A stretch of 64,000 bases of DNA from Cyanidioschyzon merolae (lineage: Eukaryota). The DNA lies in the NCBI GenBank assembly GCA_000091205.1, contig AP006489.2, one strand, 5' to 3'. This document shows positions 1 to 64,000 of this stretch, piece by piece. A program made the position numbers and the translations under genes. A model generated the notes under the pieces. It did no database searches. It worked only from the letters and a program-made list of their open reading frames with translations, and was not told where the DNA came from. How positions within the stretch are numbered: position 1 is the stretch's first letter; each line of letters opens with the position of its first letter.

Positions 1-2618
1 CGTTGTGAAACCCTGAGCTGAGCCGAGCAACAAGACTCGTTCTCAATCGTGCATGGTAGCTTACGGGACAGTCTTTGTGGCGGGCGTGGATCCCTGTATG
101 AAGAACGCCGTAGCTTCCGCCGTGCCCCTAAATTGAAAGGACGCATGCAAACAGCTGTGCGGCAATCAGATGGAGCAACTCAGCTTCTCCGGGGCTCGGC
201 ATTATCGCGAGCCGGGCATGGTCGACTCAACGAGGCGTACCGGCACGCGGAATGACGGCTTCAGGGCCCATCCCGACGTTCTGCGCGCCGGATTGACCAG
301 AAACGGATCCCCCGTGCGCTTGATTCAGAGAGTGCCTGAGTGTCCAAATGTCGTATACGAACGAACATTGGCCGGGTACTTGAAACAGCGCTGGGGTCGC
401 CAACATCTACCGATTTGTATATGCAGGAATCGTGAGAATATACTAGTTCAGTGAGTTAGAAAAGTAAATGGCCGACAAGTCGCGTGGTTTTGTGTTAGTC
501 TATGGCGCTGGAGGTGCTGGGGCGCGTGCGGGCTGCTCTCCCTCTCCTTCGACGGGAGCGTACAACGCGTGCAGGAACCGATTAGTACGATTTACATCGA
601 TGCGCTTTGGACGGCATAGATCCATCACGTGCGAAGGCGTAGGCTGCAGCATCTGGAGAAGGCGAGATTGAAACAGAGTCGGATGCCACGAGATCTTGGG
701 CGGCAAGCTGACCGAACGTCGCATTGCGAGGCAATCGAAAGTGAGAAGCTCGTCATAGTGTGATATCGCCAGCAACAGTGCACGGAAGCACGTTCTCCGC
801 CGAGCCGGACGGGCCAATCAACAACCCGAAATGTTTGCTGGTCCTGGAGCGTACAGCGAGCTTGTGTCGAGCGAGCTTTGGTGGGAGTATTGCAGTGCCC
901 GTTGTGGGCATCGTGCTGAAATGGCGAGGACTTGCGATAGACCCAATTCAGTGGCCAAGAGGGGCGGCGCTGAAATCCCGCCTGGAGCAGGGCACTTGCA
1001 TGGCATGGTTCAGAGTCCGGGAAAGCTGGAGAGGCATATGGATACACTAGGAATGGTTTTCCTGGGTCGTTGGTGAAGGGTAATCGTGTTCTATTTTTTG
1101 TGATATTTCTGATTGTATTATATTTCAACCAGGCGCTTGCGACTCGACAACTTACATAATCCTTTCGGTTCCCTGATAATGATTTAGAAAAAAATTTTTT
1201 GAGCCTTTTTGCAGCCCAGAAGATCGAAAAAGTGCTGCGTGCTCCAATCCACGGGATTCGTCCGAGCCTGGCAGAAGCATTGAACGGTATGAAACTTGCT
1301 CGCTTATCAGTAAAAACTTCTATACGGTCTCTCTGGGTGTGAGGAATTTTTTCTTTTGTTCGTTAGTGTGATGCTTTGCATGGTGTTTCGCCTTCAGCAC
1401 TTGGGAAGTGAGCTATGGTCGGGAACAGCGTTCGCAGCATCAGAATGAAACCGCGAATTCATTTAGTAATATTCTCTGCCACGTAGCTGTTCGTCAGGCG
1501 TTGCGAAAATAGGTCACCGGTGGAATTTGTGAATGTTGCATTTTCCGAGATGATTTTAGTCGCCGAATACAGCAGCCACTTGAAGACCTCATGACCCAAG
1601 GGTGTTAGAATCGATATCTTCAAGCAAGAAATTTACGCGCATGGTTTTTGCAGCGACTCTGTCTGCGTTTACCTTCCTGGTCGGATATTCCCGCTGGGAC
1701 TCTATCTATCATGAAGTGGTGCCTCTTGCATATTCTCAAGCCAAAGGGAAGGGGAGCATGTGAATAGTGGTGGTGCTTGGAATATGTTCAAGATTTCATC
1801 AGGTATTTTCCAGTGAACCCAGGTCACAGGGCCCACTATCTCATTTGCATACGGCCAGTTATCCTGGAAACACTCCGCCGCAGTTTCAATTTACAGGGTC
1901 CATGATTTGATCTATAGACTGCGAAAGCTCTGTGGCAACTTAAGCGAAGCACAACAAAACTCGGGAACCTAGTTATCGCTTATCTAATGAATTGACCACG
2001 ACGCGTCGCATGGACATCAAAGTTTGTTGCCTTCTGCAAAATGGAGCACTTGCTAAAGAGCTCCTGCAGCAATTGATACTCGGAAAGGTGAACAAAAACG
2101 CTGTGCGCTCCGCGCATCATAACTCGAGTTGCTAGGAAATGCGCATCTCAGCTGTTTACAATAGCATCACCGTATAGTTCGCTGAATCTATATTTCACTC
2201 ATCTTGGGATGAGAACAGCAGCCCCTTTCCTCAATTGTCGAGAGGCTAGGTCGGCAGATGTCGCCTGACAATTTCAAAATTACATGGTCTCAGAAATGAA
2301 CTGATATACCTTCCAGCAGTGCAACAGAGCCTTATCGGAGACTTCAAATCAAAGCGCACGCACAAGTGTGAGCACCTCTGCTTGGGTGCTCAGCTCGACA
2401 GGGCACCTTTGCGGTAGAGAGAGACTCAGCGCTGGCTGCAGTAAGAGCGAAAGCGTTCGGGATATATTACAGAACAAGACCTTCGCCCGGGCCTTCCGAT
2501 TTATTGCAAAGAAGATGGTCATGTTTTCGGGCTTACAACCATGTGCTGATTTCATTTGCAATTCAAAATCGTTGCACATGAAGAAGAGAGGTAAATGCGT
2601 TCATAAAGTTGATATCCA

Positions 2619-3902
2619 ATGGATACTAAGCGCGTTAGCGATCAAAAGACAATGTCGTTCGAATTTTGCACTCAACTTACGATGTATGTTTCGAACCGCA
2701 GTACAGCGCCGCGCCCCTTTAGATTGCACACCGTTTCAGATCATATGCCGCTTTCTTTAAAGGCAACGGACTTGGCCACCCGGGCGTGGACTCATCTCAG
2801 CAGAAATAAACTGCGAAGATCAGTAATTAAAGCGACTTCGGACCAGCCTTCACGCCCGCCTTGGAAACACCTGCAACGGATCTTGCTCAGCACTCAACTC
2901 GCTTCCTTCGGAGCAGACTCCTTCGTGTGCGTGCCTGAGGTTTATGAGTACTTGTTCCAAAGACTATCGATTAGTGATTCCTGGATGGTCGTCTGCAAGA
3001 CGCTTTTCGTTATCCACTACATCCTGAGGGAGGGAAACCAACGGCTAGCAGAGTTACTGCTTAGCGACTCGGCCACTTGTTTTACGTCTGCTGAACGACT
3101 TATCGGGCCTGACTTCGTGTATGCACAGTTCGTACGAAAATATGCCATTTATCTGAGGGAAAAGGTAATCGCCTACCAAGCGATGCGAGTCGTTTTTGAA
3201 CATCCAGGGACTCGCAAGGCAGTGAGCTCTGGAGCCCCAGTGCGAGTCGTGACACCGAGAGAGTGCGCCTCAGGACCCATAATACTGGGCTCGGCGAGTG
3301 GTGAACTCAGGAGGGCTCCACCCCAACAAGCAACAAATTATTCTACCCAGCCGGCTGAGAGTGCTCAAATGGCGGCAGTTGCCTCTATTCCAGGTGCAAG
3401 TATTGAGAGCCTTGCTCTCGTCGACGCCATTAGAGTCCTGCCGATTCTTCTCGATCAGCTGGACGCTCTTGTTGCTGTGCGCCTTGCAGACGGCTCGCGA
3501 CTCAACGATCTAACTTGCGCTGTTTCAGAACTCTTACTAGAAGAATTGGGCGGGCTCATTCCAGAAGTTAATCGAGGCATGAATCGAGTTCTAGAAAGTT
3601 TTCATGCTCTGGGGACTCATCACGCCATATTTTGCCTGCATATCTACGATCGTTACTGTAGCTGCGTACGAAGTACTGAAGATTTTCTTTCGATGCAGTT
3701 TGGGACGCACGTTTTCCTACCCAGAGGTCGGACGCCGCTGCTTGATCACGTGCCTCTGGATTTGAGTGCAAGTCTCCGAGAGCATATCCTTCGTAAGGGT
3801 CTAGAAAGAACCTCTGGAATATCCTCTGATAAAGAACGAGCAAAAGAAGAGGAGCTGATTCGAAAGGCCATCGAGGAATCCATACGGGCAACCATGCGTT
3901 AA
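2619..3902 (+). CDS. ANTH/ENTH-domain clathrin assembly protein (AP180/CALM-like)
   Basis: The N-terminal region 'VIKATSDQPSRPPWKHLQRIL...WMVVCKTLFVIHYILREGNQRLAELLLSD...FVRKYAIYLREKVIAYQAM' is collinear with the ANTH domain of AP180/PICALM ('[21 protein letters not shown]...VFKALVTTHHLMVHGNERF...FIRRYSRYLNEKA'). The true start is probably the in-frame ATG at 2745 (MPLSLKATDL). No introns are evident. Confidence 0.6.
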   Translation: MDTKRVSDQKTMSFEFCTQLTMYVSNRSTAPRPFRLHTVSDHMPLSLKATDLATRAWTHLSRNKLRRSVIKATSDQPSRPPWKHLQRILLSTQLASFGADSFVCVPEVYEYLFQRLSISDSWMVVCKTLFVIHYILREGNQRLAELLLSDSATCFTSAERLIGPDFVYAQFVRKYAIYLREKVIAYQAMRVVFEHPGTRKAVSSGAPVRVVTPRECASGPIILGSASGELRRAPPQQATNYSTQPAESAQMAAVASIPGASIESLALVDAIRVLPILLDQLDALVAVRLADGSRLNDLTCAVSELLLEELGGLIPEVNRGMNRVLESFHALGTHHAIFCLHIYDRYCSCVRSTEDFLSMQFGTHVFLPRGRTPLLDHVPLDLSASLREHILRKGLERTSGISSDKERAKEEELIRKAIEESIRATMR

Positions 3903-5399
3903 ATTACGAAGTACTCGGTGCGAGTTCGATTTCGCGCCCGCTCTGATGCGATTTTGCGGATGTTGTTCAGAGGCATCATTTCCGACCCGATTCTGCACAA
4001 GTCGCTTTACGAAATTCCCGGCAGAAAACTCGCATACGTCCCATCCAAAATGACAGATTATGTCGAGTTTGATCATGCAGACTCGTCGGTAAGCTGTTCC
4101 TACGTTTACGAGAAGGCACTTCAATCCGTGTCGCCAAACCTCTGCTGGCATGCCTGACCGCTTTAGACGAGAGATCGAACCAACTCTAGTGCTAGCTTAT
4201 ATGTATACTTGCCGATTCAACTGCTTCTTCTGCAGTTTCTGCTTCCGCTTTATTGACTCGCTGTTTAGATAGGCACCATATCTAGGCCGAAGCGAACATA
4301 CTCCTCCGAACAGCGTTCAGTAAACTTTTGATACCCTGTACAGCATGTTTCCGGCCTGGGCGTATGCAATTGCTCGTTGTTTTGCGATTTCGGCACCGGA
4401 ACAAGAACGACCCTGAAGTTGTCACTTCATCTAGGTTCTACTCGTGCGGGTTCGTTACAGAGCCAAACAGGCCATTCCCCAATATTCATAAGCACGAAAG
4501 CTGCATCAATCAAGCAACTGTTCCATCAGAATGGTCCCAGATTACCACACGCACGGAGCATGCGGAAACGCTGCACTCTCGGAAGTGACATGCGCTCAAA
4601 CCATGGCCAGAGCACTAAGCGGAGTGCCGCGCCTCAGATACGGGAGCACAGGACACTTCGGGCGTTTTACAGCAATCAAGGCCTGCGCCTATCGGGCAAC
4701 CCTAATAGCCTCGAGAGCATAAAGCAATATATAGCGAATACAAACACATGGTTCGCCTCTTCAACGTGCGAGTACGGAGACTTTCTGAATAGGTACTGCG
4801 TTCAAGGGAACCTAGATATGGTGAGCGCCGTGCGAGGTGACATGTTTCGCTGCGGTTTCCAGTGTTGCCCGCTGGAGACCTCGTCCCGTGTTCACAGTAT
4901 GCACGTCGTCTAACTCAACAGTTCGTTTCGCACACAAGTCATTGCAAGGCCGCTGAAGAAGGTCTCTGTCCGCCGGCGAACCACCTGTTCACAATTACTT
5001 CTCGGCACCTACGTGGGACTCAACGTTGCGGGTTCTTTCGCTTTCCAGATGCAAGCCATTAGTTCTTGCCTCTTGCCCGTAAACGGGTTGCAGACTGTCA
5101 GGACGCTCTGCCGATAGCTCGCCCACTGACACTCACGTCAGACTCAAAAGTGGTCCCCTAACTCGAGCTTCCACAAAAAAGTTTGAGTCTCTTCAAACTG
5201 ACAACAGCAGATTTGCGGACTTTTCCTGTTACTGATTCCTTTCGATCTCTTGTATCCGAATTTCGATACCTCAGTCTCTCCTTTCTCTCCACAACCATTG
5301 CCATCAGTCGCAGGTTGTTGGTGGTAGCAATAAGTCCCTATTTCGTTATGTGTGGCTGCAGGTGATACGCTTTTGAGCACAAGCGACAAGTGCTATCAA

Positions 5400-6160
5400 C
5401 ACTGCGCTTTCGATTCGCATCTGATCTATGCACAGCCTCATTGTCGCCTCTTGCAACAATGGCACCCGACTGCAGTCAGGCGTTCCCATGTGCGATCACA
5501 CTTCCTCCGGACGCCGCTCTATCGCCCGTGAAAACTAGCTTCATCGCTCGGACTAAACCGTTGGTGGATATCGAGGTTCCCCTCGATGCCGTCCATCATT
5601 TTCGCGTCCAGTGCCGTACCCTACGACCATGGGCTTCTTTGCGATCTTCTCGTCGAATACTCTGTCGGCTCCAGAAACATGAGCACGCTGTTTTATTGGA
5701 TGGAGGATTTTGGAACGCGACGTTTTACATGATGAAAGGAGTACTCGAAGGGATGTACAGACTCAAGAACACGTCGAGAAATTTCGATCCGTCCATGCTC
5801 CCGTCTTGCAAATGGTGATGAACTTTCCACTGGACATGATCTCCAAGATCACTGAAGTCCGAGTTCAAAAAACTTTTTGAATTAAACAATAGAGAAGGGA
5901 ACTCTGGGAGCGTACCCAGTGAAAGCTACTACGTTCCTGTCGAACGCCATTACGTAGCTGGCCACAAAGACACGTGTGTTGAGATTTCGAGGGGAGGCGG
6001 TAATTTTTCGTTACAATTTCAGAGCGCTTTCGGCAGGAGCCCATGAAGAAGTCGCCAAGGGAATACGTCCAGTTATTTTCCTCGTCAATCAAATAGCACG
6101 AATTGCAGTGCGCACGAGTTGAAATGATTCTGAAAGATCGAAAACTTGAAGAACTCTTGA
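5400..6160 (+). repeat. Dispersed repeat family, copy A (core ~5626-6160)
   Basis: Nucleotide similarity to 29380-30190, 46930-47870 and 52900-53850. Shared blocks include 'GGGCTTCTT(C)TG...', 'GGAT(T)TTGGAACGCGA...ATGATGAAAGG', 'TTCCTCGTCAATC...CGAATTGCA' and 'GAAAGATCGAAAACTTGAAGAA'. ORFs across the copies carry the recurring peptide motif L(W/E)NA..SMMK. Confidence 0.6.
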
Positions 6161-6480
6161 GATGAGCGCAACCCATTTATGCAAACAAGAAGAATGGAGG
6201 CTCTCGTATATAAATTCGATAATGGTATCGGTTATTCTAAGAAGCCGTATTCGAGGAAGTCGAGAATCATCTTGATTCCGGCGATCTGGCGAATTCCTGC
6301 GGCAAAGGCTGGAAGGAAGCACCCCACAAAGACTCCCGAGAATCTTTGACTGCATATATATCCATACGCTCTTAGGGCTGCACATCAGACGCTGATGTCG
6401 TCCAACTAAAAAATTGGAAAAATCTACGGGCCGGGACACACAGAGCGATTCAGTGTTCCACTGAAATCTGAGACGGAGCT

Positions 6481-8955
6481 ATGAACGCCAGTTCGGATTT
6501 CCGCTCGGGATGCTATGACAAATCACCACTGGCGACGCGTCTCGGCCCGAAACGTGATTACGCGCTTTGCTTCGCGATTCACAATATTTCCGCTCTACCA
6601 ATGGAGAACGGTGTCTTTTTTGTGTCGCCGAACTTCCTTGGTAAATATCCAGGGGGATTCCGAAAATGCTGTAGCAGCTCTGCAAAACGTAAGGAATGCA
6701 CTTCTTCAATAAAGCTAAAGCGCCGGGTTTGGTGTTTATCGTTGCAGTTTGATGAGAGCAGTCCAACTGTTGGTCCGCTACAGGACAGGCGCTTCGATGC
6801 GCGTACAGCAAGCCGCACGCTTAAGGTAACGCGAAAAATAGCAGAGCTTGTGCGTGAACAGAGACGTACAGTGGAGTCTGCATCGAATCCTGAGCTTGTG
6901 GAAGATGCAGCCGACACAGAGATCAATCTTTCTCTGCTGTTTGAAAGCGATCGTGAGAGGGGTTCAGATCCTGCGCGCGTGCTGGAAGCATTCCGAATGC
7001 TTTCCAAGCAGCCTAGCCGGCTTGCGAGACTGAATGGTTCGCAGCCGGCTTCTGTAGATAGCACTTTTCCGAAGTTCGACCAGCGCACTGAAGTGCCTGC
7101 AGCACAGCACGGACCAACTGTCGATGCCAGAGGTTATTTGTTGCTGCAACGCAGCCTTCCAGTTGAATATGAGTCGCCGATGGGTTTTCAGAAAAAGCGT
7201 GGACTCTCTACAAGGCCGCTTGAATGGACGCCGCAGCCTTTCCTTCGCTCGCTCGACATTTGGGACTTTGCTGCTCAGTTTTGGTTGACAACACAGCTTG
7301 CGAAATGGCGTTGGACCTACGGAATAGTTGGATCCCGAGAGGAACTCGAGGCGAAGCGAAAAGAGCGACGCCGAGCGATCGCCGCCTGGGTGCGCGAGGA
7401 GCTGATTCGGTTAGGACCGACTTTTATTAAGGCAGGCCAGTTATTCAGTGCACGCTCAGATCTCTTCCCAGCGGAGGTGGTTGATGAGCTCTCAAAATTG
7501 CAGGATAGCGTTCCACCATTCCCGGCGGAAGTCGCGAAGAAAATTATCCTTACAGAGCTCGGGATCAAGTCTGGAAACATTGGAGAAATATTCTCCTACT
7601 TCGAGGACGAGCCAATAGCAGCAGCTTCCCTGGGTCAGGTTCATCTTGCTCGCTTGCGGTCGACTGGAGAATACGTCGTTGTGAAAGTTCAGCGACGCCA
7701 GCTGCGAGAACTGTTTGATATTGATCTGCGCTTGCTCAAGTCACTCGCGGATTTTGCGCAACGATCGTCTCAGCTCGGAGGTCCTACGAGAGATTGGCCG
7801 GGAATATTTGAAGAGTGCAAAAATGTATTGTTACGCGAAATCGACTACATTGAAGAAGGTCGCTCTGCGGACCGTTTCAGAGAAAATTTCAGAAATATTG
7901 AATGGGTACGTGTTCCAAAAGTTTTTTGGGAGTACACAACGCAGCGCGTGCTCGTGCAGCAGTATCTGCCCGGAATCAAAATTAGCAATGTAGCGGAGTT
8001 CCAGGCCATGGGCTATAACCTCCCTCGAATCGCAAAAAGGGTCGCAGAAGCATATCTCTTTCAAATTCTCGGTAGCGGATTCTTCCATGCAGATCCTCAT
8101 CCCGGAAATTTGGCCGTTGCGCCCGGCGAGGTGCTGATTTACTATGATTTCGGCATGATGGGTACATTGCCCTCGAATATCAAGGAGCGCATTGTCATGC
8201 TCCTGGCGGCGGTTGTGGATAAGGATGCGGACACTGTGATGAAGCTTCTGATCGAACTGGGGGCGCTTGTTCCGCCCCGAGATCCGACACCAGTTCGAAG
8301 AACTATCCAGTTCTTTTTGAACTCCCTCGGGAGTCGCCCTGTGCGCAGCCAGACAGTGCAAGCGATTGGTGAGGATCTGTATTCACTCGCATACGACCGG
8401 CCGTTTCGTTTGCCGGCAACTTTCACTTTCGTGCTGCGAGCTTTCACAACGCTCGAGGGCCTTTGCAAAGCACTTGATCCGGGCTTTGCTTTTGGACAAA
8501 TCGCCCAGCCATATGGTTTCGCTCTTCTGCGACGTCGCAGTCAGGCTCAGAGCCTCCGGCGCTGGCTGAATGACAAGACAATTCGCAACATTGTGAGCCT
8601 CCCAAATCGACTGGAGCAACTGGAAAATTCGATGCAAAGAATTCAGAATGGAGATATCGTCGTTCGCTCGCGAAACACAGAACTGGAGAGATTATTAAGA
8701 AGGCAGAGTGCCGCGATGGAGACGAACCGGACGACAATCATTGCAGCAGCTCTGGCAGTCGGAGCTGCCACAGTGGATACCAACATAGCTCTGCCATATC
8801 TTGGAGATATCAACGTATCCTTGATTCTCGGCGCGCTAGCTGCCCTCTTTGCAGTGAACGCAACGCGATCCTACATAAGTCGGGTTCGACAGGAAGAGCG
8901 CTGGGATCGCTTCTTGAGCGGTGATTCTGGGTCGGATAACAATGCGCCCCAGTAA
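6481..8955 (+). CDS. ABC1/ADCK (UbiB-family) atypical protein kinase with C-terminal membrane anchor
   Basis: Diagnostic ABC1 motifs are present: 'LGPTFIKAGQLFSARSDLFP', 'AAASLGQVHLARL', 'HADPHPGNLAV', 'IYYDFGMMG'. The 824-aa continuous ORF starts at an ATG. The C-terminus has a hydrophobic segment (IIAAALAVGAATV...LILGALAALFAV). Confidence 0.85.
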   Translation: MNASSDFRSGCYDKSPLATRLGPKRDYALCFAIHNISALPMENGVFFVSPNFLGKYPGGFRKCCSSSAKRKECTSSIKLKRRVWCLSLQFDESSPTVGPLQDRRFDARTASRTLKVTRKIAELVREQRRTVESASNPELVEDAADTEINLSLLFESDRERGSDPARVLEAFRMLSKQPSRLARLNGSQPASVDSTFPKFDQRTEVPAAQHGPTVDARGYLLLQRSLPVEYESPMGFQKKRGLSTRPLEWTPQPFLRSLDIWDFAAQFWLTTQLAKWRWTYGIVGSREELEAKRKERRRAIAAWVREELIRLGPTFIKAGQLFSARSDLFPAEVVDELSKLQDSVPPFPAEVAKKIILTELGIKSGNIGEIFSYFEDEPIAAASLGQVHLARLRSTGEYVVVKVQRRQLRELFDIDLRLLKSLADFAQRSSQLGGPTRDWPGIFEECKNVLLREIDYIEEGRSADRFRENFRNIEWVRVPKVFWEYTTQRVLVQQYLPGIKISNVAEFQAMGYNLPRIAKRVAEAYLFQILGSGFFHADPHPGNLAVAPGEVLIYYDFGMMGTLPSNIKERIVMLLAAVVDKDADTVMKLLIELGALVPPRDPTPVRRTIQFFLNSLGSRPVRSQTVQAIGEDLYSLAYDRPFRLPATFTFVLRAFTTLEGLCKALDPGFAFGQIAQPYGFALLRRRSQAQSLRRWLNDKTIRNIVSLPNRLEQLENSMQRIQNGDIVVRSRNTELERLLRRQSAAMETNRTTIIAAALAVGAATVDTNIALPYLGDINVSLILGALAALFAVNATRSYISRVRQEERWDRFLSGDSGSDNNAPQ

Positions 8956-9020
8956 AATAATGGAATAGTATCTTTACTATGAAAAGGTACATCCGCGAGC
9001 GGGATGCATCGAGCTAGGAA

Positions 9021-10553
9021 CTACGCAGCTTCCTCTTCACCGACGCGTACAGCGCAGGACTGCTGGACTTGCAAGAGTGTCTCGATCCCCCGAATCCGAT
9101 AGCCAACAGCGAGGGCCCACAGGATAAGGTGCGCCAGATACTCCCGGCTACTGACGATAGTCACAGAGACGCCCTTGTAGTGGGGAATGCCGCTGGACTC
9201 TTTGTCGGATGTTTCGTTACTCTTTCCAAAGAGAGTTGTAAGAATGCGGTTCCGTACAATATTCTCGCCTCCGGAAAACAGACCTCCCACCACATCCCCG
9301 CCGAGCTTTCCAACTACGGACCGTACAAGTTCATGCATTGTTTCCGTGACTTCACCCCGCAGATCAGATTGGAGCGCAACTAGTCGCTCCACTCCGATCT
9401 GACGCATATAATCGAGGAGCATGATGCGATCCGTCAGATATAGGCCGAGGCGGCTCTCCAGCATCTCGATATACTCTTCCGCAGACATTTCGCGGCCGTG
9501 GATGAGCACCTTCCCGCCGACTACCTTGCGCTCTTTTTCAATCCGATCTTTCGAGCCATTATCGGCTTTCTTTTCCGACCGTTCGGATGAGGAGTTTTCG
9601 GCAGGCTTTAAGCCCATCGTCCACGAGAAAATGTCAAATTTCTCATCCATGCGCATTCGGACTTCTGCGGCATGGTACATGTAACCAGTCATCATGCTGG
9701 AGAGGAGAAGCTTCGAAAAGGCTTCCCGATTCGTCGTAATTTGGATTTCGAACCCTTCCTGAGGTAGCGTGCCCAATATGCCGAGAGCTGTTCGCTTGAA
9801 GGCTTCCTTCGTATCTTCAGGGACGTCCTTTGAGATACCATCAACGTCATTCAAATTCTCCAAGTCCTCGTAAACGCGCACGTACTCCAGGAGGCTCGTT
9901 ATTTTGCGACCTGCCGCAGCCTCAGTCCGGACCAGTCGTTTCGCGTTGTCCACAATCTGACGAAGTGCCCACTTGAGCGTTTCCTCGTCACCATCAAAGA
10001 CAAAATTGTTATCATCATTGTCGTCCTCATCGTCCCCTTTATCCTCCGCCCGGTTTCTGTTCTCCTCGCGTTCATCGTCGTTGTCTTTAGGCCCCTGGCC
10101 GGAACTCCCCTGAGGCGGTTGCAAATTCGCCGCCAAGCGAAATCGTTCAGTTTTCGGCCCTACTGGGCAGGGCAGCGCACACCTGTTAGAGCCCCCTTCT
10201 TCTTCGAAACCATTCAAGCACTCACGCTGGTGCCTGTGTGCTTGCGCGAAAACCCGCTGACCCAGCCACGTGCTTCCCTGGTGCGGCAGTGTGTCCTGCG
10301 CCGCCGAGCAAGCAGCGCGGCTGCGAGCAGCGGCAAACGAGGACTTTCCGGTACCGTACGAGCTGGTACACGCTGAACATCGAATTCCAAAGAAGCGCGG
10401 CAAACCTGGAACTACGAAGGCGTCTCGCATTTTACTGCCTTGCGGCGTCGCTCCACAGAGTACGTAGTCCAACGCTAATCGAAGTACGCAAGAGGTGATG
10501 AGCGTAGGATGTCCACATGCGTTCTGAATCGCGCGAGCACATCCATGGGCCAT
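9021..10553 (-). CDS. DUF760-domain protein with Ser/Ala-rich N-terminal (possible transit peptide) and acidic linker
   Basis: 'LLSSMMTGYMYHAAEVRMRMDEKF' and the surrounding region match the DUF760 consensus (..MMTGY.lRNAE.R..L). The second half repeats the fold. The N-terminal ~40 aa of the listed ORF may be read-through, and the true start may be the internal Met (MRDAFVVPGL...). Confidence 0.5.
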   Translation of the reverse strand: MAHGCARAIQNACGHPTLITSCVLRLALDYVLCGATPQGSKMRDAFVVPGLPRFFGIRCSACTSSYGTGKSSFAAARSRAACSAAQDTLPHQGSTWLGQRVFAQAHRHQRECLNGFEEEGGSNRCALPCPVGPKTERFRLAANLQPPQGSSGQGPKDNDDEREENRNRAEDKGDDEDDNDDNNFVFDGDEETLKWALRQIVDNAKRLVRTEAAAGRKITSLLEYVRVYEDLENLNDVDGISKDVPEDTKEAFKRTALGILGTLPQEGFEIQITTNREAFSKLLLSSMMTGYMYHAAEVRMRMDEKFDIFSWTMGLKPAENSSSERSEKKADNGSKDRIEKERKVVGGKVLIHGREMSAEEYIEMLESRLGLYLTDRIMLLDYMRQIGVERLVALQSDLRGEVTETMHELVRSVVGKLGGDVVGGLFSGGENIVRNRILTTLFGKSNETSDKESSGIPHYKGVSVTIVSSREYLAHLILWALAVGYRIRGIETLLQVQQSCAVRVGEEEAA

Positions 10554-11718
10554 ATATTTACATTTATGTATATTTCTTAGACTTCAGGACTGTCTGGCGA
10601 GCACCGTGGGGCGAAAACGCTGCACGCCCATGGGATAAATTGATATAGACGTGCAAACGCCTCCCGGCTGCCTTCGACCAGCACTCTGCAATGAGCTCCA
10701 GATTCTCCGTGTAAACCTCGAACCTGAGAGGCTGCTCTACAAAGTTAGATCGCGTCAGCTCTCATGATCTCGTCTTCAGCACTGGGCATATCCTAAAAAA
10801 GCTGGCAGCGTTAAAGTATCGGTTCAGGAACTGAAAGCGTTTGTTGCTTCTGGTGGTACGCACCAATGCATCGATTCCTCGAACTCGAGCGCTCTGTCCG
10901 AGTACAATCTCCTCTAGGCAGACTTTCGTTCTTCTTCCTCGTCTTCGTCACTTGCTCTTATTTGCTCGACGATCACCGAGAAGAGGCTTTTTTCCGTTTT
11001 TTCTATGGCACTCGGCTATAACCGCCGTCCAGGTTCCGCGATTTATAGGTCCATATCTTTCCCTTGGATTTTTCATTTCTTCAAATGAAAGAACTTCGGA
11101 GACGTCTGCTATGCACCGCGACAAAACAATTGATTAAACGCATCTCGGGGTGAAACACAATTGACGTAAAAGACTGCAAAATGCGTGAAAAACTGCCAGA
11201 GGATGCGAAATTGACGCTCGAACGCTGCCATCAGCGTCCTTTGAGAGGTGACTACAGAATTGGAAGGAAAGGGAAAACCGTCGTATTGAACGCGGGCGAT
11301 ACGCTAGCAGAAAAGGAAAGCATCAGAAAAATCCCGGAGAGGCTGATGTAGACTACAGAGGGAAGAGACCCAAACTTTAGTACTTGCCTAAGATATGTTG
11401 TTGGACCTGTTCTACATTATACTCACGTGGATGTAGAAAAGCCACGGAAATAGTGTTTATCTGTCGTGAGCAAGTGCGCCTCGGCCGTTTTGCTGTGCAG
11501 CGCAATGCTCGCAAGCTAAGAAGGTCGGGAGCACGCATTTACACGGTTGTACAAGAGTTATGTCGCATCCAGGGGCCTGAGCAGTGCACTACAACGGGCG
11601 AGTGGGCAACTTTTTCTGATGCCACAGCGCCGTAAGGTTCATAGAGCGCTTTGGTGCAAGACCTCTGCAGATGAAGCTCACAGCCGCGCATACGAGAGAT
11701 TTTCTTCAGTGCTGATCA

Positions 11719-13821
11719 TTAAACCATCAGCTGGTTCGGAGGAACGTTCTCGTCAAATTGATGTTCCGGCTCGCGTTGCTGTTGAATACGGATATCCGAC
11801 GATTCTGCCTTTTTCTGGAGGCGCAGAGACTGGAACGCCGGCTCAAGCAACGAGGGCGACGCGTCACAGGATGTTTCGTCTGTACCGGCTCTTGTAACCG
11901 TACCGTCGATCTCATTTTCCGAGACGGCGGCCAATATGCTACTATATTTGCGATGAAGCGTGGCAAGATTGTTCTGAATAAAGACCTTGTGATCCGTTAA
12001 TCGCTCAACTACCAGAAGAAGGGAATCATTTGCCGAATCGTATTCAGCCTGTGTGCTCGCAGCAAGCGTTCGCCATTCTGTTCTTGCATGCTCTATGGCT
12101 TTCTGGCTGTTCGCTACGGTTTCCTGGATATTGTTTCGAAGATCGCAAATTTCCTCTTGGATTCGAGCATTCTTCTCCGAAGCGTCTGCGAGTCTCTTAG
12201 CGAGAGACTCGCGCTCGGCATTGTAGGTATTTTCGAGCCGTTGGAGCTTAGCTGTAAGGACGCGATTGTTTTCGCGCTGTAGTAATATTTTCTCCTCCAC
12301 CATGCGGATCGCGTCTTGCAACTCCAGTACTTCGCTATTCAATCTCTCCAGGTTCTCAGTTACCTGTTGCATATGCTCACGCAAGGCATCCTGTATAGTA
12401 GAATGAATTTTTTGAGCGTCGGCACTGCTAATGTTCTTGTCGATCGTAGAGGGCAGAACACCGTTGAGTGTGCGTGTTTCCTGGACTCCAACGCGTTCCA
12501 CAAGCGCGTGAATCCGGCGCAAAAGCTCATCTATCTTGCCTTGCAATGTCTCCTTGTCGCACAAAAGTTCTTTTCGACGTGCTTCTTCTTCTTCGCGCTT
12601 TTGCTGGGCGCGGTCGAGCGCCGCTCGCAGTTCGCGACGGCGACGCGATATACGCTCTACGTCGATGGATAAGTTTTGCTGCGCTTCCATTTTGTCTTTG
12701 AGTCCTTTCAGTTGCTCTATAAGACTGGTGACCTCTCTGGCTTTTTCCTGGACTTCCTCTTCGCGCTCGGCTAATTTTTTCTCCAGCATACTCTTGTGGG
12801 CCGTCAACTGTGCAATGAGTTTCCGAAATTTCTCGATATCCGAAAGGTAATCTTCCCTTCGTTGGCTCAGGTCAGAGATCCGGGACTCATTCTCTGAAAC
12901 CGCCAACTGTGCTCGCTGTAGCTGATTTTCGAGGTTTTGCATCTGAAGTTCAAGGTCGCGCGAGCGAGAAGTTGCAGCCGAATTGCGGGAGCTAAATACT
13001 CCTTCGAGCTCATTGTCAAACTCTTCAAAATCGTCCGAGCCTGCGAGGAATGAAGAATATGTGGCAGAGACGTATTCGAAGAAAACCTCCTCATCTGCTC
13101 GCGCTTTTAATTCGATGGATGCCTCGTCGTCAGCAGTTGTCTCTGCCTCGGGATCGGCCGCTCCATCGAGAATACCGACAGAAAACATGATGCGCTTCAT
13201 CTGCCGAGTTTTGATAGCGCTGTGTTCCACATCGAAAATCAGCAGCTCCACGAGCCAGGCCAAGCACCCGAGCAGCGTTGGCCAAGTGTGTGGGGACCCT
13301 ACCGCATAGAGCGCAGACTTGCTCACGTTAAAAGGGTATTTCAAGCGCTTCAGCAAGACCGGAACTTCGTCCTCGAACTTGGACGTCCACTGAAAATGCG
13401 GGTCAAGCCGTCGAATCAGAAAAGTAAAAATGGACTGAAAATCCTTTGCCGAAGGGCTCGACAGAGTCTTCAGAGAAACCGGATGGTCATAGTGGTGCTC
13501 TGTCAAATAGCAAATTAAACTCTTCATGCAAGCTTGCATATACTGTCGATCGGAGAGAGGTCTCGGATCGGTGCGCATGCCAGTGACCCCATATGAAACA
13601 GACTTAACGCTTTTCATCGTGCTTGCTGGCGTTCGCGGAACTGTGTTCTCGCAGTCGAAAGCCGTCGTCTGCAGACGCGCCCCCGGGCCCAAGGACATCC
13701 TCCTTGGGTTCGGCTGCCACTTCGTCGCAGACAAAGTGGTCGCAGACATTGGACCGGGGGCCTCAAGTTGCCGAAGCTGCTCTGCGAACATAAGCGGCGT
13801 GCTCCCACCAAAGCAGCACAA
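11719..13821 (-). CDS. NDC80: Kinetochore protein NDC80/HEC1
   Basis: The N-terminal calponin-homology region 'DPRPLSDRQYMQACMKSLICYLTEHHYDHPVSLKTLSSPSAKDFQSIFTFLIRRLDP' matches the NDC80 CH domain. The rest is long coiled coil (heptad-rich, E/K/Q/L-rich). The start is probably the internal Met at about 13749. Confidence 0.85.
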   Translation of the reverse strand: MCCFGGSTPLMFAEQLRQLEAPGPMSATTLSATKWQPNPRRMSLGPGARLQTTAFDCENTVPRTPASTMKSVKSVSYGVTGMRTDPRPLSDRQYMQACMKSLICYLTEHHYDHPVSLKTLSSPSAKDFQSIFTFLIRRLDPHFQWTSKFEDEVPVLLKRLKYPFNVSKSALYAVGSPHTWPTLLGCLAWLVELLIFDVEHSAIKTRQMKRIMFSVGILDGAADPEAETTADDEASIELKARADEEVFFEYVSATYSSFLAGSDDFEEFDNELEGVFSSRNSAATSRSRDLELQMQNLENQLQRAQLAVSENESRISDLSQRREDYLSDIEKFRKLIAQLTAHKSMLEKKLAEREEEVQEKAREVTSLIEQLKGLKDKMEAQQNLSIDVERISRRRRELRAALDRAQQKREEEEARRKELLCDKETLQGKIDELLRRIHALVERVGVQETRTLNGVLPSTIDKNISSADAQKIHSTIQDALREHMQQVTENLERLNSEVLELQDAIRMVEEKILLQRENNRVLTAKLQRLENTYNAERESLAKRLADASEKNARIQEEICDLRNNIQETVANSQKAIEHARTEWRTLAASTQAEYDSANDSLLLVVERLTDHKVFIQNNLATLHRKYSSILAAVSENEIDGTVTRAGTDETSCDASPSLLEPAFQSLRLQKKAESSDIRIQQQREPEHQFDENVPPNQLMV

Positions 13822-14871
13822 CGGGAATCCATCCCTGGGGACTGTGCGTTTTTGAATTTTTGAACGGCTCGATCAGCCGCGGCGCCGGTACCCTGGGTCG
13901 CTTCTGCGACAGCGCCATTGAAACGCACGCCATGCTCATGGTGCTGAGACGCTTTGTTCTGGGTTCTACCAAGCAGAACACGCTACAATGTTTGTGTCCC
14001 ATGTATGGGGAATAACAATAGGCGACAAGCAAGGAAACAAAGTGGGATTTATCTGCCCGAAACCGATGATAAACAGGAGAACCCGACGGACAGAGAAAGA
14101 CCGTTTCTTCCAGCGCAACGGCTTCAACGGTGTGCCTCTGGGCTCGGCACCGTGCTCTAAACGAAAGCAAAGGAGGAATAAATTCCGTTCCGCACCATTT
14201 TATCTGCAGAATGTTGTGATGATTGTACGCTTTCGGCCAGAATCTTTTGTTGAATCTGCACGGCGTGCGCGAGACTCGGAGGAGATAGAGTTCGTGCGGA
14301 AGCACGGCGTATCCCTTGTCAAGCGAGCTACTGGGTACTTAGCGAGAGGCGTGCGAGATAAGGCCAGCCATGATATGGCCTGTGTTGTTTTTCTTTTCGG
14401 CACGGGGTCCATTGTATTTCTTCTCCAACTCATCAACTCGATACCATGTGCCTCTACAGCGTTTGAGCTCTTTGGCGTCATATCCGCATCGCTCATTGCT
14501 TGGAAGTCTCTAATGCGACTGAGCAGCGTAAATGGTAAGAATTCGAGCAAGGGGACCCAGCCTTGGGCCGAATTTTTCAGAATCCGCAACCGGCCATAGA
14601 CTCTTTCGTCGTAGCGGATCAGGATGCAGCGAAAGTCGTGGGATTCGGTTTCTTAGGGTGCGTGAGCGACGAGTCCACCCATGTCCCCTGGAGCGCGCCA
14701 TTTCCTCTTGCGGCTAGGGAGAAGCGTCTGATTCGTCAGCTTGCGGCAGCAGAAAAGCACAAGACTCTGTACATATTGGTTTTTGCCTGATGTCCTTATC
14801 AGAAACACAGCCCATGCACCAACAAAAACATAAAGCAAGCGTTTCCCAAATCAGCCCTCATCCGCCGGTTT

Positions 14872-15981
14872 CTAAATAGCATCTTTCACTAGAGGCTCGT
14901 GAAAGGTTTTGTGCAGCCTTGCAGATTTAAGCGGGCCAATACCAGGAACAGATGCGAGCTCTTCTGCGCTAGCCGTAAGCACCCTGCGTAGGCTGCCAAA
15001 ATGTCGCAGAAGAATTGCGGCATCCGCCCGATTCACCGCGCGAGAGTTTGTAAGGAACGCTGCTGCCCGATGGAAAAGCAGATCTCCTCGCTGTACCGAG
15101 TCACCGGAGCCTTCGATGCGCGTCTCAGAGCCTCGGGGCCCCAGCAACGGACCTTGTAAACTGTCCGATGCCTTACCTTCTTGGACTTTGTAGCTCTCGA
15201 GTATTCGTGCTGCCTCGTCCAGATTCCATGCCACCATTAGAGTCAGCTCTTGAATGAGGCACATTTTCTCTAGCTTGGCGAGTGGCGATCCCTCCGGGAT
15301 TCCATCCTCACTCGCTCCGGAACCGAAGAAGACGCCGCCCTCGCTGTCCATCAGAAGCAAAAGTATTCGCAAGCGGAAGGATCTTCGTCCAAGCTTCCGA
15401 ACTCTATCGTATATATAGTCCGGTCGCAGAAGGTGAAACTTCATTGAAAGGAAGAAGGCGCAGGTATAGCTACCCAGAAGAAAGTCTGCGAAACGGAACT
15501 CCCCAAACTTCCACGGAACGTCCCGAAAGTGTTTCAAGAGCGGGTTACCTCTTTGAGTAAGGCTTACAAGTATATGCGATTTCGACTGCGCCTGTAGAAC
15601 CTCAAGCTGGCGAAGAAAATCAACGCTTCCACTAAAAGCCGCAAACTCAACTGACTTCGGCGAGCTTGACGCGTTGAGATCCAGGGCGCCTGGCAGTTCT
15701 TTGGCTCTAGTGGGTGCGTAACCATGATTTGCACTCCTTTCTCTTATGGTTTCAATCAAGTCGACACTCTTTGCGGAGCGTCTCGCCCGTTTGGCGCCTG
15801 GAGAAGTGACTGCGTGCAAGCTCGACTGCGTGCCGCTGCGTGCTGGACTTGAACCGGCAGCGGCAGAGGAGTCTGCACACGTTTCCGTTCGGCTGCATTT
15901 TGTTTGCTTCATCGTTGATGTACCGTTTCTTCCGCACAGTTGCGCCTTCCGTGTGCTCGTCTTGCCGCAAGTTCGCTGCAA
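14872..15981 (-). CDS. ERCC1: DNA excision repair protein ERCC1/Rad10
   Basis: 'ILVSLTQRGNPLLKHFRDVPWKFGEF..DFLLGSYTCAFFLSMKFHLLRPDYIYDRVRKL' is collinear with human ERCC1 '[60 protein letters not shown]'. A C-terminal (HhH)2 'SVPGIGPLKSARLHKTFHEPL' is also present. Confidence 0.85.
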   Translation of the reverse strand: MQRTCGKTSTRKAQLCGRNGTSTMKQTKCSRTETCADSSAAAGSSPARSGTQSSLHAVTSPGAKRARRSAKSVDLIETIRERSANHGYAPTRAKELPGALDLNASSSPKSVEFAAFSGSVDFLRQLEVLQAQSKSHILVSLTQRGNPLLKHFRDVPWKFGEFRFADFLLGSYTCAFFLSMKFHLLRPDYIYDRVRKLGRRSFRLRILLLLMDSEGGVFFGSGASEDGIPEGSPLAKLEKMCLIQELTLMVAWNLDEAARILESYKVQEGKASDSLQGPLLGPRGSETRIEGSGDSVQRGDLLFHRAAAFLTNSRAVNRADAAILLRHFGSLRRVLTASAEELASVPGIGPLKSARLHKTFHEPLVKDAI

Positions 15982-16478
15982 ACATCCGCTTACATGCGTG
16001 GTGCGTAGCTGCTAGTGTTCGGGTAGCCTTTCAACTCCACTCTGTACCCCTTCCGCTGCGACGGGCATGAGTCGAGCGAAATCAGTGTGCAATCTACCTC
16101 ATAGATCGTAGATGAGTTGCCTGCAGAATTTATTTTCTCTTCTGAATAGTACAAGTTTGACTGCATTCCTCATTCATACAAGTCATATCACAGTATTCAG
16201 ATGGTTGAGAAACACTGAAAGAAACAAGAACTCGCGCTTCCCGCCAAGAAGCGATATTCTCATAGCGTGTTTGCGGTCCATTGTAGAGAACGACCCGTGG
16301 ATCACCTAACGGGAACCGAACGCAACGATGGTTGCCAACACGGGTGTCCTTGCTTTCCAACACATTGTTCTTGTGGTCCTAAAAGCTCCGGAATACAGTC
16401 GGAAATGATGGCCAATATCATCACCGTGATTTTGCACCCAAATCGCGACGAAAGAGTCTCTGAAATGCTGCGGTCGTT

Positions 16479-16978
16479 ATGAAGCGCGCAGGACGTCATT
16501 TTCCTTCAGTCGATGAGACTTCCTTCGTACGAAACGGTCGATGCCTATATGGGTATTCGTGGAGAGGGAGCTCGATTTACGTACGATCGAGCTCGAAGAG
16601 AAAGAACTCAGCATCTGCTCAAGCTGCAGTGGACTATTCGGCGGCCTCCTTTTTGCTCGTAGGTATTGGCATGTAAGTCGAGGATCCTGGAGGCTCGTCA
16701 TCACCGGCTGAAGAAATAAAACGAAAAAATCCTCTTCTTGCCCACCGTCGCGCGAAGAAGTGCAAGCGGAGAAGAAGAAGAGTGGATATAGGCCGGAAAA
16801 TGCTTTTGCCTGTCAAGACGATGACGAGACTGTTTTGTTAGAGAGGGTGCGAGTTCTGAGAATCTTTGCACAGATGAGTTCATCCAGCGGCAATAAATGC
16901 AAGGTGTTCATGAACCGAGACCTAAACGCCGCCATCAATATCAGACAATGTGTGCTGCTGAAGACGAGACTCGAGTAG
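16479..16978 (+). pseudogene. Degenerate TnpB/Fanzor-like (RuvC-like RNA-guided nuclease family) gene remnant, frameshifted
   Basis: A RuvC-II plus zinc-finger signature 'SVDETSFVRNGRC' sits at 16506-16544. A textbook RuvC-III signature 'CKVFMNRDLNAAINIRQ' sits at 16898-16945 in a different frame, and I verified its codons directly. The two motifs are about 130 codons apart, as in TnpB/Fanzor. No intact ORF spans both. Confidence 0.5.
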
Positions 16979-19487
16979 CTGGTGGAATCTAACTTTGTGC
17001 TCAAGCCTTTCAGGCTCGAAGAATTTAGGGAAAAACTAATGCTGGCAGAAAGCGTCCTGTCAAAAAAGCTGGGAAGCGCCAGTGGGTGAGTGTATATTCA
17101 CCCTACATGATCAGGGACATTTTCTGCATCACAAACAACGTATGTTGAAGCGGTCGGTATACTCAGAGCCATGATTTCTGGAACACCTTAACACACATGC
17201 TATGTTAGTTTTGCTTGTTTTCTCACGGCCGGTCGGCTCCAGGAATGTAGTCTTTCCATTAGAGAAAACCTGCGGAGAGAATTCGTGCTGTCTCTGCTAA
17301 CTTGGGCAAAATGGCTTACATCTACAAGTGAGTCACTCTACAGCCTCCAGACGAATTAACCACCCATATAGCAGTCCTTATCCTAAACAACGCTCGCCCA
17401 AAACAGATTGCATGAAACTCCTTCTGCACGACTCTCTCATAATCATTCCACCCCATCCCATATGATCTCCTAGCAATGCTACAAAAGCAGCCAAAAATGT
17501 GGAAGGTTTCAGTATCGTTGGTTCTATCGGAGTTGAACAGATTCGGAATGATAAACGGAAAGACGCGCTCAAAACGGAGAGCTTCGAGCTCCGAATAACA
17601 AGCACTACCGACTTTGTATTTAAACGCAAACAACAACTATAGTTGCCACGAATGTTCGTCTCCCTCGAAGAGAATTCATTCGCGAGAATAGTAATACTTC
17701 TATTTGGGTGCTCAGAGAGGGCAAACCTCTGTCTTTAACGCATCGACACGGGAGCATGACGAATATATCAACCAAAGCCGCAATGTGGTCGTGTGGTCAC
17801 CTACAGATCGCCAAACGGACATGATCGTTCAGTCCCTAGCCCTTCCTCGAGACACATTTCATGGCTTCTCTTTCGCACATTCTTGTCGTCTGCTCCGAGC
17901 CAATGTCGCTTTTCCTCATGTAACAGCTGTAAAGGAGTACCCAGCTCAGATCGACTTTGAGCTGCGTTTTATACGGACCTATTCTCCCCGGTCCGATCCA
18001 GACCATGCCGTCTTCTCTACTCTTAAATGCCATATCCATGCTCAAAAATGACAAGCGGACTCATTTGCATCCATGGAACCGATATATGAAGGACGCCGTC
18101 ATGCATCGTATGGCACCTCTTCGGTGGAAAGCTCGCTCAGCATCTGCTGCATTTACGCTCCGCGCCAGTCCTTCTTCGTCGGGGTTCTGGACGCAAAGCG
18201 TTTACGTGTCCACATTCGCCTGAAAATTTTTAATCAAAACTTCGATCGACAAATGATGCTCTAGACATAAGAGACAACACAACGAAGTAGTAGGATAAGG
18301 GCTTTGGATACATGCATCTTAGGATACTTAACACGTCGCCGCGCCAGGTCTGCGATCGGAATATCTACAGCGATGGTATCAAAACGTGGCAAACCACTCT
18401 CACATACCGAGACCGTATCCGCGTCGGTCTCGAGCTGTTCATGAAGCGCACCGTGTAGCCGTTCTAGCCTCACCTAGCAGGCCGAGACACGGAGGGATCA
18501 GCGGAAGGGATCCTTGTGTGTCGATAAAGGCAATCGACGTGCTGGTCCTGGCAGTGGAGGTCGAGATGGCAAGGTGTCGGAAGAGGATGTTGCACAGAGT
18601 GCGACAGTCGCATCCGATCGTCCGAGCTCACCGTGTTGTTCTCCACCACAGAAATATGCACGTCGTATTCAAAGAGTTTTCAGCACCTTGATGCACCCCC
18701 CTTTGCAACTTCCGGCCCGACGTTTTCCCCGAACAGAGCCTTCCGGAGCAGATCAGGTTCTCTTTCCGAATGCGAGCTATATCGCGTATCCAAGCTTCTA
18801 TTAGATAAGCCTCTCGTGTGTCAAATCAAGACTCGCCTTATCAGCGTAGACGCTTCCGCCCCGAGCGACATTCTCAGCGAAGTGTGGCTGGTTTCTGCGG
18901 GCAAGTGTGGAGAATACGAACACTTTCGCTAAGAGAATAGAGGGTTCGCTCATGTTTTCTGGTTTCCAGACGGGAATGGAGACAATACTAACACAAACAA
19001 TGTATACTTTCGGAATATCAAACTGCACGTACTTCGTGGGACCTATGTCTGAAACAGTCTGCGAGAATCTTTCTGACCCGTTCAGGATAATTGATGAGAA
19101 GAGTGGACAGTGTGTTTGCATCTCAGGCATAAGAGCACGAACGGCCTCACAGTACCTCTGAAGGAAGATAGCGAAGCCAAAGTTCTGAACGGATAGCAGA
19201 TAAAAGTTTCTGGCTGTTCCTGGGCTCGGGATCATAGAGTCTGTGGTGTTTCGGAGCGGAGGAGCCATACAACCAAAAGTAATGACAGCGTCAGGACCCA
19301 GCTCGACGCTCAAGAACACTGTATTGACCTGTGGAAGCCTTGCACGATTTATTCAGAGAGTAAACGATCGCTCAAGTTCCTAATGCGTACGATCCTTGAC
19401 AGAAATAAATAAAACAATGTTGGGGTCAACGTCCGCTTCCATTGCACCGACGGAGGAAGCGTCCATATACCCATTAGTTCAGTCAGT

Positions 19488-19850
19488 TTGAAAACGGAAA
19501 GAACCGAGAAGTCGCTTCATCTGGTGGTAGGCGATGGCGCTGAATATGCTCTGGTGCGCAAAGCCTGCATTCTGGCTCCTGAAACTAGAGCATTCAGTAA
19601 GTGCAGGAACCAAGTCTGTGCGATTCCCGTCGATTATAGAAGGATGACAAACACGCCTTACGAGCGAGATTGCATGCCGAAACTGGAAGGCGAGTTCAAC
19701 ATGAAACAGAGGCGTTTGTATACGATGGTCTACAGGAGGCTGATCGAACATCAGACTGCGAGGAAATCGAGAATGAGGAACCTGCTTTTTGATGATTCCA
19801 GCAGCAACAATGCGTACCAGCACATTCTGCAGCGAGCATTGATCGCCTAG
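19488..19850 (+). pseudogene. Diverged paralog of the 242-aa RuvC-like protein encoded in the 22.3-24.5 kb palindrome
   Basis: Protein alignment: 'LVVGDGAEYALVRKACILAPETRAFSKCRNQVCAIPVDYRRMTNTPYERDC' against 'LVVANGAGRWASKKGTTPAPSTRTYKECARRFATIPVDEFRTSYTLHELGC', and 'RMRNLLFDDSSSNNAYQHI' against 'RMKFVNRDFNAPINKSR'. The catalytic E is replaced (VDY), so it is probably inactive. Confidence 0.4.
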
Positions 19851-22332
19851 ATCATTTTCCGGAAATTTCTCCTGCTTCCCGGGCGTTCAGTGGCCTTGTA
19901 TCGAGCGAACTTTCGAACGATTCGATTAGTACTCAGAGTGAGCATTCCGCTGGAATGTGGAAGACATTAGATCAAGAAGTTCAATAGCAAGGAGAGTGGA
20001 AATTTGATGCTCGCCCATGTGAAGGCACAGGTATGGTACGGTACAACAATCTAGCCAGGCTTGGGCGCCAAGCACGAGCGACGGAAACGGCTTTTCCTAG
20101 CAATTGATAGAATATAATGGTGTTCTGTTCTTAAATAATACTGAATATTGCATAAACAAGTGCAAAAATATCGAACGCATGCATCTATGCAGCCATGGCA
20201 CACGATTCGCTGCGAGGCCGGCTGCGGTGCCTCTCGTGAATGGTAAAGGGTCGCTGAATGTAAACCAGGATCTGCAAGTCTTTTTGGTGCGCTTGATCGT
20301 CTAAACCACCGGGGGATCAGCAATTTCGAGAGCGATATCGGCTTCCGAGAAGGCGTCCATTTTTCTGTATCAAAACTCCAAAGTCTACCAGCTACCGCCT
20401 TAGCTTCTCATTCGAGACATTAGTCTGTTCGCGGCATCATCCGAGTACAAAGTCCTCCAAGAGCGTCCACTGTTACCGTCTACATGGCCGCGCTACCGAT
20501 CACGCCCGAAGAGAGGACTGCTTTGCCATACGCTTGTCGGCCTGGGGCTTAAGCTCTCGAATACGTCGTAATATTTTCCAGCAAGCTCACGTTGCAGTGC
20601 ACAGAGACCGCCTCGCATGAACCACTTTTGTACGTTGAATCGAGGGTCTTGACTAGTGTCGACCGTATTACAGCTGTTTGCGGATCATGGAATGTTACCT
20701 ATTTTGACCTCGAGGTGACTATTTGTGGCAACACCGGTGTCTAGGCATGCGGTAGCGCTCCTCGGGCCGTAGGACGCTTTTACCCTATCTTGTGTTTCGC
20801 TTCCATGTCCCATAATGTATAGGCAGAAGCGTTGAACGTTTCACACAGAATACGCAGCCATGCAACGTGTGAAAATTGGAGTCGACTCCTAAGCGTATTG
20901 CAGTAGCATGAAGAAACAACAGAAGCTCATGTTAGTTATCTCATTCGAGATAAAGACGGGTTACTGGATTTTGCAGTCATGTAGTTCGCGAAGAGGCTTC
21001 AGGATCCTTTTTAAAAGGGACAAGGCACATGCCTCGTCTTGAAATACTGGTTCATGTCCACAACGCGTTTGTCGGCCAACGACCATTTATTATGTGTTTG
21101 ATCCTCGAAGCGAAACCAATACTGGACTCTGCATAGTCAATGGCAAAGCATTCGCTCTAGTGTCAGATTTCGGTATGAGTAAATCTTTTGCTCCAGGGAC
21201 CGAAGATACGGTTCCGCACCACATCCCGATACGCTGGTGTAGTGGCCACCTTAAGGGACCACGTGCAATGGTGTGTCCATTGCAGACGTAAAACCTAGAA
21301 TCTCAGGGACTCGCTCGCGGAGCCGTGCTCCCGCAGTGCATCGTGCAATGTCATGTTGGTCGAAGACAGTATTTTCTGTCTCTCCAATGCTGCTCGAGAA
21401 ATGAAACCCATCCCTTCTTCGCATGAAGTGCATGTGTGTTGGGTTCTCAGTGAGGTAGGCATTCATCAAGAACCCCCAGCTGATCTAATAAGGAACACTC
21501 AGGTGCGCTCTTGGGCCAAGCATGAAGCTATATCGTCCGTTGAAAACTCCCGGCGGTCGTTCGATTCGCAAGCACCTTCCCTTATTCTATAATACGCAGT
21601 TGTTGTGTCCTCGTCCACGAATCCAAAAATTACGCTGGATTTTCGTGACCCGGCCTGGCGGTCTGTAGAATGTGTACTCGCGCTGGAGTCTGCGACGTGT
21701 CTGTTTTTAACAATACCTTCGATATGGGAGCTCATGCGCAAAGCTTGATCAAGATTGCTCAACTTGAGCATCGCATGCATAGGGACGGCAATCACGACTT
21801 CAGGCTCTCTACGAGACGTAATTATCCGTTCTTCAGTGCGAGTCTCCGACTGAGGTGACAGGGCGTTGATCGCTCGGCCAGAAGGCGGCGACCCGACAAT
21901 GCAGCAACGCACGTGAAAGCAGGCACGTTCACTCCCCAGAATGCACTGCGCAGAGTGTAGCTCCTGGACCATGGAGTCCTCCTCGAACAGAGGCCCTAAC
22001 AAGCCCGTGGGAAAGGTTGCCGAATCCGAATAAACCACTTCGACATTGGACCAACACCGAAGTTTTGTTAAATCTGCATATACTTGGTAAAGCGCAGCGT
22101 ACCAGCGCTCTGGAGGCGAGTCCACACAGCTCTTCGCAAGACGAATCGCATCGTGCCCAGCCAGGAAACTGCTCCGGTCTCGTTCCGCAACACTGTCGCT
22201 TTCCACCTCTACCATAAAGAAAAGCGCGCTCTCGCAGGTTCGAAATGCCGGACTTTCCAGCCCCAACGATTGACTCGGAAAACGTCCGATTCGATGAACC
22301 TGACTGCTTGGAGCCGCACGCACGCACGGACA

Positions 22333-23300
22333 AAACGCCTTTCAAAAGAAAAATGCTGTCGCCGGCCGTGTACAGGAGTGGCGAATGGTGCGCCCTAGAC
22401 TAGACATCTCCAACCGACGTGCAGACGCCTCCCAGTGCTTTTGGAGCGGCCACCTACTACTGCTTCCAATTGTTTCTCATATAGTTCGACTTTGAGAGGT
22501 TCTCTTACAAAGTTCTCTCTTGTCCATTCTGGAGGACTTTTCTCTAGTACCGCACATCTACTTTTATTGATAGGGGCGTTAAAGTCTCGATTCACAAACT
22601 TCATTCGTTTCTTGCCATCACTGGTTGTACTTACTAATGGAAGTAGTCCACGAACTTTCGCCCTCCTTTCCATTTGCTCTTCCGTTAGCGGTCCGTACTT
22701 TTTTATATCCTCAGGGCTCTGCTGACACTTTTCCATCTCGACCCTCTGAAGTGCACACCCCAGTTCATGGAGTGTATAGGACGTTCGGAACTCATCTACA
22801 GGTATCGTAGCGAAACGCCTTGCGCACTCCTTGTACGTTCTTGTTGACGGAGCTGGCGTAGTCCCTTTTTTGGACGCCCAGCGCCCTGCTCCGTTTGCTA
22901 CAACGAGCCTCTCACTCTCGTCCTTCTTGAGGGCGCTCAACTCATTGAAAAAGTTCGCGAACGCCCGCTGCTTTTCACAATACAAATTCATTCGCAAACG
23001 AGCCCACCGGGGCTTTGTGCATTCTTTCCAAAGGCTCTCGTCATGAGCAGCGTGAATTTTCATAACCTCTCGAAAAGCTTCAATGTCGGCTCCCCGGCTC
23101 GTCACATGGCTGATCGCTTCCAAATTCCCTTAACACCTGAATTCGATGTCTCACTTTTCTTCCTTGCATTCATTATACGGGATTCTCGATGGTATCTCGC
23201 TCATGAGAGCATCAACAGACTTATGTCTTTCTGACGTAAGTTACCATCAGTACCATCTTCCGCACGCTTGGGTGCTGCGACAGTTATGATATTTGTGTTC
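22333..23300 (-). repeat. Left arm of inverted repeat
   Basis: Reverse complement of 23546-24513. The outer boundary is defined where the flanks diverge: left rc '...GAAAGGCGTTTTGTCCGTG' against right '...GAAAGGCGTTTGTTTTCGG'. Confidence 0.7.
22395..23123 (-). CDS. Compact (242-aa) RuvC-like TnpB/Fanzor-related protein, copy 1
   Basis: It carries 'ATIPVDEFRTSYTLHELGC' (RuvC-II E plus TS plus Cys) and 'KKRMKFVNRDFNAPINKSRC' (RuvC-III RDxNAxxN). A possible degenerate RuvC-I 'LVVANGAGRW' lies only ~35 aa upstream of the E. An in-frame stop lies 2 codons upstream of the listed TTG start in the (+) copy, so the frame is at most ~245 aa. That is much shorter than known TnpB (~400 aa) or Fanzor. 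Confidence 0.55.
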   Translation of the reverse strand: MEAISHVTSRGADIEAFREVMKIHAAHDESLWKECTKPRWARLRMNLYCEKQRAFANFFNELSALKKDESERLVVANGAGRWASKKGTTPAPSTRTYKECARRFATIPVDEFRTSYTLHELGCALQRVEMEKCQQSPEDIKKYGPLTEEQMERRAKVRGLLPLVSTTSDGKKRMKFVNRDFNAPINKSRCAVLEKSPPEWTRENFVREPLKVELYEKQLEAVVGGRSKSTGRRLHVGWRCLV

Positions 23301-23321
23301 CAAGGGTCCACACCAACGACA

Positions 23322-23460
23322 AAGTCCTTACCCTGCACCTCCTGCATCGCAGGATCCGCACTCTTCTCATCTACATGTTTCGCCTAGCCGTCTACAAGGT
23401 TGTACTTCTCCAACTCCTGCGTCGCAGGATCCGCATCCTTCTCATCTACATCCTTCGCCA
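23322..23460. repeat. Tandem ~65-bp direct repeat (2 units) at the palindrome centre
   Basis: Unit 1 is 'CCTGCACCTCCTGCATCGCAGGATCCGCACTCTTCTCATCTACATGTTTCGCC'. Unit 2 is 'CAACTCCTGCGTCGCAGGATCCGCATCCTTCTCATCTACATCCTTCGCC'. Each contains a GCAGGATCCGC core with a BamHI-site mini-palindrome. Confidence 0.6.
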
Positions 23461-23545
23461 CGGGCGAAGCCGAGGACGGACCAGGAGGCGGGCCCGACAG
23501 CGCTGGAGGTGCAGAAGAACGATTTCTCGTTGGCGTGGACTCTGG

Positions 23546-24513
23546 GAACACAAATATCATAACTGTCGCAGCACCCAAGCGTGCGGAAGATGGTACTGAT
23601 GGTAACTTACGTCAGAAAGACATAAGTCTGTTGATGCTCTCATGAGCGAGATACCATCGAGAATCCCGTATAATGAATGCAAGGAAGAAAAGTGAGACAT
23701 CGAATTCAGGTGTTAAGGGAATTTGGAAGCGATCAGCCATGTGACGAGCCGGGGAGCCGACATTGAAGCTTTTCGAGAGGTTATGAAAATTCACGCTGCT
23801 CATGACGAGAGCCTTTGGAAAGAATGCACAAAGCCCCGGTGGGCTCGTTTGCGAATGAATTTGTATTGTGAAAAGCAGCGGGCGTTCGCGAACTTTTTCA
23901 ATGAGTTGAGCGCCCTCAAGAAGGACGAGAGTGAGAGGCTCGTTGTAGCAAACGGAGCAGGGCGCTGGGCGTCCAAAAAAGGGACTACGCCAGCTCCGTC
24001 AACAAGAACGTACAAGGAGTGCGCAAGGCGTTTCGCTACGATACCTGTAGATGAGTTCCGAACGTCCTATACACTCCATGAACTGGGGTGTGCACTTCAG
24101 AGGGTCGAGATGGAAAAGTGTCAGCAGAGCCCTGAGGATATAAAAAAGTACGGACCGCTAACGGAAGAGCAAATGGAAAGGAGGGCGAAAGTTCGTGGAC
24201 TACTTCCATTAGTAAGTACAACCAGTGATGGCAAGAAACGAATGAAGTTTGTGAATCGAGACTTTAACGCCCCTATCAATAAAAGTAGATGTGCGGTACT
24301 AGAGAAAAGTCCTCCAGAATGGACAAGAGAGAACTTTGTAAGAGAACCTCTCAAAGTCGAACTATATGAGAAACAATTGGAAGCAGTAGTAGGTGGCCGC
24401 TCCAAAAGCATTGGGAGGCGTCTGCACGTCGGTTGGAGATGTCTAGTCTAGGGCGCACCATTCGCCACTCCTGTACACGGCCGGCGACAGCATTTTTCTT
24501 TTGAAAGGCGTTT
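23546..24513 (+). repeat. Right arm of inverted repeat
   Basis: See left arm. The inner boundary is the shared 'GGAACACAAATATCATAACTGTCGCAGCACCCAAGCGTGCGG'. Confidence 0.7.
23723..24451 (+). CDS. Compact (242-aa) RuvC-like TnpB/Fanzor-related protein, copy 2 (1 aa different: I vs T)
   Basis: Identical to copy 1 apart from KSIGRR versus KSTGRR. It has the same RuvC-II and RuvC-III motifs. The listed start is TTG, so the true initiator is uncertain. Confidence 0.55.
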   Translation: MEAISHVTSRGADIEAFREVMKIHAAHDESLWKECTKPRWARLRMNLYCEKQRAFANFFNELSALKKDESERLVVANGAGRWASKKGTTPAPSTRTYKECARRFATIPVDEFRTSYTLHELGCALQRVEMEKCQQSPEDIKKYGPLTEEQMERRAKVRGLLPLVSTTSDGKKRMKFVNRDFNAPINKSRCAVLEKSPPEWTRENFVREPLKVELYEKQLEAVVGGRSKSIGRRLHVGWRCLV

Positions 24514-27500
24514 GTTTTCGGGGTGTTTCCGGGCTCAACAAGAAACGCTCGTTCCCATTTAGATGCATGTCGTTGCATAAATCGGACTCGAACCAGTTGC
24601 TGGTCAGTCTGGTAGTGGAGCACGCGAAACGGGCGACACCACCTCCCGAGGAGAGTGGAATTCTCTTCGACGAGAAGGGTTCGCAAATAAGCGAGCACCA
24701 TGCTGCACCCGCATTGGAAGGAAGCTCTGCAACGTGGCCTTTTGTGCCCGCAAGGCCTAGAGAAGTTTCGTCGGGAAGCGATAATGCTTGTGAAAACGGC
24801 CGCGCTCTCAGAAGATTGCACCGGACGCCTTCACCGGAAGTAACTGGCTCTGGTTCACCGACTAGTCACGCCAACGTAGTCGGAACCTGTTTCGTCACCG
24901 GGTTTGTGGTGGAAAAAGACGACTCTGGAACGGACGTAACCGGATGCGGAGAGTCACGTGCGTCCGAGAAAACATCAGGTCGTCCTTTTCGTCGTGAGGT
25001 TACAGCTGCAGACTCCAGGCTGAACCTGAGCGGGGAGCACTTGGCCTGTGTGTCGCTTGAGCAGCTTCGCTCTCTACCTTCGCTAGCCGCGCTGAATGAA
25101 ATATCTCTTGCATCGAATAGTTTACGAAGTGTCGACTTGCGTCCACTTGCTTCCTGCCGCTCGCTGCAGGTCCTGTTACTGAACGATAACTTACTGGAAC
25201 GCATTGACTTGACGCCATTGGCAAGTTGCTCGCAGCTTGAACGACTCTGGCTGCATAGGAACAAGCTGAAACATATCGATCTGAGTCCGCTGGCCATAAG
25301 CGGAAGTGCGTTGAGGTCGCTGTACCTCAGCCGCAACGAACTGCAGGAGATCAGTCTTGCTCCTCTTGAAAAGTGCTCGAAGCTTCGCGCTTTGCAGTTA
25401 GAGGGCAACCCAAACCTCAAAGAAATAGACGTCACCCCACTGTTTGCGTGTAGAGAGTTGAGCAGTTTCGAAGCCCCCCCTCAGGCTCGGCTTATAGTTC
25501 GTGAACTGGCCGCACTGGAAGTGCAGCGCCGCAGTTATCAACAAGATTGCAACTCACTGGCCAATGTAGAGTCCAGTGAGAGCGCTCGCACCGCTGCGAT
25601 CATGCCGAGCAAACTTGTGTTACCAAAGGTATTCCGCCGCAGAGGTATTGTCTTACACTGGATCAGAGAGGCATTGCCTGACGCGAACTTGAGGGATTTA
25701 ACTGGGCAACGATCTTTGAAAGAGAACAGTGTGAATGCGGAGCTGCAGGATGCCGAACGCGGCGAGGGAATTCAGACGAACGCTTCTATGAATATAATTG
25801 CACCTGCATCCGAGGAAGCACTCTCGTCCGTGGCCGAGTTGCAAACGGGCCCCACGGCATCGAGGAACTTGGAGTCAGTGCAAGAGGACAAAACGCCTCT
25901 TTGCGCTCTGATTGTCGGGATGACCACGCATCGCCGAATATCAACTTGTCGGTTACTTGAGCAGTCGGGGACGTTGAGGGTCCTCCAATCTCCTTCAGCC
26001 GCAGCTGCACTGGATGCTTACATCAGCGCACCAGACGGGATTGACTTGATTCTGATGGAACCTGCTGAATATGAGGTCTTTTCCGAACAAGCGCAGGCAG
26101 CCTCCATTGAGATCAGCGTGCCGGTGGTGGCGGTTGGTCCTCCGGAGTTTGAACGCTCTGGCGTTTTTCGGCGGTGTATTGCCATAGGTGCAAGGGGTTT
26201 CATATCTTTTCCGTTGGATAATCGTGATGCACAGGCCTTGACGGAGGTTGCCCGCAGCTTTCGCGCATCTCGCCAAACTTCTGCTTCGCAGGTTTTGAAG
26301 GAATCCAGTGTATCCGAGTTGCTTTTGCCTACACAAGAGGTTCGAGCGGATTCGACAAGTGTTAGCCGCGATCTCTCGCCGATGAGCATGACGAACGGAA
26401 GCGATGCATCCAAGTATGGGGCAGGTATAGAGCCTGACTCCAAATGGGTCCCGTCCTGGTGGCAAAACTCCGATTCCATTCGCAAGGAAGGAAACTCCAG
26501 TCCGGCAGCCGTTTCCGACCGGATGGACACGTTTCTTTCGAAATCGGAAGGTGTCGAGGATATAGCAGAGGAGTCTTCTACGTACCGTTTTATCCAGCGC
26601 GCTGGAATTGGACACCTCCGCTCGGGGAGTCCTATATGCCGCAGTGGTTCCGAGAGCTCGCAATTTGCTTGTGAAAGAGCTGAATGGGCCAGAGTTGAGG
26701 CTATTTTCGCGCATCGAGATAAGCGACCGAGTCGAGAGCCTTGCTTCCAACTGCAGTTCATGCAACATTGCTCGAATCCTGCCACGCTTTTGATACCGAC
26801 CGATGGTTACCATTCTGCTGGCCTGGAGAGATTTGCTGATATCGCAGCAGTCTGTCGACTACCAAAAACCAGTGCTACTGTGCTGTTTCTACGTGTGCTT
26901 TCCCACCAGGATAAGCTCGCTAACAGCGGTACAAGCTCGATATCCAATGCTTTAACGCGATCAGCGAGCGAGTCGGTGTCTTCGAATTGCTGGTTGCGAA
27001 ACATCCATGTAGATGCCTTTTATCACTTTTACCGTTGCAAGCTCGCACCGATCCGATCACCGCTTGAGCGCTTCTATAATGTAATTGCATCTTCATGGCC
27101 TGGAAGTGACATACACGATTCATCTTCGTCCCTGTATGCGGAAGGAAAAATACGCAGACTGAAAGAATCCAGGGCAAGGTACGTTTCGAGATACACAATA
27201 ACCCTTTTGATTCAGGAGCTGGTTTATCGGAAGCTTTGTGTCGGGAGAAACGCTTCTGGCGTTGCAGTCCCGTATCATGCAGCGAAAGCAAATCAGGGAC
27301 AGATGAGATCTGCCCGGTATTCGTATCAGGGGAAGAGCTTTCTGTCTTCGTCAATCAATCAGAGCGGAAGCGCATCAGCGATGGAGTCCGCACACTTCTC
27401 CAGCAAGAACGGAGAAGCTGCGAGGAATGCTTTCCTTGCCTTTCGGGATGAGGTTTGTGAGGTTCTCCTTACCGCCTCCGTCGCAAGTGCATGTGTCTGG

Positions 27501-28556
27501 TTTCATCTAGGTGGCGGAAATCGAAACTATGTTCCGCTATCGATTCTGCGAAAGGTGCGCTTTGCTGAGGCAATCTTCGCGGCTGAACGCGGCATCATTG
27601 TGGATAGTTTGATGGAAATGCTTACCGGGAATGGCATCGCGCTGGTTGCCCAGAAGGAGCTCGAGACCGTCTGGAACTATAACGCACGCACTGGGACTGC
27701 AACATCGGAGCAACTAGCGTCGCGAGATGCTCCGAGCTTTGAATGCTCGATTCCTTCTGTCTCTGGATTGTCTTCCTCGTTCCCAGAACAGCAAAGCGAC
27801 GGCGCTGTCACGCAGGCGCCTTCAGGGGCTACCGAGTCCAGGGAGCAGATAGCGGGTGCAATACGTTCTTCATTTCTTCCGGACACATTTGAGTTTTCGA
27901 AATGGTGCAGAAAATTCTGTATTTCGCGAGAGGCTGCCGTATCCTACTTCCTGGATCGGGGTTCGCTCGTTCCCAAGGCAGTAGAGCAAGTGTTGAATCG
28001 TTTCCGTGGATTATCGCTCGTACAGAAACCCGCGTCCAGTGAGCACAGCGCTGCAACGCCTCAGCTCCAGGACGAGAAGACGGTTCCCGAGGATCAGAAT
28101 CTGGCACCGTTCAGCAAGTTAGGAAACGCTTCCGTAGGTGACTCTCTCAGTCCGTCGGCTTTCGTGCACCTCTTCCTGGCGTTGTGTGATCCTGGCAACG
28201 AGAAAGCACTGCACATCTTTTTTGATATTATGGATCTCGACATGGATGGGTTTATCTCAGCGGCAGATGTTGCGTACTTTTATCGAGAAAAATGCGAGAT
28301 CGCGTTTCGAGAGGGCCTAGTGCTCGCGTCTGCAAATAATCTATGGGCGCAGTTGGTAGATATGTGCAGAACGTCGGCAAATGATCCCAAACTTGAATCC
28401 AAGGGCATTACACTGAAAATGCTTCGGGATATCGGAGAGAGGCGTCGCTCCAGTTTCATTCGCAATGTGCTTTTCAAGGACGATGGCATGGCACTGGTAG
28501 ATATTCAACAGACTTTGCGGTTGGAAAACAGTCTCGCGCTCCTGAGCCAACCGTAG
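24501..28556 (+). CDS. Leucine-rich-repeat protein with C-terminal PP2A regulatory subunit B''(PR72/TON2)-type EF-hand domain
   Basis: N-terminal SDS22-like LRRs: 'LSGEHLACVSLEQLRSLPSLAALNEISLASNSLRSVDLRPLASCRSLQVLLLNDNLLERIDLTPLASCSQLERLWLHRNKLKHIDLSPL...'. The C-terminus 'FVHLFLALCDPGNEKALHIFFDIMDLDMDGFISAADVAYFYREKCE...KGITLKMLRD' is collinear with PR72 '[41 protein letters not shown]...GKITLQDLKR'. The listed start is TTG inside the repeat arm. The true start is probably the ATG at about 24567 (MSLHKSDSNQ). Confidence 0.75.
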   Translation: MKGVCFRGVSGLNKKRSFPFRCMSLHKSDSNQLLVSLVVEHAKRATPPPEESGILFDEKGSQISEHHAAPALEGSSATWPFVPARPREVSSGSDNACENGRALRRLHRTPSPEVTGSGSPTSHANVVGTCFVTGFVVEKDDSGTDVTGCGESRASEKTSGRPFRREVTAADSRLNLSGEHLACVSLEQLRSLPSLAALNEISLASNSLRSVDLRPLASCRSLQVLLLNDNLLERIDLTPLASCSQLERLWLHRNKLKHIDLSPLAISGSALRSLYLSRNELQEISLAPLEKCSKLRALQLEGNPNLKEIDVTPLFACRELSSFEAPPQARLIVRELAALEVQRRSYQQDCNSLANVESSESARTAAIMPSKLVLPKVFRRRGIVLHWIREALPDANLRDLTGQRSLKENSVNAELQDAERGEGIQTNASMNIIAPASEEALSSVAELQTGPTASRNLESVQEDKTPLCALIVGMTTHRRISTCRLLEQSGTLRVLQSPSAAAALDAYISAPDGIDLILMEPAEYEVFSEQAQAASIEISVPVVAVGPPEFERSGVFRRCIAIGARGFISFPLDNRDAQALTEVARSFRASRQTSASQVLKESSVSELLLPTQEVRADSTSVSRDLSPMSMTNGSDASKYGAGIEPDSKWVPSWWQNSDSIRKEGNSSPAAVSDRMDTFLSKSEGVEDIAEESSTYRFIQRAGIGHLRSGSPICRSGSESSQFACERAEWARVEAIFAHRDKRPSREPCFQLQFMQHCSNPATLLIPTDGYHSAGLERFADIAAVCRLPKTSATVLFLRVLSHQDKLANSGTSSISNALTRSASESVSSNCWLRNIHVDAFYHFYRCKLAPIRSPLERFYNVIASSWPGSDIHDSSSSLYAEGKIRRLKESRARYVSRYTITLLIQELVYRKLCVGRNASGVAVPYHAAKANQGQMRSARYSYQGKSFLSSSINQSGSASAMESAHFSSKNGEAARNAFLAFRDEVCEVLLTASVASACVWFHLGGGNRNYVPLSILRKVRFAEAIFAAERGIIVDSLMEMLTGNGIALVAQKELETVWNYNARTGTATSEQLASRDAPSFECSIPSVSGLSSSFPEQQSDGAVTQAPSGATESREQIAGAIRSSFLPDTFEFSKWCRKFCISREAAVSYFLDRGSLVPKAVEQVLNRFRGLSLVQKPASSEHSAATPQLQDEKTVPEDQNLAPFSKLGNASVGDSLSPSAFVHLFLALCDPGNEKALHIFFDIMDLDMDGFISAADVAYFYREKCEIAFREGLVLASANNLWAQLVDMCRTSANDPKLESKGITLKMLRDIGERRRSSFIRNVLFKDDGMALVDIQQTLRLENSLALLSQP

Positions 28557-29379
28557 GTAGATGAACGACGAGTGCGTCAGGTTGACTTCAGGGTTTGACA
28601 ATCTTGTACTGTCGCATTGGAACGACTGCGTTCTCCTGGTGCTGGACAATGGAACTCAGCTGTACATGAAGGACACCGCATATTTCGTAATCGCGCTCGC
28701 ATCGAGCTCGCTGCAGTTGCATGCTCTTTTCGGACGATTAACGGCCATGCACGGCTGCGAACATGATTATGCAGTTCGCGTCGGCGTCGCTTCTAGAGGT
28801 GTACGCCCAAAGATCCGTTCCAGTGCGCAGAAATCTCTTATGTCTGCTCTGAGCGAAGCTCGCATCGGCACTTACGGAGCTGCTTCTGTTCCCAAAGAGA
28901 CCAAATGGAAGTCTCAAGCATTTCCGCAGGCGGACACCAATAGTGCTTCCGTAGCTGAACGAGCTATCGCCCGCGCAAGTGCACCTTGCAAATGGATGGC
29001 GCGCTCCTGTGAACGCACTGGAGCCGGCTTGACACCCATGCCAGAATAGCGTGGAATGTGTCCACTTTGCAAAACTCGGACGTACACGCTGCACCCATGT
29101 CAGAATAACATGGAGCAGCTCCTCCAATACGGGCGCACGCGCCTCAAGTGGGTCCATTCCCATTGTCATGAACACCAGCCTCGCGTCCTTGTTCTCCAAC
29201 TGTTTCTTTTTCTCTCTCTTATCTCGGGCTGTAAATATGCTAGTCTCACGTTCATTCAAGCTACATTGTGACCTTGCTAAGGATTATGATGGGTGCATAA
29301 ATGCTCCGATTTCGTGATTGCCGTCTGATTTCAACGCATTTCATGCATCGATGGAAGTTGAGATCTAGGCATCGCTTGC

Positions 29380-30190
29380 AATATTCATCTCCTCTGTATA
29401 CAGCCTAGGTGCGCATTTCGCAACAATGACAGTTGGATGAGATGAGGTGTCCCCATATGTCCATCACGCCTGCCTCTTCTCCGCAGGCCGATCCAAGCCG
29501 TATGAACACGTGCTTGATCACTGAATACATGCTCTTGACGAACACAGAAGGCTTCCCACGAGCTCACCTCCATGTCGACGCCCCGTGCCGTAAAATATGA
29601 ATATGGGCTTCTTCTGGGCGGTCACCCCAGCGAGTACTCTGGATGCTGCATATGCAACGGTAAGCAATTCGATTTGATGAATGATTTGGAGAACGCGATG
29701 CGGTCCATGATGAAACACGCAGTCTACGAAAAATCTGGACTGGAGATCAACTCGAGGAATCTGGAGCCGGCTACGCTCCCTACTTGGAAGCTGGGGACAC
29801 ACTCTCTACTGGCAGCAATCGCTGCATTGGCTAAAGTCTGAAACCAAGGCCTCTTGCTTACGAAATAAACCGGACGGGAGCCCCTGGGCACATGTCGTGT
29901 AAGCGGTGCCATGCTGTTGCCGAATGCCGTATCGTCGAGAGCCACAAATGTGAGAAGATTCATCCTTCGACCGGAACTGGTTCTTTGACGTGGAAAGTTC
30001 AGTGATCATTCGGCATGAGCCTGTGATCAGATCTTTAGGAGACGGCGTCGAGTTTTTCCCCAGCACTCCAGCGGACGAATCACCGCGCCTACGAGTTCGC
30101 GTGAAACAGAAAGATCGAAAACTTGAGGAATTCGTGATTGGAACACGTTGCACGTTGGAAAACGAGAAGATTGGAGGCTTGTACGTGTGA
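29380..30190 (+). repeat. Dispersed repeat family, copy B (core ~29603-30140)
   Basis: 'ATATGGGCTTCTTCTGGGCGGTCACCCCAGCGAGTACTCTGG...GATTTGGAGAACGCGATGCGGTCCATGATGAAACA...GTCGAGTTTTTCCCC...GAAAGATCGAAAACTTGAGGAA' aligns with copies A, C and D. Confidence 0.6.
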
Positions 30191-31342
30191 ACTGGATGTC
30201 GGTATCGCGTATTTTTTGGAACTCTAGTTTGAGGACGTCGCAAATCTCCCTTACGATGAATACGTCAGGAATTACAGGAGCAGAGCGTCGAAGGAGCCAC
30301 GTCCAAAACGCAACCGAGACTCGTACAACTGCGCATGAATCCATAAGCTCTCATTGCTGCACTTCGGATGCCTAGGCTGTCTAGCCAAAAAGCTTTCGAA
30401 AAAATTCGCAACGCGGGAACAGAGCGAGCAACTTAGTGTTCATTTTACTCTAAGACGTGTCTAGGCAGCAACATGGGGCATCGAGTGATGCGGTACACAG
30501 TACTGGCGCTCGCCTCAACGCACTCGAGTATAATCGATGCTCACTAGGAATTGCCAGTCCCCAGTTACAGGGACGGGATTGCTGAACCACCAACGCATTC
30601 GCATTTGCTGTGTCCAGGCTGGCAACGAGTTCAGAGCCGCGCCCCTCATGAGCAGCCGCCTCTGGGGCTCGTGTCAGACATTGACGGGCCGCTGCTGACA
30701 TAGGAAACCGTTCTGGAGCCCGACGCTGTCGTGCGCGAGCACCTAGCCACCCTGGCGGCTGTGATGCGCAACTGCTAACTCCTGCAAGAAAGATTCCACG
30801 AACTGGACGTGTCAGATGAGCCAATGAGCCGAGCGCCCCCGCTGTTGCAGGTGTCGAGCGAAGACCTGCGTTGGAAGGCGGCAGCGCTTTTCTAAACGAC
30901 CACAAAGGAGGCGCTCGAAGCTGAGGCTATGTCCTAGTCGCCGAGTTCCGCCAGCGCTGCGTTCATCGCAGTGTGGTAACCTATGCCACAAGCCAGGGCA
31001 GAAAGCGGTAGTGGAAGCCTTTACGCTTACTGTGCGACTTCTGGAAGTCGCTTGACCCCTTGACTTCGACATCTCCAAGTTACACAGGCTTAGAGCTGGC
31101 GAAAAGTGGAGCTGTTTGCGAAGGAACTAGTGTATATTTCCTGGGTTTCTATAACAATCGCACATTAAAAGGAGTCTGCTGCGATTAATCGATCGTGTAC
31201 AAGACAGAGCCACAACGCTGCCTTTCGAGAAACAGCACCTCATCCGTTTCGCACTCGGGAGGCTCGTCCAAATTTTTGCTCCAAATTTTTTCTTGGTTCC
31301 CTGTGAGACGCTTTGGACGAGTCGTGGTCTGTTTCCTTCTAA

Positions 31343-32404
31343 ATGTCGCGTTTAGGGCCACTATATTATGCACTTGTATTTTTCATGGTCTTAGCTTACT
31401 TGAGCTTGCCTCTTGGAAAGGTCAGCTGTTCGGGGCTGGGCACTGATCCACAGGCAAACGACCCGGAGCAGCAACCCTGGCACGTGCACCCTACCTCTTT
31501 GGCGGATGTCGGCCAGTTGCAGTACTCGAGAAGTCTGCACAAACGTCGTTCTATTTCAGAGCCCGAGGCAAATGGTGATTCCAGAAATATGAGTGACTTT
31601 GTGCGGACTGCCACAGAACCCCCCCGTAACCGCTCGTTGCCGCTTTTCGTCTTCGTGGCCGGGGTCGAGGGCTCTGGACACCATGCCTTGGGCATCGCTC
31701 TGGAGCGGTGCTTTGACGTTTCGTTCTCGTTTGCTCCTGAAGTGTGGGTTGCTCAGTATTACAGCTTCACGCCGTACGTGTGGACGAGGGCGAGCGATTT
31801 TTACGAGCGGCTAGCTGCGAATAGCTATGGAGCGTCCGTTATTGGAGCACGAGCCGTGTTGGACTATCAACACTCATTTCCGTTCGGTTGGTTCCGATCG
31901 ACACTTTTTCATCCGGATCTTAACATTCTCAGGGAGCTTGATGGCGAATACTTAGATCTTCGTGTCATATTTTTGCATCGGGATCCAACAGATACGGTCA
32001 TCTCTGCGTTGAAACGCGGGTTTGTCGACGATCCCTTCCTGCAGGCGAGAATCGTCGAAGCTGCCCTGATGTATATGGACCGCTTCATAGATAAGATGGC
32101 GCCGGAGAAGGTGGCTGTAATCCATTATAACAGGTACAGAGAGCGTCCTTTAGAGTACCTGGAAACACTGTCGCGCGTCGCAGGGTACTGCAACAAGGAG
32201 GACTTGCGCGACTTTATCGTTGAAGCAGAACTAATCATAGATAGATTCAGAAAACAGCGTTTGGAGGGCAACGAGCCCAAGCAGTGCCCAAGAAGCAATC
32301 GAAGACGTCCCGAAGACTGCGATGACTTTGAAAAACGAATTCGCGCCTGGTTCGCAGCACGCTCCAAGTATTGGCCACGGTTGGCAGAAGAGCGCCTCTG
32401 GTAG
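31343..32404 (+). CDS. Secreted/Golgi sulfotransferase-like protein
   Basis: An N-terminal signal/anchor 'LGPLYYALVFFMVLAYLSLPLG'. A PAPS 5'-phosphosulfate-binding-like loop 'FVAGVEGSGHHAL'. A 3'-phosphate-binding-like 'FLHRDPTDTVISALKR' (RDP.D motif of sulfotransferases). Confidence 0.5.
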   Translation: MSRLGPLYYALVFFMVLAYLSLPLGKVSCSGLGTDPQANDPEQQPWHVHPTSLADVGQLQYSRSLHKRRSISEPEANGDSRNMSDFVRTATEPPRNRSLPLFVFVAGVEGSGHHALGIALERCFDVSFSFAPEVWVAQYYSFTPYVWTRASDFYERLAANSYGASVIGARAVLDYQHSFPFGWFRSTLFHPDLNILRELDGEYLDLRVIFLHRDPTDTVISALKRGFVDDPFLQARIVEAALMYMDRFIDKMAPEKVAVIHYNRYRERPLEYLETLSRVAGYCNKEDLRDFIVEAELIIDRFRKQRLEGNEPKQCPRSNRRRPEDCDDFEKRIRAWFAARSKYWPRLAEERLW

Positions 32405-32935
32405 AGTCGACGGGTGTACAGCAAGAGCAGCAACAGCACTGGCAACTGCAGCGCTGTTCGCCTGGTATGTACCAGCGTTCACTTTTCCCTAAAGTGGCAT
32501 ATCTTGCCCGAAAAGGGCCCGTCTATGAACCAGCAGGAGCGCAACGCATGCCCGCAGCGCTCGACCTGATGACGTCGTGATTAGACTTGCATTCTGCAGT
32601 CGCAACAGCAAAAGCAACAGCAAATATCGATCATATGGATATGCTTCGTCAAGAAGCATGTTCCAATATCGTGTCCCGCGACACTGCAATGCACAGCTTC
32701 CAGTACTTATCCAGTAGGCTGATCCGAATGAACGAGTCTCGAGATTCCATTCGAAAGCCCGGTGCCTTTTGCTCTCGTCGAGCGATCATTTCTAAAGCGT
32801 CAGTGCGCTGCAAGAGATCCAGGAAATCTTTCTGGCATCCACGGACCCATGGAGGTCCCCCAGCTCCAAAGCGCCTCTCGATACCTTGCGCATGAAGGCC
32901 GCTGCGATTGCAGCAGATCCTGCCGGTATTCGCGG

Positions 32936-33601
32936 CTAGGTTTCCTTATCTAAGGGTACTGTTTCTTCCAATTCACGCAGAAGACAAACACGAATTTCGT
33001 TGCATTCATCACCACGCAACATATCACGCGTGAAGCTCGCCCTCACAGAAAACTGCACCATTTCGAGCGCTCCCCGGATCACGCCGCAGAAGATATTGCT
33101 GTACCAAAGCGTGTTCGCTACTGCATCAGGTACCTCCACGAATTCAGCGAGTGGATTTGTGTCGAATAGTATGGAGTATGCTGTGTTGTCCGCGGCGAAG
33201 TTTGCAGGTCTCGCGCTCACTCCGAGGTACATTCGGAAAGCGACCCGTGCAACTATCTCAGCAGTTGCTTGAAAGGAACGACAGGGTGGTGCTGCAGACC
33301 GTGCTAAGAAATCATCGACTAAACGAAGTCCGATATTGTAGCCTATTCTTTCGAGCTCCTCGTTGACATCCTCAGGGGCCTGGTAGTCCAAAAAGAGCTG
33401 GCGCACGAGCGCTCCGTACGTCAGCGCAACCAGTTCAGCGCTAACTAGCTCTCCTCTTTGAAAAGCTTGCTCTCCGATCTTAGCAAGAGCAGCAACGTTG
33501 AACCCCGCAGACGGGAGCGTATCCTGCGTTTTTACACTGGTAGCGCTCGAGCTCCGCCCCGACTGGCTGGTGCTGGCGCGCTCCCCGGAGGGCTCAAACA
33601 T
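32936..33601 (-). CDS. TRAPPC3: TRAPP complex subunit 3 (Bet3)
   Basis: 'ELVALTYGALVRQLFLDYQAPEDVNEELERIGYNIGLRLVDDFLARS...FQATAEIVARVAFRMYLGVS...SILFDTNPLAEFVEVPD...LWYSNIFCGVIRGALEMVQFSVRASF...GDECNEIRV' is collinear with human TRAPPC3 '[47 protein letters not shown]...'. Confidence 0.9.
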   Translation of the reverse strand: MFEPSGERASTSQSGRSSSATSVKTQDTLPSAGFNVAALAKIGEQAFQRGELVSAELVALTYGALVRQLFLDYQAPEDVNEELERIGYNIGLRLVDDFLARSAAPPCRSFQATAEIVARVAFRMYLGVSARPANFAADNTAYSILFDTNPLAEFVEVPDAVANTLWYSNIFCGVIRGALEMVQFSVRASFTRDMLRGDECNEIRVCLLRELEETVPLDKET

Positions 33602-35284
33602 GCCTTTGTTGAGCTGGAAGCCTCACCAGGAATAGGGCCTCTTGCCCAGGCCGTGCGCGAAAACCTTTGCAGGGCGCAACTCGGTCTGAATATGCCAAGA
33701 CTACGCTTCGGTCGCTGCGGTCGTTGAAACTGCGCAACGTTAAAGCTCCAGACGATTGTAGTCGCGGACATGCGGAGTGTTCCTGGGACATTTTTTCGAG
33801 TACGCATGCATCGGCGAAACACCCAGAAACTCTTATGGATGACCGCGGATACGTGTTGCTGCAGGAATGCTAATCGGGACAAGCGCTTGTTAGCCTATTG
33901 CCGATGCGATGACATCGGTCAGGAGGTCAGGTGCGAGGGACTGGGTGCTTCAAGCACCCGGCATACCGCTTCGGGAAGGTTGGCGAATATTTCCATGCGC
34001 TATTGTTAGTCAATGTTTGTAGCCACGGGGGATATGCTTTTCGTTCTTGTTTCGGGATGAAACACGAACGATTACGAGCGCAGGAGCTTCTAGGCTGGTC
34101 AAGGAAGCATGCAGTGCAAGAACGTTTCGATCGAACTTGTCCTTGGTGTGAATAAGTCGCACGGACGGAGACCCAGAGGGCAGCATGTTCCAGGGTTCCC
34201 GTTTCGGTATGCTCCGACGCCGCAGCTCCTTGTCCAAGTTCAGTGTGAACGGGTTATATATATATGTCTATATCAACATGCGTCACGCCTCTGCCTCGCA
34301 ATACGACGTCACAGAACGCCTGCCGGCGCGTACCCTGGTACTCGATAGACCGTACTCGAAAGAGCGTCACTGACGCGGCCCTATAATACAAAGCAATCAT
34401 ATCACGAATATTCGTATCGTCGTCATATTTTTTCGATCGGACACATCACCCAGAATAGCATACGCATGTCCACGGCCTCGCGGGCCGGGCCGAGCGCCCA
34501 CCGAGCCAGCTCGTAACCGTGGAACAAAGCTCTGGTGCAGCAGTCAGGGTGTAGTCCCATGTTTCCAGTGCTCGCTTGAATGTCCAGACCTGGATATTAA
34601 GGTCGTGCCCGGGCTCATCGCCGTCCTGGGATGTGAGATGGGCTCACCAGTCAGAAACAGGTGCAGGACTAACCAATGAGCGCACGTTCGAGTTCAGCTT
34701 CGGATGGAAACGAATGACAGGCGGGAGACGGCTGGCATATTATGCCCAGCTGCTTGAACATCACGCTACCCACATAGACAGCATCTTTTAGTGTCATGAA
34801 CACAAGCAAATACGCTTCTCCACGCAGCGCGGTCACGATGGGATGCGCAGCCTGTGTCCTTCGGGATCCTGCAACGTACGTACAGCGTATCCAGAAGGGG
34901 CGAATTTCGCGCTGTGAAGACGCAGTGCCGCGGGAGGGGCGTCGCAAGCCCCGGAATCGAATATACCAATTGCCATAATGATCACTAGAACCTGAAAAAC
35001 GCAGGTTGCAGCAACTTCACAGACGACAAGTACGGCATGGCGAGTCTGTTACGCAGAAAGTTTACCGGGTGCCAAAAACGTTCTGATGTGGGCATCAAGC
35101 GCTGGTCCGCAGCGTTCTCCCTGAAGCCGTTGTGGGTTGCAAGACACCCCATGCGCTAATTGGTTCGATTCGAGCTCCCAACTGTCCCTAATTTAGAAAT
35201 CTCACTTCATGAGCACGAGCGCTCGACTTGAGTTCAGGTGCGGCGCTAGCAATCCAGGGAATTTCCTCCAATGTGCGGACCCTA

Positions 35285-36709
35285 TTAGGGTTTGTAATAG
35301 TTCGTCTTAACGAATGGCATTTTGACTACTTCACCTGGCACAAGTTTTCCCCGAATTTTCACTGAAATACGCGTACCGACAGCGTCCATAGGCTTCGAGA
35401 TGTAACCCATACCAATAGCGCAGTTCCGTGTGGGGGAGAATCCTCCCGAAGTCACAGTACCGATCACGGCGTTATCGGCAGCTTTCGGTGAATTTTCGTG
35501 AATCGTTTCGTGTCCACGAGCTGGTGGTCCCCCGTGAAGGACAAAGCCTACTCTTTTCTTCTGCACGATACTTGGATTGGCAATCTCCTTGAGTATCACG
35601 TCTGCACCGAGGAACGAGGGCCGGCCATCACCGGAGTCTGGGTTGCGGCGAGACTTGGCAATCGTCCACGTTAAACCAGCGCTCACGGGCGTCGTGTTCT
35701 CATCAATATCGTTACCGTAGAGACAAAGGCCAGCTTCCATGCGCAGCGAGTCCCGTGCACCGAGACCACACGGAAGCACCGCTTCATTGGACACGAGCAT
35801 TTCGAAGAGCTTCGGCGCATCCTGATTGTGCACACTGATCTCAAAGCCGTCCTCTCCTGTATACCCGCAACGAGATACGAGCAAGTAATCAGAGAAAGCA
35901 GGTGCCTTGACCATCCGAGCATTCATGAACGCCATCTGCTCTAGGTTCAGTGTGCTTCGGTCGACAATATGCTGCAGTACCTGCATCGCTTTCGGGCCTT
36001 GAAGTGCCAGCAGCGAGCGATCCGCTAAAAACTCCAAGCGAACATCCATGCCGTCGACCTCGCGGGCGCGTCTCTCATGTGCTCGCAGGTGCGCCATGTC
36101 CTTATCGACACAGGCGCCATTGATCACCATATTCAGGGCTTCCGCCCCAGTATTGTCCTTTCCTAGGTTCGTAATGATCGTATCGTCAATGATACCTCCG
36201 TGCTCGTTCGTGAGTAGCGACAAAACCGCTGTACCCGCCGGGAGTGCCTGTAGATCCGCGACGATGAGTCTCTCGAGGAAGCGGACGCGGTCGGTGCCGT
36301 ACACGCGCACCTGCCCCATGTGCGAGACATCAAACACACCAGCCGACTGACGAACCTGCAAGTGCTCGTTTTTTATCCCGCCTTTCTCGCCAGAGTACAT
36401 CACTGGGAGCGCATAGCCTGCAAAGGGAACCATTTTGCCCCCGTACTTCAGGTGCGTCTCATACAGCGCGGTATGTTTGAGTTTCTCCTCAGGGCTCGGC
36501 TGCGTGGCGGACGTTGTGCTTGCCTGGCGGTAGCGCAAATGACCGTTTGCAATCCAATTCAACGGTGACAGACGCTTGTGCGTTTCGCCCCGCAACAGCG
36601 CTACCGGAGCACTTAGGCGGTGCCCAGGGTGCTTCCCCGCTACAAAACGCACTTCCGACGCACATACTGCGCTCAATTCAAGCCACCTGTTCAGAATCCG
36701 AGCTGCCAT
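35285..36709 (-). CDS. GCVT: Aminomethyltransferase, glycine cleavage system T protein (mitochondrial-type)
   Basis: 'TALYETHLKYGGKMVPFAGYALPVMYS', 'VRQSAGVFDVSHMGQVRVYG', 'ISRCGYTGEDGFEISV' and 'GLGARDSLRMEAGLCLYGNDIDE..TPVSAGLTW' are canonical GcvT/AMT motifs. An N-terminal presequence-like region is present. Confidence 0.9.
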   Translation of the reverse strand: MAARILNRWLELSAVCASEVRFVAGKHPGHRLSAPVALLRGETHKRLSPLNWIANGHLRYRQASTTSATQPSPEEKLKHTALYETHLKYGGKMVPFAGYALPVMYSGEKGGIKNEHLQVRQSAGVFDVSHMGQVRVYGTDRVRFLERLIVADLQALPAGTAVLSLLTNEHGGIIDDTIITNLGKDNTGAEALNMVINGACVDKDMAHLRAHERRAREVDGMDVRLEFLADRSLLALQGPKAMQVLQHIVDRSTLNLEQMAFMNARMVKAPAFSDYLLVSRCGYTGEDGFEISVHNQDAPKLFEMLVSNEAVLPCGLGARDSLRMEAGLCLYGNDIDENTTPVSAGLTWTIAKSRRNPDSGDGRPSFLGADVILKEIANPSIVQKKRVGFVLHGGPPARGHETIHENSPKAADNAVIGTVTSGGFSPTRNCAIGMGYISKPMDAVGTRISVKIRGKLVPGEVVKMPFVKTNYYKP

Positions 36710-37247
36710 AGCGTATCAGATGACGAGAGGCTCCCCTAAGAAACCGAGCTCCCAGATAAAGCCCTTCTTTCCCAAGGTCCAGGGATGAGCAACGTTTCGT
36801 TGCACTAGAAACTTGCTGCAATGCGATGCAGCAGCAGCAGCGCCGTCTATGATCATTCTTAAGCCGCATCGCCGCTACCGTCTGGGGACGTGTTCGCACA
36901 ATCCCAGTGCAGAAGCCTGCCACGACGCACAGCAGAGTCTTTGGAGATAGCCAGATTCCTTCGGAAGGGCGCAGTGAACAGTTTTAGCTGGGCCTCCGTG
37001 TGTGGTCGGTGATACGCTGGTGACGCTACTCTAGCGTTTGCAGCGATACTAGTAGTGTCGGTGTTCGTGCCCGCGCCCCGTGCTGGAAACGGTGCAGGTC
37101 AACGGCCTCGAACGCGGTAGCGCGCAAAGGCTGGTGCTATTGCGCGAACGCATTCGAGGCAGACCCGTTGCTGTCTAAAACAGATCCTCAGGACGTCTCG
37201 TGCGCTTGGTAAATTCTGTGCTGCACGCATAGCGATGGCGTGGAGTC

Positions 37248-39305
37248 ATGGCCAGTGGCAGTGGAAGCGATGAGCGCGTGCCACTCTTGGGCGAACGTGG
37301 ACGGCCGACAGGCGCTGTGGCGGCTACAGCTGCCGAAACCGCTCATAGTCGTGATCCGGTTGGACGAGCTCAGAGCGATCGTGAGCGTGTTTGCCTTGCA
37401 AGTCGGGGTCGACGCGCTCACAGGCTCGACGAGTTGTGTTTCTGGCTGATATATGCCGTACTCCTGGTGGCTTCCATAGTCTGGGCGCTGATCAGCGCCA
37501 AGATGCGTGGACACCAACGACTGCAGGGAGAGCCTGTCGTGCCCGAGCCTGCGGTGGCGAATACTGAATCAGCATCGTTTTGCCAGGTCGGCAGTACTGG
37601 ATGGAATAAGCACCGCACACGTCTCGGTTGGTCATGTACCAGTGAGCTCCGGTCTCGCGTAACGCTTGGGCGCGCTGTCAGCCAGTCTGCGCCCCTATCC
37701 ATCCTTGAGAAGGTGAAATCAACCTGTCCAAACTGGCGACGGTTGCTCCAGTATCCGGCGCTATGTCGCCGCCAGGAGCGCTCTGTCTCAGGATGCGGCT
37801 CCTTCCTCTGGATAAGCGATTTGCATGTGGATTACTGGTTCGATCCTCGCGTGCCTCCGACGTTGTGTGGTGAACGCAAAGTCTGTCGCCCGGCGGAGCT
37901 CGTCTACAATGTGTCATCCCAGGTGCGCGATGCGAGCATTCCCAATAACCCTGCCGTGCCTGTGCGGGATGTAGCCACGACATATACCTACGGACGGCCC
38001 GGATGTGATCCTCCGCTGCCTCTCTTGGAGTCTTTGACGGAAGCGATGAAAAAGGTCGATAGTGATCCTGACTTTATTCTCATCACAGGTGATCTGGCTC
38101 CGCATGACCTGCCTTCTCGCGCATATGTGCTCAGGAGCCTCAATGCATCTGCGCAGCACCTTTCTGCAACTGTTTGCGGCGCGCTGGGCAACAGCGGTGA
38201 GTCTCAGCGACGGTCGCCAAGATGCATCGTAGTTGTCGGCAACGTCGATCTGTTTCCGACGTTGCACATACCTATAGAGGCGAAACCTGTGAGCTCCGCA
38301 GAACGCTATGATGCAGAGAACAATAATCAACCGGTGCGCTTTCGGGACCTGTACGAACTCTACGTTACCGCAGGCATTCTGGATCCAGAGAATGAGGCGC
38401 TGCGCAGATCGTTCACTGTGGGCGGATATTACAGAGCGTATGATGATGGCAAGCTGCGAGTTCTGGTATACAACTCTCTCCATTACATCGCTGGGAGGCT
38501 CTTCAGTTCAGCGAGTGCACTGAACAGAACGAATGCATCGCCCGCTTTGCCCTTCTACGCCCTGCCTTGTGAACAATGGAAGCAGGTGCTTCCAGATGCG
38601 GATGATCCTGCGGGCCAGTTTGCCTGGCTCGAGGAGGAATTGCAGGATGCTGAACAGAACGGACGATCCGTTTTCCTTGCTTCTCACATCGGACCGGGCA
38701 GTAAAACTGGTTCCCGGGCCTGGTGTGCACCCTATGTTACCCGCTTTGCGGACTTGTTGACCAAGTATGCAGACACAGTGACCATGCAGTTTTACGGTGA
38801 TTTATCTCGTGAAGAATTGCGCTTGATTGAGCCTTATGGTTCGCCGAATGGAACCAGCGAAATGCGAGGACTAGCTCTTCTCATCAATCCCGGACTTACA
38901 CCGAGACGGATGCCTGGTGGTGCGCCGACATTTCGCCACTGCTTCTTCGACCGCGGCATACACCGAGCGAAGCAGGTAGCTCAGCGAAGACGCGGTGACC
39001 ATGTGTTCGCACCGGTGACCTTGCTTGACTATCACGCGTATGCGTTTCCGCTTCAGCACACCGTGATAGAGCGAATGACTCGGGGCGCGAGCGCGCCTCA
39101 TCCCGAATGGCGCTGGCGGTACAGCTTTGCGGAACAGTTTTGTGTTCCGCACCTGTCGGCGTCGACGCTGCGTCAGGTCATTCAGAACATTGCATCGGAG
39201 CCCGAGTTCATGGAGGCCTACACCTTGCGCACGGAGGATGGCCTCGAGAGCGATCTCGACTTGAGCGCAGCAGTCGGAAGCCTTCGAGTCCAACCTGCTG
39301 CCTAA
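37248..39305 (+). CDS. Acid sphingomyelinase-like calcineurin-type metallophosphoesterase with N-terminal TM anchor
   Basis: A TM segment 'LCFWLIYAVLLVASIVWALI'. Metallophosphoesterase motifs 'LWISDLHVDYWFDP' (D-x-H), 'FILITGDLAPHD' (GD..HD), 'VVGNVDLFP' and 'FLASHIGPG', arranged as in SMPD1/SMPDL3. Confidence 0.7.
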   Translation: MASGSGSDERVPLLGERGRPTGAVAATAAETAHSRDPVGRAQSDRERVCLASRGRRAHRLDELCFWLIYAVLLVASIVWALISAKMRGHQRLQGEPVVPEPAVANTESASFCQVGSTGWNKHRTRLGWSCTSELRSRVTLGRAVSQSAPLSILEKVKSTCPNWRRLLQYPALCRRQERSVSGCGSFLWISDLHVDYWFDPRVPPTLCGERKVCRPAELVYNVSSQVRDASIPNNPAVPVRDVATTYTYGRPGCDPPLPLLESLTEAMKKVDSDPDFILITGDLAPHDLPSRAYVLRSLNASAQHLSATVCGALGNSGESQRRSPRCIVVVGNVDLFPTLHIPIEAKPVSSAERYDAENNNQPVRFRDLYELYVTAGILDPENEALRRSFTVGGYYRAYDDGKLRVLVYNSLHYIAGRLFSSASALNRTNASPALPFYALPCEQWKQVLPDADDPAGQFAWLEEELQDAEQNGRSVFLASHIGPGSKTGSRAWCAPYVTRFADLLTKYADTVTMQFYGDLSREELRLIEPYGSPNGTSEMRGLALLINPGLTPRRMPGGAPTFRHCFFDRGIHRAKQVAQRRRGDHVFAPVTLLDYHAYAFPLQHTVIERMTRGASAPHPEWRWRYSFAEQFCVPHLSASTLRQVIQNIASEPEFMEAYTLRTEDGLESDLDLSAAVGSLRVQPAA

Positions 39306-40114
39306 GCGCAGCACTGGTATTCTCGCAGCATTCAACTAAGAGTTGCTGATGGTGTTGAAGGGCGGGTCTTTTTAGATGCCTTTACTGAGAGCAAGGCACC
39401 TTTTTCTCCAGATGCGCGGGTGCCAAGGGCCAGATGCCTGCCAGTTGAGCGGACCAGACTCGCTGCCACTTACCATAATCGAGCATTGAGGGGGGGTCGA
39501 GATGTCCGGACCGCCTTCACGGACGTATGGCTCGCTGCACCAGTGTCTACGCCTTGCTTTGGGAAGGTGCAATCCGTTCGCGGAGCGCTGCGCCACAGCG
39601 CTGGAAGTTGTGAAACACAACCAGGCTATATTGCTGGACGCCTTTGGCCATTTTTGGCTGCGTTGCCCTTTCTAAACTCATATCCGTCTTTGGAAAGAAC
39701 GTTCACATACCGCAACGGCCTCGACAAGGTCTTTCCGCACAATGCGATACATTGGAATGCATGCCGCCTCTTTCCTGTAGAGTGCACAAGTCCCAGAGAC
39801 TGTATATGAACGGAGGGAGTACCTACCAGGGAGCCATGTTCGCAGCGACGTCTCCTACGCGTACCATCTAGCGACAGCGCCTCAACAACGCACGTACCAT
39901 TCAGGTGTTGTCCCAACGCGGACGCCGATGACAGTGACTCGGTAATACTAGCATCGCCAGCGCTGCCACAACCAGCTCCACCACCAACACCACATGCATC
40001 GCAATGCCACGAACGCTGTGTAGATAAGGTGGCGCTCTATGCTAGTCGCAGCCGATGCTGCTTCTAGTTTCCGTGAGCGCAAGGCGCGCCCCCGTATACA
40101 CCGCTGCCGCTGGA

Positions 40115-40330
40115 ACTGCACAAAAATTGCCGTCGATGCATCGACATGTACCTTATTGATCGACATAAATAGAATTATGTGGAAATCATGGTCCATGCGC
40201 GCGCTGACTCGCCCCTAATCACTGCAAATTCCATGCTCGTCGATGCATCGACATGCAATCTTATCCGATTTATATACATAAATATACCTATATGTAAATC
40301 ATGGTCAACGCGCGTGCCGACATCAGGCAA
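40115..40330. repeat. ~105-bp tandem repeat (2 units), each with perfect 14-bp palindrome GTCGATGCATCGAC plus AT-rich box
   Basis: Unit 1 is '...AAAATTGCCGTCGATGCATCGACATGTACC...AAATCATGGTCCATGCGCGCG'. Unit 2 is '...AAATTCCATGCTCGTCGATGCATCGACATGCAATC...AAATCATGGTCAACGCGCGTG'. It lies immediately upstream of ORF 40336. Confidence 0.7.
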
Positions 40331-40335
40331 CGTCT

Positions 40336-41436
40336 TTGACGCTGCTCGAAACGCTCAGCATGAAGGCATATGATCTGTGGCCGTTCGAGACGACAGAGCT
40401 GTTTGCCCCGCTCGGTTCGTTGTGGACCTGCCTTATCATGGACTCTGGAGCGCACCGGTCGTTCTGGCGAGAGCGTGTTTGCAAGACGGCACCCATACCG
40501 CGGTGGCTCGCGCACGGCATCGATGCGTTGCTCATAGCGTTGGTAGTGATCGCTTTCGGGGCGATGCTCTCGGAAACAGCGCGCTCGGTGGCAGACCCAG
40601 CCTCAAGAGCCGTGCTCGCGCACACGGTGCGGCCAGCTATGGAGCATACGCTTTCTTCAGAGAGCATCTCGGGACGCTTGGAATCGTTCCGAAGCCTGTT
40701 CGCCGGAGTCTCTAATCGGTGCTGTCGCGCGGCGCTCGCACCAGGTCTGGCGAACGGTGTGTTGGGGCGCGTCCTGCCCAGGCAAAATGAGGGCGCGGTT
40801 GCTTTTCCTGGTAAGCAAACTGACGGATCGCGGCTCTCGAGTGCGGCGTCCGTTGTAACATGGCCACAAACGAGTTTTGTGCGGGCACTTTTAGAAAGCG
40901 TGGCTCGCCCTAACGAAGGTGCGGGATCTGCCGGGGACGATCGCCTTATAATAGCGTTTGTTCTATTCACCGTTTTCGTCTTACTGGCCCTGTACATTCT
41001 TGGCGTCTGTGGATCCCTCAGAAAATGCGGGTATGCCGCTTGGTTTGGTCTGATGCCATTTACGGGTCAGGTCGCTCTATGTGAAGCGGGCGGCAACGTG
41101 TGGCTCTGGGTCCTTCCCAGACTCTTCACCAATCCGCCGTTTTCAACAACAGCGAATGCAATCATATGCTATGGATTTGCAGTGTCTTTCTTGGGCAAGC
41201 GCGAACAAGATGAAGCAGGAGGTTTGGGCGCGCGGCCTGCGACGACATCGATTTGGGATGATTTTACGTGGAAAGCCTTCTGGCTCACAGTCGGTCTAGT
41301 GTTCTTTCCGTTCGTCTCTTTCCCTTTGGTTGCTTTGAGTGATTCACTCCAGTACGATGCATGCTATCGAGCACGCCTGGCGGAGAGGGTCAGGGCCGCG
41401 GCGCCCTCGGCGGGCGAATACATTGCCCTACCCTAG
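40336..41436 (+). CDS. Hypothetical multi-pass membrane protein
   Basis: A 366-aa ORF with several hydrophobic helices (ALLIALVVIAFGAML; IIAFVLFTVFVLLALYILGV; FWLTVGLVFFPFVSFPLVAL). No recognisable family, and the coding status is uncertain. Confidence 0.35.
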   Translation: MTLLETLSMKAYDLWPFETTELFAPLGSLWTCLIMDSGAHRSFWRERVCKTAPIPRWLAHGIDALLIALVVIAFGAMLSETARSVADPASRAVLAHTVRPAMEHTLSSESISGRLESFRSLFAGVSNRCCRAALAPGLANGVLGRVLPRQNEGAVAFPGKQTDGSRLSSAASVVTWPQTSFVRALLESVARPNEGAGSAGDDRLIIAFVLFTVFVLLALYILGVCGSLRKCGYAAWFGLMPFTGQVALCEAGGNVWLWVLPRLFTNPPFSTTANAIICYGFAVSFLGKREQDEAGGLGARPATTSIWDDFTWKAFWLTVGLVFFPFVSFPLVALSDSLQYDACYRARLAERVRAAAPSAGEYIALP

Positions 41437-41855
41437 GCGGGTGCGCAGTCGTTACCGGCGTTCTGTTTCGGGCTCTCAAGCTGATGCCCACAATGCCATT
41501 CTGAAAAGATGCAGTCTGTGTAGGTCCACGACAGAGGCGAAGAGGCAAGCAGTTTCACTGCTAGCGTCTGAGGTAGACTCAATGGCCCAGGGTTCTCTGT
41601 GTCTTGAACTGGTTGCCGGTCTGGCGCTGGCTCTATGCATCGAGGCTACTCCGGCTCAAGAGACAGGATTGCCAGACGCAGGATCAGTGGCTGCCCACTC
41701 CAAGACGCCCCAGCTGGGGCTCCGCTCGAAGCGACGCATGCGCCTCTTTCGGGTACCAGCTGCACGACCATGGCGACGAAACGATCTTCGGCTAAGTACG
41801 ATGACGATTGTGACTCGCCGTGAATGTTTCGCTTAGCAACGAATCTATTCGGAAT

Positions 41856-44492
41856 CTAGAAACGTTCCTGGATAAAGAGGATCGGTTTCTTCGTACCGAG
41901 GCGCTCGGGTTGCCTCTGGACTTTGTGCATGGCCCGTCGAACACTCGCACCAAGGGCTGGATTCCCACAGAAAAAGATGCCTCTTTGTACGTCGTTGGAG
42001 AAGCCAGACACGCGATTGAACTGTTTCACCTGGATAATGTTCCCAAAAAGTCTTTCAAACTCGTACGGATCGCGCAGGTCCAACAAATCCTCGATGAACG
42101 TTTCAAAGCGGGGCCGTCCCTGGTGAAACTGCAGTATCGACTTGGTTGATTGGCCGGCTTCCAGGATGCTCGCAGGAATCTCGCCTCTCGTCAGAAATAT
42201 GTGTACCCGAACGCGCGGAATCAGGTCAGGAGTCCAGGTTTGCGCCAAGTCGAACAGGCCTTGAATACCCCACAGGTCCGCGTATTCGCGCACCACCCAG
42301 ACAAAAGTTAGACTGAACACGTTCGCATACAGACGCTGCTCCTGCTGCTCCTGCTGCTCCTGCTGCTCCTGCTGCTCCTGCTGCTCCTGCTGCTCCTGCT
42401 GCTCCTGCTGCTCCTGCTGCTCCTGCTGCTCCTGCTGCTCCTGCTGCTCCTGCTGCTCCTGCTGCTCCTGCTGCTCTACATGGGAGACCTTATCGTCGGA
42501 TTGGACGCACCGCTGCTGCGCCACAGCTGTCCCAAGACCGTTCCCCCTCCGCGAGAGCAAGGCGCTCGCTTTCCGTCCCAGATGACGCACGCGCCTCAGC
42601 TGGATACGCCACGGCCGCGGCAGATAGAAAATTCTGAGGGTCAGCGCAAACATGATACTTTTGATACAGAAGAGGACGAGGGCGATGATGCGCATCGCAT
42701 TCCCTGCGCCGTCCATATAATGCGACGAGTGTTGTTCGATGCCGAAGAGCGTTGCACCCACGACCAGGTCTGCAACGAGGAGTCCGCAAACACTCAGTGA
42801 TACAAAGCCGCGCGGGGTGCCGACGTAACGCCAGCGAGGCGGATCCAATGTCACCAGCATATCCGACGCAATCGTGAACGAGAAGAGAAAAAGAAGCACT
42901 GCCGAGCTGGTGAAATCCGCAACTAAGGCTACATTGGCATCGAATGCATTTGCGATGACATAAATCGTCAAGCTAATGTACAGCATCCAGAGCAGACTGA
43001 ACAGCCAGAGGCTACTCAATACAAAAGCCCGTAGTCGATCAATTCGCGTTTCCGTTTGGAATATTCCAACGCGCTCTTTCATGTACATCGAAAGGATGCC
43101 AGATTTCCGTATTCGATCCAGCAACTGTGCCGATGTTTCCTGTTTGCTCAGTGTATCGAGAGTCCCGTGCTGCGTTCCGGCCCTGATTCCTCGAATATCA
43201 TCATCGGACGCATCCGCGATGCCGGCCAATTTGGCGGGAGCACGAGCGCTACATATTTCCCGGAGTATGGAGACCATCGGGGTTGCACCAACGCCGCTTC
43301 CGATCAGCAACTGGTAGGGAAAGTGCAGATGGGACTGCGCCGGTGCTCCATACGGGCCTGCCAAGAGCACCCGGTACGCCTCGATTGTCGTCATACATAT
43401 CCGTTCAGGGGCCAAATCGAGGCCGTCCGCCGTTGTTGTCGCTGCTTCTGCCACTGCTGCTTCTGCAAGGCTGTGCAGCCTGCGAGTCCATTTGCCCACT
43501 GCCGCAATGTAGAACGTGATGCGATCCGAGTCGCATGACGGTGCGCTTGCGGCTGTGAACGGATGCCAAGCATCAGCGGGCATACCACACCCTTTGCGCG
43601 TGTCGATGATCATGATCTTGAAATACTGGCCCGGTAGGTAGACCGCGTTCCGTCGTTCAACGGAGAGCTTCACGATATTGGAGTTTGCCTGAGCCAGACT
43701 GAGCACCAGGATGCGCCGAGGAGTTACGGTCGCCCGGGAGAGCTGATACAAGCGGTCGATGATATAGAGGAATACCGGGCCTGCGAAGAAGTACACCGTC
43801 CAGGGCCGGCCGCCTCGCAAGCCGTGAAATACCAGACAGATGTATACCAGGACCGCAATCGGACGGTGCGTCCACCAGAACAGGCGGAACCATTTCCGGC
43901 GTACAGTTTCAACTCCAAAACCGAGCAAAGGAACCAGCAAAACCATGAGCACCACACCTGTGACAAAAAGCATGGTCGCTGGCAGTGCCGCTGGTCCCGT
44001 GAACAAACCGCCACGAAATACGAACACGCTCGCAGCGTAGTTGACGATCTGGGCGATGCCGTGAATCCAGCCGGTTGCGGCAAGTGACGTCCCTACGATG
44101 GTGTGCATGTCGGGTATCCATCGCTCCACACATAGCAGGTCGTAGAGAGGTGTGCGGTACAGAACCGTCGCTAGAGTGCGGTTTATCGTGAGCGGGAGGA
44201 CAAGCGAACAGAATGTGCACGCAAATCCCATGCCCCGTGCGATGGATCCCGCATACCGCAGGATACCACTGGGGCGCAAGTCGACGATAACGTAGCGTAC
44301 CCCGTAAGCAAAGAACCACGACATGGCACAGAAGAACAGGAGAACAATCGAGTACCAAAGCCCGTTTTCAACGAGGTGGATATTCCATATTTGCGTACGT
44401 TCCGTCAGGCTGGGATCGAGATTCGACTCGTTCTGTTTTGCTTTGTTCATCAGTATCGTACGAAAAACGCAGATGGAATAACCACAAGTCAA
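41856..44492 (-). CDS. Ferric-reductase/NADPH-oxidase (NOX/FRE) family protein with large TM-rich insertion and (QQE)n tract in the NADPH-binding domain
   Basis: A ferric-reductase TM domain with His-containing helices. FAD motif 'HPFTAASAP'. NAD motif 'LLIGSGVGATPMVSIL'. The C-terminus has 'FFCGNPALG'. An insertion of about 330 aa with 4 hydrophobic helices and 16x QQE lies between the NAD motifs. Confidence 0.8.
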   Translation of the reverse strand: MTCGYSICVFRTILMNKAKQNESNLDPSLTERTQIWNIHLVENGLWYSIVLLFFCAMSWFFAYGVRYVIVDLRPSGILRYAGSIARGMGFACTFCSLVLPLTINRTLATVLYRTPLYDLLCVERWIPDMHTIVGTSLAATGWIHGIAQIVNYAASVFVFRGGLFTGPAALPATMLFVTGVVLMVLLVPLLGFGVETVRRKWFRLFWWTHRPIAVLVYICLVFHGLRGGRPWTVYFFAGPVFLYIIDRLYQLSRATVTPRRILVLSLAQANSNIVKLSVERRNAVYLPGQYFKIMIIDTRKGCGMPADAWHPFTAASAPSCDSDRITFYIAAVGKWTRRLHSLAEAAVAEAATTTADGLDLAPERICMTTIEAYRVLLAGPYGAPAQSHLHFPYQLLIGSGVGATPMVSILREICSARAPAKLAGIADASDDDIRGIRAGTQHGTLDTLSKQETSAQLLDRIRKSGILSMYMKERVGIFQTETRIDRLRAFVLSSLWLFSLLWMLYISLTIYVIANAFDANVALVADFTSSAVLLFLFSFTIASDMLVTLDPPRWRYVGTPRGFVSLSVCGLLVADLVVGATLFGIEQHSSHYMDGAGNAMRIIALVLFCIKSIMFALTLRIFYLPRPWRIQLRRVRHLGRKASALLSRRGNGLGTAVAQQRCVQSDDKVSHVEQQEQQEQQEQQEQQEQQEQQEQQEQQEQQEQQEQQEQQEQQEQQEQRLYANVFSLTFVWVVREYADLWGIQGLFDLAQTWTPDLIPRVRVHIFLTRGEIPASILEAGQSTKSILQFHQGRPRFETFIEDLLDLRDPYEFERLFGNIIQVKQFNRVSGFSNDVQRGIFFCGNPALGASVRRAMHKVQRQPERLGTKKPILFIQERF
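42336..42477. repeat. (CTGCTCCTG)n 9-bp microsatellite, ~16 units, in-frame within the NOX gene (encodes QQE repeats)
   Basis: Direct reading of the sequence: 'gctgctcctgctgctcctg...'. Confidence 0.9.
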
Positions 44493-45515
44493 GTCTCTTC
44501 GGCAGGTGAGCGAATCACGGACAAGTGCAGCGCCAGCGCACGTTGGGAACCAGGCTTATTCGCTGGTAGGCTCGCTCGTTGTCGCCTCGGAACAGATGCT
44601 GCAGCTCCGTCTCACCGGTTGACTACAGTCCTCCGGGCACCGTGCAACCTTCCTTTCCAAACAGTGCGTTGCCCGAACCACTTTTACTTGCTAGGCAGTG
44701 CGCTAAAGGCTTCTGCAGAGCTGGCTACCAACGGATGCTATAGACCGACGGCGCCAACTCAGCACCAGGCATCGCTGACGCATCATGCACTCCATCTAGA
44801 CAAACCTGCCACTGCAGCCTGTTGATTGCATGCCGCGGCGTATACACGCACGAGACATATACGCAAGCACCAGCTCATCTGTAGTACTGATGCGTCCATT
44901 GGAAACCTGGTAAGAGTCAACGATTCTGCATCACGAGAAGCTCGTCGTGTGGTATTGTCGGGAAGCGATCCGCTCAGATATGCCTATCGTAGGTAGCATG
45001 GTTTAGCGGCGATACCGCACCGTGGCGCTGCGCGGTGCGTGCAGCAACAGCGCCGCGGCACAAACGCATACGAACGCACTGCGGATCGCGTTTATCATTA
45101 CGTGCATGATGCGCAGCGCCAAACAAGTCTTTCCAAGTTTTCGTTACATGATTACGTCAAAGAGCGTGAGCCGAAGCTTTCGTGGAGTGTGCATATGCAC
45201 CAAGTGTATGCTCGCTGGGTTTTTCTTGAGCGGTCACGTCGCTGGTCAGCGTGCCGAGTCTGGGTGACGACTTTCACGATCTCGCACGTTGCACAGCAGC
45301 GTGTTCAAGTTGGAGAGACTTGCTGGTACTTTCCGTGTGTTTCGGTTGCCGGGCCGGAAAAGAAGCAAGCAGATTGCTCGCGGGCGCCTCGGTATACGCA
45401 ATAGGATCGCGCGCTCAAGTGGCAGCCTCCTCACAGTTAGTCTTCAACCGCGTGCCCTGAAAATTAGAACCCTTTGAGTAGGCGGTATGGAAACGCACAA
45501 AGTTCGATGATGCTC

Positions 45516-46727
45516 CTAGAATGCGTCTGTCGCCCAGAAAACATGTCGGTCCATTTCAGGCAGCGCCTGTTGTCCCGCATCCTGCTCAAGGAGTGCCCGA
45601 TACATATATCCGTGGTCTTCCGTCGTTTCGAGAACTGCCGATGATCCACCGATGAGTGGAAGCAGCGGCGCCGCTAGAACAGCGCAAACTTGACGAACGT
45701 CGGGCGAAACTGCCCTCGCGAGGAATGCATCAAGATAGAGGCCTGCTCGTTTGAGTCCACAAAGTCGAACAACGAACTCTCGCACATGAATGGCGTCTTC
45801 TCGTTTTTGGAGAATCGCGTAGGCTTCTTTCGTACGTGTCTGCAATCGAAAGGGCGTTAGATTCGCGTCATTCCATTCGGTGTCACCGCTTTCCGCCCGC
45901 ACCCATCTCTGCCAGTACGCCGGGTCATCGCGAACGATGCAGCCGTCAAACCTGGATGCGAACTCTGCGTACGCTTCCGAGCAGCGCTGAATTTCCACCT
46001 CGCTCCCCAAGGCCAATGTTTCAATATGATCGCGATGGGAATGTGCAACTTCTCGAACGACACGGACGAATTTTTGTGGGACTGAAATCCATCCAAGAGA
46101 GCGATACAGCGACTCGGAGCTGCTCGTATGCAAAAACGACAGCGCAAAACCAGCAGCTCGCATTCGGGTACTCGCCTCTTCGAGCAGTCGGGACGCAATG
46201 CCCTGTCTCCGGTACGCTGAAGCGACACTTACCTCGCCAATACCAGCCGCAGACACCGCTGATCCCTTGAGATAGACACGTCGTCGGAAGATTCGCAGCG
46301 AGCCAATAAACTTGTCCTGCTCTCCGACAGCGACGAGGATGTCTTCCGACAAACGTTCCACAGCGCCGGGATCGTTTTCGACATGTCTCAGAAAATATGA
46401 ACGAGGAGGCGCGGCAGTTCCCTTCGCGTCTTTGAAAACGCCGTAGACAAATTCCAACCAAGCTTCGAGTTCCTCGGAGCGGAGTCCACGGACTTGGTAG
46501 CTGGCCATGTTTAGTTGTAGCCTAGTCCAGGAACGCGAATAGACTTTCCACGGAGAGACGCGCTTTCGCCGGCACGTGTGTGTTGCCACAACCGGAGCCT
46601 CGCTGGAGGCGTTCACTGAGTGAGCCGCGCGGTAGCCCAGCGTCGTACAGCAGAACGCTGTTCGTGGGCCTCTCGTCTCCCTCATTCCGGTCGCGTCGCC
46701 ACTGGTCAATGTTCTAACCAGTGGCAA
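45516..46727 (-). CDS. GNAT-family N-acetyltransferase (Eis-like two-domain architecture)
   Basis: The GNAT acetyl-CoA motif 'VSVASAYRRQGIASRLLEEA' (R/Q-x-x-G-x-A) follows the N-terminal 'MASYQVRGLRSEELEAWLEFVYGVF'. The ~400-aa length is consistent with Eis/enhanced intracellular survival-type GNATs. Confidence 0.6.
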   Translation of the reverse strand: MPLVRTLTSGDATGMRETRGPRTAFCCTTLGYRAAHSVNASSEAPVVATHTCRRKRVSPWKVYSRSWTRLQLNMASYQVRGLRSEELEAWLEFVYGVFKDAKGTAAPPRSYFLRHVENDPGAVERLSEDILVAVGEQDKFIGSLRIFRRRVYLKGSAVSAAGIGEVSVASAYRRQGIASRLLEEASTRMRAAGFALSFLHTSSSESLYRSLGWISVPQKFVRVVREVAHSHRDHIETLALGSEVEIQRCSEAYAEFASRFDGCIVRDDPAYWQRWVRAESGDTEWNDANLTPFRLQTRTKEAYAILQKREDAIHVREFVVRLCGLKRAGLYLDAFLARAVSPDVRQVCAVLAAPLLPLIGGSSAVLETTEDHGYMYRALLEQDAGQQALPEMDRHVFWATDAF

Positions 46728-46929
46728 GAGTCTTCTACGGCTTTCTAGACCTCATTTCGTGTAGCAGGTTCCACGGCATTGCCTACCTCTGGATTTCGGA
46801 AATCATTGTACAAAAAGACACTTTACCCCCATGTCAGAATATCGTAGAAAGGGTCAACAGCGCTAAGTCGGCGAGCAATGCATAGTTTCGGTTTCTTCTC
46901 TCTATCATCAATACTAGCCATTGCGGGGT

Positions 46930-47870
46930 TTCTCAGCGACAGCTTCCTTTTTTTCCCTCTTGTCTCTGGCTTTAACCAGGTAAGGCTTTCCTTTTCCGTC
47001 AGCTCTATTCTGAGCAGTTGAACGACATGGATGGCATCGTTCAAGTTCAGGTTTCGCGACTTCCAACCGCTGTCGACACGTTTCATGCACAGGCGAAAGT
47101 TGTGATCTACGCTTCGCTTGTCGGTGCCATATTCCTTGGACGCAACTTCGTTGCGCCTCCGTCGGTGATGACATTTGACGTTGGTGAGGTGTTCCTAGAT
47201 GTGCACCACACCTTCTCCTTCGAGGGCAACCCTGTGGTGCATGGACGTTTGCTTCATCACTCGGCACATGCCCTTGACGAGTACAGGAGGCGCCCCGAGT
47301 TCCGTGCTCCTTTTCCGCTCACGGTGCAGAACAATAAGATTTTGGGCTTCTTCTGAGCAATCACCTCAGCGAGTTCGTCGGATGCAGCAAGCGTACGCAT
47401 ACGCCGTTTCATTTGATACAGGATTTGTGGAATGCCATGCTGTCCATGATGAAACAACTACATATAGGATCATCCAGACTAGAGAACAATTCGAGAACAT
47501 TCGATCCGTCTGTTCTCCACTCGTACCGAGCGGTGAAGCACGCTTCATCAAGAGGAATCGCTCGGAAGCGTCAAGTACGAGTCCAAGACCCTTTTCCACG
47601 CAAACAGAAGCGAAGGAAGCCTCTGGGGGCATATACTCGAGTGAGAACATGCTGCACTGGAATGCCGTTTCATTGATGGGCATATAGAGAGGAGTACTCG
47701 TCGTTCGAACGGAATCGATTATATGACGTGACGAGTTCAATGAACTCTCGGCATGAATTTGTGAACAATTCGCCTGATGACGACGTCGAGTTTTTCCCTT
47801 GCTAACCCGGCGATGATGTTGCCCGCACCTACGTGTTGCCGCGAAGCAGAAACATAGAGAACCTAAAGAA
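46930..47870 (+). repeat. Dispersed repeat family, copy C (long form)
   Basis: It shares the ~540-bp core with A, B and D. It also shares ~400 bp of extra upstream similarity with D only ('TCAGCTCTATTCTGAGCAGTTGAACGACATGGATGGCA' against 'TCAGCTTCGTTCTGAACAGTCGAAGGATGTCAATGGCA'). Confidence 0.6.
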
Positions 47871-48646
47871 TGCGGGAACTGGCATGCCAGCCTGTAGCAA
47901 GAAAGAGACGTCGCGACCTCTACATGTGAATAAGCTACTGGTATCGATCAATTTATGAAACCATGTTTGATAGCGGTGCGAATTATCATGATTCTGATGA
48001 TGGAACGAATGCCAGCGGAAAATTGCCGAGGGAGCCTCTCAGGGAAGGCGATTGGAAACCCAGAAGCTACATAGAAACCGCAAGCCCTCATCGATGCACT
48101 TTGATTGCACGGGCTGTTCATATTCAAACAGCTGCTGAAAATTTGGAAAGAAAGGAGCACGGCGAGCAGCTCACTTGTCCATTTTCATATGACATAGGTG
48201 TATGATCAAAACCCACCACTGAAAGACGAGTGATTCCGTTTCAGGAACCTCGCTCATGCGACCGACGCCAGCAAGCTCGCTCGCCCGAAGGCCAGTCTCG
48301 ATCCGGATGACAGGCGTCTCGAGGCGAACCCAAATTTGGCGACGCCCGCTCGATCCACCAGGGCCGACGTGCACGCATGCTCGCCGCTGCTGTACACGTG
48401 TCCCGCACGAGGTGACGCGAGCCAGGGATCCAATCGCCACGCGCATGCCGCGTAGCACCCGTGGATGCGAGGCCCTGCGCTGCTCCGGTCCCGAGCGGGC
48501 AAAAGATCATGGTATGGCTGCTGCTTGGATACGCGTTGAGCTGTAGCAATATCGTTCCGCTTCTTTCGCTCAAATTTTTCAGGTCTCAACGAAAAAGTCT
48601 TCAGTAGAGCTCCGAAGATAAAACGCCAAATTGCGGAAGCAGTCGT

Positions 48647-49258
48647 ATGTATGCAGGAATGCGTCTTAGAGTTGTCGCATTGCTCTTGATGCTCGTCACA
48701 TATCTGTGCGTTCCGAGTGCTGCGCTCGGTGTTGCCGCTGAGGATACGATTCAGGGCTCGCGTACCGTTCTCCGTGCTGCACCGGGCACAGAGTTTCGGA
48801 TTGGTGGCCCTGTCACGATCCAAAACATGACGATCGCTGCAAACTATCTCGTTGGAATCGAGGTGGCGCCAATGCCCCCGGGCATGCCAGATCCAGCGGC
48901 ACAAAATGTTGTGCATTTGGAGGCTGATGTGCACGCCACATCCACGAATCCCTGGGGATTCCCCAATGGATCCTGGATCCCGTACCTGAGCATTGTCTAC
49001 ACGATCAGCAAAGAGGGATCATCCTGGAGCGCCCGGGGTGTTCTCAGCCCTATGACTGCAGATGATGGCCCGCACTACGCCGACAGTCTGACACTTGCGG
49101 GTCCGGGTCGCTATGCGCTCATATACAAGCTCATTCCACCGCAAGTGAATGGTTTTCTAAGACACGTTGATCACGCGACTGGTGTGCCCGACTGGTGGAC
49201 GCCCTTCGAGGTGCCGTTCAACTTCACGTATCCGGTTGAAACAGCGTCAGCATCTTAA
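48647..49258 (+). CDS. P19/Tp34 (FTP-family) cupredoxin-like iron/copper-binding protein with signal peptide
   Basis: A signal peptide 'MRLRVVALLLMLVTYLCVPSAALG'. The mature region 'HLEADVHATSTNPWGFPNGSWIPYLSIVYTI...LSPMTADDGPHYADSLTL...GFLRHVDHATGVPDWWTPFEVPFNFTYP' is collinear with Campylobacter P19 'HLEADIHALKNNPNGFPEGFWMPYLTIAYEL...LMPMVADDGPHYGANIAM...GFGRHVDEETGVGKWFEPFKVDYKFKY'. Confidence 0.75.
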   Translation: MYAGMRLRVVALLLMLVTYLCVPSAALGVAAEDTIQGSRTVLRAAPGTEFRIGGPVTIQNMTIAANYLVGIEVAPMPPGMPDPAAQNVVHLEADVHATSTNPWGFPNGSWIPYLSIVYTISKEGSSWSARGVLSPMTADDGPHYADSLTLAGPGRYALIYKLIPPQVNGFLRHVDHATGVPDWWTPFEVPFNFTYPVETASAS

Positions 49259-51219
49259 AACAATGGATTTCGAATGGAAGGATATCAACCTTAGTTCAAA
49301 GGGATAAGCATGCGATGCAGCGTTATCCGGCGCGTAAATCCTGAACGCGTTTCGTCCACAGTGCCAATGACTTCCGAAAGGATTCCCCGTGGTGGCCTGT
49401 TCGATGTGTAACATAAATGAACTGTGGAAGATGCCCCGGCACCGAGGCGCGCCAAATCACCAAACACCAACAAAACCGTCAACACCATGCCGTTCCTTGC
49501 GGGCAGCGGTCAACGAGGCACCACAACTATGGTGTCATAGCGGGAGCTACGTCGCGTTCAACGGTGCACGCACGAAAAAATATTCGGGCAAAAATGGATA
49601 GAGCTGTGGTGGAATGCCTGTTCAGGTACCGGCTCCATCTCGCACGGAAGGTACAACCAGAAAAGAAACTCTGGCAAGGCTCCCATGACATAAAGACGTA
49701 CAGGGGAATTGCTACTGCGCCCATGGTATCACTTGTAGCGCCGCCAGATTCCAGAGCGCGAGGCACGAGGGTTACCAGCATAGCCTGACTGTAGTCTCCG
49801 TGGCATCTATCGTGAGCGCGCCACAGCTCGTAAACCTTTAAACCCTGATACGATGCATGGGACCAAACACAAGTGCGCTACGGCGTCATTGTATCAAAGA
49901 GTTCAGACACTCATCAAAGTTCGCCTGTGCAAATGCAGATCACATGCTCGGATGTCGAACCGCGTGCTCGACCGTCTGAAGAGCACTGCTTTCTTCCACG
50001 AAATGCGCTGAAGCATTTAAACCTTTGCGAGTAGCTTCCGCGGCCCGATGCGCCCCAGGATCAAGACGATGACGCACTACGCTCCGGGCCGCTGCAACCT
50101 ACGTATATAACTAGGGCAGGCGATGCGGCACACGGCAATGTCAACATCCCTTGAGCCGACGCCCTCTGTGGTACGGCAACGCCGTTGTGTCTCCGTGCAG
50201 CGACCGCACCGGTGCTATAGGCGCTATTGCTGTCGCTTTCGGCAGGCTCGGCACTCGATAGGACGTATGTAGCGACCAGAATATCCGAGACGAGGTATAG
50301 GTAATGTATCTTGGAGGTAGGGCGTTTGATGGATACCTCACCTCGCACTGAAAAAGACACAAAAAAGTAAGAAAAGAAAAATGCGCATAATCGGAGAACG
50401 CTGGCCTAAGTAACCGTTTTGTCAATGAAAACGTCAACATCCGCCTCCCTGCCGGCATCTATCGATCATGTCTGGTACAGCATCGTTGGCACCAGTTCTC
50501 CATGGAAATAAATCAAAGAATGATGATCCGGGAGCAAAGGCATCTGGGTCTTTCCTCAACGGATGCCGGGGCGGTAACGTCACCAAGCTCCAGCGGCAGA
50601 TACCGCGAGTGCATGCCGCAGCCGCATTAGAATGCTGTGCGAGCTGCGCAAAGTCACGAGGAGCCCTGGCAATCGACGCGCATGCTACCAACGCCGCACC
50701 TAGAGTTGCGGTGCAGTCAAGGCTCGGGAAACTTTGATTCGGCACTCTTGTTGCGCGGTATGACATTGGTGCTGTCGTGCCGGATGCATCACGACATCGA
50801 TGCGGGAATGCGTCATGCATCTGCAAGTTCGACGCTCGCGTCAAGCACAGCGCCAGGCTTTTGATAGTGAGTCGAGGCGCTTCTGGAGCGAACAATGGTT
50901 TTTTTTCTGTGAATAAATGAGCTGCTAGTTGCGTATATCGATGTGAATCGGAGCGCGCCATTCGCGGAACGCATGGTCAGCGTCTATGCTCCCAGTTCAC
51001 GCAGATGCTGATCCATAGTTATACATATATCTACATATATGAATCGTTTCGTGGATGAATACGGTTTGAGGCGGCATGCGCTGCAGCATCGCGTCGCACG
51101 CCTCTGTCCTGGCACCAACACTGGCGCAACTCTGTTCGCCATACCGTTGTGCTGTACTGACAGCTCCGCCGCGGGCGTCTACGAGCGTGACTGAGTCGCA
51201 CCGCTGCCGTGTATAACGC

Positions 51220-52578
51220 TTGCATCGAGACATGGTCAACACGGCGACCACAGAGTCGGCTCGACCCGAGTCGAGAGCGATTACTGCGGCGGAGCTCCCC
51301 GCGAAGCTTGAACAACTGCGCGCTGAAGCAGAGACCGGTGGCGACACGAAGCCCGTCATAGAGGCCCTGTACGCGTTGGAAAAGAAGTTCCGTTTGGCCG
51401 ATGATGCGAACGCTACAGCGCTGGTAGCTACTGAGATCGTTCGTCTTGCCTGGCAGCAAGGCCGAGTGCCCGCACTCGTAGAGCACCTGCGACTGCTCAG
51501 CCGTCGTCGGGCGCAGCTCAAGCAGGTTGTTGCGACGATCGTGCGCGAGGGAATGCAGTACCTCGATCGAATAAAAGATGTTGCGGAGAAACGTGAGCTG
51601 TTGGAAGTGCTGCGCGATATATCCATGGGGAAACTGTTCCTGGAACTGGAGCGTGCGCGTCTCACCAGAATGCTAGCCGAGCTCATGGAGCAAGCCGGAG
51701 ATATTAGTGGTGCCGGGCGTGTGCTGAACGAACTCCAGATTGAAACATTCGGAAGCATGGAGCGTCAGGAAAAATGGACTTTTATGCTGGAGCAGATCAG
51801 GCTCTGCCTTGATCTCGAGGACACTGTTCGCGCGCAGATTATTGCGAACAAGTTCACAGCCCGAACACTGGTCGACGAGGAGTTCAGGAAGAGCCCCATC
51901 AAGACTAGGTATTATATGCTGATGATTCGACTGTATACAATGCAGCAGCGTTTGAAGCTCGCGGACGACACCCGTTTCATTGATATTGCCAGGGCATACC
52001 TTGCGCTTGGGGAGGAATTCCTGGGCAACGCGGCGCTGTATACGATCCTTGCTCCCCGGAACCATGAGCAACACGATCTGCTGCATCGATTGTCCCAACG
52101 TCAGCCATTGCTCGAGAACAAATCACCGCTCCGTATATATGGCGAACTCCTGTCACTGTTCCGGATCGAAGAGCTTATCCGCTGGCCAATCTTCGTTCAA
52201 TCATACCGCAGTGCGCTGGAGGAGAAGCACCCGGACTTGAACTGGTTGTACTTGCAACGCCGTGTTCACGAGCACAATCTGCGAGTGATCGCCAAATATT
52301 ACCGACGGATTCATTTGTCTCGTTTGGCTGCGCTTATGGAAGTCGATGAGGATACCGTGGAAGATCTGCTCTGCGATGAGATAACGAGTGGACGGATATG
52401 GGGCCGCATCGATCGTATCGATGGTATCGTGAGTTTTCAAAGGGAACGAAAACCAGAGGAGATTGTCTCTGAATGGGCGCAAAACGTCGACGAGGTGCTC
52501 GCTTCTGTGGACCGTCTCGATGAGTTGGTGAACAAGGAACGTCAGCAACGGGCGGTGCCTACGAGCGGTACGAGCTGA
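51220..52578 (+). CDS. PSMD12: 26S proteasome regulatory subunit RPN5 (PSMD12), PCI domain
   Basis: 'LLSRRRAQLKQVVATIV', 'ERARLTRMLAELMEQAGDISGAGRVLNELQIETFGSMERQEKWTFMLEQIRLCL', 'HNLRVIAKYYRRIHLSRLAALMEVDEDTVEDLL' and 'IDGIVSFQRERKPEEIVSEWAQNVDEVL' are collinear with human PSMD12. Confidence 0.9.
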   Translation: MHRDMVNTATTESARPESRAITAAELPAKLEQLRAEAETGGDTKPVIEALYALEKKFRLADDANATALVATEIVRLAWQQGRVPALVEHLRLLSRRRAQLKQVVATIVREGMQYLDRIKDVAEKRELLEVLRDISMGKLFLELERARLTRMLAELMEQAGDISGAGRVLNELQIETFGSMERQEKWTFMLEQIRLCLDLEDTVRAQIIANKFTARTLVDEEFRKSPIKTRYYMLMIRLYTMQQRLKLADDTRFIDIARAYLALGEEFLGNAALYTILAPRNHEQHDLLHRLSQRQPLLENKSPLRIYGELLSLFRIEELIRWPIFVQSYRSALEEKHPDLNWLYLQRRVHEHNLRVIAKYYRRIHLSRLAALMEVDEDTVEDLLCDEITSGRIWGRIDRIDGIVSFQRERKPEEIVSEWAQNVDEVLASVDRLDELVNKERQQRAVPTSGTS

Positions 52579-52899
52579 AACGCACTGCATCGTTTCATGC
52601 GTGTTGAAAACGCTCTGAGGAGCATTGGCATCAGGCATCTGGCTTACGTATCCCAGAATACATGCATCGTCTACGAAATCGACCTGGCGTCATGGAGTGT
52701 CCATCGAACTCGCGGCAGTCCAGTGTGCTGGATCCAGGAAGAAATGCATAGCACCAGGTCGAGAAGCTGTTGTTGTTGTTGTTGACATCAATCTGAGTCC
52801 ATGTCAGAGTGAAATGTACGAGGTCCTCTATTTCGGTCGTACGCAATAATGTTGGGGTCTATTCACGCTGTCATGAACACCAGACACTGTAGTATTTTT

Positions 52900-53850
52900 C
52901 TGCGGCTGCTTCGCGTATCTCGCTCCTTTATTCGGCTTTAAAAACGCTGGTCTCGCCTGTCCTTTCAGCTTCGTTCTGAACAGTCGAAGGATGTCAATGG
53001 CAGGATTACAATCCGGATTTTACAGTTTGCGGCTGCTGTTGACGCATTTCATTAACAGACAAAAATTGCTATTGACGCTTCGCTTGTTATTGTCATCCTC
53101 TTCGTATCCACCCTCGGTACGCCCTTCGATGCATTGACACACGACTATGATGCGTTTTTTTCGTATGTGTGTACGGAACCTCTCCTCCTCGAACGCTACG
53201 CTGTGAAACGTGGACGCTTCGTGTATCGCTCGAAACATGCGCTTGGCGGATACAGAAGGCCCTCATCGATACCATCCGTCGTTTTTGCACCTGGTGCTGT
53301 GTCCTACGATCATAGGCTTCTTCTGAGAAATGCCCTCGGCGAGTACGCTGTCCGCCGCTCACGCAAGCACGCGCTGTTCCATTCGACAGAGGATCTGTGG
53401 AACGCGAGATTGTCCATGAAAGGAAAATTACCCTATGGAAAATCCACACTGGAGATCAAACCGAGAAATATCGATTCGTCTACGCGACCCACTTGCAAAA
53501 AAAGTACCGCGTTATCCACTGGTAGCGATTACTGCGATGGCTCAAGTCCGAGTCCATGGCCCTTTACGATGCGGACGGGCGACAAAGAGCCCTCTGGGAG
53601 CATATCCCATCATATGGATCATGCTCACGTCGAATGCATTCTCGATGATACTCCCATAGAGGCGAGGATTTGGCATTCGAACGGAATCCATTCTTTAAAG
53701 TTGCGTATTCAGCAATCGCTCGGCATGGGCTCGTAAAGAAGTCGTCGAGGGGCGACGTCGAGATTCTTTCCTCGTCAATCCACTGGCGCGAATTGCAACG
53801 TGTATGATTAGTTAATGAAAAGAAAAATCGAGTTATTGAAGTATGCGTGA
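52900..53850 (+). repeat. Dispersed repeat family, copy D (long form)
   Basis: See copies A-C. 'ATCATAGGCTTCTTCTGAGAAATGCCCTCGGCGAGTACG...GGATCTGTGGAACGCGAGATTGTCCATGAAAGG...TTCCTCGTCAATCCACTGGCGCGAATTGCAACG'. Confidence 0.6.
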
Positions 53851-55274
53851 TTTGAGCATGTTCGCTGTCAGGAACTGGGAGGCGTGCAGGTTAGCGCATA
53901 TAAACTGGATAGTCGTATCTGCCGCTTTACGAACCATTGTTCGAGGGCTTCGCGAATGTTCTTCACTCCGGTGAGATAACGCATTCCATTGGTGACATGT
54001 TTTAGGCACTTCTACGGAGCGAAGACCAAGAATCCTCAACAGTACTTACGGACCCGTAAACCCATATTGGAGTACTTCGATTGTCGAGGCTGTATATCTT
54101 GAGGAAAAATCACCCGGAAAAATAATCGAGATACAAGAAGCGAGCGATCAGTCTAGTGTTCCATTTTACTCTGACACGGGTGTCGTACCCTGCGACTTTT
54201 CTGATGACTGAGATTTCGGTGACTGCTCGCGAAAACGCGTCCGATTTCAGGGCAACTAGACATATCTTCGGAGTAAATCGAAGCCGCAGGCTATGGTCGA
54301 CTAGCGAGAACAGTCTCGTGCGTCACGCACGTGATAGACACCGGGGAATGACCGAAAACCAGAGGCGCTTCCGTGCCCGCTGCTCCCTCGCTGGATGAAG
54401 TCCATGCAAAATCCTGCTTCCAAAGCAAAACCTTTGACAACAGATATGCATCTCAACCTCTTTCTTCTGAGTTTCCGGATTTCACACTGCTTATTGCTGG
54501 GTCACAAAGCGCTCTGCCAACTTCTTTCCCTCAAACGCCATCGTCCGCACCAAGGCCACACAAGTTCGCTCGTACCGATTCCGGCCTGTTCTCGACATGC
54601 CTCGTTCTTCCTCATCGGTACCGAGCTTAAAATTCGTTGCCTGTAGCACCGTCTTCATGTCTGCGGAAACAGTTCCTCGGGTTGCGAGGCAGTGTGAGCG
54701 CCCATGGCCTGCATTCAAGTCAAACCGAATGCATTATCCAAGTACGATGTACGCATGCGTTTCATGCTCATGTGCGCTATGCTTGACCGATCCCCGGGAC
54801 GCTTTAGTTTTTGAACCATCCTGGAGACGCTATGACGCCAGGCGATTCCCGCTGCAACCCTGGGACGACGGTTACCAAGTCCCGTCTCGTGGCCACTACA
54901 GAGGCTGCGGGCTCTACGAAGCCAATTCTCACTGCTGTGCGGTGTGTGAAACAATCTTTGCTTCGGTCCAGTGTCGCTCGAGTAGTTCTCTGCCGCCATT
55001 GGACCTATTTATGCGATCGAAAGTCCGTACCGAACCGGATTTGTTTTGCACGGAAAGCGCCGGTCTTGAGGTAAGTTTACCGTCCTGATGCTGTCCTCAT
55101 TTCCTGGGTCGCAGCTGCAGAACAACCCCGAAAAGCACATGTCTCTCTCTTTAGCGAGCCGTGAACGCTCTAAACTTGTCCATTAAAGCAAGAGTAGCTC
55201 GAACCGGTCAAACGTACATCCCAACAGTGCAAGCGCGACGCAATGCATAGGCGAGCCGCTGGCTGCTAGGTAGC

Positions 55275-55946
55275 GTGCGCAGTAAACAGCAGCGACTGGC
55301 AATAAAGGCCGCAGCGTTTCCCACGTCGCACTTTTTGGACACGGGAGCGCACCAGCGACCAAGGCACTCAGCTGCAGGAACGAAGCGGATGCTTCGAGTG
55401 CTTCGCAGGTCTTCGAGTTTCAACCTGGTCGGGCCTTTCCCGGCTGCGATCCGGCCGAGGCTGGGTGTTCGGGAACAGAGCGGCGCGGCCAGTTATGTGG
55501 AAAGCCTCACGCAGCTGGGTCGCAAAGTGACACTGCCCAAGTCACCGTCGGAAGCTGTTCTTGAGAAAGTTGCAAACATGCACGAGAATTACCCTTACGT
55601 GACGCGCTTCACCTGCCCCGAGTTCACGTCGCTCTGTCCTCTTACAGGGCAACCGGACTTTTGTCATATGGTAATAGACTATGTGCCAGACAAGTGGCTC
55701 GTGGAGAGCAAATCGCTAAAGTTGTATTTACATTCGTTTCGTAATCACGGAGACTTCCACGAGGCATGCACTATTGGTATTGCCCGTAGGCTCACGACGG
55801 AACTAGAACCCAAGTGGCTGCGCATCGCGGGCTACTGGTATCCGCGTGGTGGCATTCCAATCGATGTCTTCTACCAGACGGGGGAGCCACCAAAAGGTCT
55901 CTGGATACCCGATACAGGTGTTCAGCCGTATCGCGGTAGAGGCTGA
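55275..55946 (+). CDS. queF: NADPH-dependent 7-cyano-7-deazaguanine (preQ0) reductase QueF, unimodular bacterial type, with N-terminal extension
   Basis: '[68 protein letters not shown]...[13 protein letters not shown]' is collinear with B. subtilis QueF '[67 protein letters not shown]...FTPRGGISIDPY'. The catalytic Cys and the E(S)K(S)LKLY QueF motif are present. The listed start is GTG, and the true start is probably the ATG at 55389 ([11 protein letters not shown], Arg-rich presequence-like). Confidence 0.8.
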
Positions 55947-56689
55947 ACTGCAGCGGCATTTGTCTCGTGTCGGATGCAAGTCCGTGATGGATGCGTTTCA
56001 GGCGATGCAGAAGAGAGCAGACAGCCCAGAAACGAAACTCGAGAGAAGCCCAGCGACCAGCGGAATCATCTCATTCACGCACATATTTCTTAGTGTGCAG
56101 GTTGGGTTAGGTTTCAGCAAAAATCATTCAAGTATCTACGTATCTAGCGAGAAACATAGAGTCGCATGAAGCGCACACTGCGTGCTCGCGCTGCTCAACG
56201 AGCTTGAGCAAGATATCTCCATGTGGAAGCGCATTCACTTTGCCGCAGCGAGCAGTAAACGTGCAGACAGAAACTTGCCGGTGCGTCGCCCGCAACGACT
56301 TCGCTCCGCCGAACAACCCGAGTGCATCGCTCACAGCGCCAGATGCCGCTCAAGCGTTCGAACTGGAACGGCGCCTGCGCTCTCCAGGTGCAAAATGCTA
56401 GACCCGGGATCGTTTTCTTGGTCCAGTCGCATAGAGACGGGAACTCGTGTCTCAGCTTATATTAATGATACCGTATTCAATCGCCGCATGCTTCTACGGG
56501 AAGCGTTCTTTTATCAGAGCTTGAAAAGACGCACCCATCATAGACTCGCCTGCACTCCATGATGAAGTACCGCTTCTGGCGAGGAGGGATGCAGGCTCGC
56601 GCGTTCCGCGAAATAATTCCAGTACTTCAGTTCTGGCGAGTATACTTCCAATAAACAACTTCGCGTAAGTATCGCACATACGCATCAGG

Positions 56690-56845
56690 AGCGTCATCAT
56701 CATCATCAGCGTTACTATCACCACCTTGGACATGTTGCCAATGTATTCATTCTCGTGTGTGTAGCGAATGCGCATTACGGTCACCATCGCCATCACCACC
56801 ACCATCATCAGCAGCAGCAGCAGGAGCAGCAGCAGCAATGATGTG
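56690..56845. repeat. Imperfect trinucleotide tract (CAT/CAC/CAG)n
   Basis: 'catcatcatcatcagcg...caccaccaccatcatcagcagcagcagcaggagcagcagcagcaatgatg'. It creates a spurious poly-L/M ORF on the minus strand (56494..57036). Confidence 0.8.
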
Positions 56846-56900
56846 AAAAATACCGCCAGTAACGGTACCAGCATCGAATACCGCACGCCGTATTTGCAGT

Positions 56901-57443
56901 TTAGCTGACAGGCCCGTAGGCGTGATCGAACGATGTCTCGTGATCGTGCTCTATTCGGTGCAGTGAGTCGAGAGGTTTCGGTCGATAGATTGCACGGGCA
57001 GTCGCTGTTTCCTCCACTGTTACAGCAGATAAACAAGGAATAGAAGGTTTCAGCTTCCGATACGCCCAGTACGCAATATACTCAGCAGTTGGCGCGTCTG
57101 TCTCTAAGGTCTCGTTCAAGTGCTGGTGATCAAGAAACTTTTCCACAAGAGGGCGAACGACGGCTGCGATCTCGTCAAAGTCCATGACCATGCCTTTCTT
57201 GGGACCAGAGGTCACCAGCGCCTCCGTCGATACTTCCACAACCAGCACGTACGAGTGACCGTGTAATCGACTGCACTTCGAGTCGTGGTGTTGTAGACAA
57301 TGGGATGCCTCGAAGGGGAACCGCTTCTCCAGAATAAACATGGCTGATGTTGCGTTCACCGCTGACCCAGCAGGCCTCAGAACACTTTCTCGCACCAGCG
57401 GCTGAAGCGCGTTCCCGGTTGACAGGGAAGCAGCGCACGCCAT
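56901..57443 (-). CDS. queD: 6-carboxy-5,6,7,8-tetrahydropterin synthase QueD (bacterial PTPS-I type), with N-terminal extension
   Basis: 'FILEKRFPFEASHCLQHHDSKCSRLHGHSYVLVVEV...GMVMDFDEIAAVVRPLVEKFLDHQHLNE...EYIAYWAYRKLKPSIPCLSAVTVEETATARAIYRP' is near-collinear with E. coli QueD '[37 protein letters not shown]...[27 protein letters not shown]...[36 protein letters not shown]'. The Cys-x3-His-Gly-His spacing is the QueD type, not the C-x5-HGH of animal PTPS. The true start is possibly the Met at about 57341. Confidence 0.8.
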   Translation of the reverse strand: MACAASLSTGNALQPLVRESVLRPAGSAVNATSAMFILEKRFPFEASHCLQHHDSKCSRLHGHSYVLVVEVSTEALVTSGPKKGMVMDFDEIAAVVRPLVEKFLDHQHLNETLETDAPTAEYIAYWAYRKLKPSIPCLSAVTVEETATARAIYRPKPLDSLHRIEHDHETSFDHAYGPVS

Positions 57444-58290
57444 GAGTCGAGGCTGGCGAAGGCGACCCGACGCCGGGCCGCTACGCAGCTCGGGGGGAGT
57501 AAAGCGACGCCCCGTCGTTGTCGGTATCTTTATGGACGAAGCGTCAGACCCCGAGGCAAGACTCTACACATGGGTCTATGAAAAGGCTCCGAAACTTCTA
57601 TTGCCCACAAATGTGACGGTAAACCGTCTCGAGGAGACGAGCGCCGTAGCCTCGTCAACAGCGCTGAATGCCTTCGTAGCCGGGGCGCTTGGCTCCGACG
57701 AGCCTGTCTCCAGTCGCCTCGCAGACCGCGTTTTGCTTCTGGGCAATCCCTCTAAGCATACGCGCAGGCGGGAGAGTGTTCTTGGTGGACAGAAAAGGCG
57801 TCGGTTGAAACCGAGTCGGCAGAGGCGGCAGGTGCAGCCGCTTACCGCTCGAGAGCGACGCAGACTCGGGTTGTATAAGCTGGACAAGCGCATTCCTTAC
57901 GCAGAGGTGCAACCACTGGCGCAGCTCTGGCTGGAGTACGCACAGTCCATGATCCCCGTGCAACAGCTCGACCGACTGCGGCAGCAGGAGCGAGAAGCAG
58001 TGCTCGACCGCCTTCTTCGGCTGGACTGGCACGGGGCCAGCATCACAGTGCACCAGAGCGCTGCCCCGGAGCGCGTCGGTGTTCACGGCATTGTTATTCA
58101 GGAGACTGAACAGACATTTAAAATCGTGTCGCCTGACTCTCGATTGCGTGTTCTGCCCAAGCTATCGACGGTGTTCACGGTGGACCTCAGCGACGACTGG
58201 GTGCTGGTTCTCTGCGGTGATGCCTTGCGAGTGCGGAGCGCGGAACGGTCCGTACGGAAACCGAAACGAAAAGCGCTGCTTCTTGTTTGA
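57442..58290 (+). CDS. POP4: RNase P/MRP protein subunit Rpp29 (POP4)
   Basis: The C-terminal Rpp29 fold 'LDWHGASITVHQSAAPERVGVHGIVIQETEQTFKIVSPDSRLRVLPKLSTVFTVDL.DDWVLVLCGDALRVRSAERSVRK' matches L.G..i.V..S....lvG..GIVv.ET.nTF.I.t.dn....iPK..svF.f.....i.G..l..Rp.eR. A basic N-terminal region is present. Confidence 0.7.
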   Translation: MSRGWRRRPDAGPLRSSGGVKRRPVVVGIFMDEASDPEARLYTWVYEKAPKLLLPTNVTVNRLEETSAVASSTALNAFVAGALGSDEPVSSRLADRVLLLGNPSKHTRRRESVLGGQKRRRLKPSRQRRQVQPLTARERRRLGLYKLDKRIPYAEVQPLAQLWLEYAQSMIPVQQLDRLRQQEREAVLDRLLRLDWHGASITVHQSAAPERVGVHGIVIQETEQTFKIVSPDSRLRVLPKLSTVFTVDLSDDWVLVLCGDALRVRSAERSVRKPKRKALLLV

Positions 58291-58349
58291 TGAGAGTTTT
58301 CCGCGAAACGGGCAAACAGCGCGCTATTTCGAAAAGGACACTCGTTCTG

Positions 58350-59411
58350 TCAAGTTTGGGATCGGTCCTCGGTTGACATCGGCGGCGACTCGAGGCGCCC
58401 TGCTCCAGTTGCGCGCCTCTGCGACCCAACGTAGACAGCTTTGCCCGAACTTGTCATCATGTAGTTGGGATCAAAGATCAGACCTTTGGGAAGAATGAGT
58501 TCCCGGTAGGCACTAGAGCACTGGTACCCGACACGATGCGGGATGTGGCTTGCAAACAGACCCCATTTGTCACCGCAGCCGTACTGGCGCGCTACGGCCA
58601 TGAACCTGTCGAGCTCCTCGGGACTCCAGTCACCGAACCACTGCTCTTCTCCGGGCTCGTTGTGGCGATAAAAATAGGCATTAGGGTTCTTCTGAAGACT
58701 TCGTCGGGCGATCTCTTTCGCACTGAGTGTCACCCGTGTCGAGCTCGTACCCTTCGTCGTTCCGAGCGGGTTGCGCACCGAAAACCGCCCGCCCCCGTTT
58801 GAGTTCCAGGCCTCTGCCGCATTCGAGGCAATGGACCAGCGTGCGGCTACCTCGGGGTTCACCCAGCCTCGGTAGTGGCCATCCACACGCAGGGGCTCAG
58901 GCGCATCTGCGGGCAAGGGTGCAACCTCTGTGAAATAGCGCTGGATCTCATATAGCTCATCGAAGACACCGCTCAAGATCTCATTTCGGGACGTCGAATC
59001 GGAGTTTCCGCTGTTTGTTCCGTCTTCCGTGGAACGAATGAGTTCAACTGGCCCATTCGACACGGGGCAGTCTTCTTCCCGAAAGCGTTTGCGTTCCGAC
59101 CGACGCAGTGGTTTCTGCGGAGTTGAGGTGCATTTTGGATCCCTTTCCGGCACTCGCTTTCTCACCCTTGATAATGTCGAGTTTTTCTTCTGATCAACGG
59201 ACGCGCTGAGCTCGACTGGGCCCAGCGCTTGCCGTGCTTCTGCGTTTTGTTGCTTTAGTGGATCCGTGCCGCTCTCGAACGTCTTTGACCAAATTTGTTG
59301 CAAAAATATACGGTTCCTTTCGAGCCGTTTTAGCCTCTCGAGTTCGTAAGTTGAAGCATAGCGCTCTGTTTCAGAGGAGTTTATGTCGACGTCATCGTTT
59401 AAAGCCAGCAT
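58350..59411 (-). CDS. Myb/SANT-domain protein
   Basis: 'WSPEELDRFMAVARQYGCGDKWGLFASHIPHRVGYQCSSAYRELI' fits the Myb/SANT repeat (W..eE...l...v..yG...W..ia..ip.Rt..qc..ry). The rest is low complexity and basic. Confidence 0.5.
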   Translation of the reverse strand: MLALNDDVDINSSETERYASTYELERLKRLERNRIFLQQIWSKTFESGTDPLKQQNAEARQALGPVELSASVDQKKNSTLSRVRKRVPERDPKCTSTPQKPLRRSERKRFREEDCPVSNGPVELIRSTEDGTNSGNSDSTSRNEILSGVFDELYEIQRYFTEVAPLPADAPEPLRVDGHYRGWVNPEVAARWSIASNAAEAWNSNGGGRFSVRNPLGTTKGTSSTRVTLSAKEIARRSLQKNPNAYFYRHNEPGEEQWFGDWSPEELDRFMAVARQYGCGDKWGLFASHIPHRVGYQCSSAYRELILPKGLIFDPNYMMTSSGKAVYVGSQRRATGAGRLESPPMSTEDRSQT

Positions 59412-59712
59412 TGCGGTGTCACGTGTACACCGTTACCAGCGGCGAGCTCGTACCGGACGCCTCAGTCTTTTGCGAGCGGTGCCCTGACGAGCGCGCAGCG
59501 CATCTCCCGCCAAGCAGCGGCGGTAACGGCTGGATCGGGGCTTGACGCTGTTCTTATCACAATGATGTACTTATCTGTACTTTTCCTTCCTATACGGACA
59601 CGCGCTGCTTCGCACGGCACACTCAGAGACGATGCGCGACGCGCCAGTCGACATTGCCGGCGTTTTCGCTCCGAGGAGGTCTGTTCCTCTACGAGCCTGT
59701 CGCTAAACAACG

Positions 59713-60402
59713 ATGCGGTCCGCCTATGCAGCAAATCTACTTTTACTCATTTTCTCATTTTGGTTCATGCTAGGCGTTTGCGGGGTTCACGCCTGGAACT
59801 TCCGCATGGATCCAGAGGTAGACCCCGAGCGCGTCTGCTTTTTGGCGTCCGTGAAAGGTGGACGGGAGGTCCAGGGTTTCTTCGAGGTCCTGCTTTCGCC
59901 GGACTCGGACGCCCCTGCAGCCGTGGGGTTTACCATCACAGGGCCAGTGGTAGACTCGAAGCAACCAGAGAAAGCTAGAGGTCCCGAGCTCGTCCGTCTG
60001 GTGGAGGTTTCGGCACCTTTCGTGTTCGCTGCACCGAGCGACGGCGAGTATGAGCTCTGCTTCCACTACGGGGAAGAGAAGAAAGCACGAGATATTGCGT
60101 TTTTCTACGACCTTGGTGACGCAGAGGATGAGGTGTCGGAACTTCTGCGTGACGCAGTGAAACAAGATAAGCATCTGGAGCCCCTGCAGCATAGGGCAGT
60201 TTCGATCATGCACGAGCTGCGTAACGTACGGATAGCGCAGATGCGAATGCGAGAACGCATTCGCCAAAATCTTCGTATGCTGCAAGAGCGTAAGCGATCC
60301 GTCATGTGGATGACGTTGTTGGAGCTTTTGACTGTGGTTGCAGCGTGCACCTTGGAGGTAGTTTTCGTGAAGCAGAAGCTCGATACTCGGCGCATATTTT
60401 GA
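59713..60402 (+). CDS. p24/emp24/gp25L (TMED) family cargo receptor
   Basis: A signal peptide 'LLLLIFSFWFMLGVCGVHA'. A GOLD domain 'FRMDPEVDPERVCFLASVKGGREVQGFFEVL...GEYELCFHY'. A coiled coil 'HELRNVRIAQMRMRERIRQNLRMLQ'. A TM 'WMTLLELLTVVAACTLEVVFV' and a short basic tail 'KQKLDTRRIF'. This is the canonical p24 layout. Confidence 0.8.
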   Translation: MRSAYAANLLLLIFSFWFMLGVCGVHAWNFRMDPEVDPERVCFLASVKGGREVQGFFEVLLSPDSDAPAAVGFTITGPVVDSKQPEKARGPELVRLVEVSAPFVFAAPSDGEYELCFHYGEEKKARDIAFFYDLGDAEDEVSELLRDAVKQDKHLEPLQHRAVSIMHELRNVRIAQMRMRERIRQNLRMLQERKRSVMWMTLLELLTVVAACTLEVVFVKQKLDTRRIF

Positions 60403-61272
60403 GCGAATGCATCGTCTCCGGTATGGAACGGCGCTGGTTCTGTGAATAACGCGTCAGACAGCGTCTGCAGCGGGGCTCACTGCCGACACCCTCCAGCATG
60501 CCGTACTGTTACGCGGTCGCTAGCGCAACGCCAGCAGCTGTGCGCCTGTGTCACCGAGACTTTTAGGTTCCATAAACAATCCACGCGCACTGGACACGGG
60601 ATTGCGCGAGAAAGACTTGAACTGAGTAACCATCTGTTTGAGCCTCGGTTCGGAAGGAGACGATCCACGCGCCGCTCGACTCTGATAGGCAATATGACCG
60701 TAATAGGCATCTCCATTAGGCTTTACGTCCAGATGAAACGAGGGCACGAACCGAGGTACGCCTGCCGGACTCGCTATTGTTCTTCTATACGACACACAAG
60801 CCTGCTTGTCATTCCTCGTCGAGGCATACCGCTTCGGGAGCACACACATAGAGTGACACACAGATGCCTGAGATGGATCCATGTCTGGGGGTTTGGCGGC
60901 TCGCGGTATCATTGGTGAAGCAACGACGGATCGACGACATCGCCTGCCACCGCGACTGCCGTGACCCAGGCGCGAGCCGGTGACCCAGGAGAGCGCCTGC
61001 TCGACACATGGCCCGGCTTCGGGTGCGAGCGGGAGCTCGATTGGAGGCTTCTGTCACTGGTACGCATCATTGCTTTGCTTGTTAGCCGCTTTTCCTGGGG
61101 TGTACGATGAATGCGTCTGATCGGGTTCCCCAGGATGTTTTTGTTTTTGCGCGCCGACGATTACCCGGAAATGTACCGCCGATAAAGCGACACACAACGC
61201 CTCCAGCGCTGAAAACGCACCCTTTGGCATCATACTGCACCCCAAGAGCTGATGCATGCGCTCTCTGGAAAA

Positions 61273-61395
61273 CGCATGCCTAAAGTGCTGCACGATATTC
61301 ATGGTATCGAGATGTATGAACGCTCGATCATCGTTCTGCATGATATTCATGGTGTCGAGATTTATGAACGCTTGATCATCGTTCTGCACGATATC
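61273..61395. repeat. 48-bp tandem repeat (~2.5 units), each unit carrying two short hairpins
   Basis: 'TGCACGATATTCATGGTATCGAGATGTATGAACGCTCGATCATCGTTC' then 'TGCATGATATTCATGGTGTCGAGATTTATGAACGCTTGATCATCGTTC' then 'TGCACGATATCCATGGCGTCGAG'. The stems are CGATA/TATCG and GAACG/CGTTC. Confidence 0.7.
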
Positions 61396-62111
61396 CATGG
61401 CGTCGAGTAGCACGAGCGCTTGCGTGCCGCATGCTGCTACCGCACTGGGGGCTATGGATGTGCGTAGACGCCAGGTGGAGTTTCAGCGAATGCCTCCATG
61501 CCCATTGTAGGGAGTATCGGGCGAGGACTCTGGCCAGCCCGGCTCGTTCAGGTCGCTGGACAGTCCCGGTGCGCTGCCAATGTGCTCAAGTGGCTCGCTA
61601 CGCGCCTTCCCATAAGATGTCGTCCGGCCGTGTACCGCCTCAACGCACAGCGACTTGATCACTGAGCACAGAACGTTTCATGGCTGGGTGTCGGCGTTGC
61701 GTCCGCGTCGTCTACGGACGCCAGATCGTTTCTGACTCGTGATCGCGGACGAGTATGCAGTGCCCACTACAAAATCGTTTATCAGAATGTCTCTCTCTAT
61801 ATATTTCCAGAATTACGGTTGCCAAGGGTCGCCAGCTCGACGGTAAAGATACTGTCTGAGCCGACCCCTTCGCAGTAGTTTTATTCACACGTCGGTTATA
61901 AACATAAAAGCGTCATCACGTGAGCTGCCTTGAGCTGAATCCAAGTAGCATCGCACAGCAAGCGCTTTGCTTGGATAATTTCGAATGCACCGCTGGGGGG
62001 AGTAGTGCTCGTTGCGCGCTCCGCGTAGGTTCACGCAACAACGCATGCGCGACAAGCGCTTTCCGCAGCCGGACTCTGCAAACGTGCAGAAACGGTGCCG
62101 AAGAGGCGCAC

Positions 62112-63626
62112 TTACCGTGCTGGTGCGTCACCACCGCCATGATTCACGCAACGCTTCGCATCTGGTCGTGTTCGTTTCGTTGGTGTCAGCGTTGGACCCA
62201 GCTTTTGTTGATCTCTATAATTTCCGCCTTTGTGCAGCGTCAAGAGAAAATCACGAATGGCAGCCGCTTCGTCCACCTCCAGATGGGTGAAATGGGATTG
62301 AACTTCGTGCACCAGCTGGGCACGGCTCACATCCGAGCGCAGTGGAAGCCCAAATCGTTTTGAATATCGACGCAATGCCTTCGCATTGAGCCGACTGATC
62401 GTCACCCCAAGGGACCCGCCCGCATTGGGGTGAAACTCAAGTGAATCTGCCCCAGGCGACTCGGGGCATCGCATCAACGTGGCCGCTTCCGCTGGGGGCC
62501 AGTCCTGGCGAGATACAGCGGCCCCAGGACCCAGCACCTCCGGACGCTGGACTTGTTGCGATGGCTCCGTACCGTATCGCCAGTGCTCGCCATGTTGCGC
62601 AGACGGCATAGGAGGTGCACAACTGGTCAGATCTTCGGGACTCGTCCAGGAAAGCTTCGCTCGATTCAGCACCGGTGACCCAAGCAAAGGTTTCGTCATC
62701 GGCGAGCAGTGGAGTCCGTGGTTCGGCGTCACCGCGCTAAACGTCGGCGAAGAAGGATTCGTATCCAAAGGGTCTCGGCCCGTTCTAGGGCGCGAGCGCT
62801 CGCGCTTAAGCTTCAAACCCGGGGCTGTCTCTACGAAAACGGCCCCTGTAGGGATATCGATAGCCTGGATAGCGTTCCGCTGAACACGAATCCGTCGACC
62901 ATCGTCGAGACAGATCACGTGCCAGCCTCCGATGGGTGCTCCGCTTTCAATGGAACCCTCTAGACCGATCCACTTTGGTTTGGTCCGATTGTTGCCGATG
63001 ATGCGCACACGCGTGCCCTGTGGCAGAAGGGCGTCGTCCGGGTCCGGCTTCTCGCTCGGAAGCGCGTACGTTTTTTCGGGCGACTTGGGGCAGTCAATAC
63101 CCTCCAGCCCAGAGTCATGAGTCTGGGTGTCTGTTTCATTTCGCTGCAGTAGCCGAGCACTGGCCCCAGCGAGGCACCGTGAATGCGCCTCTGCGTCGAG
63201 TCGCGCCTCTGCGGCTACGCTCGGCGTCGTCTGCTCCTGTTTCTCTACATCTTGCAGCGCTTTGGGGGCTGCTGTCCCAAAATCAGTCACGAAGGTATCT
63301 TCGGCGTGCTTCATGGTTTCTTCTGACGTCACTGGACGCGTACTAGTCATCGTTTCACGCAGCACCGGAGCCGCACCGGCGCGTTCACGCCGGCGCGCCG
63401 ACGCACAGTTTGTGTTAGGCGACTTTCTCTCCTCCAAAGTACCGCCGGAACTCATTATCTCCATTCTTCCGTTGCATTCTGGGTGCAAAGTGAAATAACT
63501 TGGGGGACCTCTTTGCGGTCTGTACACTACAGCGGTGTCGTCCAGCACAGACATGCCAGGAATGATCGCATGAAACGCGAATCTCGACCGAAGCCGTTCG
63601 AGATTGGATGCGCGCGCGCGCAGCAC
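62112..63626 (-). CDS. SAP30-like domain protein (Sin3/HDAC complex-associated), N-terminal extent uncertain
   Basis: The C-terminal 'LNAKALRRYSKRFGLPLRSDVSRAQLVHEVQSHFTHLEVDEAAAIRDFL' matches the SAP30 C-terminal domain 'LRRYKRHYKLQTRPGFNKAQLAETVSRHFRNIPVNEKETLAYFI'. The upstream part is Ser/Pro/Arg-rich. Confidence 0.45.
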   Translation of the reverse strand: MLRARASNLERLRSRFAFHAIIPGMSVLDDTAVVYRPQRGPPSYFTLHPECNGRMEIMSSGGTLEERKSPNTNCASARRRERAGAAPVLRETMTSTRPVTSEETMKHAEDTFVTDFGTAAPKALQDVEKQEQTTPSVAAEARLDAEAHSRCLAGASARLLQRNETDTQTHDSGLEGIDCPKSPEKTYALPSEKPDPDDALLPQGTRVRIIGNNRTKPKWIGLEGSIESGAPIGGWHVICLDDGRRIRVQRNAIQAIDIPTGAVFVETAPGLKLKRERSRPRTGRDPLDTNPSSPTFSAVTPNHGLHCSPMTKPLLGSPVLNRAKLSWTSPEDLTSCAPPMPSAQHGEHWRYGTEPSQQVQRPEVLGPGAAVSRQDWPPAEAATLMRCPESPGADSLEFHPNAGGSLGVTISRLNAKALRRYSKRFGLPLRSDVSRAQLVHEVQSHFTHLEVDEAAAIRDFLLTLHKGGNYRDQQKLGPTLTPTKRTRPDAKRCVNHGGGDAPAR

Positions 63627-64000
63627 GTCACGGCTTCTGTCGTTGTTTCCTCTCCAAATTTAAATTCTTACTGGCGCTTCGCTTGCTAGAGGCAAGCCAT
63701 GTACCTTGCGAACGCTTTTCGTCGCTCTGCCAGTAAAAATAGCGAGGCCTTTACAGGGTCTGCTTTGGTAGGAACTGGAAAATTGAAGCAGGGTTGGGAG
63801 GGTTCCTATCCTGGGACGCCACTGGGGCCGAAAACTCCACACACGCCGATGCTGCTTGATCACACCGGCTGCCTGACGCTGAGCCAGACCCACGAGTACT
63901 CTGAGAAAAGAGAAGCTTCCGAGCGGCTTGGTAGTGAACAGGGTTTCGGGGCGGATACTTCGGCTTTGAATTCGGGGAAAGAGACTCTTCCCCAGGAGGC

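What the first reader, a model, noticed from the sequence alone, without database searches (positions are those of the whole stretch)
55275..57443. Convergent pair of bacterial-type queuosine-precursor genes (QueF plus QueD) in a eukaryotic locus
Eukaryotes are thought to salvage queuine and not make preQ0/preQ1 de novo. Here a textbook unimodular QueF (preQ0 reductase, with the catalytic-Cys context and the E-S-K-S-LKLY motif) lies ~950 bp from a QueD whose sequence is nearly collinear with E. coli QueD. The QueD has Cys-x3-HGH spacing, not the C-x5-HGH of animal PTPS. The two genes are tail to tail. Both proteins carry N-terminal extensions of about 35-45 aa ([11 protein letters not shown]... 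and MACAASLSTGNALQPLV...). These resemble organellar presequences, suggesting plastid or mitochondrial targeting and an endosymbiotic or HGT origin. The flanking genes (RPN5, Rpp29, p24, Myb) are plainly eukaryotic, so this is not bacterial contamination. It could mark a complete 7-deazaguanine pathway (QueC and QueE elsewhere in the genome). Alternatively the pair is repurposed: QueD doubling as PTPS for pterin synthesis, and QueF as a nitrile reductase.
Basis: partly seen in the sequence, partly recalled or inferred. Interest (0 to 1): 0.8.

Follow-up and report, generated by a model that had tools for sequence, protein, structure and literature searches.

The report
Bacterial queuosine-precursor genes in a red alga
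The nuclear genome of the hot-spring red alga Cyanidioschyzon merolae carries two intact, conserved bacterial-type genes (QueF and QueD) for making the precursor of the tRNA base queuosine, which suggests, but does not prove, that this eukaryote makes queuosine itself rather than scavenging it as eukaryotes are thought to do.

Summary
The window is a Cyanidioschyzon merolae 10D nuclear chromosome. ORF 55389-55946(+) is a unimodular QueF (preQ0 reductase). ORF 56901-57341/57443(-) is a QueD (PTPS-I, CxxxHGH). Both pass NCBIfam equivalog cut-offs and keep all catalytic residues.

The genes are convergent, 954 bp apart, between RPN5 and Rpp29/Myb/p24. The same arrangement occurs in three other Cyanidioschyzon-group lineages. 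Composition and codon usage match the host genes. Synonymous sites are saturated and dN is 0.14-0.28, so this is old, selected nuclear DNA and not contamination.

QueF nests among alphaproteobacterial QueFs (about 75% identity). QueD belongs to a different QueD subfamily shared with phage deazaguanine clusters, a low-GC bacterium and one other eukaryote. The two genes therefore had different donors, and their adjacency is secondary.

Only QueF has a conserved, basic N-terminal extension that looks like a mitochondrial presequence. The QueD extension is probably a longest-ORF artefact.

Published work places bacterial-like TGT, QueA and QueG in red algae and still says all eukaryotes salvage queuine. 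I found no paper that mentions these two genes. QueC, QueE and FolE could not be searched for here, so a complete de novo pathway is a well-motivated inference (about 0.5-0.6), not a result.

The parts
55389..55946 (+). QueF coding sequence (185 aa plus stop). NADPH-dependent 7-cyano-7-deazaguanine (preQ0) reductase, unimodular type. Identical to BAM79612.1 / XP_005535898.1.
   Evidence: TIGR03139 scores 150.3 bits (cut-off 86.9). 100% identical to the C. merolae 10D protein. 74-77% identical to alphaproteobacterial QueF.
55389..55496 (+). N-terminal extension of QueF (about 36 aa, [36 protein letters not shown]). It precedes the point where bacterial QueF proteins begin and is a presumed organellar presequence, mitochondrial-like.
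   Evidence: Bacterial homologues align from residue ~33-40 onward. An extension of 36-59 aa is present in all four Cyanidioschyzon-group QueFs. It is poorly conserved in sequence, with 5-9 Arg+Lys and 1-4 Asp+Glu. No targeting predictor was available.
56901..57341 (-). QueD coding sequence from the conserved start MFILEK (146 aa plus stop). 6-carboxy-5,6,7,8-tetrahydropterin synthase, PTPS-I. Part of BAM79613.1 / XP_005535899.1.
   Evidence: TIGR03367 scores 95.3 bits (cut-off 89.25). Motif CSRLHGH. 44% identical to E. coli QueD.
57342..57443 (-). Annotated 34-aa N-terminal extension of QueD (MACAASLSTGNALQPLV...). Probably not translated, and part of the divergent QueD/Rpp29 intergenic region.
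   Evidence: L001, L002 and L085 have no in-frame upstream ATG, and the annotated Cyanidiococcus protein also starts at MF(V/T/E)L. The ATG at 57443(-) overlaps the Rpp29 ATG at 57442(+). The conserved Rpp29 start aligns with the second Met, at about 57532.
55947..56900 (.). 954-bp spacer between the two stop codons. It holds short trinucleotide and hexanucleotide repeats at 56694-56837, which produce a spurious 180-aa ORF at 56494-57036(-).
   Evidence: The spacer is 763 bp in L001 and 121 bp in L002. No tRNA or Rfam match.
51220..52578 (+). Flanking eukaryotic gene: proteasome lid subunit RPN5/PSMD12.
   Evidence: PSMD12-CSN4_N, E = 1e-59; PCI. It has the same position upstream of QueF in L001 and L002.
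57442..58290 (+). Flanking eukaryotic gene: RNase P/MRP subunit p29. The conserved start is probably near 57532.
   Evidence: Same position in L001 and L002.
58350..59411 (-). Flanking eukaryotic gene: Myb-domain protein.
   Evidence: A Myb-domain gene holds this position in L001; in L002 the gene at this position has no Pfam hit on record.
59713..60402 (+). Flanking eukaryotic gene: p24/emp24 cargo receptor.
   Evidence: Same position in L001.

Best explanation
These are two functional, nuclear-encoded, horizontally acquired bacterial-type enzymes of the preQ1 branch of queuosine (Q) synthesis. They became fixed in the common ancestor of the Cyanidioschyzon/Cyanidiococcus group of red algae.

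QueD is a Zn-dependent T-fold enzyme with no conserved presequence, so it is probably cytosolic. It would convert 7,8-dihydroneopterin triphosphate, the product of GTP cyclohydrolase I, into 6-carboxytetrahydropterin. This is the first committed step.

QueE and QueC, which are not in this window and were not tested, would carry the product on to preQ0.

QueF carries a basic N-terminal presequence, probably mitochondrial. It would reduce the nitrile of preQ0 to preQ1 with two NADPH, through a covalent thioimide on the Cys of the FTSLCP motif.

preQ1 would then feed the bacterial-like TGT, QueA and QueG that have been reported in red algae and predicted to be mitochondrial. The end product is Q at position 34 of organellar GUN tRNAs.

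Shown here: gene identity, intact active sites, nuclear location, conservation, purifying selection and different donor lineages. Inferred: the enzymatic activities, the localisation, the presence of QueE, QueC and FolE, and the link to the organellar tRNA pathway.
For: Identity and active sites.

Organism and public records.

Eukaryotic flanks.

Conserved order RPN5 - QueF> <QueD - Rpp29:
- L001 (JGI, GC 52%).
- L002 (ENA, GC 65%).
- Cyanidiococcus, where the two genes have consecutive locus tags on one contig (gene order was not examined there).
-.

Composition: GC3 is 0.597 and 0.578, against 0.576 +/- 0.045 for host ORFs. The CAI-like index is 0.803 and 0.792, against 0.797 +/- 0.019.

Selection: dN is 0.14-0.28 and dS is saturated. 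The one pair that could be estimated gives omega of about 0.06.

QueF origin:
- The 80 nearest GTDB genomes are almost all Alphaproteobacteria.
- In Nitratireductor pacificus (L018) the neighbouring ORFs form a queC-queD-queE-queF cluster.
- In an NJ tree the algal QueFs are monophyletic in 157 of 200 bootstraps and lie inside that group.

QueD origin: it belongs to a separate subfamily.

Motif: CSRLHGH fits PTPS-I only (PMC5041015).

Literature:
- Bacterial-like TGT, QueA and QueG with predicted mitochondrial targeting occur in red algae, "most notably Galdieria". YhhQ BlastP hits were exclusively bacterial, so no preQ0/preQ1 importer of that type was found in red algae (PMC12301720).
- A chlamydial-type, mitochondrion-predicted TGT is reported in red algae (PMC2376095).
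- C. merolae 10D was cultured in MA2 medium at pH 3 (PMC11938285). I take MA2 to be an inorganic medium with no queuine in it; the paper does not state its composition.
Against: - QueC, QueE, FolE, bTGT, QueA and QueG were not demonstrated in C. merolae itself. The tools hold no searchable copy of the rest of its genome.
- The papers name Galdieria and "red algae", not C. merolae specifically.
- There are no expression, localisation or nucleoside data.
- QueD seems to lack a presequence while QueF has one. This requires an intermediate to cross an organellar membrane by an unknown carrier.
- The trees are distance-based, use about 120-146 columns, and leave the sister groups unresolved.
- The two genes come from different donors and are convergent, so their adjacency could be coincidental.
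Confidence: 0.6

Rival explanations
1. Partial or salvage use only. QueF reduces preQ0 taken up from the environment, as in bacteria that lack QueC, QueD and QueE. QueD does something else, such as a pterin or folate side activity. There is no complete de novo pathway.
For: QueC and QueE were not shown here. C. merolae folate synthesis looks atypical in a published survey, with no identifiable standard folP, and PTPS has been proposed as a folB substitute (PMC4224340). The Chloropicon paper interprets the bacterial-type tRNA enzymes of algae as a preQ1 salvage route.
Against: QueD has CSRLHGH. It lacks the Glu of the PTPS-III motif ExxHGH and the spacing of PTPS-II, and it passes the QueD equivalog cut-off. 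The conserved linkage with QueF across four lineages argues for a shared function. No YhhQ-type importer was found outside bacteria. The natural habitat (acid hot springs, from general knowledge) and the MA2 culture medium look like poor sources of preQ0.
Confidence: 0.22
2. Ancient endosymbiotic inheritance rather than later horizontal transfer. QueF descends from the mitochondrial (alphaproteobacterial) ancestor and was lost in nearly all other eukaryotes.
For: The nearest relatives are Alphaproteobacteria, and the algal clade has no resolved sister inside them. QueF has a mitochondrial-type presequence.
Against: About 75% identity and very short branches to living alphaproteobacteria. Apart from the Cyanidioschyzon group, no hit among the best 120 carries a eukaryotic name or source (most of these hits are unnamed). 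The metagenome scan found only C. merolae-like and apparently bacterial contigs, whose contexts were not inspected. Massive parallel loss would be required. This rival concerns origin only, not function.
Confidence: 0.12
3. The 7-deazaguanine product is used for something other than tRNA queuosine, such as DNA modification or deazapurine metabolites.
For: The closest QueD relatives include phage clusters (QueC-like, QueD, QueE, FolE next to a terminase) and many IMG/VR contigs. Such clusters make modified DNA bases in phages (PMC6884629, abstract seen). Papers on 7-deazapurine natural products also mention red algae (not read).
Against: QueF makes preQ1, the substrate of bacterial-type TGT and QueA. 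The QueF here is an ordinary housekeeping alphaproteobacterial type. No DpdA-like gene lies nearby.
Confidence: 0.04
4. Bacterial contamination or a chimeric assembly.
For: None, beyond the bacterial affinity of the two proteins.
Against: The genes lie inside a 584-kb chromosome record between eukaryotic genes. The same arrangement appears in independent assemblies of three other lineages and in metagenome contigs that are 99% identical. Composition matches the host, while sampled bacterial QueF genes have GC3 of 0.43 to 0.90, five of the six above 0.78. QueF has an N-terminal extension that bacterial homologues lack.
Confidence: 0.01

Closest known systems
Unimodular bacterial QueF (YkvM type, EC 1.7.1.13; B. 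subtilis PDB 4F8B; TIGR03139)
   Same: Same length of catalytic core, collinear, 50% identical to the B. subtilis enzyme and 74-77% identical to alphaproteobacterial enzymes. The catalytic Cys, the QPD Asp, GDFHE, the second Cys in HEAC and the [13 protein letters not shown] motif are all present.
   Different: Encoded in a eukaryotic nucleus, with host codon usage and a 36-aa basic N-terminal extension that bacteria lack. It is not in a queCDEF operon.
Bacterial QueD / PTPS-I (E. coli QueD, PDB 4NTM; TIGR03367)
   Same: CxxxHGH motif, the His ligands, the LDHxxLN and EET catalytic elements. 44% identical and collinear.
   Different: It belongs to a subfamily with a 4-aa insertion (…GPKxGM…) shared with phage deazaguanine clusters. 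It has a 25-aa C-terminal tail. It is nuclear and is not next to QueE or QueC.
Bacterial-type, mitochondrion-targeted queuosine pathway of algae (BL-TGT, QueA, QueG, +/- YhhQ) described for Chloropicon and red algae (PMC12301720; PMC2376095)
   Same: Nuclear genes of bacterial origin for Q metabolism with organellar presequences. QueF would supply exactly the substrate (preQ1) that this pathway needs.
   Different: That pathway was described as salvage of imported preQ1. Neither QueF nor QueD is mentioned in that paper. The genes here belong to the upstream, de novo part.
Animal and fungal PTPS-II, and Plasmodium and bacterial PTPS-III
   Same: Same Pfam family (PF01242) and T-fold.
   Different: The motif is CSRLHGH, not CxxxxxHGH or ExxHGH, so membership of PTPS-II and PTPS-III fails.

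Membership tests
QueF, unimodular preQ0 reductase (TIGR03139) | Score above the curated equivalog cut-off | tested here: met
   150.3 bits against 86.9. The bimodular model TIGR03138 scores only 53.9 against 293.
QueF, unimodular preQ0 reductase (TIGR03139) | Catalytic Cys (thioimide), Asp of QPD, His/Glu of GDFHE, and the second (protective) Cys | tested here: met
   [15 protein letters not shown] and NHGDFHEAC align with B. subtilis 4F8B. The residue roles come from established knowledge of B. subtilis QueF and from the abstract of PMC5372742.
QueF, unimodular preQ0 reductase (TIGR03139) | NADPH-binding QueF motif E(S/L)K(S/A)hK(L/Y)(Y/F/W) | tested here: met
   [10 protein letters not shown]. 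The motif definition is from established knowledge.
QueF, unimodular preQ0 reductase (TIGR03139) | NADPH-dependent reduction of preQ0 to preQ1 | not testable with these tools
   Needs an enzyme assay.
QueD / PTPS-I (TIGR03367) | Score above the curated equivalog cut-off | tested here: met
   95.3 bits against 89.25. The margin is narrow.
QueD / PTPS-I (TIGR03367) | Signature CxxxHGH, without the Glu of ExxHGH | tested here: met
   K-C-S-R-L-H-G-H. Motif definitions are from PMC5041015.
QueD / PTPS-I (TIGR03367) | Physical linkage with other que genes | tested here: met
   Adjacent to QueF in C. merolae, L001 and L002, and encoded by consecutive locus tags on one contig in Cyanidiococcus. However, the two genes come from different donor lineages.
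PTPS-II (biopterin) and PTPS-III (folate, FolB bypass) | CxxxxxHGH (II) or ExxHGH (III) | tested here: not met
   The motif is CSRLHGH.
Complete de novo queuosine pathway in one organism | FolE, QueE and QueC encoded in the same genome | not testable with these tools
   There is no searchable copy of the rest of the C. merolae genome. None of the ORFs of 200 aa or more that were scanned against Pfam is such a gene. No paper was found.
Complete de novo queuosine pathway in one organism | Bacterial-type TGT, QueA, and QueG or QueH present | not tested
   Literature only: red algae, most notably Galdieria (PMC12301720), and a chlamydial-type TGT in red algae (PMC2376095).
Complete de novo queuosine pathway in one organism | Q present in the tRNA of axenic cells grown without queuine | not testable with these tools
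   Needs LC-MS. C. merolae 10D is cultured in MA2 medium at pH 3.
Organelle-targeted nuclear protein | N-terminal extension relative to bacterial homologues, conserved in presence across relatives, basic and poor in acidic residues | tested here: met
   QueF: 36-59 aa in four lineages. No TargetP or MitoFates was available, so the compartment is inferred.
Organelle-targeted nuclear protein | The same feature, for QueD | tested here: not met
   No upstream in-frame ATG in L001, L002 or L085, and the annotated Cyanidiococcus protein has no extension. The C. merolae ATG overlaps the Rpp29 ATG.
Horizontally transferred gene in a eukaryote | Nested in a bacterial clade, flanked by eukaryotic genes, composition ameliorated, and vertically inherited afterwards | tested here: met
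   placement; flanks; composition, selection; synteny. The trees are NJ only.

The most novel reading that the evidence does not exclude
Cyanidioschyzon-group red algae make queuosine entirely de novo, from GTP to preQ1 to Q-tRNA. They do this with a patchwork of nuclear genes taken from different bacteria or phages: an alphaproteobacterial QueF, a phage-type QueD and a chlamydial-type TGT. The pathway is split between the cytosol and an organelle. This would be the first eukaryote shown to be independent of bacterial queuine.
Probability: 0.5. Interest if true: 0.8.

Novelty: new member of a known kind. Interest (0 to 1): 0.62.

Why it matters
Reviews and primary papers up to 2025 state that every eukaryote examined depends on bacteria for queuine (PMC12301720, PMC10639084, PMC5699537). 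These two genes encode the first committed and the last steps of preQ1 synthesis. They have been kept under selection in an alga that is cultured in MA2 medium, which I understand to be purely inorganic.

If QueE and QueC are also present, C. merolae would be a counter-example to that rule. It would also explain where the preQ1 comes from for the bacterial-like TGT, QueA and QueG of red algae.

The question is directly testable in a model organism with a complete genome. From general knowledge, C. merolae also allows gene targeting by homologous recombination.

The locus is also a clean case of two functionally linked genes from different donors ending up side by side in a eukaryotic chromosome.

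Tried and rejected
1. Looking for QueC, QueE, FolE and TGT in C. merolae. No tool holds the rest of the genome. The ORFs of 200 aa or more in the 64-kb window that were scanned against Pfam include none of them. Homology searches list only the best 120 hits, so a bacterial query would not surface an algal orthologue. I ran no further search on that.

2. Literature. Ten searches found no paper on QueF or QueD in C. merolae or in any eukaryote. Zallot 2014 (PMC4136680) is not held. The supplements of PMC12301720 do not mention Cyanidioschyzon or Galdieria.

3. Identifying the second QueD-bearing eukaryote (L085). A search with its Pus10 found no named close relative.

4. Identifying the low-GC bacterium L083, which carries the apparent sister QueD. 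NCBIfam gave nothing diagnostic. Its S1-NusA-IF2-RbfA-TruB-RibF gene order reminded me of Chlamydiota. That is a recollection and not a test, so I make no claim.

6. Co-transfer of QueD and QueF as an operon. Rejected, because the QueD that lies beside the alphaproteobacterial QueF is only 35-41% identical to the algal QueD and falls in a different clade.

7. Cyanobacterial (plastid) origin of QueF. No cyanobacterium is among the 80 nearest genomes or among the named top hits.

8. Hidden RNA genes in the spacer. No tRNA and no Rfam family was found.
Full report
**What is there**

The window matches a 584,452-bp nuclear chromosome record of the red alga Cyanidioschyzon merolae 10D. The ORF at 55389-55946(+) is identical to BAM79612.1 / XP_005535898.1, which NCBI calls "hypothetical protein, conserved" and UniRef calls "NADPH-dependent nitrile oxidoreductase". 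The ORF at 56901-57443(-) is identical to BAM79613.1 / XP_005535899.1, "similar to 6-pyruvoyl tetrahydrobiopterin synthase".

Both gene identifications are solid.
- The first protein matches Pfam QueF (E = 4e-31). It scores 150.3 bits on the NCBIfam equivalog for unimodular preQ1 synthase, TIGR03139, against a cut-off of 86.9.
- The second matches Pfam PTPS (E = 5e-33). It scores 95.3 bits on the QueD equivalog TIGR03367, against a cut-off of 89.25.

**Active sites**

The QueF core is 50% identical to B. subtilis QueF (4F8B). It keeps the catalytic-Cys context FTSLCP, the QPD aspartate, ESKSLKLY and GDFHEAC.

QueD is 44% identical to and collinear with E. coli QueD (4NTM). It keeps FEASH, C-S-R-L-H-G-H, LDHQHLN and EET.

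The motif rules quoted in PMC5041015 are PTPS-I CxxxHGH, PTPS-II CxxxxxHGH, PTPS-III ExxHGH and hybrid CExxHGH. By these rules CSRLHGH is pure PTPS-I/QueD. A biopterin (PTPS-II) or FolB-bypass (PTPS-III) role therefore fails its defining motif.

**It is nuclear, old and under selection**

The genes are convergent, with 954 bp between the stop codons.
- Upstream lies RPN5.
- Downstream lie RNase P/MRP p29, a Myb protein, p24 and SAP30.
- The rest of the window encodes ordinary eukaryotic proteins such as ANTH, Ndc80, ERCC1, Sen15, TRAPP and the glycine-cleavage T protein.

The order RPN5 - QueF> <QueD - Rpp29 recurs in two other lineages. A Myb-domain gene follows Rpp29 in the first of them.
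- A 119.5-kb JGI hot-spring contig (L001, GC 52%; QueF 84% and QueD 83% identical).
- A 64-kb ENA contig (L002, GC 65%; 74% and 72% identical).

In Cyanidiococcus yangmingshanensis the two genes carry consecutive locus tags on one contig.

Composition shows no break. GC3 is 0.597 (QueF) and 0.578 (QueD), against 0.576 +/- 0.045 for 17 host ORFs. A CAI-like index is 0.803 and 0.792, against 0.797 +/- 0.019. Sampled bacterial QueF genes have GC3 of 0.43 to 0.90, and five of the six are above 0.78.

Between lineages dN is 0.14-0.28 while dS is saturated. The one estimable pair gives omega of about 0.06. Contamination or a chimeric assembly is excluded.

**Origins**

The best QueF hits outside the Cyanidioschyzon group are 71-77% identical. 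Those that carry names are Alphaproteobacteria. The 80 nearest species genomes in GTDB are almost all Alphaproteobacteria, with a few Desulfobulbia. In Nitratireductor pacificus (L018), QueF is the last gene of a queC-queD-queE-queF cluster.

In an NJ tree of 146 columns rooted on B. subtilis, the four algal QueFs are monophyletic in 157 of 200 bootstraps. They sit on short branches among the alphaproteobacterial sequences, with no resolved sister.

QueD tells a different story. In 22 of the 80 loci a QueD homologue lies close to QueF, in most of them about 0.7-1.1 kb upstream. It is only about 31-41% identical to the algal QueD. The algal QueD clade is supported in 191 of 200 bootstraps. It belongs to another subfamily, marked by a GPKxGM insertion. 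That subfamily also includes:
- a QueD from a low-GC bacterium (L083);
- QueDs from phage-like clusters (QueC-like, QueD, QueE, FolE next to a terminase, L087/L088);
- about 20 IMG/VR viral contigs at 43-53% identity;
- the QueD of a second, unidentified compact-genome photosynthetic eukaryote (L085).

The two genes therefore had different donors. Their adjacency in the algal chromosome arose afterwards, or is a coincidence that has been kept.

**N-terminal extensions**

Bacterial QueFs align from residue ~33-40 of the algal protein. The next Met after M1 lies inside the conserved core, so the 36-aa extension ([30 protein letters not shown]…) must be translated.

All four algal QueFs have an extension of 36-59 aa. 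It is poorly conserved in sequence, rich in Arg, Lys, Ser and Ala, and poor in acidic residues. This is what an organellar presequence looks like, and the MLRVLRR start is mitochondrial in style. No predictor was available, so the compartment is an inference.

The QueD extension fails the same test. In L001, L002 and L085 there is no in-frame ATG upstream of MF(V/T/E)L, and the annotated Cyanidiococcus protein starts there too. In C. merolae the ATG at 57443(-) overlaps the annotated Rpp29 ATG at 57442(+). The conserved Rpp29 start aligns with a Met 30 codons further in. Both extensions look like longest-ORF artefacts of a divergent intergenic region of about 190 bp. QueD most likely starts at 57341 and has no presequence.

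**How it most likely works**

- QueD makes 6-carboxytetrahydropterin from dihydroneopterin triphosphate.
- QueE and QueC (not seen here) would make preQ0.
- QueF, inside an organelle, reduces preQ0 to preQ1.

A 2025 paper reports bacterial-like TGT, QueA and QueG with predicted mitochondrial targeting in Chloropicon and in red algae, "most notably Galdieria". It finds the YhhQ transporter of preQ0/preQ1 only among bacteria, apart from Chloropicon itself. It reads the system as salvage of imported preQ1, and it restates that all eukaryotes studied depend on salvage. QueF and QueD are not mentioned.

An earlier study found a chlamydial-type, mitochondrion-predicted TGT in red algae.

QueA acts on preQ1-tRNA, so these algae need a source of preQ1, and QueF supplies exactly that. 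C. merolae 10D is cultured in MA2 medium at pH 3, which I understand to be inorganic and free of queuine.

The presence of both the first committed enzyme and the last enzyme, linked and conserved, makes a full de novo route the most economical reading. The two middle enzymes remain unverified.

**What I could not do**

I could not search the remainder of the C. merolae genome. No paper in the library links C. merolae, or any eukaryote, to QueF, QueD, QueC or QueE. The metagenome scan added no new eukaryotic lineage. The second QueD-bearing eukaryote could not be named.

**Verdict**

- Right: bacterial-type genes in a eukaryote, horizontal origin, and a presequence on QueF.
- Wrong on two details: the QueD presequence, and the implied joint or endosymbiotic origin.

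The enzymes are ordinary members of known families, and the genes are already in public records with electronic names. What is new is the host and the implication. I rate it a new member of a known kind, with interest of about 0.6. That would rise to about 0.8 if QueE and QueC are found and Q is detected in axenic cultures.

Noticed in passing
window 48647-49258 (+): A 203-aa ORF with a strong match to Pfam Iron_transport (PF10634, E = 3e-49; I recall this family as the bacterial P19-type Fe2+ transport protein). It has a signal-peptide-like N-terminus and lies about 4 kb from a ferric reductase gene (41856-44492, -). It may be another bacterial-type gene in an iron-uptake neighbourhood.
   Followed up: no
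window 57342-57531: The annotated start codons of QueD (57443, minus strand) and Rpp29 (57442, plus strand) overlap. Neither the 34-aa nor the 30-aa extension has a counterpart in related algae, so both public gene models probably start too early.
   Followed up: yes
window 56694-56837: Short repeats (TCA)5, (TCACCA)4.5 and (CAG)9.7 in the QueF-QueD spacer. They generate a spurious low-complexity 180-aa ORF at 56494-57036(-).
   Followed up: partly
L085 7986-8711 (also L086): An unidentified photosynthetic eukaryote with a compact genome (plastid-type sigma factor, eukaryotic Pus10, prohibitin, HECT-RCC1 neighbours; GC 50%). It encodes a QueD with no N-terminal extension but a 115-aa Ser- and acid-rich C-terminal tail, and the gene is not linked to QueF. 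A search with its Pus10 found no named close relative.
   Followed up: partly
L087 1489-8259 (also L088): A phage-like cluster: ParB_N protein, unknown 253-aa protein, divergent QueC-like, QueD, QueE (Cx14CxxC type), small ORF, GTP cyclohydrolase I, HTH, terminase GpA. Its QueD is among the closest non-eukaryotic relatives of the algal QueD (about 53-55% identity).
   Followed up: partly
L083 7055-16372: A low-GC (37%) bacterial contig with a lone QueD between an amino-acid/UMP-kinase-family gene (Pfam AA_kinase) and an S1-NusA-IF2-RbfA-TruB-RibF gene string. This QueD is the most frequent NJ sister of the algal QueD clade (128 of 200 bootstraps). The taxon was not determined.
   Followed up: partly
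L002 (whole locus): The algal lineage with syntenic QueF and QueD at 74% and 72% identity has 65% GC, much higher than C. merolae (53%). It may be an undescribed or poorly sampled relative.
   Followed up: no
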